Program-made: the position numbers and the translations under genes
NCBI GenBank assembly: GCA_043228905.1
Contig: JBHGNT010000010.1
Span: forward strand, 11,966,001-12,030,000
From: Azolla caroliniana
Lineage: Eukaryota > Plantae > Polypodiophyta
DNA: 64,000 bases
Reading direction: 5' to 3'
Notes under the pieces: generated by a model
What the model saw: only the letters and a program-made list of their open reading frames with translations
Databases searched by the model: none
What the model was told of the DNA's origin: nothing
Part shown: piece after piece, positions 1-64,000 of the stretch
Layout of the letters: the number at the start of each line of letters is the position of its first letter
How positions within the stretch are numbered: position 1 is the stretch's first letter

Positions 1-17
1 GCCAACCAACAGAGTTA

Positions 18-1008
18 GTGCGAATGCCCCATCGACCAGTGCTACCACTAGAGCCATTCAAGAAATGGGGTCTTGATTTCGTCGAACCATTTACTCCAAC
101 CGCAACACGAACAGGTAATAAGTACATCCAAGTGGCCACAGACTATTGTACGGAATGGGTCGAAGCAAAAGCATTACGAGATAATATGGCGGCATCCACA
201 GCAAGATTCTTATATGAGCACATCGGGTGTCGTTTTGGCTGCCCTATAGAGCTAATCAGCGACCTAGGAAGCCATTTCCTCAACATGGTAATTCACAAGC
301 TCACCGACCATTATGTCGTGGTTCACAAGAAAAGCACACCCTATTATCCACAAGCCAATAGACTCGCAGAATCAACGAACAAAACGCTCCAGAACATCGT
401 AAAGAAATTGTCAACGACAACCGCACAGATTGGGACACTAAGCTGCATAATGCCCTATGGGCGTACTGCACCAATTTCAAGACCGGTATCCAATCGACTC
501 CATTCTGCCTACTGTTCAGACTAGATTTCGTAATGCTTGTGGAATTTCAGGTTCCAAGTTTACGAATACAAGTTCGAGAGCGTCTTTCCAAATGACGGTC
601 CGAGCAAATCCGCTTACAACAACTTCTCGAACTCAGTGAAGCCAGGGTCCACAACATGGGAATTTTGGAACACGAACAACGACAATGGAAGGCGTTCATG
701 GATTAGCAGCATGGCACCAACGAGAAATGGTTTAAAGTTGGAAAGGTGTCTTAGTGTTCCAAACACGCATGGAACAGATGCCAGGTAAACTACGATTCAG
801 ATGGACCAGACCTTATTGGATTATAGGCATTGAAAATGGGACATTCGAGTTGGGCACTCTTGTAGGAGAAGTATTACATCAAAAGGTCAACGAGTTTCGG
901 CTGAAGCCGTATTGGGGCCCCACACTGTCGAACCCTTTTCGAGTCAATGCGAAAAATGGGCCCACTTCCGTGGCGACGACCGAGCGAAACGATCACACGC
1001 CACATTAA
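18..1008 (+). pseudogene. Gypsy integrase (rve core and C-terminus), frameshifted
   Basis: ORFs 18-524 and 754-1008 carry integrase core and C-terminal motifs, with frameshifts between them. Confidence 0.85.
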
Positions 1009-1163
1009 ATGCAACTCTATTGGTAAAAATGTAACACTAGTGTACTATAAGGACACTCATAACCGTTAGGTCTGAAATGAAAAGAAAAAAGGAGCAACCA
1101 CAACTATTTAAGAGGTTACATGCAGACACAACTTCCAAGAAGAGAAGTACACGCGTCCACACA

Positions 1164-1954
1164 ATGGCTCGCCGAATCTTGAACCCTAACATTTCAATCT
1201 CACAAGAAGAGGAATCAAGCCAGTTCTCTGTGCATTACAGAAAAGCCTTACAATCTCTTAGCTCCCTTCGCTCTCCTTGCTCACCGCGCTATCACAGAAA
1301 GATGCGACTGTCAACACGCGCGAAATTGACAACCTCAAGAAATGTCTTGAGGACTTACAAGCACGCACGCAGATGATCACTGAGCGCATTCGCATTCTCC
1401 TCCAAACAAAGTGCAAATGCTTCACTACCCAATTGCAAGCGGCCCTAAACAGAGGTTGGGCTAAATTGGCGGCACAGGCGGCCGAGCTCCACATCTATAG
1501 GGCCAATCGGGAGAACCGCAAGAAGGAAGGAAAAGGCTTCTACAAGCTAAGTGAGGAAAGCTTTGCCATGGTCGAAGAGAACCTTATGCAAGACTACCAT
1601 GCCTTGGACGATCGCCACTCCGAGGAGATAACGCAGCTAATAGAGGATTTTAGTGATAGCCAACTTGATACCTCCCTCCAACTCCAAGATATCGAAGCCG
1701 AACAACAGAAAGCAGAGGAGGCAAAAAGAGCGGCAGCCATCATACTCCCGAACAGCGACTCCGGGGAACATAACACCCACGAGCCTACGCAGGAGGACGA
1801 TGAAGTCCCGGAGGTTTCCACGTCACCACAACCACTAGAGCCCACACCAAGTGATACCCACCACAACCCCAAAGTCACAGCCGACATAGCACGGGAGGAA
1901 CCATGGGAGGAACTTCGGGAAGAGCCACTACGGGAGCCTCTGATCGACGACTGA
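1164..1954 (+). pseudogene. Additional ORF downstream of pol (coiled-coil-like, acidic tail), one frameshift
   Basis: ATG at 1164 (MARRILNPNIS...) appears to continue via a frameshift into the 1277-1954 frame. It lies between the integrase stop and the PPT. Confidence 0.5.
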
Positions 1955-2712
1955 CACGAGGAACATGCGTCGAGCAACCATCCCGTAGAGGGAGCCCCAC
2001 AAGCTCGGACGCGGGCAACGGTATCAAAATTAACGGAACCCGACCATCCTTCCAAGCTTGCCCCCACGGAACCAAGTTCATGAATGGAGTCAACGTGACC
2101 GAGTTGAGCAACGCCGCGGCAACTCCCGTCACGACCGACATAAGCGACTGCCCAGAACCCAATATCCGCGATATTTTTTATGATGAATAAAGGGTGGAAG
2201 TGGGTTCGACGTGCTAAGCATTGTCTCACATGCGTGCCATGTGTTGGACGCCTAAGTCGGCCAAGTGGAAAAATGCAGAAGAAAAGGAAGGTGTAGGGAC
2301 ACAAGTATAGAATGAAGCGTTTTGAACGCCTGTAACGGTTCACACTCCAAACGTAACCGACCATGACCCTGTATATAAAGGGCATGGGAAACTTGTAAAA
2401 GCTAGCGAAGTTTTTGGTAATCTCTGAAATATACTAGTGTTGTTCCGAATCGTTGTGTTTTTGTGTTCTCTTTGTTAGCGTATTCTCAGTGCGAGATAAA
2501 TCGTGTTGGCATGTCTGTGTCAAGGTTACGCATTGAGCGAAGGAGGTCGGTTGTAGTGGTCTCCCTAATTCCCTTTCCCCTAGTCTTAGGCCATGCTACA
2601 TATTACGCTCACAGCCATCCATGATAGCCGGTATACACTCTCCGTTTCCTGCACCCCAATCTTCTTGAGCCGTACCTAGAAGGACTAAGGGTAGACCGTG
2701 TTTACCCTAGCA

Positions 2713-3079
2713 TTTAATAGATTGAACCTACAACCTCACATCAACAAGATGGCATGCTCAACCATTTTGATATGAGCATGTATTTATATATAATATTTCA
2801 GTATTATATAGTCTAGCATATAATACATTTCAGAATCAGAATATTCTAGTTGTTAGTATATTCTAGAAATATTGTACGGTATATTCTAGATAGGTATATT
2901 CTAGAGATATTTCTTGAGTATATTCTAGAGATATTTAATGATCTCAGAACTTATATAAATACTTGTAAACTCCTTGGTCCCGTTCAAGGGATTCAACACC
3001 AGTCATTGACACATCAATCTAGTATTCTCATTTCATTCCATCTTGTCTCCTTCTTCATCTCTCTCTGACTAGCATAACA
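2713..3079 (+). mobile_element. 5'-truncated LTR of the TCTAGA-rich (J/K chromovirus-type) family
   Basis: TATTCTAGA arrays, TATA at ~2952, TTCAACACCAGTC motif and CT-rich 3' end shared with LTR 48884-49318. Ends ...CATAACA. Confidence 0.7.
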
Positions 3080-3169
3080 AACGAGGAACGGGTATAAAAA
3101 TTATAAGAACCCCCATACAAGGAATGACTGAACAATACTTATGAAATTTGGAGATCCCAATATTTGGAG

Positions 3170-3480
3170 GAACTCCACTAGCATAAGAATAGTCTATTGC
3201 ACATAATATCCACAATCATTCCCATTGGGTTGTGGAGTTCATTATGTCCGTTCTCCGGTATGATCAAATGGTCTCTAACGGTGCTTCAGATATGGTTACA
3301 ACCATTTCTACCAAACTCTTCTATGCACTTGATGCCGTATTATTCAATGGGTCCATAAATACAACTTGGTTTGTCACCTTTTGTGCATCCATACTAGTTG
3401 TAGTGTTGCGCAACTTCATCTAAAGGACCCAATGTCCAACATGGGTAAGGCTACATGTCCTAGGATGTCACCCACCTTAT
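3170..3480 (-). pseudogene. Ulp1/C48-family cysteine protease catalytic remnant, probably carried by a DNA transposon
   Basis: Minus-strand translation gives GHWVL (3437-3423), FMDPL (3359-3345) and TPQPNGNDCGYYV (~3238-3200), the His/Asp/Gln/Cys motifs in order, interrupted by stops. Confidence 0.7.
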
Positions 3481-3788
3481 TTATTTAAATGGCAGGTTGT
3501 ATCCAAAGTGGATCTACAATCTAATACCGGCTAGAAACTTCTTTTGGTTTCATATATTCCATCCACATGTTGAAGCCATTCATGGCCCAAGTAAATGCCA
3601 TCTCCCCCACTTTGCGGAATGATTGCAATTATGTGTCATTGACGTAGACCAACATATTCAATCTTCTACATTGAAGTTGGAACCTCTTTTTTATACCAAA
3701 AATACAAAATGAACAAACCCTTAACACTTGTCATACGTCATGACTAAAATAAACAAACCCTTCAAACCATGATCGGGATGTACAGAAA

Positions 3789-4662
3789 TGTCGCGGTAAT
3801 CCGCAAGTACGTGTCGAAAGGGGCGGGACCACAGGGGGTCTCGGACGAGGAAGAGATGGATGTCGGGAATCCGACTCTCTCCGGTCCCGGCTGCACCGGT
3901 TGTGGCACAAACCGAAGTGATTCCGAACGCGTATTGGCCGCTACTGAGCACGAGAGAGGGAGAGAGAGACCACACGCGCAACACCGACTCAACACACGCC
4001 TCTTATGTACAAGAAACAAAGGGAAAGAAACGCACCCAACACCAACAGAGACACAATTATGCACAACCTTTTATATATATAATTACAATAGCAACATACA
4101 ACTCCGGCTTCGAGCCGGACCAAGGTAGGTTGAGTTACAACAGTAGTCCGTTGCCAAGCCGCCGATCAGGGAGCTCTCAGGCTCGTCGCACCGAGCGGGG
4201 TCTTGCACAGGAGACAGGGTAGAAGCCTAAACCCCTTTAGACATACAAGCTCCTAACCGAACTAAACCCTAAACAGACACGAAGACTCAACCCCACACGA
4301 CAACGAAGAAGAAGAAGAAGAAGAACAACAACAACAACAACCCTAACAGGAAACAAGCAAGTAAGAAGAAGAAGAACTAACACACCTTCAACCTAAGTGG
4401 CGTACCCTCGTAATTCACAAATGGGCAACCCCTCTACAAGCGACCCTCCCCTCCTTTTATAGAACAAGGAGAGTGATGCGTAACAATGTGGGATAAATCC
4501 CAATTTACATGGGATTCTCTGTCCTAACTTGACTCCTACTCGGCGCCATAAAGGCACCCCCTATTATTCACACGTTTTTACAAGGGTAAGTACACATGAT
4601 GCACTCCGCCAATTCTTCCGATATTTCCCAGTTTCTCACCATGGCCCAGAATCTTCACGACA
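3789..4662 (-). mobile_element. Solo LTR of the Trp-primed Gypsy group, flanked by a 54-bp direct duplication
   Basis: Minus-strand termini TGTCGTGAAG...CCGCGACA. CTATAAAAGGAGG promoter motif and U5 motif shared with LTRs 7589-8528 and 18802-19877. Confidence 0.85.
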
Positions 4663-5940
4663 ACATCATGACTAAAATAAACAAACCCTTCAAACCATGA
4701 TCAAGATGTACAGAAAACCCGGAATACACTTGGCATACTTTGTGAATCTCTAACCACTTATCATGTTCGTTGATCTCATGGCTTTCCCATACACAATCAA
4801 CACAATTCTAACTTCCTCAAGCTCCTCATCTAATAAGATAGAATCTCCTCACATAGGGCTGAGTCCACCTCTTTCCGTTGAACTTGGATTTTTCCCCTTC
4901 TAGGTTAAGTTGGCGTGGAATTTGACTGTGGGTTTTGTCCACTCCCAATTGAGATGCTCCCATCATTTTTGAGTTTTTGCAATTGGTGAGTCTTACAATG
5001 CAATTGCTTGGCATCTTCCTCTTATTCAAGCCATACATGTCGAATGATGTGCTCTTGAGAAACATGATACTTGCATAAGATTCGTATCCTTTTGCAATCT
5101 TTGACAGTATCTTCTCCACCAACTGGTCTTTTATTAAGTTGTATATTGTTGTCTCTTCAAGTGTAAACTTGACAATAAATTCTAACTCCATAACAATTTG
5201 GAGTGGTCTAGGATTGCATTGTATGTCTCAAATGCTTTCTTTTATATATTTCTTAGATATGACTAGCGAGCTCTATTGTAGTTCAATTCTGCATCTAAAT
5301 AACGCTTTATTGACCTTTCCCATTTGTCGTTGCTAAAGTATGAGGCACCATAGTCTTTCCCTTATGACAAAGCCTCATATTTCACTATCTTTAGCCCTCT
5401 TGAAAGCATCTCCCTAATGTCATGTTCCTTCAATAAATGTGCATACTCAAGATTTGATCCCATCGAATCTTGGACTCACTTGACTAGAAATTGGGTCAAC
5501 TCCATTTGGTTTGACAGTGTTGGTAATGAATAATATGCATTAGAATAAACCAATATTTATGTACCCATGGCTGGAATACAAGGATGTAGACAAAATTACC
5601 TTTTGGAGAAGCATCAACATTTGGTGATTCATGTTCTGGTATCAGGTGTACATCCTCATTAGTCTTTACCTTTGCCGCCTCCATGTTGTTTTGAGCCCCC
5701 AATTTTCTTGAATACCCCTTCTTACAAAAACCCTGTAACCATTACTGAAGTTATAACACATGCATTAGAATTATAATCGTATACATTGTTGAAAAATGAA
5801 TCATGTCATACCTCTCTCCATTGGCTCTTCTTTCACCCCAATCAGAATCAATGTCAAGGATTTCTGAGGACCTGGCAACCATCTATACAAGCAAGGCCAA
5901 AATCGCAAAAGTTTGAAAACCAAAAACCCTTGCATGCACA

Positions 5941-6252
5941 TCAATACTAGATTTCAACAATTCCAATGCATGCATCCACAAGAATCTAAACCTTGATACT
6001 AGATTTCAACAATTTCATCCATCCACAACTACTTCAAACAATACCCAATATTTCACCCAACCCTAAACCCTGAACATGAATCAAGAATCATTCATGAATG
6101 GTGAGAATGCATGTCATCTTTGATCCTTACATTAGTAGCACTATGAATGCATGCACAAAATAAACCCAACCCTAAACCTTGAATGTGAATAAGGAATCAT
6201 TCATGAATGGTCAGATACATGACCTTTGATCCTTACATTGCTAGCACTATGA
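5941..6252. repeat. Local tandem duplications (about 50 and 110 bp periods) with AACCCTAAACC motifs
   Basis: ATACTAGATTTCAACAATT twice (~5944, ~5996). AACCCTAAACC...GAATCATTCATGAATGG...TTTGATCCTTACATT..TAGCACTATGA twice (~6059, ~6168). Confidence 0.7.
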
Positions 6253-6425
6253 TAGCTATACATGTATATCACTAAAATGTCATACATCATGCAAGAGAAG
6301 GAACTTCTTGCTTCATATCAATATTTTGTCACTATCATATACACTCTCTAGGTTATAACGACTAGCATCACAACATGACCACTTTTGAGTTTTGATTGTC
6401 ATTTAGTTTTGTTAGAATCATTTAA

Positions 6426-6611
6426 TCTCCGCACCCCAAGGGCTGAAAATAGAGAGTGAATTTGTATTTGATTCACCACTGGTCATTTAGTTTTGTTAGA
6501 TGAGAGAAATGACCAGTGGTGAATCAAATACAAATTCACTCTATATTTTCAGCCCTTGGGGTGCGGAGAGTGAATTTGTATTTGATTCACCACTGGTCAT
6601 TTCTCTCATCT
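6426..6611. repeat. 63-bp inverted repeat plus a third copy (inverted triplication)
   Basis: Arm 6426-6488 is the reverse complement of 6507-6569 with 1 mismatch and an 18-nt loop. 6567-6611 is the reverse complement of ~6498-6542. Confidence 0.9.
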
Positions 6612-7588
6612 TATCTACACAAGAAATGCACTTGACACTTGTTCATTCAACATAGGTATAACACGCAAATTAAAATTATATGTCTAGTAAGTGACCATTG
6701 TCTCATCCTCCTGACATGAGTATGATACTTCTTATACAACCAAATAAATAGTCATCGAAATTCTATAATAAATAAAAAACACTAGGCCAAAAATTATCAA
6801 TGCTTAATCCTATTGTTAGATTGGGAATGAATTTGATACTTCTTGAAAAAGTTATGTGCGGAACTGTAGACACAACTGGCTCAGCCGAATAGCAACAAAG
6901 AGACAGAAATGAAGGTTTATGGAAGCTTGAGAATACATAGTAGGCAGGAGAGACAAAAAGAGGGAGCAAAACATAAACTCTATTTCAAAATACATACATT
7001 GAATGTGCTCAGAGAGCAATTTTATACAAGTCCTTAAATGAGCCATAAATGAGCCCCTACACTAACTACCAAATATATTCCGTCGCGGAATATCTTTCCA
7101 ACGGCCTTTCGGCTCCCACCGATCCGGCCTTGCCGATCGGTCTCCGTCCGATCCGGCTCTCAGCTTCTTTAGCCAATCTGGCCCAAGTTGAGCTTGCTCA
7201 CTCAACACTCCCCTTCAAGTTCAACTTGAGGTTCTCCTTGGGTCAGCATCTGACTCTTTTTAGCATCTCCACACTTTGCTCACGCTCCTCGTCCAATTCG
7301 GTTCTGTGTTCCTCGACCCCTCTGGTTCTTCGCTTTTCGACCCCTCCGGTTCCATACATCTCGACCCTTTTAGTTGGCTTGTCTACTCGTTGCTCCAGGC
7401 AATCATGACGCTTCCAAGTAAAAATGTGAAGCCCAATGTAGACCTGCGATCGCCGACATTTCCGGCCCAATCGACATCCATGTAGTCGACCAACTGTTCG
7501 GCAGTACGGGTCTGATACAACAATCCCTTGTCCTTAGTGCCGCTGACATACCTAAGCATTCATTGCATGCACTGAAGGTGCTCCACGG

Positions 7589-8549
7589 TGTCATGAAGGA
7601 TTTTGGCTACTAGGAGAAAAGGGGCCAGGATGCGCGTGAACGCGGTTGTGCACGAATGCGCACAAACTAGCCTTTATGTACAAACATATGTAAATATTTA
7701 TGTGTGTTGAATCTAGGTAGAGTGATTTAATAAAGTACTTTTCACCCCCCACTCCTCCCCCCCCCCACATACGTACAGAGAGGAATTACAAGAATGATGT
7801 GAGAGAATCGAGGAGAAAATTAGGGACTGAAATCGACTGTCTTTAATATCCTGATGTAACGGTCGCTCCCTCCTTGAGCTATAAAAGGAGGGAGAAACGA
7901 CTAAGGAATGGATCCACGATTTGGAGGACGACGTGTTGCCACACTAAACTCTACAGATTTCCTTTGTTTCCTGGTTTTCTGTAGTGGTGTTGTGAGACCC
8001 CCTGTTTCGCGTTGGTAGCCTATGTGCTCCCGATTGGAGGCTCCCTAGTTTCTGCGTGTGTGAGTGAGGGGAGGTCGAACCTCCGTTGCCAGCCGAATTC
8101 AGTTGTAATTCTCTTAGTATGGATTCATAGACTATTTGTTGTTTCCGGATTCTCTGTCTTCTCAGTCTCTGGCGTGTTCTTATCACAGCTTCTTCCCACT
8201 TGTGTGTGCATACCTGAGTGTGCGAGTTCGTGAGCTCATCATTCATTGTTCAGCATAGCTCCGAAACCGATAATGCATGCCGAGCCTGTGTGCTCACCAT
8301 CTAGCATCTAGAGAGTGGTCCAGATCATATACGTGACCGGACCACACTTCGATGAAGCTACCCGGAAGCCGATCTGGGTAATCTCCTCCCTCTTACCGGC
8401 TCCAGACTATGTTCTGGCAAAGCTACCCAGATGATGATCTGGATAACCTCTCTTCCCTTACTGGCTCCTTGGTCCAAGGCTCCGGTGGACCCACCCCATT
8501 TCCAACACACACACGGAAAACCGCGACATATTTGGTGAACATGACATCA
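7589..8549 (+). mobile_element. 5' LTR (7589-8528) plus PBS of a Trp-primed Gypsy; remainder deleted
   Basis: TGTCATGAAG...CCGCGACA termini, CTATAAAAGGAGG at ~7880, degenerate PBS TGGTGAACATGACATCA at 8533, then an abrupt switch to Copia A sequence. Confidence 0.8.
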
Positions 8550-9789
8550 ACATGGTAGCAAACAAACTAACGACTTCCTCCAATGCTCACGTTCTATGTC
8601 GATCCCCAGACATCCGAATGGATTAAATCGAGTTGATTCCGAATCCCATTTCGCTCGTTGGGGAATGGAAGTCGGTGTTGCTTACCAAGTTGAAAGGCTT
8701 CACAGACTTGGTCATTTCGACCACTGAATTTCGGCAAACTGAAAACGATATTCTTCATCTCCATTTCTCAAAGTCGTGGCAAGTTGACATGGCCGAACCG
8801 CGTATGCCATAGGTCGATGTCTAACTCGACCTTTTGCCCTTTTGCAAACATCGTGGTTCCGACTTCATTCATTTTGAGTATGAACATCCTCCCTTCCCGG
8901 CACCCTTGTGTGATGATTTTGCCCTCTTACTCGATGAAGCATCTGAGGTGTGTGAACCGAACCCGAATCCCCTGGTCGATAATCTGTCTAACCGACACCA
9001 GGTTCTTCGTGATTGACGGGATGTGCAAGACGTTCATTAGCTTCCCTTTTTATCCAACGTGGTTTAAGGGAACTTCACCGACATGTTCAATGGTATGTGG
9101 GGTGTCGTCACCAGTTTCAATAACCCCCGGTTGTTCCAGTGTCTCTAGATACGAGAACCACTCCTCGTGGCTCGTCATATGGTTCGACGCTCTGGAATCA
9201 ACATACCATACCTCGTTCGGTTTCAAGGTGCTTGTCTTCAAATAATTAGCCTTGTGCTTCATCACAAAGGTTGGGCCCGATCCATTTCCGGCTCCTCTTC
9301 ATCCTTCGAAGTAATGTGATCTTTGACGCTTGTCGGTGACACTCCGGCTCAATCCGGATTTGTCCCAATCGAAGCACTTCTTCCAGCACTCGCTCTCTCT
9401 ATGGCCCTTTCAACCATAGTACCAACATTCTGTTTCGGCCTTTGCTTGCCGTGATCTGGCACCGCCTTGACCCACCCTATTTCCGGAGGGTCTAGAATAA
9501 TTGTTGTAGGCATTTCGATTATGACTTCAGTTTTGCTCCTGTTGGCCACCTCCATTGCGTGCCGACCCACCTCATCTACCACGACTATGGGCCATATCTT
9601 CCTCCGTGTACAAAATCTTGTTGTTGGTTTGCATACTCGTCGACGCACTCGCATGGTTCTCCTCTACAAGGAGCATTGACTGTAAGTTAGAAAACGAAGG
9701 CATATTCTTCCTTATGTAGAGCGCCATTCGAAATGCTCTGAACTTCGACACCAAGCCCCCGAGGCAGACCTACACCATCTTGTCCTCCT
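8550..9789 (-). pseudogene. Copia A gag / protease / GAG-pre-integrase fragment
   Basis: EVWYVDSRASNHMTSHEEWF and LQSMLLVEENH motifs; colinear with Copia C ~10670-11900. Confidence 0.85.
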
Positions 9790-9816
9790 TGTCGAAAACT
9801 GGTCTATAATGGTTTT

Positions 9817-12800
9817 TGTTGAGCGGCAAGCTCAACCGGATCCGGATCGGCTGAATAAGCCTGAGCCAGATCGGTGAGCCGGTGAGCAAGTGAGTCGGTG
9901 AGTTGGGGAGCCGGTTAGCCAAATCCAGCTATAACCAAAAGCCTAGTAGCAGCCTAGACTACTAGGTAGTTAATGTCTCGTAGTTAGTGTCAGACGCTCG
10001 TATGAAAATTGAAGTACACCGTACTTGTGTCAGTCCTCTTAGGACTTGTATAAATAGTGTTGTTGAGCGCGTTGTATGCACAAAGAATTTTATAGAGTTG
10101 TTAATAATAGCTTTAAGTTGTTCTACTCTTTCTCTGTCTCTCCTGTGTACCTTCTGTGTGTTAATCTCTCTCTCTCTCTATTGCTATCCGGCTAAGCCGG
10201 TTGTCTAACGCTTCCGCACCTTCGTTTTTTCATGATATCATAGCGCGAGGGTTGAGAACCTCTACAGCTGACATCAGCGTCTGGATACAAACCCTAAGAC
10301 CCGGTAAGAACAAAAAGAGAAGTGATGGATAGAGGAATGGCTAACTCGCTCATGTCGACGGAGCTAACAACACAACACCTGATGTGGCAAACAAGGACTT
10401 CCTAGTGTGGGAACAAGCGGCAAGCAGAGTGATGTACTGCTTTGCGTCCAGTGTCGGAGACCAGCTGTTGAGCCATGTCCGAGATGCCAAGACGCCAAAA
10501 GAATCCTGGGGAAACCTGAAGAAGGTTTTCGCACCAAGCACTACAGCCTAGAAGCTGCAACTCCGACAGGAGTTGAGCAATGTCCAACAGAAGGACATGT
10601 CAGTAGCCGATTACACGGCCCAAATCAAAGAGATCTGTGACTCACTTGCCTCTATCAACGTCACTATAGAGGAAGATGAGATGGTGCAGATCTGTCTTGG
10701 GGGCCTAGCGTCTAAGTTCAAAGCGTTCCGAACGGTGGTATGTACAAGGGAGAATACGTTGTCATTTTTCGACTTACAGTCGATGCTCCTTGTAGAGGAG
10801 AACCACACCAGTACATCAACAAGTGCACCCACTGACAGACGGATGTTGTACACAGATGCAGATCGGCCCCATGGGCGTGGTGGACGAGGCGGGTCGGCTC
10901 GCAATGGTAGCGGCCGGCAAGAGCAAGACCGAAGGCACAAAGAACGTGCCGACAGCAGTTCCGGACCCTCCACAAGCAGGGGGAGTCAAGGCGGCGCCAG
11001 AGGCCGGCAAGCAAAGGCCAACACAGAATGTTGGTATTGTGGTAAAAAGGGCCACAGAGAAAGCGAGTACTGGAAGAAACGCACTGATACGGACAGATCC
11101 GGATCCGGCAAGGCCAGTAGAGAGAACTGGCAATACTCACACTACGCAGAAGGATTGGGAGGATCCAAAACCGGAAAAGCCGGTAAAGGGCCAGCCTTGG
11201 TGATGAAACACAAGGCTAACTCGATGAAGAAGACCACTTCCAAATCGGAGGAAGTGTGGTACGTTGATTCCGGTACATCGAATCACATGATGAGCCACTA
11301 AGAGTGGTTCTTTTTCTTGGAGAAACTGGAACAACCGGGAGTTGTCGAAACCGGAGATGACACTCCTCACCCAATCGTGCATGTCAAAGAAGTCCCTTTG
11401 AGCCACATCGGACAGAGGGGGAAGCTGATGAACATATTACACGTTCCGACTATCACGAAGAACCTGGTGTCAATTGGTCAGATCGTTGACCAGGGGATGT
11501 AGGTGCGGTTTACGCATCTTGGGTGCTTCATCGAGGAAGAGGGCCAAATTATTGCGCAAGGGTGCAGAGATGGGAGGATGTTCATCCTCGACACCAATGA
11601 CGTCGGCACCGCTTTGTTCGCCAAAGGACAGAAGATTGAATTGGATATTGATCTCTGGCACAAGCGGATCGGCCACGTCAATTACGGGAGGCTTGAAGAC
11701 CTGCAAACGAAACAAGTTTTTTTCGGTTTGCCGATGTTCAGCGGTTGGAAGGTCCAAATATGTCAAGCCTGCCAACTCGGGAAGAAACATCGGCTTCCAT
11801 TCCCCACTGAACAAAACCGTAGCCGTAACAAGCTCGACCTTATTCATTCGGATGTATGGGGACCGGCACAGAACGTTAGTCTTGGTGGGAGTTGATACTT
11901 CGTCTCCTTCATTGACGACTACAGCCGGCACACATGGATCTACCTCATTGAGAGGAAGAGCGAAGTCTTCGAGTGTTTCCGGAACCTGCAAAGCCTGGTT
12001 GAATGAGAAACGGAGAGAAAGATCAACTGCCTGCGGTCGGATGGCGGAAAAGAATATTTTTCCGGCCAATTCAACAATTATCTGCAGCAGAACGGAATTC
12101 GGAGAGAATTCAGTTGCAGGTACACACCGGAGCAAAACGGTGTGGCCGAAAGGAAGAACCGGTCGATTGTCGACGCGACAAGGGCAATGTTGGAGGAGAA
12201 GAGCATGCCCCATTTCTACTGGGCTGAGGTGGTCCGGACGACCGTCTATATCCAAAACCAGATCGGTGACAAGGTGTCCGCACATGAGCTGTATGTCGAG
12301 CACAAGCCGAATTTGAGACACCTTCGGATATTCGGTAGCATTGCATATGTGCATGTACCGGATGAGAAGCGGAGGAAGTTGGATGCAAAGTCGGATAAAT
12401 GCATCCTAGTCGGTTACTCGCATGAGCAAAAGGGGTATAAGTGTTATAACCCCCGGACGAAGCAGGTCTGAGTTAGCCAGGATGTTGAGTTTGATGAGAC
12501 AGCATCATGGTATGCCTTACCAACTCCGACTTCCGACCCTGACCCGATATCGGAGGATGAGGCTAGTGAGCCTGAACTGGTCCAGTTAGAAGAGAAGGGT
12601 TCGAGACTCTAGATGTGAGCCCGGAATCGTTTCGGTTGAGCAGGACGAACGAGCGAGTGGGTCAGACAGACCAGTCGGAAAATGAACCAGTGAGTAGTGG
12701 AGACTCTATCGTGTTCCCCCCGCGCAAGGAACTGAGGAGACGGTTGACGCGCAAGGAAAAGGGGAAGAGGAAGATGTCGGAGCACGAGACTGGCAATGGT

Positions 12801-14052
12801 GATTCGGATCAAAGTGGATCCGACTCGGAAAAAGAAGAAGGCAGATCTTCGGCAGCGAAGACCAAACCAGCCGAGAAGGGCCTCAAACCGGGTAACGATA
12901 AGTTACGCCCATCTTCCCGCCAGAAGAACCCCGTGAAGCAGTACGAGTACAATGAGTACATGGTGCATGACCAAGGTGGCGGAAGTGCATGAGCTAGAGA
13001 GCTACGTAGAAGCGGCAAAGGACGCAAATTGGCGTGCCACTATGGAGGAAGAAATGCAAGCACTTGATGCCAACGACACTTGGGACCTAGTTGACCCTCC
13101 CCGGCACTGTAAACCGATCGGATGTAAGTGGGTATACAAGGTAAAGTACAATACCAATAGTTCGGTTAACCGGTACAAGGCCCGGTTAGTGGCGAAGGGA
13201 TACGCTCAAACCCACGGAATCGACTACGACGAGACCTTTGCTCCGGTAGCGAAGATGACGACGGTTCGTGTGGTGTTGGCGGTTGTTGCGGCAAGGGGGT
13301 GGCATCGTGACTAGATGGACGTGAAGAATGCATTTCTTCAAGGCGATCTTGAAGAAGAGGTCTTTATGACCCAACCCCCCGCCTTTCAATCGGAGATGAA
13401 CAAGTCAACGGTGTGCCAGCTCAAGAAGTCACTTTACGGTCTGAAACAAGTCCCCCAAGCTTAGAATGCGAAGATCACGCGCCGGTTGCCTAAGATGGGT
13501 TTGTGACCTCTAAATCTGACTCGTCGTTGTTCATATGGCAAGGTCCAAACGGTCCGGTTTGCATCTTGTTGTATGTTGATGATCTAGTCATCATCGGACC
13601 CGGATTCGATGAAATCAGCCAAGTCAAGTCCCAGCTGTCAGACGCATTTGAGATAAAGGACCTGGGGGACCTTCACTATTTCCTTGGGATTGAGGTGATC
13701 CGAACCCCCGATGGCATATTGCTCTCACAAAGGCACTATGTGTTGAATATGTTGTACAAGGTCGGCATGACGGAATGTCGACCGATCCCCACACCCCTGG
13801 ACTGGAACCAGAAGCTCTGTCCCAACTCCAAACCGGCCTACGATGAGAAGCGGTTCCGAAAAATCGTCAGAAGCCTTATATATTTGACAATCATCCGACC
13901 CGACATCAGTTATCCGGTCGGTGTGATCAGCCAATATATGCAAAAGCCGACCATGGAGCACCTTTTGTGCGCGCATCGAATTTTGCGATATGTGAGCGCC
14001 ACGAAGGACCGGGGACTGTTATACCGGCATGGTATAACCGAAGAGCTAGTCA
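9817..14052 (+). mobile_element. Ty1/Copia element C (same family as A), 3'-truncated
   Basis: LTR 9817-10232 (TGTTGAGCGGCAAGCTCAAC...TTTTCA), degenerate PBS TGATATCATAGC, zinc knuckle CWYCGKKGH, protease WYVDSGTSNHM, integrase HSDVWGP and [17 protein letters not shown] and LLYVDDL. Many stops. Confidence 0.9.
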
Positions 14053-17000
14053 GACGTGGTGTACCCGTGGAACGGGCGGGTGCATGCTAGCGAGACCCGG
14101 AGAGCCTTGCAGCTGAATATCGAACTAGGAGGAATGAAAAGGCTGATGGAAGAAACGGCGGCGCGTCATGCGGAGACCATCCACTACTCGGCGTCGGCAG
14201 GAATCCGGGTCGGGAGTGACGAAGGCCAGAAGATGAAGGAATCCGGGTTCTAGTCATTGGTGCTAGAAGGCCTCGTCGGCGTGTGGTTGAAGAAGGAGGA
14301 AGTGGACCGCGGGGAAAGACGGATCCGGGAGGTCACCGGGTGGAGCGATCCGGTCGAGGAAAAGACCGGCTTCGTGGAAGCCATGTGCCAGAACTACGAG
14401 GTTCTGGCAGAAGACAAGCATGCGGGGAAAGCTGGAGGGGCCGGACCCTCGCAACGGTACGAGACCCGGTTCGGGCCGAAGCAGAATGACTTCGGTACTT
14501 CCGGCGCACCGGGTAAAGCAAAGAAAGCCGGTTACCGGTTGAGCACCAAGATAGAAAGAACAATGGACCTGTGGAAGGTCCTTGAGAATGAATCCTCGAC
14601 ATCAAGGTGGAGTTGTCGTTTAGGGAAGTGCTTGGGATCTCCAAGAAAGAATTCCATGACTCCATCATGGACTTGGTGAAACGAAAAAGGCTTTCGATGG
14701 AGCCGGAGCCAAAGAAGCCGATGGAGGTGCAAAGGACGCACCTAGAAAATATGGCCCTGGAAGACGAGTTGGCGAAAAGCCACTATTCGAAGCTGCACTG
14801 GGCAAGAGCCACTATGGAGACCCCGGTTCGGATCGGAGACGTCCAGGAGCCGGTGGTGGCATTGGTAGACCACGGTTCGGAGATCAACCTGATGTCTATG
14901 GACTTCTGCAAGAAGGGCAAGCGGTCGATCAACACCAAGCATAGGTGGAAAATACGAGCGGCGACGCGCGCCACGGAGGAGCTACATGGAGCCTACCCAA
15001 ATGTACGGGTGAAAATCGGTGATGTCGAGATTGACCAGCACTTCTTCATGCAGGAGACGTCCTCGCATCTGGTGATACTCAGAGAACCGTGCATTACGGC
15101 AGCATGCATGGAAACGAAGGTGCTGGATAACGGTTCGGCGTACGCACGTGTGAAGAGCCAAGATGGGCGACACTCCGTCCAATTTCTAAAAATGCGACCG
15201 AACCACAAGCACAACTACGAGATCCTCGGTGGCGAAAGCCGAGGGGATTTCTAGAGAGGGCTATCAAGGTGTGGGGCTACAATAGTCCGGACACCCTTGA
15301 AAAACCCCACAAGTGTACCATAGGAAGGAAACCCTATATTATAGATAGGAAATTTTGGTTCTCCGACAACGAAGGTTGTACAATAATCGGCATTAGTGGC
15401 CAGGAGAAGAAATGGACGGAGGGACGTCTCAGGGCATGCAAAGTCCTAGGCCCTGACGATGAGATTGGTGGAGCCGTGGAGGCGGTCTCTTTCGATGACG
15501 TCTTGGGGGAATTAAAGAAGGTGTTCGAAGAAGGCCTCAGCGAAGACCAAACGATTCCGGTTAGTTCGGAAATGATGTACGAAGTCATCGCCGACTTCGG
15601 GGAGAGCGTCGAGTTGGATCGAATGGCCCATGTGCATATGAAGTACAAGACTGTGGACCAGAAGGTGAGGCCAGTCGCAGCACCCTTGCCAGAGGGCAGC
15701 GAGTTACGGATGAAGGGGGTCACATCGGACCCAAGTCTACGGGATCCGGCCGGCATAGGACACCGGTTCACCAACATAACGCTACGGGAGCTCAAGGTTG
15801 GTGGGGGTGGCTTTCTACTACCGGCGGAGGAGGAACGGTTTCGGAGAATGCTCGGGAGGCACAGGAAGGCCTTCGCATTCTCGCCGGAAGAGATCGGGTG
15901 CGTAGACCCGACGGTCGTTGAGCCGATGGTTATCTTCACGGTACCGCATGTGCCGTGGAATCTCAAACCGATTCCAGTACCCAGAGCTCACATCCCGAAG
16001 TTGATGGAGTTGTTGAAGCAGAAGATGGAGATGGGCATCCTCAGACTGTCGAGTGCCCCGTACTCAAATCGCTGGTTTACCATGCCAAAGAAGAACGGCA
16101 CATTGCGCTTTATTTAGGACCTATAACTGGTCAACAAGGTAACCATTCGGAACGCAGGAATCGAACCGACCATTGACGAGTTCGTGGAGGCCTTCGCCGG
16201 AAGATCGATTTACTCGGTCGGAGATCTGTACTCGGGGTACGACCAATTCCAACTAGCCGTGGAGAGCAGGGATATTACGACAATATGGACTCCTCTCGGC
16301 CTAGTGTGGATGTGTACCCTTCCGCAGGGGGGGACAAACTCGGTAGCGCACATGGTGAATGCGATGAATAAGGTGCTAAGGGACTGCATCCCGGACATCA
16401 CCATGCCGTTTTTGGATGACATTCCAATCAAGGGATGTCCACTGGAGGATAAGGACGAAACGGTCGAATTAGACGGGTGTCGGAAATTCGTCTCGGACCA
16501 CATCGGAGACTGCGAGAAGGTGCTACAGAAGCTGGAAGGCGCGTAGCTCACATTCTCCGGGGAGAAATCAGCTTTCGGACAATCGAAAATCATGGTCGTC
16601 AAACACCTGTGCGAGCCTTATGGCCGGAAACCGTCTCCGGCTAAGGTGGAAGCTATCTCCACGATAAAGGAAGACTGCATGTCGGTTACAGAAGTCCGGA
16701 GGTTCTTGGGAGCTTGCGCGTTCTACCACATTTGGATCTCGCATTATGCCCATATTGCGGAGCCGCTCTATGGGTTGTTGAAGAAAGGGTGCAAGTTCGA
16801 GTGGAGCGGGGAGCATGCGGAGTCGGTCCGGAAAATGAAAGAAGCGCTTGCCGCGGCACCGACACTCCAAAAAGCGGTCTACGGCAAACATGTTCTGATT
16901 TATGTAGCAGTAGACATGAGTCCAACCGGGATAGGATGGGTGATCAACCAGGAGGATGAGAACGGCGCGAGGTTCCCCATCTGGTTCGGTGCAAAAGTAC

Positions 17001-19877
17001 TTAGCGAGAGACAACGAGGATATGCCCAAGTTAAACGCGAACTCTGGGGTATTGTTTCGGCGGTCAAGGCCGACAAGAACTACCTGATCAGGACAAAGGT
17101 AATAATAGAGACGGATTGCCTACCAATTCTCGGTATGGTTTTCGGATGCGCAACGTTGGACCTAGCAATGCTCAGGTGGGTAGCGTACATTAAGTCGCTA
17201 AATCCGGAGATACGGCACATCTCCGGGAAGGACAACGCCACGGCCGACATGCTTTCGAGAGCGAGGTTTGATGACGAGTGTGGCATGGTTTCAGAGGATG
17301 AGGAAGTCGGCGTGGACTTCTTCGAGACTTCTTACGTGACAACAAGGGGGACACTCCAACACTTACGAGTTCGACGAGAGCAAGTACGACGGGGAGTGGC
17401 TCCAGATCAGTGGGTTCCTGAAAACGATGACGTTGGACGCAGCATGGACAAAGGAAGAGGCTAACCGGATCCGGAAGAAAGCTTATCGATTCTTCCTACG
17501 AGACAGAAGCATATGGAAGCACCCGAAGAAGCGAGACAGCGTCCCACTCCGTGTAGTGGCGAGGAAGGAGGAGCAGGAAGCATTATTGACGGCGTACCAC
17601 GAGAGTCCTTGGGCCGGACATCGAGGGACATGGGTCACGTTCGAGAAGCTGAAAGAGAAGTACTTGTGGCCGTGACTATACCGGGACGTGCATCGGTTCT
17701 TAACGACTTGCGAAAGCTGTCAGATGCACTCCATAGTTCGACATCGGAATGAGTTGCACCTAACCTACCCGCCAACCATCCACTTCAAGTGGATAGTGGA
17801 TCTGGTGACGATGTCGATGGGGGTAGGGCAGATGCGATACCTGGTGCTAGCACAAGAGGACCTGATGAACCAGGTGGAGGGCCGAGCGTTACCAAACAAG
17901 ACGACTGTGGCCATGTGCCGGTTCCTGATCGAAGAGGTGGTATGTCGGTACAAGTGCGTAGGGAAGATCGTAGTGGACCGTGGAGAACTGGATGCACAAG
18001 AGGCCGAAGAGTTGTTTGATCGGTTTGGGGTTAGACTCTCGCTCACCATGGCGTACAATCCGGAGGCAAACGGGAAGGTGGAACGCGGTGGGCCAATCGT
18101 AAAGGCGTTGGTGCGGGCATGTGAAGGCCAAGTCGGGAACTGGCCGCGGCTCCTACCTTACGCATTGTGGGTGGACCGAACTACGCACAATTCGGTAACC
18201 GGGTTCATGCCAGCGGAGCTGATGTATGGGCAAAAACCGATCATGCCGATGGAGCGAACGATCTACTCATGGGCCGCGGTGGACTGGAGGGACGAGATGA
18301 GTCGAGAGGAGCTGTTAGCAGCACGAATCCGACAGCTCGAGCGAAGACCAGAGGACGTGGAACGAGCAACAGCAAAGTTGCGTGCAACAAGGACAAAGAA
18401 CAAGGGACGATTCGACCGGACTCACCGACTACGACCGAAGAAAATCGAGGAAGGTGATTGGGTTCTAGTCTACGACAACAACCTTGACAACCAGCACAAG
18501 GCGATGCGGAAATTTCCGAGGTGGTTCGGGCCTTACGCGGTGACAAGCGCCAACGACAACGGCACCTACCATCTCGCGGAGCTTGACGGAACGAGAATAG
18601 CCGTGCCGGTGTCCGGGAAGAGGATCAAGACTTTCAAGAAGCGACACAAGGACGAACCGGACCCAGAGGACATGGATAGTGACGGCGACCGATTCGGAGC
18701 GGATGGCGACTCGGAGAACGAAAGATAAGCGCAGGCCAATCTTCTCCAGCAAAGGTCTACTCTAGCGCATACCAGTGGATGCGCGGTTAGGTGGGGGCAG
18801 ATGTCGTGGAGAAAACCGTCCCTAGGAGGAATCGGTGAATAGTGTGCGTGAACCGGCCCTTACACGCAGACACATGTTTTGATGTATCGTACATAGTTAG
18901 GTACAAGTCGGCGATGTGGATATCCTAGGTAGCGCGTGTGCATTAGGTAGGGAATCAAGGAGGATCTCTATACAAAGGGACAGAGAATAAAAGTGATGTA
19001 ACAAACTATAACGTCTCTCTCTCCTTGGGCTATAAAGGGAGAGGAAAGGGGATTGAGTAAGAAAAGAAAGGAAAAAGGAAAATCGCGTTGTGGAGGACGA
19101 AGTGCTATCGGACTGGGACCGACCTCTTCTCCTCTGTCTTTCATCGTTCTTTGTAGGGTTCGGGAGGTTGCCTCTGCTTCATGGAAAGCCCGAGTGCTTC
19201 TGGCAGAGGCTCCATCTCATGTTGTCCGTGTACGTTGTGTGAGTTGGTGTCAGCGCGTTGACGCTTACCGGCTAGGCGGTTGTAACCTTGATCATAAATA
19301 TATATTTGCCTTATTCGTTGTTCGATCTTCATTGTGAGTTCTCGGTGTATTTGTGTGCGTGGCTCGGCCGTGGTTTCGCGTCGCCCCCCCCCCCCCCCCC
19401 CCCTGTTCAGTTATTCCCCGATTCAGGGCCCCCATGGTCCCGCCTTGGTTTCTCCTATGTGTGCAAAAACTTTCTATCACCTGAACTTTAAAACTTTCTC
19501 GCTTGCGCTAGTCCTTCCGGTCCAGAACACTGAAGGTTCTGCTTCATTGTCTTAAACGATCCTTTCGATTGTCCATCACCACTTGCAGATAGAGGCCGGT
19601 GCTTGTCTGCGCACATCGCGACGTTTGGCACATGTGTCACGTGCTTCACAACATCTTTGTGGTGCGGTAAATATTTTCTTAATCTTGCTCTCTCTCTCTC
19701 TCTCTCTCTATTCCTCTCAGTCAACCCACACAAGCGTCTTCGACAACAAGAATGACCCGATTGTAAACCTAAACAATAGTCGATTCCTTACAAGCACAAG
19801 TCACTCAATTCATCCTCCTTGGTCAAAGACCCCAGTGGTCCCATTCAACCGACCCGCAGGCATGGATTTCCGCGACA
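14053..19877 (+). mobile_element. 5'-truncated Ty3/Gypsy element E (non-chromovirus, fungal-like RT), 3' LTR 18802-19877
   Basis: Protease ALVDHGSEINLM, RT GDLYSGYDQF and PFLDDIPIKG, RNase H, integrase HESPWAGH and YNPEANGKVERG, GPY motif RWFGPY. PPT GGTGGGGGCAGA. LTR TGTCGTGG...CCGCGACA. Confidence 0.9.
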
Positions 19878-19929
19878 CCACTCCCCATTAACCTTCGACT
19901 ATCTCAGCGAGATTGCCTAACATCTGGTC

Positions 19930-20538
19930 TGGAGGGGGAAGATATGAAGTCAGTACCATATGCACCATATGACATTGCTCACGTCGTCGGAGTCATCAGT
20001 AGATTTATGCACAATCCCACTCGATCGTATTGGAACGCGGTTAAGCATGTGTTCAAATACCTTATGGGCACAAAAGACTATGGCATCCTATTCGTTTCGA
20101 AAGAAACATCAGGCGTAGTCGGTTACACCAACTGGAACTTTGCCGGTTGTGTGGACAGTCGAAAGTCAACAACCGGATATTCCTTCAAATTCGGCAATGG
20201 AGCAATATTGTGGAAATCGAAACATTAGGAGTGCACTACCACATCAACAACCAAGGTTGAATACATAGCCGCGTTCGATGCGGCGAAAGAGGCTTTATGG
20301 CTCAATCGGCTGGCGCACACGTTTCGACAAGTCGACTCCGACTTGGCTCCAATTGTCTACAACGATAGCCAAGGTGTTATTGCTCTATCGAAAAATCCGG
20401 TTCATCGCAATGCCTCCAAGCATATCGACGTTCGATATCACTTTGTTTGGGACTGCGTCACTTCAGGCAAAATCGGCCTTGAGAAGATACCTACATCCGA
20501 TAATGCCACAGATGGAATGACCAAAGTGTCTTCCGAAG
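19930..20538 (+). pseudogene. Copia RT C-terminus / RNase H fragment
   Basis: MKSVPY..PDIAHVVGVISRFM, DSRKSTTGYSF, KNPVHRNASKHIDVRYHFV. Confidence 0.85.
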
Positions 20539-20984
20539 TGTCGAATACTGGTCTATAATGGCCGCATTCACATTGTATCCTGGACAAACTAGATTTAGGA
20601 CAATTATATAAATATGTCAAAGAGCAGTTGCCCTAGCCTAGTTAGTATATAATGGCCTTTGTAACCTAGTTTGTGGTGGTTGTTCATCTTGGTTATTGCC
20701 ACCATTCATTTGTAACTCTGAGCTTGAATAATACAGTTACATATTGTGTGCCTCTTGCTCTCTCTCTCTCTCTCATTATGTTCTTTGATCTTGCTTTCAT
20801 CTTGTGAACTCAATGATCTTCATCTCAGGGTGTTGATGTTTTGCACTGACGGCCTCAGTTCTCAGCACTCCTCGACAGTCACGTTGATGGAGGCAAGGGA
20901 GTCACAAATCTTCTTGATCTGGATTGTATAGTCAGCCACCGACATGTCAACTCTTGTCTGAGTTGCAACTTCTAGGCTGTGGTG

Positions 20985-22877
20985 TGTTGTTGGTGGGGGG
21001 TGAATGGGAGGTGAAGCCAAGAATGGCATCACCACCCTCCCAAGGGGGTTACGTGTGAGGGAAAGAGAGGGAGAGTGAAACAAATAAACACACAAAAATG
21101 AGAGGGGAAAAAGTTATATCGCATTACATGCCCCATAAGGGGTTTATATAGTACATAATGTAACGGTTAATAATAATGTTTTTGAAATTCGGTTGTGTGC
21201 CCTCGCGTTATTGTAATTTTTATCTAATGCCCTTCTCTCTTTTTAGTCTCTCCTTCTTCTCTCTTTTTTTTTCTCCCTGTTTGTCTTTTGTAGTTTTCTT
21301 CCACTTCTTTGTCATCTTCCTGCTTCCTTGATTTCCTTTTTTGTTGTAATTCTTTCCTCTATTTCAATTTCTCCTTCTTATTTCATCTATCTTCTTCTTC
21401 ATATGTGTCTTTTTTTGCGTTCTTCTATTCTTCTTCTATTCTATCATGCCCTCTATCTTCTGTGGTGGCGGTAGTGATGATCCTCTCATCTTCTTCTCCC
21501 GCATGTTGTCTGTCTATTTGTGGTCGTCTCAGTTCGTAGGTTGTCCATAGCCGTCTCTTCGTGGGTTGTCTCTATAGCCGTTCGCTGGCTATCGGCTCTG
21601 TCTGGTGGCCGCCTGTGGCACCTTTTGTTCGACAGTTGTCTCCATCTCTCCGTCAGACTCTATCGGATGTTGACTAGTGCCGTCTAGTCGATTGGCCGGC
21701 CGGTTGGCTCTACATGTGACCGTTTGCTGATGTTTTCCGGCAGTCTCTACCGGTTGGCCATGGTCTTCTATTCGGCCGGCTCTCTGTTCAGTCGTGCCTT
21801 TCTAGCCTCCTGCCGGACATCAGTCGTCACTCGCTCGGCTCGGCCACTATTGTTTGGTTGCCAGTTGTCGGACTGTCTGTCCGGCTCTACCATCACCGAT
21901 TGTCAGTTGTCGTCATTCGCTATTTCTTGACTACCTCTCCTCCCGACCAAATGTCTCTGAGTCATTGCCGTTTGTCTGGCCAACCGTCTCTCTGCCCGGC
22001 CATTGCTGGTTGTCGAACCGTCTGTTTGCCAGTTGTCTCGTTGGTTGTCCGGTGGTCTCTATTGGCTAACCATGGCCGTCTGTTCGGTCGTGGATGTACA
22101 CATCCACATGGTTATGGCCACCATCCCTTTCATTTTCTTCTACCGAGACAAAGCAATTCTTTCACCTTCAGCATATGGACATCGCTCTTCACCATCTCTG
22201 CATACTAGTCGACAAGTCTCAGAAAAGGAATGTCGAGAGACTAGAGCTTCATGAAAGCTTCACGACTTTCGTCAAGAACTTGAGTGTAGAACGCCATCTC
22301 TTGAGTGATGTCATCATTCACATTGACCTCTGCATCATTGATGTCATTGAGCCATGGCGATGATCAGAGGAAAGTACTGAAAATGGAAGAGAGAGAAGCT
22401 ACAATGAGGAGGTAATAGATGCATGTTTTCTTCTTCAAACACACCATGGTTGCTCTCGTTGTGTCTTCTTCCTCTATTCTTTTTCTGTGCTTCAAATGGA
22501 TCTCTTCTTCCCCATGTTCTCTCACGCTCATCATGAACTCCATGAGCGATTGTCGTCCTCCTGACAAGAACTTGCCCAAGGAGGTTACATGTGAGGGAAA
22601 GAGAGGGAGAGGGAAACAAAGAAACACAAAAATGAGAGCGGAAAAAGTTATATCGCATTACATGCCCCATAAGAGGTTTATATAGTATATAATGTAACGG
22701 TTAATAATATGACCGTTACAAAAAGAAGGCCGTTACATTCTTGTCACATGCACATAATTGTGCATGTGCACACACACACATTTATGCTCACTCACACTCA
22801 TATACATTACACAAATACGACAACCCCTTTAATGTGTTTTACCCTTTATGCCTCCTCGTATACTCCTACAGGTAACA
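20985..22877 (-). mobile_element. Non-autonomous LTR element F with partly deleted LTRs, inserted in Copia A gag
   Basis: TSD TGGTG at 20980-20984 and 22878-22882; removal restores gag FAASTTA. Direct repeat of about 140 bp at ~21038-21176 and ~22575-22709. No pol motifs. Confidence 0.75.
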
Positions 22878-24337
22878 TGGTGCTTGCAGCGAAAGCCCTT
22901 TTCAGGTTCATCCACGCTTCCTTTGGCGTCTTGGCGTCCGAGATGTGGCTGAGAAGTCAATCACCGACATTGGACGCGAATCAGTACATTACCTTGCTTA
23001 CCACTTGTTCCCAAGCCGGAACGTCCCTATGTGTCACATTCGGTGCTACATCATTAACTCCGTTGACATAACTCAAGTATCCATGTTCGAGCAAGTATTG
23101 GTGCATCTTGTACGACCAAGATGCGTAGTTGCTTTTGTCGAGCTTCTCCCTCGGAAGCAAGCTAGCCATTCCTCTGTCCATTTCTCTCCTTGTCTGTTCT
23201 TACCAGGTGTTAGGTCTTGGTTTGTGTTGAACGCTCTTGTCGGCAGTAGAGGATGTTCTAACCCTCGCATTCTGATACCATGAATTTTTTATGTGCGGAA
23301 GTGTAGACACAACCGGCTCAATCGCATAGCAACAGAGAGACAAAAATGAAGGTTTAATGGAAGCTTGAGAATACACAGTATGCGAGAGAGACAGAGCAGA
23401 GGGAGCAGAACATAAACTCTATTTCAAAAATAAACTCAATACTCTATACATCGAATGTGCTTAGAGAGCACTTTTTTACAAGTCCTTAAAAGGACTGAGA
23501 CAAGTACCATTAGTACTTGAATGCTCATAAATGAGCCCCTACACTAACTCCCAAATATATCTTTCCAACAGCCTTTCGGCTCCCACTGATCCGGCCTCGC
23601 CGATCCGGCTCTCGGCTTATTCAGCCAATCCGGGCCTAACCGATCGGTCCAATCCAATCCGGTTCTTGGCTTCTTTAGTCGATCATGCCCAAGTTGAGCT
23701 TGCTCGCTCAATACTTCTTCATACAATCAATTACAAAGCACCAAGAATTTATGGAAATAAAATGAAGGTTGAGAAATGATCATATTTTCCAAGCCTAACT
23801 ATCCTAGAAATGCATTTATTGATACAACCACACACGACATCGTTTCACCCTTTCACAACTCTTTCAAAGAGGATTATACAACCCAACATTTAACCCAACC
23901 CAAAACCCTAAACATGAATCTTGACTCATTCATTCACCAGACACCCAAAAATTTATGAGAGCCAATCCATTGGCAGGACTAAGCTAGGTTAGCCAATCCA
24001 TTGGTTGGGTTACTAAAATCGTTGTTGGATTGAGCTAAGCTAGAAAAACTATGAGATTACAATGGCCAAGTTAGAATTTCCAAGTATTTGGGTTAGTTGT
24101 GATAGAGGCTATTTAGTTCTGGGTTACTAACAAGGCGCACACTTTTTTGGGATAATGATCTAATAGTGTAGAATCGCACGTGATTAGTGAAACATGCCCT
24201 GCACCGTTCATGACCGTGATTCCCTCACACAATCTCTTTATATGATTTGGTAGCAAATAGACACGTCGGTAGCTTCGGCAGACATACGTACAGAATGGAT
24301 GGATTCAATGGATTGGTTTGTTACACATATGTATATG

Positions 24338-24649
24338 GTGAGTTAGTAGTCTGAATCAGACAAAGAGAGTGCATATGATAATAATGAGGGAGAGAGAGAG
24401 GTCCATTTCCTGTTGAGGGAATTAATTAATTAATTGATTATGTACATACATGTGTATGTATGTATGTATGTATGTGTGTGTACATTTGTGTATGCATGCA
24501 TGCATGTATTATATATGTACATATATCATTATATCATTATATGTATATACATATATACATATGTCAAATCAATATGTATGTAATGAATTGATTTGGTTTG
24601 CGAAATCATATACATACAGTACATAATCTCTCGCTTCTTTTGTTTTCAG
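24338..24649 (+). other. Probable 5'-UTR intron of SNX1, rich in (TATG)n/(TA)n simple repeats
   Basis: GTGAGT donor at 24338 and polypyrimidine TTTTGTTTTCAG acceptor ending 24649, 41 nt before the ATG. Confidence 0.5.
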
Positions 24650-24690
24650 CGCCCGAGACGGAGACGGAGACGGAGACTGACTGACTGACG

Positions 24691-27600
24691 ATGATGATAG
24701 GCAGAGTGAGAAGATCTGATGATCCCATGGCTTTGGCAGATCCTCTCTAATTCTGTTATTTGATTTTCTTTTTATTATATCTATCTATTTACTTTTGTTT
24801 TCTCCTCTCACCCAAAAATCTAACTTTGTTGTCGTTCTTCTTCTTCTTCTTCTTCTTCTTCTGCAGCAACGGAGCTCGTTGTCGGGATCCAACCCTACCT
24901 CAGATCCACCATTCCTGCACGTCTCTGTATCAGACCCTGTCAAGCTTGGCAATGGCGTCCAGTCTTACATATCTTATCGCGTTGTTACTCAGGTACACGA
25001 ACAGGTGTTGGCTTCAAAATTTGCTTCTAAATGGAAACCAAGAAATAAACACAATTTTGTATCTGGATTCCGGAAAACTAGGAAATTCCAAAGGATTGAT
25101 TGTATGTAAGGTTTGGTTTACATCTGAGCTGCAGTTTTCGTGATTGATGTCCACTATAGCCAAATGCACATAATCCGTGCTCTTCTTATATCAGAAAACA
25201 CAGCATTAAGGTCTAGTTTTGTATTTCAGAGTAATTTATATGTGTGGATTCCATGGTCCATAAAAGAATATAGCACTTAATATATAGGTTTCTCATTTTC
25301 GAGTCAAAAATATTGAGTGCATTACATTCGAATATGCGTGAATGCCATTATGAGTCTGAGAAAAAAGATAGAGATTTCGCCCTGCTATAATGATTTGCGT
25401 TGAGAATCTAGCACTGAATAACGAGGTTGTTAGTTTTGAAGCCACATATATTGAGTGAATTATACTCAATATGTATGAGTACAATGGGTCAGAAAATGGA
25501 GAGATTTTTCGCGTTGCTATTATGATTTCGCACCACACAATATAGCTGCAAAACACCTAATTTGTACCTTTTTTAATTCACAGATTGTGAGTGGATTACT
25601 GATGTGGACATGTTTTCTCAGACAAATTTTCCTGAATACAATGGATCTGAGAAGGCAGTGATTCGGCGCTTCAATGATTTTGTATGGCTACATGAAAGAC
25701 TTGCAGAAAGATATAAGGGCATTTTCATACCACCGCTCCCTGAGAAAAGTGCTGTTGGTATGTAAGCTTCTGGTATCACCTTGCTGAACTTGTTTGCAGC
25801 TGTTTTCTTCCCATGTTTGATTAAATCTTACTGATATATATAAATTGCAGAGAAATTTCGATTCAGTGCTGAATTCATCGAGTTGCGGCAGAGAGCTCTG
25901 GATGTGTTTCTGAATCGAATTGCTAGTCATCCACATCTCCGTCTCAGCGAGGAGTTGAGAAGTTTTCTACAAGCAGATGAGGAAGTTTGGGTAAAACATT
26001 TTCATCTTCTTGTCATTTATTATTGAAATAAATTAAAAAACATTATTTCAACATATAATTGTTGCCCATTCCAATGATAGGGGTAGGATGAGCTTTTAGA
26101 GTAAAATAGAAATCATACATATATTTAAATACTCATTCAAATAAAAAACATCATCAAACTACATTTATAAAGATTTTACAAACTCAAAATGAATAATTTC
26201 CCGGCCTCCATATGCTCAACCAACATATCCTACACTACAAATTTTGGACTTGAAGAGTAAGAAGACTTGTGTCTAGAGCAAAGCCTTAAGGCGTTTTATC
26301 CTGATTTTGATACTCATGTCAAGGGTCTAGATGGCCAATTTATAGATATCTTATCTGGGCATGTTTGTATTAGCTTGCACCTGTTTTTTATTGTAGATTT
26401 TGGGTGCTATGAATTGGTAATGTTTTTTGGACAATTGTCTGCAATATAGTCATTAGATGCATTTAGAGAAGGAAGTTTTGATTCATGGATTTTGTCCTTT
26501 ACACATTTGTTTATTGCCATAAATTAGCAATTATATGCGATTATACTATGTTGTAGGCTGCAGAACGAGCAAGATCACAAGAAGGGGGCGTGTTCCAGAA
26601 AAAACCTGCAGATTTTATGCAAATGTTCAAAGTAAGAATGCATGCAAGCAGAAATATTAATCACTTGCAATTTCCATCACACTTATGGACATCGATTTTG
26701 TGTTAGCAGTAAAAGAGCTTTAAGTATTTTTCTTTAGTTTTTAACTCAAGTTTTGCTTAAATTACCTAGGCCTGTAAGTAAATAAAGGTAAGATGTCTAG
26801 TTATCTATGAGGCAGTGCATCTTGTGTATGAGATCCTAAATCGGAAATGCATTATTGACGCATCCCATGGCCATGGTTATGGAAAAGTGCTTATGTTGAT
26901 AAATTATTGCATGATCACTATTTATGTAGCATAAAAACTATGAAAACTGCTGATTGGACATACTTTCTCTGGTTTATAAATTGCAAAGTCAATGTTTTAC
27001 ATCTTGACTAGTAAGCACAAAAGTTAATAAATTCACTTGTAGGTTGAATATGTGTGTATGTTTTGCATATGTGTCATGGCACACCAGTGGGGCATTCATA
27101 GATTTGGCAGAAACAATGTTGGGAATGATTAAATATTTTCAAATCTTAAGTTCTGGATCTCATTAGAACGTTTGGTTTCTAATGCACTCCACATTTTAAT
27201 AGGCAAGGCCACCTCTTTGCCAAACACCATATCCCCCAATTGTAATATTCTTGTTATGTTATGGTTCTGCAATAATTGCATCCACTCCTGCTAGATGTAT
27301 TGTTGAATGATATTTAACACTTTTCTTGAAATTCTATCTTGAAAGAGAAATTACCTTCATTTATGTTTTGCTTTCTATAATTTTCTATTTTTAATCTCAA
27401 TCCCATTTTCTCTTGAGTTATCCAAGCTATATTTTATTTTCACTAGCTTTTATTTCTTTGTTATGTAGGGCATTGCATTCTCTTTCCATACTATGGGAGA
27501 GCATAGACAAGCATTACGACTAGAAATATTTTTGCTTTATGCAATTATTTAATAACTATTTACTTTAGTTCTAGTTTATTTAAATGTTTTCCTAAAAATT

Positions 27601-30600
27601 TTGAACTTGAGCAACACACCACTGCATAGCCAGTTGAAACTGTGGATGTCCACAAGTTCCTAGAGCGGAGGAGCCAAAGTTTGCAGTTCTTGGGATCGGC
27701 ATGTGATCTGTCCACTTGGCATTGCTTTTCAGTGTATTCGTGTAATCGTGACGTTGTGTCTCATGAAGTCACTTTAGGCTAGATCTTACATAGTCACTTA
27801 AAATTTTGAGATAGATAGATAAATAAGTGGACTAAGATATTATTTTTTAAGAGGTGACACTTTGGCAGGATGAGAGAGACATCTTTTTTCAGACAAACCT
27901 CTTTTTGTTGTAGGACTCGAAAATCATCTTTAGAGCTAGTGCGAAGTCATTTTAAGTGCTGAAATCTGCATATCCCATGCTTTCCTTTCACTGTGCTCAG
28001 TGCAAATTACCGTGGAAGATATAGATGTAGGTTTAGCTGCTTAAACTGCTGACTGTGTTTTTGGGTTTTTGGACTCTACATTATTGTATCTCATCCACTC
28101 TTTATTAATAAAGAAATATTGAAAAGGAGGACAGGTCTTTCAGGAGCAATCCAGTTTTCTAGACTTGAAATTAAGTCTCAGTGAGTCCAAAAACTTGAGA
28201 AGGTATTTTTGTGGCTATTACTTGAGATTGGGTTGTATATCTTGTCTATAGGAAGATGACCTCTTCAGACATGTTAGATTTGTTCTATTGAGTTAAATGG
28301 GCAGAACCTCACCGAGGGACAGCTTCAAGTCTTTCTAGGAAAATGTCTTACATATTTAGAGCTGATATATGTTTTCTTTTGTTGATATTATGCTTTTGTT
28401 AGTTATTAAAAGCGGTGTTGATTTGCCAGCCCTTCATGTATTCACGCCTCTTAGTTTTCTGGCCAGCCCTTAGCCTGAGTTCGAACTCACAAACTGTGTT
28501 ACCTGTCAAAGAGCGTATGTGCCAATGTTTGGCCCCAAGATCTGAAATTGTTGTGCTTTACTGACACTATTTTCTAAACCCTGCCAACATTCGGAATCTG
28601 TCACAGGGAAACATAAGTTATTAAAAAATTTCCTTTATCTGTAGATGCGCTGATCTCATCACCATAAAATTCATTTTCAGGTTATACCTATGGTGGCTCC
28701 TTTGTAATCTCTCATTATGTCTTTAAGTTGGAACTTGGCATCCTTGTGTTGTTTTGCTTCATGCTTAAATTAAATATCAATGCCACTCCTCGTATACTAT
28801 TGTTTCACCCTAAGATTATTTAGATCTTATATTAAAGATCTATGTGTACTCTTTTGTAACTCCACATCTCAAAGTTAACTTCCTTTTTATGCCGATTGTA
28901 TATAACCATATGCTTGACACAGGATGTGCAAACAAAAGTCACTGATATTGTGCTTGGGAAAGATAAACCTATTGAAGAATCAGACCCTGATTATGAGAAG
29001 CTTAAACACTACATCTTTGAACTCGAGGATCATCTGACAGAAGCACAAAAGCAATCCTTTCGACTTGCCAAGCGCCACAGAGGTTCGTTTTTGTACAACA
29101 GGTTTGTTCATTTTGAAAAGCTCCAAGTCTCAACTATATTAATTGTCTGCATTTGGCATTTTCCTGGGGATTCTCATATATTTCAGAGCTAGGCCAGGCA
29201 CTTGTGGACTTTGGGAAGGCAATTAAAGATTTAGGAAGTTGTGAGGATGCACAGCTTCAGAAGGCATTTTCTGAACTGGGATCACAAGCTGAATTGCTTT
29301 CCTATAAGCAACAAAAACAGGTAGGGTTTCCTTTTCTTATGTCAGAAAGCTGCAAACATTGCTTGTTTTATGTTGATATTGGCATACCATATAATTAGAC
29401 AAACAGATGCTTTTGGACGAAGGATGAGGGTTTCAGGAACTCTAATTTTTATTTCTAATTTGTTTGGCCCCTTCTATGATGGTCTGGAATATTGAGATAA
29501 TAATTTTGAGGAGAGGGGGAATGCACAAGCTATCTAGTCATGGAATCTACCTTATGAAATGAGGATAATGTAGGTACTTGTTATTGCAGGGCCAAGATTT
29601 GTTAATGAAATTTGAAGAGCCATTGAAGGAATATGTACGCACTGTACAGGCAATCAAGGTAATCTCAGGTTTGATAAATTGAACCTTAATAAATCTAAGT
29701 TCATGGTGATGCTGTTGGTGTGCTTACAAACGAGAGAAAGGAAGATATACTAATGTCATATGGCCAAAATTTCAAGAAGGGTAAAATTGAAGGTACAAGA
29801 TGTTGGTTCCTAACAGTCTGAAGGAAGATGCACAAGGGGGAGGGATGTAGAGTCTGTTATTGACATAGCCATTGTGTTTGCGCTGGTTGCATATAGTTTA
29901 CCTTTTTAGTTCAGAAAAGGAACAATTAAATAACCATGACGTGTTTGCATGGGTTGCATATATTATTATCAACGCATTTCTGGAAAGTAACAACCACTAA
30001 AGATTTTTGTGAGGTCTGATAAAGTTAATGGTGTTTCAGGTGAAGGTTGCTAATCTGAGTCTCTTTTTTAGACTGTTATTGCAGATCGTGCACTTGCTTT
30101 TAAGCAACAAAAGGAGCTCACGGAATCAGCCAAATTGAAGGAGCTAAACCTGTAAGTGAGAAAGAAAATTATTCTTACTTTCTTTTTGTCATCTTTTCAC
30201 ATTCGAAATAATGACTTACACATGCATACGATCTGGTGCAGAGAAAAGCTAAGATTTGTTCGGCCTGAGAAGGTACCAGAAGCTGAGGCAGACTACAAGG
30301 AGGTCGGTTGGCAGTACTTTTTTTGTGCCTGGTACTAGATACATATTTTGGGGACTGATAATGACCTTTTATTGAGGAAACCTTGTATCTATGCAGACAA
30401 GGATTCAGAGTGAGGAAGCCCACAAGCGCTTTGAGAAGATTGTGAAGGTAATGCAACAAGAGATGGTTCGATTCCAAGAGCAAAGAACTCAAGATCTGAG
30501 TGCGGTTTTCTATGAGTTTGCTCGGATGCAAGCACAATTGGCTAATGATACTGCAGATGCATGGCGTACACTCCTCCCAAAACTTGAAAATTGTGATCTT

Positions 30601-30624
30601 CAAAGTGGTGATGTTGCAAGCTGA
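24691..30624 (+). CDS. SNX1: Sorting nexin 1 (PX-BAR protein), 11 coding exons, 407 aa
   Basis: Exons 24691-24705, 24867-24992, 25622-25757, 25851-25990, 26557-26631, 28923-29082, 29187-29320, 29590-29658, 30072-30151, 30242-30302, 30397-30624. All introns GT-AG; 1224 nt in frame. Plant SNX1 motifs VSVSDPVKLGNGVQSYISYRV, IRRFNDFVWL, GIFIPPLPEKSAVEKFRFSAEFIE, KKPADFMQMFKDVQ, YEKLKHYIFELE, ADAWRTLLPKLE. Confidence 0.96.
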
Positions 30625-32760
30625 GATACTGGGACTCTGTAATATTGGGTACCTCGTGTTTTGCTCTGTTTCTATCTAGATAGTAGAGCATCGCATGTGA
30701 TGTGCTGCCTCCTTGGCCATGACGTCTTGGTTGCCAGATGTAACACACATATATATAGTCTGAATCATATACCTTGAAAACAATGTTTTGAAGCACTATT
30801 TTAAATTGGGGTTTATGCTTCTATCTGGATTCTGTACAATGGATAATGTCATCACATTCCAACAAACTTACAAATGTGTTCAAATAGAGTTTTTCACATG
30901 TCTTTCGTGACAATTCATTGTCTTAAAACTCTTCTTCTCTCTGGTGAGGTGATCTTTTTTTGTACCAGGATTGAAAGTGATTATGTTGTAAAAGCTCTAT
31001 GTTACAACTAAGATATTTTGGTCATGACTGCTGTGATCATCTCCCTTTCTATTTTGGTTTTGAAGCATTACCACATGGACATTCTTTTCTTACTCAGCAA
31101 GATTGTGCACTCAAAAGGAATGGACATGGCCATGCCTAATTAATCTCACAAGGGTATCTCCCTTGGTCATCTTCATTTGGTATTTGCTAATAAGGCAGGG
31201 TGACGTGGCAATGCCATTAATTCAGCAACCTCCTTTTACAGCATATTGGTTGGCCAAACATTAATGGACTCCCTTTATAATGTGTTATAAGGCATTATTT
31301 TATGTTTATGTGCTGTCACCAATTTATTGTCATTTAAATCATGTTATGCATTACCAAAACTCTTGAAGCTTGTCATTCTATATTTAAAAAGGAAATTTGT
31401 TTAGAAGAAAACAAACATATTCAAAGCTAACCGTGTATTTGCAATGAATGCCTCATTATTAAATGGATATGCCAACGGTTGCACAAATGGATGCATTGTG
31501 GAGGACATCACGAGATGCAAAAATGCATGGATCAAGGAACACATTGGAGACTAGAATGTTGTTAGAGGTTAAATGACAATGTGTTGACTGTGAGGTTGGA
31601 GACCTTAGGGCAAGCAAGGATGTATGCTAAGATATTCTGTCCCACAAGAGGAGTGACAATGGGATTAGTTAAGATGCGTGTCTATTATGTTATTGGTAGG
31701 AGAATGTTCATGGAACAAAGACGTTTGATGAAGATGTTGTGATAAATACACTTTTATTGTGATTGTTTTCTAGTTTTTTGATAGAGGGGTGATATTTTTT
31801 TTACTAGAAGAAATCCAACAACATATTGGCTAAAACTATGGTTGTGTGGGCTATTGCAAGAGACATGTGTGGAAGATGTTTATGCACGCTCATGTTTCTA
31901 GAGGTACTTCTAACTTCTAAGCTCGCATGAACAAAAGGATAACAATTCGGTTTGAGTCGTACATCCAAACCACGAAAAAGTGACTTAATGACTTACTGAT
32001 GTAATTGATTTGGTTTGGCTTAATTCAATTCAAGTTTGAAAATTTGCAAATGGTTGGTTTGGCTTGGGAGTTCAAAAGTTGGGTCTCGTTCAATTTGAAC
32101 CTTTTGTTACGCCCCTAGTTTATGGGGGTCTTTAAACACACATAAAACATGATTGGGACACAAGAAATTGGGACACACAAGAGGATGTATATTATATCAA
32201 AGAGAAAAGCTTACAATACTCCCAAATTGGGACAAACAAAAAACAAGGTTGGGATGAGTCAAGACTGACTCGAGATGAATTGAGGAGGTACGGGTTCGTC
32301 TCATGTTGTTGCTAGGGGGTGGTTGGGTGTTTTGGCACCCCTTTTTCCTTTCTGTGATCTATAATTCCTTATCTTTTGCTTAATTAAGTAGTTAGACTCT
32401 AACAATGACAGGGTGGGATGTCAATTCTTGCACAAAGAAATGTTGGTCTAGTTCAACATCATCAATCTTCACTTTCATATTAGGGCAAGCTCAATGAAGT
32501 TCCACCCTATCATTGCTTCAACCCTTTGTTTGGCTCCATTAGCCTCATCCACTAAGAGCTTCTCCATCCCAATATAGTCCAAAATAATCTGCCTGAATTC
32601 TCCTTCTTCCCAGCCTTGGCCCCTTGTATTATGACCAACTTGAACTCTAGATGACATGGAATAATAAATGTTATGCACATTCCTTCCTTACACGATCAAA
32701 GTTGGTGCCTAGAGGCCGTCATGTTTCCAATGAATGGATTCGATTGTTGGAAAAGTATAT

Positions 32761-35700
32761 TGATAGTGAGAAAAGGCCAAAAACGTAATTTCTTACTATT
32801 AGTGCATAGGTATAAAAGTAAACAGAAACGAGGGTTTCGTGTGTGCCCCCACCCCCCCAAAAAAAAGTTGTTTTTGTATTTATTTTTTTCTCTTTTTGTG
32901 CTGTCTTTTGTGTGTGTTGTTTGCCATTTCTCTGCAGGAAAAAACAGCAACTCGTCCGCCTCCATCGTTCCTCTCCAATAGTGGTATCAGAGCGCAAGAC
33001 TTTGTGAAGACTGTGTGTGTGGCAAAAAGCATCCGACTTCTCTGTTTTTTATCCCTTTGTGAATGCTATTTTTCAGGAACTCAACAAAGGTAATATCTAG
33101 TACATGTTTCTGTATGAACATTTTTTTTTTCGTGCCAATTTTTTGGGGAAAAATAGACCTTTGGTGAAAGGTAGAAATAGAGAGGACTCACTATTTCTAG
33201 TATACAAAAGAGAGGATATACACGTAAAAACTTGTATTTGGTTTTTTCAATGCTTGCTAACTTGATGTGAGATTGTGATGTTGAAGTTACGTCTTAGTTA
33301 CATTCCTTCTGCATTGGCTAATATAAGAGTGAGGTGTTGTTCTCAGTCGAACACACATACCTACCCTAGAACACGGTGATAGTTGTACCTGAGACCATGT
33401 AGTGAGTAGTGTCTCAACTATCATTAGGTGCTTAGATTTGGAATTGACTAAGTTTACCTACCACCCAAATGGCCTCTGAAATGTCCGAGGTTTCAAGTAC
33501 ATCACGCGGTGGTTCCTTTAATTCCCATAGGAATCACTCTATGAGTGGAAAAGACCACCTTGAGATCCGTAAATTTGACGGATCCAACTTTGCCTTGTGG
33601 AAGAATCAGATGAGAGATGTCCTGATTCAAAGAAGGCAATTAAGACCATTAAGTGGTGAAGCCAAGAGACCTGAGGGCATGACCAAGGACGATTGGGAAG
33701 AGCTCGATCTCTTGGCAATGTGTACCATAAGACTGCACCTAGCTGACAAAGTGTATTTCATGGTCTTGGACTGTGACTCAACTGAAAAGTTATGGACTAA
33801 ACTATGCAATACATACGAAAAAGAGACCGCATCAAACAAAGTTTATCTAATGAGAAAACTTTATGATCTTCGAATGAAGGACAATGACAGTGTCGCCTCT
33901 CATTTTAATGATTTTGATGCATTCATTATGGTCACAATTACTAGCTTAGAAAATGATTTTGGATGATGAGCTAAAATGTGTATTTTTGTTATGCACTTTG
34001 CCTAGCTCATGGGACACTTTTTGTACCACTATTAGTGCTAGTGCACCAAATGGGAAATTAGTCTATAATGACATATGTGGAGCACTTTTGGGTGAAGAAA
34101 TTCGTAGAAAATCTATGATTGCATCACATAATGGAGATGCATATAATGTTTCTGATGTTGGTCCTCGCAAGAACCAACACCGTGGTAGGAGCCAAACAAG
34201 AAATAGTAGTGGAAATGATAGAGGTAGAAGCAAATCTAGGAAGAAAAATATGGAGTGTCATTACTGTCATAAAAAGGGACACCTTAAGAAAGATTGTTAT
34301 GCCCTAAAAACTAAGGAGAAAGATAATGCTAGAGGGCATGGTAGACAATCGAGTGGTTCCTATTCCTCGGTGGAAATAGAGGAAGTAAATGCAACATGTG
34401 ATGAGACGGACATCTTGGTCTTAGATGATGTTAGCACACATGTTGGGGTTAACACGGTCTTTTCCCCATCACATACGTCGTTGTTGGACTCCAGTGCATC
34501 ATTTCATGTGACTCCACATAGAGAGTGGTTCACATGTTATGAAGCCAAATCACTTGGGAAAGTTCGACTTGGAGACTCACATCAGTGTGACGTGATTGGC
34601 ATTGGAGATATCTCAATGCATTTTAGTGATGGTTCTCATCTCACGATTAAAGATGTATGCCATGTTCCTCAACTAACTCGTAGTTTGATTTCTGTTGGTC
34701 AGCTTGATGACAACGGATATAAGGTGATATTTGCTTCTCAATTCTTTCGTATAACGAAAGGAAATATGATTGTTGCAAAAGGGAACAAAGTTGGTTCCCT
34801 CTACCCTCTATTTGTTCATAAAAAAGAACACTTGTTGGATGTCACAGACCAGCCAATGACGAGCATTTGGCATGGTCGTTTAGGCCACATGTCAAGAAAT
34901 GGCATGGAAATCCTATCTCGTTATGGCCACTTACCTAAGTTTTCATTCTCTGATTTTTCCTTATGTGAGCATTGTCAACATGGTAAGCAAACTAGAAGTG
35001 CACATAAGACCAATGTTAACTCATCCACTAAACCATTGGATCTTGTCCACACGGATGTTTGTGGACCTATGCCCACAAGATCTTTGGGTGGTGCACTATA
35101 TTTTGTTACTTTCATTGATGATACCACTAGGAAAGTTTGGGCTTATCCAATTAAGGGAAAGGATGATGTATACCCCACTTTCAGAAAATGGCTTAGTTCG
35201 GTTGAGCTGGAAAAGGACATAAAGCTTAAGGTTTTACGTTCGGACAATGGAGGTGAGTATACCTCTCACAAATTTGATGACTTTTGTAAGTCTAGAGGCA
35301 TTCAGAGAGAGTTTACAGCTCCTTACACCCCTATCCAAAATGGTGTGGCTGAGAGGATGAATAGAACCATCCAGGACAAAGTTGTCTCTATGCTACACCA
35401 TGCAAACCTCTCGCAAGGTTTTTGGGCAGAAGCTGTTTTAACATCAGTCCATGTGATTAATCTATCACCGAACACAGCCATAGGTCTAAAAGTGGCACAA
35501 GAGTTGTGGACAGGCAAGACACCTCATTATGCTCATCTTAGAGTCTTTGGATGCGAAGCATATGTACACATTCCAAAAACTTTAAGAAAGAAATTAGACT
35601 ATAAATGCAGAAAATGTATATTCCTTGGTTACGGAATTGATGGGAAGTTTGGATATCGCTTATGGGATCCTGACACACGTACTGTGGTCAGAAGTAGTGA

Positions 35701-37953
35701 TGTTGTTTTTTATGAGAACAAAATGCATAAACAGTCCATAAAGGAGGTAGAAGTGAGAAAGGTTGCATTTAAAGATATTACGCCTTTTGTTGATGTAAAA
35801 CAGAAAAATCTTACTGATGTAGATGATTCTACATGTGGGCAGTCACAAAAAACTGTTATTGGTCAGGATGAAGATGCCCAAAATGATGATGCTCAGCACA
35901 ATGATGTTCAAAATGATGTTTTTTAGCAAGAATATGCTCATAATGATAATGCTCAGAATGATGTTTCTCATGCACAACCTGATGGTATTCAGGTTCAAGA
36001 ATCATTGAGGAGATCTATGTGTGTCTCCAAAGCACCTAGTAAGTTTGTTGATTATGTAATGCTAACAGATGTCGGTGAGCCTTCATGTTACAATGAAGCC
36101 ATATATGTTCATGACCATGCTAAATGGAAACAAGCCATGCAAAATGAGTTGGACAGTATCCATAAGAATGGAACTTGGGATTTAGTGCCTTTGCCAAAGG
36201 ACAGGAAAGCATTGCCATGCAAGTGGGTATATAAGTACAAGTATACATCTTATAGTGTTTCCCCAAAGTACAAAGCACGCTTGGTAGCCAAAGGTTTCAA
36301 GCAAGAACATGGAATTGATTTTGATGAAACCTTCTCCCATGTAGTTAAGATGACTACATTACGTATGTTACTTTCATTGGCTGCAAATCAGAATTTGGAA
36401 TTAGTCCAAATGGATGTGAAGATTGCCTTCTTACATGGGGACCTTGATGAGGATGTTTATATGGAACAACTAGAAGGTCATGAAGTATCGAGAAAAGAAC
36501 ATTTGGTATGTAAACTCAAGAAGAGTTTGGATGGGCTTAAGCAGTCCCCTAGGTTATGGTACCAGAAATTCGATGATTTTATGAAGACTCAAGGATATAT
36601 TAGAATCAATGAGGATGCATGTCTTTATAAAAAAAATGTTCAGATGGGAGTTTTATCACATTGATATTATATGTTGATGACATGCTTATTGTTGATAAAA
36701 ACAAGGATGAGTTATCCTCGATAAAGAAAAACTTGGGCCAGAATTTTGACATGAAGGATTTGGGAGATGCAAAACATATTCTTGGTATGCGTATCACTCG
36801 TGATATGAGTAAGCGATGCATTTACTTATCTCAGGCTGAGTATATATCGAAAGTGCTCAAGAGGTTTAATATGGAGAATGCAAAGCTATTGAGCACTCCT
36901 TTGCCTACATATGTAAAACTGAGCACATGTGATTGCCCCACATCTAATGAGGAAAAGAAATTTATGTCCAAGGTTCCTTATCAATCCGCAGTTGGGAGTC
37001 TTACGTACGCTATGATAGCGACCAAGCCAGACATTGCTTTCGCAATGGGGGCTGTGAGCAGATTTATGTCAAATCCTGGTAATAAACATTGGGAGGCAAT
37101 TAAACTTATACTAAGATATCTGTGTGGCACTACGAATAGGTGTATATGTTTAGGTGGTGGAAATGTATCCATCATTGGATATACAAACTCTGATTATGCT
37201 GGCTGTTCTGACAGCAGAAAATCCACTTCAGGATACATTTTTCAGTTTATGGGAGGTGCGATATCTTGGAGATCTCGTCTCCAAAAATGTATTGCTCTGT
37301 CCACTACAGAAGCAGAGTATGTAGCAGCTAGCGAAGCATGTAAGGAAGTCGTATGGCTGTCCCGATTAGCTTGTGACATGGGCATATCTAAGCTTGTACC
37401 CATACTATTTTGTGATAGTCAGAGTGTCTTTGCATTGGCTAAAAACCTAGTATACCATGCAAAGACCAAGCACATTGGAGTGAGATATCACTTCATTCGA
37501 GAATGCATAGTTGCTGGCTACATCAGTCTTGAGAAAGTTGTCTCTCAAGAAAATGTCGCAGATGCATTGACCAAAGCTCTACCGCATGAAGCACTAGAGC
37601 ATTTATGCCACTTGATGGGAATTACTTAGGTCATGAGGTTACACATTGTTTTTGTATATTGTGTAACATACTCATCAAGTAGGATGTGTAGGTCTTGTTC
37701 AATCTTCCCATCAGCGCTATTGATCCCTTGTTTGGCCTTTAGTGGGAGATTGATACTGAGAAAAGGCCAAAAACGTAATTTCTTACTATTAGTGCATATG
37801 TATAAAAGTAAATAGAAACAAGGGTTTCGAGTGTGCCCCCCCCCAAAAAAAAATTGTTTTTGTATTTTTATTTTCTCTTTCTGTGTGTGTTGTTCAGCAT
37901 TTCTCTACAGGAAAAAACAGCAACTCATCTGCCTCCATCATTCCTCTCCAACA
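32761..37953 (+). mobile_element. Full-length Ty1/Copia element I (Tnt1/Tork-like gag), short LTRs
   Basis: LTRs 32761-32980 and 37751-37953, PBS TGGTATCAGAGC at 32982, PPT AGTGGGAGAT at 37741, TSD TATAT/TAAAT (1 mismatch). Confidence 0.92.
33469..37629 (+). pseudogene. Copia gag-pol polyprotein with 2 frameshifts and 1 stop
   Basis: [77 protein letters not shown] across ORFs 33469, 33953, 36005 and 36661. Confidence 0.92.
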
Positions 37954-38074
37954 TAAATGATGTGAAGCCGAAGAGAATTTTGGAAATCCACACAATACCT
38001 TTATTGATGATCCAAAGAATCATACCAAATACATCTATGGGCCAATTAAGGTCGATGATCTAGGCGATTTCATC

Positions 38075-38960
38075 CCTCATCCCTCCTAGCTTGGGCAATT
38101 TTCCGATCTCCGATCATGTTTGTGAGTTCATCAATGGTTGTCCCACCAATTGGCCCTTCAACCACCTCATCCCTCCTAGCTTGGGAATTTTCAGATCTCA
38201 GATCATGTCTGTGAGTTCGTCGATGGTTGTCCCACCAATTGGCCATTCAACCACCTCATTCCTTGGCCTTGTTACCGCTTTGCGGTGCATTCCTTTCTAT
38301 CTAAAATTCTTCGTTCAATTGGGGCTATGGTATACTAAGTTGGCCCGTTGTCCCATTGGCGACGCTTGTCAAAGTACCCAAATGCTCTCTTTACCACGGG
38401 CCAATCCGTAATAAGACCATCTACAACCCCTAGGTATCGGGTCACATCATTGCCATTGACGCGACCATTCAATGCATCCACAATCTTTTCAATGGACTTG
38501 TCAAGGCATGTGGTGTTGTGTCTCTCGTGAAGCATGTGTTCCATCATCATGGTCACCACTCGAGCCAAATTGTCACTTGATTCACTAGCACTCAATTCAC
38601 AACCATCCTCCCTTGCCATTCTTTCATGTCAGGTTCACCAAATTTATGTCGCAAAGTTACGTGCATGCATGTGAAATATGAGTAGGACCACTGGGGACTT
38701 GAATAAGAGAGGATGGGTTAGCAAACCTTCGTGGGTATGATGCTCAAGGTTGCAAAGCGCACACACTTGTTTGGATGTGGGCGAAGTTTGTTCGAAGGTT
38801 AGCGAATGCACTTGTAATTATTGTAATATTTTTTTATTATTACTATTATCATTTTATACTATTATCGTTATTATTATTTTTCTTGTTGCTATTATTATTA
38901 TTATTATTGATTTATTTCTATTTATCTATTTATTATTGTTTATTGATTGATTTAATTTTA
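38075..38960 (-). mobile_element. Remnant of a Trp-primed element: LTR end, PBS, gag N-terminus homologous to H, tandem duplication of about 89 bp
   Basis: Minus strand ...TTGCGACA (38647), then TGGTGAACCTGACATGAA. ORF MMMEHMLHE...NGRVNGNDVTRYL resembles H MMMFERMLQE...NGQFNGNDLSRYL. Confidence 0.7.
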
Positions 38961-39800
38961 TTATTGCACCTCAATGTGCTTTGACCTTGCGTGAAACATA
39001 GGATTTTTCGCCAAGTATATACTTGACATATTATCACTTAATAGCACAAACCTATCATGATGTACCTGTAAATCTGATAATAAGTTATTCAACCATACTA
39101 CTTCACATGTTGCATGAGATAGTGCTTTATACTCTCCTTCAGTCGATGATAGAGCTACTGTGGGTTGCTTTTTGGAACTCCTTGAAACTGCCTTACCACC
39201 TAACATAAAACAAAACCAGAAGTACTCCTTCTATTATAAGGAGAGCTTGCCCAATTGGCATCACAATATCCTTTTGGTGTTAAATCATCATCGTATGCAT
39301 AAAATAAACCATAATTTAATGTACCTTTCAGATATCTCAATACCTTTCTACAAGCATTTAAATGTATATCCGTTGGTTCCTACATAAACTGAGATAGTAG
39401 ACCTACTGTGTATATAATGTCTAGACGTGTGATTGTAGCATATAACAATGATCCAACTATGCTTGTATACATTTGCACATTTTGTATTTTGTTACCAACA
39501 ACTCGGTGATATTTTGCATTTGCATCTAAAGGTAGTTGTAATGGTTTACAACTCAACGTGCCATATTTTTTCAACAAATCTAAAACATATTTTCGTTGAA
39601 TCAAATGCATGCCAACATCTATTTTCACAACTTTGATTACTAAGAAAAATTTGAGTTGACCTAAATCAAAAATTTTGAATCTCAATTTTAGCAATGATTT
39701 TACCTCTTTGATTCTAGTGTGGTTATTGCATGTAATAATCAAATCATCCACACAGATACAAATGATTACCATTTCTTTTCCATTGTGCTTGACAAACAAT
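38961..39800 (-). pseudogene. Copia RT / RNase H fragment
   Basis: ICVDDLII, YTSIVGSLLYATITRLDI, SKKQPTVALSSTEGEY, KNPMFHARSKHIEV. Confidence 0.85.
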
Positions 39801-39801
39801 G

Positions 39802-40031
39802 TGTTGGGAAAACAGGTCCCTCTGAATGGGAAGGAGAGCACGAGCCGGATTGACAGCCAGATCAGAAGGAAAAGCAAATGCGGAGAGGCATGCGGAAATG
39901 GCTATATTTGTAAATAGGTTTCGTTGCACCTATTTAGGCCAGATTTGTAAATAGTCCTAAGTTATATAAGTATAAAGATAACTAGAGCAAAACGTTATGT
40001 ATGGAAAGATAGTAGAGTTTTTTACTATGTA

Positions 40032-40095
<64 letters not shown>

Positions 40096-40505
40096 TGAAG
40101 CAACACATCTCTGTTGTAACCTCTTGTAGGAGAAGAAGATGAGCTCGGTTTTTGCATGAGAGTCTCATTGTATTGCCTCTCATAGTGAGTTGTTCTGAGT
40201 CTGTGGGCTCCCGTGGTTTTTACCCGGTTGGGGTTTTCCACACTAGTATCATGTGTCTCCTTTTTTCTAATTTTCTAATTTCTCTCCTTTTTTTGCTTGA
40301 ATCATTTTTCTGATTTTCTGTTTTCTCTCCTTTTTTTGCTTGAATCTCGGTTGTGGCCGAACCCTATTGTAAAACAAACTGGTATTAGAGCAAAGGTTCA
40401 TTACCTTCAAGAGAAAGAAATTGGAAGACACATTCAGGGGAATGTTCAATCTAACCGACTCCAACTACTTAGTATGGAAGTCGAAGATGAGAGACATGTT
40501 GGTAT
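39802..40505 (+). mobile_element. Copia 5' LTR, PBS and start of gag, truncated; LTR contains a (GT)n(GA)n microsatellite
   Basis: TGTTGGG start, TATA ~39964, PBS TGGTATTAGAGC at 40380, gag MFNLTDSNYLVWKSKMRDML. Confidence 0.7.
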
Positions 40506-43500
40506 CCATTCTGCTTAAAAAATCCGATACGGCGTGCTACGTACCTAGCCGATGCTGAATTACGAAGTCGAACTCCTAGAGCAACATCCATCTGGCCAGC
40601 TTCCCTGTCAATGCATGTTTCTCCACCAAGTATAGTAGTGTCACATGATCTACGTGAAACATAAATTTTCTCCCTAGCAAGTAATGCCAAAATTTGTTGC
40701 TATTGTATATGATTCCCAACGCCTCCCGTTCTGTTGTGGAGTAATTTCGTTCGGTAGTAGATAGCTTACGACTAGCATAATAGACTGGCCTATACCAATT
40801 CGGCTCTGTGAGCTTCATCAATGCGCTGCTGCCTATTGCTATATCTGAAGCATCCCCAAAGACATGGAAAGGTTTCACCCAATATGGTGGTTGTACGACC
40901 GGTGCCTGAGTTAACATTATCTTGAGTGCGTTGTAAGCTTTTTCTTCGATTGTCATCCACTTGAAAGGTGTGCGATGTACGACAGCGTGTAATGGGGTAA
41001 CGAAATCCGCCAAATACCATAACATATGGGTATGCCAATGTATTTTTCCTAGAAAACGGTTGAGTGTTTTGGTGGTAGTCGGAGTTTTTGCTTCAATGAT
41101 TGCCGTGATTTTCTTAGGATCCACCGTTATCCCCTCCTTGCTTACGATGTGGCCAAGGAGAGCTCCACTAGTGACACCGAATGCGCATTTTGTTGGATTC
41201 AAACATCATGACCACCGCGCACTAATACGCAACAGTTTCTATTATGTCAATTTCGAACAATGGAATGATCCGCGGGTGATCATCAAGATATGCCTCCAGC
41301 TCTGTATCATCTACTCCCTCCAGCATATTTATGTCTTCTGCATATAATGGCGTTATCCCCTGATTGTGCCGCCATTTCATGAGTGGGTACACAAACTTTG
41401 TTGCGTCCCCGTCTGAAACTGATACAGTTATGTTGCCAATTTTGTTTGACGTTTGCCGAACGTAGCCACGGTCTGCTAAGCAATATTGGGTACTCTCCCG
41501 GAGCGTCCAGTGCGAGTATTACTGCAGAGATGTCAAAACAATGGCTGCCAACGATAATGCCTAAATTTTGTATCAACTCTAAGGGCCTGATAGAACAGGT
41601 GTTTGCCACGCGGAGCCAGAAAGGGCAGGCTTCCCAATCATGCGCACATCTTTGTACTAATGACATTAACGCCAGATCCTCCATTGACTATACATCTCGA
41701 GATTTCCTGTCCTTGCAGTACCAACTGAATGGCTAGATTATGGTGATCCACTACTGATGGACCAGCACTAGTCTCCGCAAAATTTGCTGAGACATCTAAT
41801 CCTGGTGTGCCCTTGATGCGATTCTCCACGACCTGCTGGAATCGTGGAACCAATCGGAGGAGCTTCTCCATGGTCATTGTTATTTCACAGTCTGCTAGTG
41901 CTTGCCATATGGGATCCAATGATAATGTGTCCTCCTCCATTGGCAAACTATTGGTTGCAGACTCCTGCCTCATACGCTCCGTATTTGCCACATTTGCTAT
42001 TTTTACCCACGCTTGGGCTTCTTTGCGTATCTCATCTTGCACAGCCCAATCCGCGTTCTTTGCTTGTTTCCGTGTTGTGACCTGTTGGACTTCCGCCGTG
42101 ATCGTATTTACAGCGGGTTCCTTGCCTTTGCGATGTGGACACTGCGTTGCGTAATGTCCGGGTTGCTAGCATACGAAACAGTGGACACTGGTCTCACCTC
42201 TCTCTCCTCCTAGCGGTGTTGTCGCGACTGTCTCCGTGGGTATGGCTTGCTCCTCTCGATTTTGCTAAAGTCTCTTGTTATGTCGCGATGGTTGTCGGTA
42301 TTCCCGGTGTGGCTCCTGATGCTGCTCATCTGCCGAACTCTCGTCACAGTGACGTTGGTCCCTATATTGCCTATTGTGTGCATTTGGTCGCAGTCCATTG
42401 AATCCTCCGCGATTAGTGGACGAACGTCAATTGCCATAACGATGCCCTCCTTTATTATATCGGTTGGTATTCCGATAGTCTTCGTCCTCTTGTTCTTCCT
42501 CGTCGGAATAGAGGTTGTTGTTACGGTGATTACGGTACTGTCGCTCTTCGCGCTAATTCCGTTCCGCATATCTGAACCATTCCTCTTGTCGCCCTTGATC
42601 ATTCCTACGAGGTTGCCGTTGTGGTTCTATGTGTCACACAACTGTTGTAGGTCTGTTAAGCATGTTGTATTCTCATTGCTCCACCGTGTGTGCCCTTGAG
42701 TGACATATTAGACAATGAATTCTCATATTGCACTCTCCCGCGGAATGCCCTGAATTTAAACAGATTGTGCACTGTATAGCCTGGCGGAATCGATGTTCCT
42801 CGTCCTAAGGCAACGCCTGTCGTAACGATGACATGGACAAGCCCTCGTCTTCTTCCTCTAATTCGAGTTGTAATGCTCGCTCGATAACCATATCCGTTGT
42901 TTCCCCTTTCACACTATGCGTGTTAAGCGTCGCCCGGATAGGTCATTGTAAAGTTGCCAAAAACGTCTCTTTAGCCTCTTTGTCTGTTGGGGCTCATGTA
43001 AGTTGCCACCGTAGGCTCTGGAAACGTAGGTTGAAATCCGCTACGGATTCTATTGGCAATTGCTTAATGGTGTAGAATTGCTCGATGATCTCACGTTGTG
43101 GTACCCTCCGATGAAAAAACCGCCAAAATGCTGATTGCAATTGATCGAAGGTTGTCATTGTTGTCAGGTCCATCTGAGAATGCTAACACGCCACTCTACC
43201 ATCTAGAGTTAGCCCGAACTCTACGATCTTCGATTTGTGCGCTTCTGCTGCTGGAAACCAATGCGCCATATGATTAGCTTTGCAAACATTCAGGAATAGC
43301 CGGATGTGGCTTGAAGCATCTGTTTAGCCGTTGAAGCGTGGGTAGGAGAAAGCCATTCTGGACGCTATGGTGATTGTCGGCAGGGGAATACTATGGTTTT
43401 CGTGTGGTGACAGGGCTTCCTGGTTGACGTCGCGGTGTTCGGTGAGCGTGGGGTCGATCGTGAACTCTTGAAAGGAAACACCGTGGTTGTTGAGACGAGG

Positions 43501-44080
43501 TTTCCGCTTAGCGCGTTGTTCTGTCTGGCGAGTGATAGACCTTGTCAGTGGTCGATCTTGTCAGGTCGGTTCTCTGGGTCGTCTATGGCTAGACATCCAT
43601 TCCTTGTTGCTCGTCTGCGAGGAATCATAGATCACCAAGCGTGCCAAAAGTGTTACCGATTAGGAACACTGTCTACGCTCAGTCCTTCGGGGTAGACTTC
43701 AAGGTGATTGTGTTTACAAGGAACAGGTCCATGTTGGGCGTGAGTTGTAACAGGATACTAAGCAAACGTATCGTCTGGGTGTGAAGGGGAGAACGCACTT
43801 TCACTATGCTTACGACTCACTATTACAAATCAGAATGCAGCACCAAGATAGTAGACTACTTACACAAACAGATAAGGAGATCAGAGAAGATAGGATTCTA
43901 TTTCAAAAGCTTCACTCCCAAAAATTACACACACTCTTACAAAGGATTTCTGCCCTTTATATACACAGGGCTTTTAGTTGATCACGCTCTTCGTGTGAAC
44001 CGTTACATACATTTCCTAACGCTTCTAATATATTTTATATTTTATATTTTACGCACCATGTCCAACGGTTACAATTTCGA
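40506..44080 (-). mobile_element. Degenerate non-chromovirus Gypsy related to the 1-2712 element; most of RT deleted
   Basis: LTR end ...GAAGGACTGAGCGTAGACAGTG..GGTAACA (43651) matches the end of LTR 2212-2712. PBS TGGCACGC.... Protease IVNGGSGVNVI joined directly to LNPTKCAFGV and RNase H FHVFGDASDIAIG, YSTTEREALG. Confidence 0.8.
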
Positions 44081-45530
44081 CAGACAACACTCACCATTAT
44101 TAGAAGATTTTGAAGGGTTTATTAAAGAGTTCCAAGCCAACTTTGGAGACACCAATAGTATGAGGACCGCAATAAACAAAATTCGACGATTACGACAAGG
44201 AGATCATCCTGCATCTGCTTATGCTGCAGATTTTCGCCTTCTAGCATGTGATATTCCATGGGACGAGGCGGCGTCAATGGACCAATTTCATCAAGGTCTG
44301 CGCAATGATGTGAAGGATTTATTTCTTACCTTCCATGATGATGCAAAATCTCTTATTGAAGCAATAAGCCGGGTTGTGCGATGTGACAATCGCTTATTTG
44401 AACGGGGTTCTGAACGCCAACAAATGTTACACTTCCGACCAGTAGAAACATATGCTTTGGTGGCCGCAACTCCACCCCAAGTATCAAAGTCAAGTTTGGT
44501 GGAAGGCCCTACTCCAATGGAAATCGAGACAACACAACGTCGAGGACCATTATCGGAGGCCGAAAAACAACGACGTCGAGTGAATCGTCTATGCCTCTAT
44601 TGTGGTGGTCCAAGGCATATTGTTGTGAATTGTCCACATAAACCACGACGACAAGTTAACCAAGTGCCCATGACAACCCCATTTCAATTTTTGTCCCGCC
44701 TTCTCGTAACCCAAGTAAGCCTAGTAGCCCCTGTCATAAAAATACATTTGATGTCTTCAGCCAATTAGATGATGTGTTAAACGAGCAAGTCCGGCCAAAA
44801 TCAGAGCCATTTGGTTGGATAGCCCTAGGCATATAATGTCTATCCCTAGTCGTGGTTCCATTTCATCCGGTCAAGTTAGTCGCGTTTTCTTTGCACAAGT
44901 TGAGCTTAACACATCTAGGTGTCATCGAGTCCCAGCTTTTGCCCTCTTAGACTATGGAGCCAACTCATGTTTCATGGATCGTGAGTTCGTTGTAATGCAT
45001 AATATTTAGTTGCATAAGCTCCGAAGCCCAGTGTCTGTCGGAGTCATTGATGGACGCCCCATAGCATCAAGTGATATAGTTGAGGAGTCTGAACCAATTT
45101 GTGTAGTCCTAAGCAATTTGACTAATGTCATCTCGTTCAACATCATTAATAGTCCAGAGCACTCCCTAGTTCTTAGTCTTCCATGGTTTGAGCTACATAA
45201 CCCAACTATTGATTGGAGAAAAAGAACCATTGAAGAGATCTTAGAACAGTCTGAGTCTCTTAATACTCCAACAAGGGATATGAGATTCCAAAAGATTTCG
45301 ACAATATCTATACATCAGTTATGTGAGGAAGGACGGAAGGAAGACATGTTTGTGTTTGCAGTTTTAGCAACTCCCACATCGAGCTCACAAGAATTGGGGG
45401 TTCAACTACCGACGAAATATATAGAATTCTCGGATGTGTTTGATAAGGTGAAGGCCAATACACTACCAGAGCTTCGACTATATGATTGCCCCGATTGATT
45501 TGCAGCTCGGAAAAGAGCCTCCATGAGGGC

Positions 45531-45999
45531 TGTCAAGACTGAGAGAGAGAGAGAGAGAGAAAGAGATAGAGAGATAATTGAAAGAGAATTATTATATTGA
45601 AGCGTAAAATGGATTACAAAGAATAGGCTACAAAATGGTGTTGAACCAATTTAGGTTTGGGATGGGTAGTAAATCCCTATTTATAAGTAATAGAGAACAC
45701 TCTAGAATATTCTAGGTTATCCTAGAATGTAGAGTAATCTAGAAGATCTCTAGAGTATTCTAGAAGGTTCTAGTGGTATAGAACACTCTAGAATATTCTA
45801 GGTCATTCTAGAATATAGAGTAATATAGAATATTCCTATGATATTAGATTTCATATTCTAGAGACTATACATATAAGAATATTAATACAATGGTTAAGGA
45901 TTTGACATGTGTACAACAAGGTCGTGGGTTCAAATCCTTTCGAGTCATAATGTGAGTGTCATGATCCTTTCAATGCATGATGTGACTGTTATCATGACA
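45531..45999 (-). mobile_element. Solo LTR K inserted in J pol
   Basis: TG...CA termini, TSD AGGGC at 45526-45530 and 46000-46004, TCTAGA arrays like the J LTR. Confidence 0.9.
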
Positions 46000-48900
46000 A
46001 GGGCTAGTTTATAACCTTTCGCCCACGGAGCTAGAGGTTCTTCAGGAATATATCGATGAGAACTTGGCAAATGGGTTTGTCCAACATTCAAGATTTCCTG
46101 CCGGTGCACCCATATTTTTCGTTAAGAAGAAAGATTTTTCACTTCGTCTGGTCGTGGATTATCGGGGATTGAATAAAGTAACTATTCGAAACCGATATGC
46201 TCTACCATTTATTTCACGCCTTCTGGAACGCCTCAACGGAGCTAAATATTTCACAAAGTTAGATCTTCGAGGTGCATACAACCTTGTTCAAATTCGTCAT
46301 GGGGATGAATGGAAGATTGCTTTCTGTACTCATTATGGCCATTTTGAGTATACAGTGATGCCATTTGGTCTCATGAATGCACCAACAGTTTTCCAACAAA
46401 TGGCGAATGACATTTTTCGAGATTTCCTCGATATTTTCATCATAGTTTACCTGGATGATATCTTGATCTACTCAAAAACTCAAGAGGAGCATGATATACA
46501 TGTTCGACAAGTTTTGCAACAGTTGCGTGAATATGGTCTCTATGCAAAATTGGAGAAGTGTAGTTTCGACCAGCGTCAAGTGGAATTTTTGGGGTACATA
46601 ATCTCTTCACATGGCATCTCTATGGATCCAGCAAAGGTTCAAACAATTTTGGATTGGCAAACACCACAATCTGTGCAAGATGTACAATTTTTTTGGGGTT
46701 CGCAAACTTTTATCACAAGTTCATCAAAGATTGTTCAAAGATCGTATTGCCCTTCACTCAACTAACACAAAAGAATCAACCATTTGTGTGAAGGACAAAT
46801 GCAAACTCTACATTTGAAGGTTTAAAGAAAGCATTTTTATCTGCACCAATTTTGATGCATGTTGATCCACTTATGCGCGTTATACTCGAAGCTAATGCAT
46901 CCGACTTTGCACTAGGAAGCGTACTATCCCAGATTGGCAATGATGGTCAACTGCACCCTGTGGCTTTTCACTCACGGAAATTTGAAGTTGCAAAAATCAA
47001 TTATGAGATCCACGACAAAGAGCTTCTTGCCATTGTGGATTCTTTACAACAATGACGTCATTTTTTGGAGGATTCTTCTCAATAGATCGTTGTCTACAAT
47101 GATCACAAAAATCTAACGTACTTCCAAAGTGCTGGAGTCTTGAGTCGTCAACAAGCTCGTTGGGTGCAGTTCTTAACTCGTTTTGATTTCATAATTCTAT
47201 ATTCCCCTGGGATGCAACAAGGAAAAGCAGATGTTTTATCTCGGTGTTCGTATATGGAGCTTCAACCAGGAGAGTCCGTATTTGAAAGTCAGAAGCAAAT
47301 CCTCTTGGGTCCTGACCATCTATGACTAATGGCATTTCATGCTATAGACACACACGAAGATTCAAGTCTTCTAGACTCCATTCGGGGGCATATTGAGATT
47401 CATGAATTCGCCCAAGACATTCTGAACCATATTATCCCAAATCGTGCTTCTTGTTCTCAATCTCAAAATCCTCATCAAGACTACAACTAGTTCAGTTGGC
47501 ATGATGGTTTACTTTTTCGACAAAATCTCTTGTATGTGTCTGACAATCCTTCTCGATTCCAAGTCTTGCAACAATGTCATGACACACGAATGGTTGGACA
47601 TTTCGGCATCCACAAGACTTTAACGTTAACTTCTCGAAGGTATTGATGGCCATGACTTCGCCATTTTGTTACGCATTATGTTTGTAGTTGTGATACATGT
47701 TGCCAATCCAAAAAACCTTGAGATCATCCATATGGCTTATTACAACCAATGCCTATTCCTAACAGTCCATGGAAATCTATTTCATTGGACTTCATTACGG
47801 ATCTACCACCTTCCAAGGGTTTTGATTCTATTCTCACGATAGTACATCGTTTTACGAAGATGGCACATTTTCTTCCTTGCACGAAGGCCATTATGAGCCA
47901 AGAGACAATCGAGCTACTCATGCGAGAGGTGTTTCGGCATCATGGTCTTCCCGATGATATTATCAGTGATTGGGGTTCCCAGTACATATCAAAATTTTGG
48001 CGGCACATGTTCAAACTCTTACATACTTCTTGTAAACTCTCTTCTAGCTACCATCCAGAAACTAACGGGCAGAGTGAGCGCACCAACCAAATAGTAGAGC
48101 AATATCTTCGTTGTTTTGTCAACTATCAACAAGATGATTGGCCTGATCTATTACATTTGGCGGAATTTGCTAACAACAACTCAGAACATTCTTCTACTAG
48201 GTACTCCCCATTTTTTGCGAACATTGGGTACCATCCTTATTGGACTATGTTTTAACATCCTGAACTCCCAACAAACCCGATTGTTGAAGATCAGCTCACC
48301 CCGACTCCAAGAAATTCAGGATATCCTTTTGCACCATTTATGTGATGCTCAAAACACTCAAAGGAAGGTTGTCGACCGTCATCGATGTGATTCATCAACT
48401 ACATTTCAAGTGGGAGATCAAGTATGGCTCTTACAATGTCACATTAAAACAACCCGACCTTGCTCCAAATTGGATTATCAATGTTTGGCCCATATGTGAT
48501 ATCTAGTAAGATCAATGATGTGGCATTTCGCCTTGATCTTCCTCATATGCGTCTTCACCCAGTCTTCCATGTTTCACTGTTGGAGCCCTACACAACCAGC
48601 TCTATTCCAGGTCATCTTACATCTCCCCCACCTCCAATCGAAGTTTCAGATGACTCTGAATATGAAGTTGTTGCCATTCTCGACTCCAAGATTGTTCACA
48701 AGAAATTGTATTATTTGGTTGACTGGTTAGGTTATACACCTAATGATCGAACATGGGAACCTCTCGAGAATTTTGCTAATGCCTCCGAAATGGTTGTTGC
48801 ATTTCACAACAAACATCCCCATAAACCAAGTTTGAAATCTTGTCTTCTGACTCGTGGAACTCATCGTCGAAAACGGGGGATAATGTCATGAAGACATACA

Positions 48901-49009
48901 TTTTGGACTTACAACCCATGGCGTCTTGGTCTATATGTTAGACCGTTAACCATTATAATAACATATATAATGTCTAGTTATAATAAATATATTATTAGTT
49001 ATTACAAGA

Positions 49010-49120
49010 TATTTAGAGTATTCTAGAACATTCTAGACTATTCCATGATTATATTAAATATCATAAATATCTAAAATATTCTAGAACATTCTAGAATACT
49101 CCATAAGGACCTATAAATAG
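49010..49120 (+). promoter_or_regulatory. Heat-shock-element array plus TATA box in the J LTR
   Basis: TTCTAGAACATTC at 49021 and TTCTAGAACATTCTAGAA at 49079-49096 (alternating nGAAn/nTTCn units), CTATAAATAG at 49111. Confidence 0.65.
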
Positions 49121-49228
49121 GTGTCTATTCATTCATGACAACTCGTTCGGTTCAACACCAGTCTTTAACCTTTAGCCTACTCTTTGTGACCTTGTTTTCT
49201 CATAATATAATCTCATTTCCATTTCTTG

Positions 49229-49266
<38 letters not shown>

Positions 49267-49339
49267 CGTGCGCGCGCACACGCACACGCACACGCACCCG
49301 CGCGCGCGAGTCATGACATTTACGCACAGGCACACGGAT

Positions 49340-49612
49340 TCGACTATGAGTAGACCTTTCTTGGCATTCGAAGATTACTCAGTATCTTCACCAAATCAAC
49401 TTCTGAATGTCAAAATCGGAGACCCCCCTCTACATAAGAAGTGATTCTGAAAGCCCGATTTTCATCATCCTATACGTGGATGATCTGGTCATTGGAGGTG
49501 AGCATCTAGTCAACATTAACAAGGTCAAGTCCCTCCTCTCCGGCAAATTCGAGATGATGTACATGAAAGAGCTCCATTACTTCCTCGGCATAGAAGTAAT
49601 TCGGACACCAAT
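49340..49612 (+). pseudogene. Copia RT fragment
   Basis: IILYVDDLVIGG and KELHYFLGIEVIRTP. Confidence 0.8.
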
Positions 49613-50979
49613 AGCCAAAAACTCGTCGACCAAAACTCCATCGGTCTTCTCTTCTATCGTCTATCAGAAATCCCTCGATCAGAACACTTCTCTTCAATCA
49701 ATAACTTTGATTGGAAGTCACTTGACAGAAACCTTCCCGTTCAGTCAGTACATCTCACGAACACTAGTCGTTGCGAATGGATCACACACCAATCAACACA
49801 TTCACTTCGGCATTATCTTTGGGTTGTAAAATAATACTATGATTGAATCACACACCAATCAACATATTCACTTTTTAGTCTTAAAATGAGGTTGGGTGTG
49901 TATGTGTTTTTTTCTTTTTCATTCATTCATGTGAGTAGCCTCGTGTTGGAGACCTACCCTCCAAAAAAGCGGTGCTAGCTATATCATGAAACCTGAAGAA
50001 TAGTGTGCTTGCCAAGCCATTTCATCTCGAGATCCAGCCGACCATAGAGAATGAGAACAAAGAGCTTGACATCCCCAAGGAGTAACCGAAAGGGGTTACC
50101 ATGGTGGGAGGTGTGGGAAGAGTTCGCTTTGATATGGAGGATCAAGGAGAAGGACATGGTATACACAAATACAGGGGTAAAGAAGAGGAGCCACCACCAG
50201 AAGAGAAGGGATACCACCACAATTGTAGCACCATGCCACAGAGGTGCCACCACCCCGTGTGTTATGGGCATGACCATATAATATCCCGTGGTGAGAATTG
50301 TCGTAGTATTCTATACACGTGGATAAGTGTGAGGGTTAAACAAAGAGTCTAAAGAAGGGGAGGATTACTTTTAATCCTCGGGATTGAGACAACCCATGAG
50401 GCCAAGTGTGAACATGGCTGGGGGCCTTGAGAATTACTATAAATAAGAGGCCTAGCTACCCTCATTTGGGCATGCATTGACTACGTCGAGACTCTGTCCG
50501 TGAGTGGAACGACTCTTGTAGCAAGCACGCTATCGTCCAAGTACGACTCGACGCCAAGGCGGTGGTATGGGACGCCGATCGAGGCTCGAGTCCGTCTCGA
50601 TCCCTTTGCTCGGGGGTGGTCGGGTGGATCGGCACCCTTCTTTCTCTCTTTTCTCTCTATTCTTTCTAGATCTATCATTGATATATCCTTATTTTATGCT
50701 TACTTTAGTACCTAATCTCTAATATTTGGTATCAGAGCCTATGTACTAACATTTCTTTTGGTTTTCTTTTTGTCTTCGCGTGGGATGGCGATTGATCGTT
50801 GTGCGGTCGCCTTCATGCAGACAAGGATTAGCGAAAGAACTTCGGTAAATTTTCCTTAATTTTTTATCTAATTTTTCTTCTCCCTTCTATACATGTGTAT
50901 ACTTAATATGTAGTTTTTTTTTTCATATAATCAATGATGTTGACGTGGTATTTAATTGGTTATCTTAAACGTTTACATA

Positions 50980-51250
50980 TGTCCACGAGGTCAATACCTC
51001 GTTTGACATATAAATCATATGTGATGAGTGTCGTATGCGTACGAGGTTACTACCTCAATTGCGTATTACATTCACGAACATATGTTACGTTCGCGTACGA
51101 GGTCAATACCTCGATTCGTTCGAAATGATATGCGTTGGATTTACTATGCGTAAGAGGTCAATACCTCAATTGCGAATTACGCTTAACCTTATTTTCGGAT
51201 GTTTCGTGTGCGTAGAGGTATATGCCTCGATTACGTATCCCGAATACATC
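50980..51250 (+). repeat. Five hairpin repeats with dissimilar spacers in the G leader
   Basis: Core GAGGT-N4-(A/G)CCTC starting at 50987, 51043, 51099, 51154 and 51215 (spacing 56, 56, 55, 61). Confidence 0.8.
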
Positions 51251-52422
51251 ATTGTTGGCTATATAAAAAAAACGATTCATTTAGTATACGCATATGTGGT
51301 CACTTATATACGTCTCTGATCGTATATATGTGATATATTGACATATGTGTATATTTTAGATTACGTGATTCATATCAAATGTTTTCCTAATTGGGGAGAG
51401 GATTTTGGTGGCCGTCCTCACATTTTTGTGAGAATGGCGTTGTCACCATCCCTTTTATCAACAATTTTTATTGTTGAAATTCCCGTTGGTCACTTTGATC
51501 TTTCGTTACGTAACGAACCTCGTATAGCCAAAATGATGTTGAATACGTCGGGCTTGATCCACATCAAGTAGGGTCGCTCTAATGACACACGTATCCAACA
51601 TCTCCCCTCGTTACATGGATACGATGCCACCATGAGCTCGTTCTTACGAGCGCCATTCGTAATGACGTGACCATGTGATGGGCCACATGAGCCTACGAAG
51701 ACACAAGGGCTCATTCGGCTTGACCATTAGGTTACACTTTGGCATATGCCATTGTACTTACGAGGCTTGAGGGTAGGTAGCGTACAACCATAGTGGGTAA
51801 TAAATGAGGGAGAAATAAGGCCACTTGACCTATATGTTTCTTTTAAAAAAAACATATAGGGGCAAATGCCTCGCATATCTCGAATACGCCTCAAACATTA
51901 AACATTCAAGACGCGCAATCTACTTGGTTGGCTCAAGTGTTTAATGTATTTGTCCTCGAGGTCTCGAGTTCAAATATGACCAACACCATACAACATCGTT
52001 GATACATATGACTATAATACATGTTTAGACTTTAGGTCTAAGTGCACTTCGGGGTCCTCGTAATAGGACTTAAAGAGCCGAAACCACATATGTGGGCACA
52101 GAAACATAGTTATTGTTAACATTTTTTTCGTGTATAAACTATTCATGACGCGAACATACATGGTTGAGCCTCGGGGAGCCGCCATGAAAAAAATCGATAT
52201 AGGGATCAGGGAAAGGCATTCATTTGTCACCCCCATGGTTTTTAAAACACCTCTGTGTTACCATAGTAACCTGATCTTGAACCTCATCTCATACGTCTAG
52301 AGGGGTATTGACGTGAGATCATGATATCGATGAATGTTTGCCCATGATATGTTTACACCACGACAAGATGTTATGACTATTTGTCTGACCTTATCTTATT
52401 TCTTTGCCAGAAATAATCATTC

Positions 52423-54419
52423 AATGGCTCAGAATAATGACCCGATGCCCTCCGCTCAAGCGGAAAGACCTCAAGGAAATCCTCCTGGGACAATGTCCAT
52501 TGAGGCGTATATTTTACAAGTACAACATTTCCTTAGTTCAACCGCGCAGCAGTTGACCGAATTTCGGCAATCTCAAAGTGCTCTCGAGGCACGAGTCATT
52601 AGTCTCCAAAATGAGATTAATAGACCTGATGAGCGTCAGGGTGAACCATCATTTGTCGTAAAGCCATTTACGGGAGATAAAAAGGAAAGAACCGAAGAAG
52701 CAATCTGCACGTGGCTGGGCCGATGGGAGTCTCATTTTGAGCTCTATCCCACGCCAGATAGTACGAAGATTGCATATGTCGGCCGAGAACTAGGGGGTAA
52801 GGCCGCCGCTTGGTGGCGTGGGCTCCGAACTTTGGGGAGATAGCCCAAGACCTGGACAGACTTTGTCACAGTTTTCAAGGGTCAATTTCTACAACCTCCC
52901 TCTCGAACCGAGGCAGCACAAGCTTTAATGAACCTCTCTAGCAGGAAGTTTTCCTCGCTAGAAGACTATGTCCACCATGCTAGAACCCAAATCCAAAAAT
53001 CGGGTCTAGAAGGGGACAATTGGTTAATAGCTTGTTTTGTCAATGGCATCCCCAATTCAGACTATCACTGGATAGTGCACGATAAGGATCCAAAATCCTT
53101 CGAAGAGGCCGTTGAGATAGTTCTTCGCTATCAACGCACTTCGAAGAAGGACCATAACAAACCCAACGAAGCGCCCGGGACTAAGCAGTCGCAATTCGTT
53201 GGGAAACGCAAGACACCCAACGAATTCATGGATCGCGATTATAAGCGACAACATCCTTTTTGCGTATTCTGCAAAAAGAAGGGTCATACAAAAGAGCAAT
53301 GTCGTAAGCTCCAACGAAAAGAGCACGACGCCAAACCTAAAGCTACAGACCATAAAGGTCAGATTCCTAATGTCCTTCAGGTCTATACACATCATTTGAG
53401 TAATTGTCAATGTTCTTTCCCTCATTATGTATTGGGTCCCAATGATTTACTACGTGCAAACGGGTATATCAATGGATCTCCCGTACAATTTTTATTTGAT
53501 TCGGGAAGCTCACACAATTTTGTGAATGATCGTTTGGTACAGATATGGGGAATCCAACCCACCGTAAGTGATCACACCTACACGGTGCACTTGGCTGATG
53601 GAAGAGTACAACACATCAACGGGGCGATTCATTCTTTAGGAATTTCTATTGATACCTATATAGAGGAAGTAGACTTCCATGTAATGAATCTTAGTACCAC
53701 CGATGTAATACTGGGTTATCCCTGGTTTTATAATAAAAGCTCTTCTTTATTTATTGATTGGGTTCGCCATTCCATTTCTTTTGTACTCAACGATTGTACG
53801 CATTTTATTCAATGTGTAACAAAACAATCCCTCTCGATTGTTTCCTCGTGTCCATCAATATCCGAGTTGTCTTGTTCTACGTTATTTTATTGTGTACTTG
53901 ATCCGGACATTCACGTTTACAATATCGATAATGTCTCGGGTCAATTAACATATTTTGAACAAAAACAACTTGATGAAATCGTAAACGATTTTCGTGATGT
54001 TTTTCCTAGTGAACTACCCGATGGTTTACCTCCTAAACGTAATATAGACCATCGTATAGATATTGTACCTGGCATTGCACCCATTAGTATACCTCCGTAT
54101 CGCCTAAGTCGATCTGAAGAGGATGAGGTAGCTAAGCAACTTAAGGACTATTTACGAATGGGTTATATACGTTATAGTAAATCTCCATGGGGTGCACCAG
54201 TTCTCTTGGTTAAAAAGAAAGAGGGCACATGGCGTATGTGTATTAATTACCGACGCTTGAATAAAGTGACGATCAAGAATTCGTACCCATTGCCCCGGGC
54301 TGACGATCTAATTGACCGTCTCCAGGGAGCTCGGTATTTTACGAAACTTGATCTCCGTACTGGCTACCATCAAATACGAATAAGTGAGGACGATGTTCCT
54401 AAAACAGCATTTCGTACGC
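52423..54419 (+). pseudogene. G gag, protease and RT N-terminal half, one in-frame TAG at 52841
   Basis: Same frame across ORFs 52334 and 52928. [63 protein letters not shown]. Confidence 0.9.
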
Positions 54420-54518
54420 TGTCGTAGTGTATTTCGTACACTACGTGAAAAAGTAAAAATAATATAAACGATTTAATTACATATAAATAAATAAAATAAG
54501 AATATCAAAATATTTATC

Positions 54519-54594
54519 ACGTGCATAGGGCAGGATTTGAACCCTGTACCTCCACGTAGCTAAACCTCAACTTTACCATTATGCTACCTTATCT
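54519..54594 (-). promoter_or_regulatory. tRNA-like Pol III type-2 promoter module (A box and B box) in the H LTR; second copy 57279-57354
   Basis: Minus strand TAGCATAATGG (A box) ... CAGGGTTCAAATCCTG (B box within a T-arm stem) at tRNA-like spacing. No clear anticodon arm. Confidence 0.65.
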
Positions 54595-55214
54595 TTAGTG
54601 TTCTACAAATAGATTTAATAACTATAAGTGCTTTATTTGCACCTACCTTTATTAAAAGGTAAATCGTGCATTTTTAGAGTGTGTGAATATTTTTATAGAA
54701 AAAACGCAAGCAACTAAAAAGTGACTCGTGCACATCTAGCGTGCATGAGCACTATATTTAGCAAATAAAAGCAAGGATTAGAAAAGCATCACATGCATAT
54801 TTAGTGTGCATGAACATATTAGAAAAAAAGCATGTAGCTATGCTTAGTCTCTCCCATCACTACATAAGGATGGGGAGCACAATGTAATAGGTGTGTGTGA
54901 AAAATATTTGGGAAATTGGATATATTTCCTAAAACACCAACAATCAATAAAATATACTCGTGGGATTCACGAGTTTAAGATAATCTATCTCTATCAATCT
55001 AAATACATATTTTTACATAAATATTAATCAATAAAATACATTATACTTGTGGGATTCACAAGTTTCTAATAATCTACTCATAATTATAATAGTCTCAAAT
55101 TCTTCCTCCTCCTAGTCCAAAACCCCGGTGGTTCCCACCCGACTCACGCAACGATCCGGAGCCGAAAGGCACGACACAGTTGGTGAACCCGACGTGAAGG
55201 CGGGTGGCAAGGAG

Positions 55215-57227
55215 ATGGAGAATCAACAAGAGGCAATGAGCATAACGATGATGATGATGTTCGAGCGGATGCTACAAGAACAACGAGTGATGTCGGAGAT
55301 CACGGCGGTAGTAAAGCGGCTCGTACAACGAAACGGACAATTCAACGGAAACGATCTGTCACGCTATCTACATGACTACAAGGCGGAGATGATACGATGT
55401 GGGATACCGGAAGGATTGCAAGTGACATCCTTCAATCGGGTGGCCACGGATGAACTACAAGAGAGAATCCACAAGATACAACAACCAAACTCGACATGGG
55501 GGTCATTCGAAGAAGCTTTACGAGAGGCATATGATTACAAGAGATCGAAGGGAAAAGATCGGCGAGAATTCGACGAATGGGTGGCATCGGAGAAGACCCA
55601 CCGAAGTGCAACACAAGCATTCCTAGAGTTCGAGCATCGTTTTGCTCGACTCTCGGAGCGGGAACAACGATTGGTGGGAGAGGATAAAGTCCTAATGTTC
55701 GTAAGATCGATTGATCGGAAAGAAAGGAAGGACATCGGGATTGAACTCGAAGACGATGATGGTGCGAATGGTCTTACTGAGGATTGGGCCAAAGTCGAAA
55801 GGGTATGCCGGAGACATGATGAGAGGAAGATGAGAATCTTGTCAACGACATGGCCGATGAAGGATGGTCGATTGAAGACAAACGATGGAGCCGATATGAA
55901 GGCCGAAATACAACATGATGGTGCGACGGAAGAGGGTGTAAAACAAGCTACCCTCTTGTCTTGCGAAAGAACAACGACAAAGGATAAGGCCGATAACCCA
56001 AGTGTAGAAGAAGATTTCGGAATACAAGTGTCCGAAACATCGGGTGAAAAAGGGGTAAGCATAATTGATGTTTGCATAATTGATGCAGTGAAAGAGAGCA
56101 AGGAGGACTTGATTGAGGAGGTCGCCACGAAACATGACATCGAATCGAAGGTGGCTATGGACGAATCAATGGCGGATGGCCATATCGAGACTTCCCCACC
56201 ACTGATTCCAGAGACTCCGGCGGTTGCGTTCGAAAGGCAACGTGAGACCGAAGAGACGGAAGGTGGCGGAGAGAAAACAAAGGTCGAAGTCGATGCATAC
56301 GACGGAGAGATAGCCGAGAATATGGCTATGGGTGAAACAACGGAGGATGATAATACCGAGGATTCCTACCCACTAATTCTAGAGACTTCGGCGGTTGTGT
56401 CCGAGAACCAACGTGAGACCGGAGAGATGGGAGGTGGCAGCAAGAAAGGTAAAGTCGGAAGCCGGTTTGGATGGAAGGTGATCCGGACGGGATTCCGATC
56501 CGAAAGAAAGCCGAACCGAAAGGAAGAGAATTCCAAACGAAAGCCGAACCGGGCGAATGAGGATTCGGCCGAAAGACGACCCGAAAGAAAGCCGACCCGA
56601 AAAGGGGTCGAATCGGTCAAAACCGATCGACCGAGTCTGACTTGGCCGAACGCGAATATGGATGGAAGCCGACCTAGCCGAAAGCCAATCGGACGAGATC
56701 GATCCGGAAAGAAGCTAATCCGACTCAACCGAAGGTTGGACCGGTCGAGGCAGGTGAAAACGAGGAAAAGAAAGCCAACCGAAACCGAAACCGATAAATC
56801 GAAACCGGGCCGGAAGGAGACCGACTCAATCGAAACTGAACAACCGATTCCGATTCGGCCGAATACGAATCCGATCGGAAGCCGATCAAACCGAAAGTTG
56901 ATCGGACGAGAGCGATCCGGAAAAAAGTCAAGGTTGATGAAGACAAGAAAGAGGCCAGTAAAAGACACTACCACGAATGACAAGGGCCAAGAATATGACG
57001 AGAGAGAACAAAGAATATGGTGGATCGGATGGCGACAATGGTTCGGGTGGAAAGAATGGGTCTACTCAAAATGGAGAGACAAAGTTGACATAGCGGGACA
57101 AACGGAGGATGAAGGGGAGACAACGAGCATCGGCAACTTCGGCACATACCGGAGGATGTGCGGGTTCGGAGGGGGCGAGTGTCGTAGTGTATTTCGTACA
57201 CTACGTGAAAAAGTAAAAATAATATAA
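55215..57227 (+). CDS. H ORF (670 aa): gag-like N-terminus, acidic repeats, basic repeats, Trp-rich C-terminus
   Basis: Uninterrupted frame from an ATG just after the PBS to a stop inside the 3' LTR. No protease, RT or integrase motifs. Confidence 0.7.
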   Translation: MENQQEAMSITMMMMFERMLQEQRVMSEITAVVKRLVQRNGQFNGNDLSRYLHDYKAEMIRCGIPEGLQVTSFNRVATDELQERIHKIQQPNSTWGSFEEALREAYDYKRSKGKDRREFDEWVASEKTHRSATQAFLEFEHRFARLSEREQRLVGEDKVLMFVRSIDRKERKDIGIELEDDDGANGLTEDWAKVERVCRRHDERKMRILSTTWPMKDGRLKTNDGADMKAEIQHDGATEEGVKQATLLSCERTTTKDKADNPSVEEDFGIQVSETSGEKGVSIIDVCIIDAVKESKEDLIEEVATKHDIESKVAMDESMADGHIETSPPLIPETPAVAFERQRETEETEGGGEKTKVEVDAYDGEIAENMAMGETTEDDNTEDSYPLILETSAVVSENQRETGEMGGGSKKGKVGSRFGWKVIRTGFRSERKPNRKEENSKRKPNRANEDSAERRPERKPTRKGVESVKTDRPSLTWPNANMDGSRPSRKPIGRDRSGKKLIRLNRRLDRSRQVKTRKRKPTETETDKSKPGRKETDSIETEQPIPIRPNTNPIGSRSNRKLIGRERSGKKSRLMKTRKRPVKDTTTNDKGQEYDEREQRIWWIGWRQWFGWKEWVYSKWRDKVDIAGQTEDEGETTSIGNFGTYRRMCGFGGGECRSVFRTLREKVKII

Positions 57228-57940
57228 ACGATTTAATTACATATAAATAAATAAAATAAGAATATCAAAATATTTATCACGTGCATAGGGCAAGATTTGA
57301 ACCCTGTACCTCCACGTAGCTAAACCTCAACTTTACCATTATGCTACCTTATCTTTAGTGTTCTACAAATAGATTTAATAACTATAAGTGCTTTATTTGC
57401 ACCTACCTTTATTAAAAGGTAAATCGTGCATTTTTAGAGTGTGTGAATATTTTTATAGAAAAAACGCAAGCAACTAAAAAGTGACTCGTGCACATCTAGC
57501 GTGCATGAGCACTATATTTAGCAAATAAAAGCAAGGATTAGAAAAGCATCACATGCATATTTAGTGTGCATGAACATATTAGAAAAAAAGCATGTAGCTA
57601 TGCTTAGTCTCTCCCATCACTACATAAGGATGGGGAGCACAATGTAATAGGTGTGTGTGAAAAATATTTGGGAAATTGGATATATTTCCTAAAACACCAA
57701 CAATCAATAAAATATACTCGTGGGATTCACGAGTTTAAGATAATCTATCTCTATCAATCTAAATACATATTTTTACATAAATATTAATCAATAAAATACA
57801 TTATACTTGTGGGATTCACAAGTTTCTAATAATCTACTCATAATTATAATAGTCTCAAATTCTTCCTCCTCCTAGTCCAAAACCCCGGTGGTTCCCACCC
57901 GACTCACGCAACGATCCGGAGCCGAAAGGCACGACAACGC

Positions 57941-60377
57941 GCTACGGCCATTATGAGCTTTTGGTTATGCCTTTTGGTTTGACCAATGCTCCGGCTACAT
58001 TTCAACAAGAAATGAATGACATTTTCCGAGAACAACTTGGAAAATTTGTCGTTATCTTCTTAGATGATATTTTAGTTTATAGCCGTACATTACAAGAACA
58101 TGCTAGACATGTCCGCTTTGTTTTACAAATATTACGTGACAAACAATTTTACGCGAAGATCTCAAAATGTGAGTTCTTCAAGAAATCAATTACTTATCTT
58201 GGACATCTCATAACCGAACGAGGAGTTGAAATTGATCCTTCTCGCATCGACAAAATCAAGCTTTGGCCCACTCTTCAGAATATTCGAGAAGTTCGATCAT
58301 TCCTTGGTTTTGTCGGATTTTTGCGAAAATCTCTTCGTAATTACTCACAATTGACGACGCCGTTTACTGATCTTCTAAAAGGTCAAACGCGTAAGTCTAC
58401 AAAACCTATTGTGTGGAATGCTACACTAGACCTCGCCTTTAAGGAACTCAAGGACTTGGTATGCAAGGCTCCTTCACTTCTTTTACCCGATCCTTCAAAA
58501 CCTTTTGAGGTTGAAACCGACGCAAGCGATTATGCTATAGGTGCTGTCTTGTATCAAGATGGTAAACCAATAGCATTCGAGAGTAAGAAACTTGATTCTG
58601 CTCAATGTCGGTATACCGTTCAAGAAAAGGAATTATTTGCGGTTATACATGCGCTCAAAACATGGCGCCATTATCTTTATGGAAATCGCTTTGTGGTAAC
58701 TACGGACCACGAGTCCTTGAAATATTTTTGTGACCAACAAGACCTGAAAGGTCGTAAGGCACGATGGGCTGATCTCATCCAGGACTTTGATTTTTCCATA
58801 CGATATCGTAAAGGTTCCATGAATACTGTCGCTGATGCACTAAGTCGCATCCGTGAAGTTAACATGCTTAGCTTCACTGAAATAACATCAGATCTTTATG
58901 ATCACCTTCGAGGAAAGTATCCTGATGACAATTATTTTGCAAAATACTGGGCAAGAGTCGAGTCTGGAACAGACACCACCACACCCTCGAAGGAATACTT
59001 CCACATTGCTAACGGTCTGCTCTACCGTAATGGGAAGATTTGTGTTCCAGATTTACCTGAGGTCAAAAAGAGAATTCTTTTTGAATGCCATGATGCACCC
59101 TCAGCAGGGCACCCTGGAATACATCGTACACTCGTTCTCATCTCCACTCAATTTTATTGGCCTAAGATGCGTCCTGACATACATAGCTATGTGACTAAAT
59201 GTCACCAATGTCAGGTTAACAAAGCCGAGCGACTTAAAGCCGCAGGACTTTTACATCCCTTGGACATTCCCAATAATAAGTGGGAAAGTATATCCATGGA
59301 TTTTATTGTTAGCCTTCCTCGCACCCAAAAAGGTCATGATGCCATATGGGTTGTGGTTGACAGACTAACTAAAATGGCCAGATTTATTGCTACTAAAACC
59401 ACGGTAACAGCTCCTGAATTGGCTTACCAATTCATTGATGAGTTATTTCGTTTTTACGGGTTACCGATGGATATCGTGAGTGACCGAGATCCGAAGTTTA
59501 CTAGTGACTTCTGGATGCAAGTCTTTAAGAAGTTAGAAACTACGTTGAGCATGAGCTCCACGGATCATCCTCAATCCGATGGACAGACAGAACGAGTAAA
59601 TCAAATTATTGAGGACATGCTTCGAGCATACGTTGGTGCAAAACCAACAAAATGGGAACGTTACCTCCCAATTTTGGAGTTTGCTTATAACAACTCCAAG
59701 CATACGTCGACGGGATATAGTCCTTTTATGTTGATGTATGGATTTCAGCCACGAGCCCCGATTGATGTTAATATACATCATGATGAGTTGCGAAGTACGC
59801 AAAACTTTCTTCGGGATATGCAAGATATGTTGCATATTGCACGGGATAATATAAAAACAGCTCAAGATAGAGCGCGTTTTATGCCGATCATCACAGGCAA
59901 CCTCGTGTATTCAGCCCTGGACAGAAGGTATTTTTACGTGTACCTCACAATTCTAAGACATTGTCTACGGGTAAGTGCGCTAAGTTAGCCCCACGGTTTT
60001 GTGGACCTTTTACAGTCCTCAAACGCATTGGATCATCAGCCTATCGTCTCGCTCTTCCCGATGGTGTTGGAATCCATCCAGTCTTTCATGTAAGTCGTCT
60101 AAAAGAACTTCTAGGTTCTGTCGACAATACAGTTACAACTGAAACTCTGGTTACTTCTGAAGATTTATCTTCTAAACCACATGTACCAGAAAGAATTCTC
60201 GATGTTAAAACAAAAAAATTACGTGCTAAGGAAATCCGAGAATTTAAAATAAAATGGATGGATAAATCAATCAAAGATGCCACATGGGAACACGAAACGA
60301 CTCTAAGAACTAACTTCCCTAACTTTCCATTGCAAGAGTGCAATGTTTTAAAGAGGGGGAGTATGTTACGGGCATGA
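57941..60377 (+). pseudogene. G RT C-terminus, RNase H, integrase and chromodomain (frameshift near 59880)
   Basis: VMPFGLTNAPATFQ, IFLDDILVYS, VETDASDYAIG, SISMDFIVSLP, DHPQSDGQTERVN, KLAPRFCGPF, PERILD..KIKW..DATWE. Confidence 0.92.
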
Positions 60378-61269
60378 CCATATAATATCCCGTGGTGAGA
60401 ATTGTCGTAGTATTCTATACACGTGGATAAGTGTGAGGGTTAAACAAAGAGTCTAAAGAAGGGGAGGATTACTTTTAATCCTCGGGATTGAGACAACCCA
60501 TGAGGCCAAGTGTGAACATGGCTGGGGGCCTTGAGAATTACTATAAATAAGAGGCCTAGCTACCCTCATTTGGGCATGCATTGACTACGTCGAGACTCTG
60601 TCCGTGAGTGGAACGACTCTTGTAGCAAGCGCGCTATCGTCCAGGTACGACTCGACGCCAAGGCGGTGGTATGGGACGCCGATCGAGGCTCGAGTCCGTC
60701 TCGATCCCTTCGCTCGGGGGTGGTCGGGTGGATCGGCACCCTTCTTTCTCTCTTTTCTCTCTATTCTTTCTAGATCTATCATTGATATATCCTTATTTTA
60801 TGCTTACTTTAGTACCTAATCTCTAATACCGTGCATGCCTTTGTGTGGCGGTTCATGTAGAATGCCTAGAAATCCTCCAGACTACGGAAATGCATTGCTC
60901 CTTATGCTTTCTTCTCTCTTATTTTGTTGCTTCGCTCTCTTCTTCGAATCCTTCTTCTTTCGTTGCTTCTTTTTTTCTCCTTTGCGATTAGATCCGTGCC
61001 AAACAAACCAAACACAGACCAACATAACACACTCGTATAGAGATTAGTTCATAGTAAAATTGTGCAGGCAGTCAATTTGCCATTTCCCGCTCTCTCGCAC
61101 ATCACATATTGTTGTTTCCCGCACATTGTTGTCATCATTTGTCACAGACTCGCACATACTGTTGCCATTTCTCGTTCTCTCATGTACTTCCACCTTGTCC
61201 ATTCATCAATTCTTCTCGCACATTGTCATCGCATATCATTTTTCGACTTCTTCTCCAAAGGGGGTTTGC

Positions 61270-61714
61270 TAACAATCGGCAATGGTTCGGTTCGGTTCGG
61301 TTTAAGAGGGTCCAAACCGAACCGTTAAATTTTGAAACCTGAACCAAACCGTTAAACATTTTTTCAAACTATTCAACTGTAAAAACCACGGTTTCGTAGT
61401 TCGGTTTCGGTTTTGAACATAGGTCAAATTTTTAATTTTTAATTTTTTTAAAATTTATAATATTTCATGATTTAAAATTTTTAAAATTTTTATGATGTTC
61501 CTAAAATGTGAGAATAAGGTCTAAAAATGAAAAGATTGTTTAAAACAAATTTTAAATTTTTTTAGAATTTTTAGAATTTTTTTACAATTTTCTTTAAAAA
61601 ATAAAAAAATAAAAAACCGTTAAACCGTTTAAACCATGATTTTGACTATTGAAACCAAACCAAACCATTTAAAAAACCCAAACTTGAACCAAACCAAACC
61701 ATTGCCGATTGTTA
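61270..61714. mobile_element. hAT-like MITE (445 bp)
   Basis: TIRs TAACAATCGGCAATGGTT / AACCATTGCCGATTGTTA, subterminal AACCG/CGGTT repeats, AT-rich core, 8-bp TSD GGGTTTGC/GGGTTCGC. Confidence 0.85.
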
Positions 61715-61742
61715 GGGTTCGCCATTGTGGTCGCCAAATAAT

Positions 61743-62104
61743 TGTTTATGGGTTGGGGGATGGAACCTAGAATGGCTCCACCCCCACTGCCAAAGGGGTT
61801 GAGCATGAGAGGGAGGGAGGGAGAGAGAGAAAGCAGAAAGCTTATTCTTCTTACCCATAGATGCCCCATGTGGGGTAGTATAGTGAGGTTTACATATCAA
61901 GGTGATACATAAGGGTGCATACCATTCACACACACCCTTTCATATCTAACCACATGCACACACATATGCATTTGTTCATACAAATACGCATATACTCACT
62001 CACTCTCACTCTCACTCTCACTCTCGTGCACATTTGCACATACACAACAACAAAACTATAGACTTTCACCATTATCCATCCCCGTACCTCTCGTACGGGT
62101 AACA
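61743..62104 (-). mobile_element. LTR related to element F; left boundary uncertain
   Basis: Shares AGAATGGC..CACC..CCAA.GGGGTT, ATGCCCCAT and the GGTAACA terminus with F. Confidence 0.55.
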
Positions 62105-62119
62105 ATTGAGTATCCGACC

Positions 62120-63800
62120 TTTGCTTCCTAGGGATTAGGAACATGTTCAGCCCCCTAGATTTCAATCTGAAATGAACAAGTCAGCCATGTGGTCAGCGGA
62201 AGAAGTCGCTTTATGGCCTTAAGCAAGCCCCTTGAGCTTGGAACTCAAAGGTTATGCCATGACTAAGTAGGATGGGGTTTCAGCCATCAAAGTCCGTCTC
62301 TTCTTTTGTTCATCCGGCAAGGTTAGAAAGGGTCTAGTGTGCACATTGCTATATGTTGATGACATGGTCATCGCCGACACCAACCTTGACGAAATCGGCA
62401 ATGTCAAGTCTCAATTGTCGACAACCTTTGAAATGAAGGATCTAGAGGAACTTCATTACTTCCTCGAGATCGAAGTGATCTACACCCCGAATGACATACT
62501 AATCAACCAAAGACATTATGTCCTGAATATGTTGTTTAAATTCGACATGGCGGGCCGTTGATCCATCTCAACTCCTCTAGACAAAAGTGTCAAGCTTCGC
62601 CACGATTCAGCGCCGACTTGCGACGCGACACGGTTCCGACTGATAGTTGAAAGTCTTATCTACCTGACGATCACCCGACCCGACCTCAGCTATCCGGTCG
62701 GTGTGATAAGTCAATTTATGTCCAAGCCGATGGTCAATCACCTTCGGTGCGTGTATCGGATACTAAGGGATGTTAGTGGCATGAAGGACAATGGTTTGTT
62801 GTATCGGATCGGTGTAGCTGAACAATTAGTCGGCTACACGGATATCGATTGGGCTGAAAATGTTGGTGATCGCTGATATGGTTTCTCCTTGGGGAGTGTG
62901 GCGATCACATGGTGCAGCAAGAAGAAACCGATAGTTGTTGAGCACGGAGGTCAAATATCGAGGAACGGTTGTCGCAACGTCCAAAGCCATATGACTCAAG
63001 CGGCTATTGAAGGATCTCTGCAGGTGGAGGTTGCCGATCCGACAACGATATTTTGTGACAACCTCAACAACATCCAGGTCATGAAGAACATTGTCTTCCA
63101 AGCTTGGACCAAATACATTGAAGTTCACTATCACTTCGTGCGTGAGCGCATTCTCAACGGTGAAGTTGAACTGAAATACGTTCCGACTGATTGGTTGGTG
63201 GCCAATTTCTTCACCAGACCTCTTGGATTCAACAAGTTGCGACAATTCTCGAGCATGCTTGGGTTACAACACCTCGACGTGCCGAACTTGAGGGGGAGAG
63301 TCGAGGGGGGAGGAGACAACTAAAAGAGTTGAGAGAATGGAAGGGAGCAAATCGTCTAGGGGGAGCAACAAAATAGACGAACTTGAGCCAACCTAAGACA
63401 AAGGAAGAGTCGATGGAGAAGATGAATTAGAGGCAACCGATTTGGACGAGTCAAATCATGTAAGCGCCGAACAAGGGAGAGGGCAGCCAAAGCAGATGGA
63501 TCGAAGGGCGCCAAAGCCCGAAGAGGTGAGAAGAAGGCCGATGAGGGCGGGACAAGCTGACTGAATGGGTCGAAGAGCATGGGACCAGACGGGGTCGTGG
63601 AGTGTGGGCCAAAAGGCAAGTAGCCAAGAGAAGCCGGAGCAGAGGACCGGTTGGAGCTATAATGATGACCTCAAGTTGAGCTTGAGTGACAAGCTCAACA
63701 TGGGCTGAATCGGCTAAAGGCCGAAAGGTCGAGTCGGTTGAAGAAACCAATAGCTGAATCGGCGAGGAGGATCGGCTGAAGAATCCGAGAGGCCGTTAAG
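62120..63800 (+). mobile_element. Degenerate 3' half of an A/C-family Copia: RT, RNase H, 3' UTR, partial LTR; PPT deleted
   Basis: LLYVDDMVI, AITWCSKK, TKYIEVHYHFVRE. ACCTCAAGTTGAGCTTGAGTGACAAGCTCAAC matches the pre-PPT/LTR junction of A with the PPT removed. Confidence 0.8.
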
Positions 63801-63929
63801 GTTGTATGATTTAGGTGTGCAAATAGACACGAGCATGCATGTACATATGTATGCGATACATACATACATACATGACATGTATGTATTGTATGTATGCGAT
63901 GTGGATGATGATGGTATGTACATACATAC

Positions 63930-63967
63930 ATAGTAGAAACGGAATACGAAGAGCCTGGAAAATCCAT
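63930..63967 (-). CDS. Possible first coding exon of an unidentified minus-strand gene
   Basis: GCCGCCATGG start context, CAA-rich leader, MDFPGSSYSVST, then a GTATGT donor followed by (TATG)-rich sequence like the SNX1 leader intron. Confidence 0.3.
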
Positions 63968-64000
63968 GGCGGCTGCAGCAGTTGTTGTTGTTGGATGAAT

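Follow-up and report, generated by a model that had tools for sequence, protein, structure and literature searches.

Antisense tRNA-type A/B-box modules in the outer U3 of LTRs from two Gypsy lineages in Azolla caroliniana

Why would the long terminal repeats (LTRs) of retroelements carry the internal promoter boxes of a tRNA gene, and carry them antisense? The stretch analyzed here, 64,000 nucleotides of Azolla caroliniana DNA (the window), holds LTR retroelements nested in one another. A first-pass annotation had noted antisense A and B boxes near the 5' end of four of its LTRs, termed H, J, K and L. Judging from the sequences, we conclude that the module is real and family-wide in two lineages, and that it is a tRNA-type A/B pair with boxes and spacing rather than a functional tRNA gene.

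Anatomy of the elements and their modules

H spans positions 54420-57936 (3.5 kb) and is nested in the RT of another chromovirus. With a single ORF and no pol, the element is non-autonomous (Table 1). The ORF has no entry in the Atlas, a weak search with its first 260 residues found no longer homolog, and the pattern of LTR ends and primer-binding site (PBS) found no match in viral contigs. Its roughly 650 codons fall into repetitive halves, acidic then basic, and related pieces occur in loci L049, L054 and L063. The PBS resembles what we take to be tRNA-Trp. The target duplication ACGC fits the 4-bp NCGN rule of the Phygy clade, which is described as Physcomitrella-specific and has a Trp PBS in 81% (PMC6317226). 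A relative of H, a 70%-identical solo LTR in locus L031 that is preceded by ACGT and followed by ACAT, also bears the module. Thousands of contig pieces (unstranded contigs, from runs labeled with several organisms) cover the H LTR including the module. What are presumably a G-box/ABRE core directly beyond the B box (54518-54523) and RY-like CATGCA motifs (54742-54812) suggest ABA-type control of H.

Table 1. Coordinates of the elements, modules and associated features in the window
Feature	Position	Strand	Remarks
Module of truncated L-type LTR piece	2718..2772	-	A box 2762-2772, B box 2718-2728
TATA and R 5' end common to J, K and L	J 49112..49160; K 45636-45685; L 2954-3001	J +; K minus	
K solo LTR, Tcn1-type	45531..45999	-	5-bp TSD AGGGC; inserted in pol of J
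K module	45883..45937	+	A box 45883-45893, B box 45927-45937; antisense to K
J 3' LTR of chromodomain Gypsy, Tcn1-type	48884..49318	+	
J module	48913..48960	-	A box 48950-48960; B box interrupted by 9-nt deletion after T55
H target duplication	54416-54419 and 57937-57940		4 bp, ACGC
H 5' LTR, Phygy-like	54420..55176	+	757 nt, TG...CA ends, 1 difference from 3' LTR
First T4 run beyond H B box	54507..54510	-	22 nt on; possible Pol III stop
tRNA-derived module in H 5' U3	54522..54593	-	Span of Rfam tRNA model; faces LTR outer end
B box of H	54533..54543	-	
A box of H	54576..54586	-	
TATA-like box of H	54861..54867	+	Putative Pol II promoter; about 275 nt inward of A box
PBS of H	55181..55197	+	Presumably tRNA-Trp-like
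H ORF	55217..57179	+	Single; no Pfam match
H 3' LTR	57180..57936	+	
H 3' LTR module	57282-57353	-	B box 57293-57303 with C62T

The antisense boxes of H lie where the first-pass annotation had placed them and at tRNA spacing, with a gap of 32 nt and no mismatch to either textbook box (0+0). The T-stem that it had described around the B box (CAGG...CCTG) did not hold up, being one base off the tRNA register; cmscan requires an insertion. Nor did a tRNA search recover a gene: ARAGORN finds 0 tRNAs, and at the H module the Rfam tRNA model, matched from end to end (1-71), scores 14.2 bits against a gathering threshold of 29. K gave no match to this model, and Rfam lists no tRNA over the whole window and 10 loci. 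Cloverleaf pairing is found in 46% of cells, compared with 40-51% in slid controls; it exceeds the shuffle control, which relatedness alone can cause. Folding z-scores of all six modules range from +0.1 to -1.8, none clearly better than shuffles. The cloverleaf is lost, and constraint would act on the DNA boxes rather than on RNA shape. A hairpin in J resembling a CAT anticodon was discarded, as it is shifted by 3 nt from the tRNA register and is not preserved from copy to copy.

The K module is arranged as had been claimed, with an A/B gap of 33 nt and antisense to its minus-strand solo LTR. For the LTR at 2713-3079, the antisense boxes were found (3 mismatches), while the sequence itself appears to be a truncated LTR piece lacking the 5' end of its relative L026. 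Compared with its family, J has lost 9 nt between two TT steps of the B box, which had previously been regarded as degenerate. J codes for gag, RT, integrase and a chromodomain (PF00385, E 1.9e-12), and its RT has no relative among viral contigs. J, K and L have a common TATA, R and self-priming anatomy, and the TATA-plus-R motif matches three times in the window versus 0 times in 100 shuffles. The bases following the 5' LTR, the predicted PBS, complement each family's own R start and covary with it across three Tcn1-type families (loci L029, L031, L032, L033, L044, L045, L055 and L068). This covariation is comparative support for Tf1-like priming, and elements of the J/K/L type are predicted to self-prime. 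Chromodomain, 5-bp TSD and self-priming match the Tcn1 clade, for which self-priming has been predicted before (Neumann 2019, PMC6317226). The four occurrences, which had been ascribed to unrelated families, are thus reduced to two lineages, since J, K and L belong to one self-priming clade; what stands is that two distant Gypsy lineages carry a family-wide antisense module close to the 5' end of their LTRs.

Read inward from their outer end, the LTRs show B box, A box (both outward-facing), AT-rich gap, TATA and R. J and K have repeats between the AT-rich gap and TATA that we take to be heat-shock-element-like. These TTCnnGAAnnTTC arrays lie at 49021-49096 in the J LTR and at 45758-45770 in the K LTR, and the two LTRs hold 4 of the 5 heat-shock-element-like 3-mers of the window. 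Elsewhere in the window, positions 6420-6575 form a long, near-perfect, MITE-like hairpin with 69-nt arms (96%), to which miRNA models match below threshold only.

Occurrence and conservation

Textbook A and B strings were searched on both strands of the window (128 kb) and in 20 block shuffles. Allowing at most one mismatch per box, only the two H LTRs and K were found, with 0.55 pairs expected; two of these pairs have a perfect B box versus 0.0 expected. The module is absent from five other LTR-like stretches of the window.

A metagenome scan extended the sample. Its pattern, the TATA/R motif plus an upstream TTCTAG with the module excluded, returned 50 loci, which by R start divided into 38 of the same clade and 12 unrelated ones. 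Six of the 38 were set aside, five with a cut or interrupted U3 and one without a match to the window LTRs. As controls served 37 loci with the same TATA/R motif, including the pattern matches in viral (19) and prokaryote (6) collections, which lack the module. Of 32 Tcn1-type LTRs, 25 contain an A/B pair in antisense with 3 or fewer mismatches (17 of them with 2 or fewer) and 2 contain a pair on the sense strand, compared with 0 of 37 controls. The 25 LTRs are not 25 independent events, as copies share ancestry, and the loci are mostly low-coverage short-read contigs from one assembly set, some of which share flanks and may be chimeric. By eye, the remaining seven LTRs comprise four with decayed modules, two damaged by deletion, and L032 (about 584-840), a Tcn1-type LTR with an apparently intact 5' end and a U3 of tandem repeats but no module. 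Deletions within the module are seen in J, L054 and L063. The module of L041, one of the 25, may derive from a nested repeat. A weak match in L049 was dropped because it falls within flanking internal sequence that belongs to a different element.

The A-B spacing is 32-34 nt in most copies, including those of J, K, M and H, and the U3 just inward is rich in indels. Position 10 is T in most Tcn1-type A boxes. The modules are not private SINE insertions, as almost every copy of a family has its module at the same position; inspection of the LTR alignments by eye revealed no tail, no TSD and no duplication flanking the module. In locus L047 (about 1195-1395), a J-type LTR is interrupted in its (TC)n tract by an insertion with short inverted ends. 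This insertion holds two inward-facing tRNA-like heads with an A-B gap of 32 each, one of them 84% like the L041 module over 50 nt, and it is possibly a free donor or MITE-like element.

Between families, the boxes are more similar than their surroundings. In the comparison of H with four Tcn1-type families, for which G18-G19 and the B box served in part as anchors, identity is 0.94 at the fixed A and B positions and 0.27 in the spacer middle and flanks. A MAFFT alignment of windows cut around the boxes gave the same register, and on it the comparisons of H with J and K yielded p=0.002-0.006 and that of J with K p=0.06. G46-T47, outside the classic boxes, is 0.98 identical between H and the Tcn1-type families and is as conserved as the boxes, for which TFIIIC binding offers no obvious account. 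The inter-box sequences had been described as different; the spacers of J and K turned out to be homologous, as are those of M (L031, L046), with identities of 0.45-0.49. Fixed B positions are 0.93 identical between J and M (spacer 0.49) and 0.87 between J and K (spacer 0.45). Since the J, K and M spacers are homologous and the spacer of H, like its flanks, matches the Tcn1-type families no better than chance (0.27), we count two lineages. Between H and its L031 relative, the 72-nt module shows 3 transversions and no gap, compared with 37 transversions in 308 flanking columns (p=0.03).

Within families, the picture is less clear. Among 19 rows of the J family, shared variants occur in 5 of 6 degenerate box columns versus 2 of 12 fixed ones (p=0.013), and these box variants mostly give allowed boxes (A, C or T at 59; A or G at 57); G52, G53 and T55 do not vary (17 of 17). 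Compared with neighboring columns, of which 28 of 67 have shared variants, the 2 of 12 fixed columns are not significantly depleted (p=0.09), and mean variation is 0.068 versus 0.082 in mid-U3, i.e. about equal. In the H family, whose majority B box carries a G at position 57 (54538), variation of at least 4% is seen at 29 of 123 sites. One of 10 invariant tRNA positions reaches this level (p=0.27), and none of 10 varies at 40% or more (p=0.21). An excess of box conservation over neighboring U3 is therefore found between families and is not significant within them, and the same holds for purifying selection on the box positions, which is apparent only between families.

The first-pass annotation had also pointed to the difference between 54533 and 57293 as the only one between the two H LTRs. 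It is indeed the sole difference and falls in the B box, at position 62. As a sign of selection we reject it, because it is a common family polymorphism, accounting for 63%, 30% and 35% of contig depth in three runs. At 23-25% of contig depth in three runs, the C56T variant, expected to break the B box, exceeds the variation of neighboring CpG sites, which stands at 1-15%. It probably reflects CpG decay, which would suggest that many H-family copies are methylated there. A depth peak over the B-box half in run X20 was discounted, since contig depth cannot rank parts.

Possible functions of the module

Because box letters and spacing are kept without stems, recognition at the level of DNA is indicated, and a TFIIIC site, which covers the promoter and barrier readings together, is probably the core of the module. 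We favor, with a probability of roughly 0.4, that the outer-U3 module of the Tcn1-type and Phygy-like LTRs acts as a chromatin barrier through this site. The barrier is preferred because these elements nest in other silenced elements; both H and K are nested in other retroelements. RLG1 chromoviruses sit in heterochromatic islands (PMC7466625), and barriers formed by tRNA genes and SINEs are known (PMC2040200, PMC8136502). A tRNA or tRNA-derived repeat would have been captured into U3 at least twice and, owing to this location, would be copied to both LTRs in each cycle. TFIIIC, perhaps joined by TFIIIB at the AT-rich gap inward of the boxes, could hold a nucleosome-poor patch. In elements inserted into silenced elements, this patch would slow heterochromatin entering from the 5' LTR flank and protect the Pol II promoter, which lies 100-280 nt deeper in the LTR, and any Pol III transcript would be a short or outward-running by-product. 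Somewhat more tentatively, Gypsy elements nesting in heterochromatin may have convergently captured tRNA promoters as portable outward TFIIIC barriers, which would make their insertions self-insulating.

As the within-family conservation tests are not significant, the module could instead be a neutral relic, which we consider rather unlikely: tRNA-derived repeat heads would have been captured into U3 once per lineage and carried along, and the likeness of the boxes would merely reflect that every tRNA head has them. Potential donors are at hand, as shown by the free two-headed L047 element, one head of which resembles the L041 module; moreover, one LTR (L032) lacks the module and several copies have deletions in it. 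However, passive carriage fits poorly with the same orientation and the same outer-U3 position in two distant lineages. It also fits poorly with fixed B positions that remain about 0.9 identical where the J/K/M spacers are down to about 0.5, with the steady spacing amid an indel-rich inward U3, and with the concentration of variants at degenerate positions. Less likely again is a productive Pol III gene that runs outward and either makes a short antisense RNA or, by its transcription, raises or lowers the activity of the nearby Pol II promoter, an effect that tRNA genes can have on nearby Ty promoters. The A/B geometry is complete, and a T4 run follows the B box directly in 7 of 11 K- and M-family modules, after 22 nt in H, and first after 40 nt, beside the polypurine tract, in five J-family 3' LTRs. 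Still, no T4 lies within the J-family LTRs, terminators are not conserved across families, and a variant at 54509 breaks the first T4 of H in most of the depth of two of three runs; the A boxes are weak and no RNA structure is conserved.

The conservation of G46-T47 would be explained if the module acted as RNA, with the 3' U3 of the genomic RNA being complementary to the D and T loops of a tRNA and capturing the host tRNA. Antisense orientation and U3 position would then be as in Ty3 (PMC5371799), and H presumably uses a tRNA primer. We nevertheless regard such pairing as improbable: the Tcn1-type families are predicted self-primers and would thus need no tRNA primer, position 59 switches among A, C and T, and G52, G53 and T55 are invariant (17 of 17) although wobble would permit change. 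We retain the TFIIIC barrier as the preferred reading. A built-in TFIIIC site would be a concrete and mutable answer to the question of how chromoviruses are transcribed after insertion into silenced chromatin. Should the module have no barrier role, LTR families of high copy number would nonetheless spread many A/B-box sites genome-wide, which bears on TFIIIC titration, genome organization and false tRNA calls. If neutral, the module would still be an LTR feature without a match in the searched literature.

Comparison with known systems

In that literature we did not find an antisense tRNA module in U3, although subscription papers, Repbase entries or supplements could note one; the available text of PMC2864245, PMC6317226, PMC7466625, PMC7175516 and PMC3286476 does not describe it. 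The closest relatives of the module hosts are found in Physcomitrium (Neumann 2019; Novikova 2010), where Tcn1 chromoviruses have a chromodomain, a 5-bp TSD and self-priming as in J, K and L, and Phygy elements have a 4-bp NCGN TSD as in H and a Trp PBS, which the PBS of H presumably resembles. The accessible parts of both papers make no mention of a tRNA-like LTR module in these elements.

By its sequence features, the antisense U3 module would be a variant of Pol III-promoter-bearing LTRs. Cassandra and Ajax TRIMs likewise carry an internal Pol III promoter in their LTRs, but theirs is derived from 5S (A, IE and C boxes), whereas the one described here is of tRNA type; Cassandra transcription begins in the 5S part and yields element RNA (PMC10886601). 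More similar is Helenus (TRIMp3; Kojima 2024, PMC10886601), which includes a Selaginella family and in which part of the LTR is tRNA-derived, with boxes A and B conserved and no working tRNA. Helenus elements, however, are non-autonomous and 311-1263 bp long, while the module hosts here are coding elements of at least 3.5 kb: H has 3.5 kb and a long ORF, and J codes for proteins. Moreover, the tRNA-like part of Helenus is in sense orientation and presumed to drive the element, in contrast to the module described here, which lies antisense in U3, ahead of a Pol II TATA; in the Helenus supplement (PMC10886601), one B-box string gave 21 sense and 0 antisense matches. According to the same source, autonomous partners should not share such LTR sequence, and 'not a few' Repbase LTRs hold tRNA-like pieces, which it mentions without description, TRIMs alone being analyzed.

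Ty3 has a bipartite primer-binding site, with a U3 likewise complementary to the T and D arms of a tRNA (PMC5371799). That site serves tRNA priming, whereas the Tcn1-type elements studied here are predicted self-primers. The mode of action that we propose is known from barriers made of tRNA genes, SINEs and TFIIIC sites, such as those of fission yeast cen1 and the mouse B2 SINE, where A and B boxes form a boundary at the level of DNA. The cen1 and B2 barriers are features of the host genome or of a SINE, whereas the module described here would be a barrier that an LTR element carries for itself.
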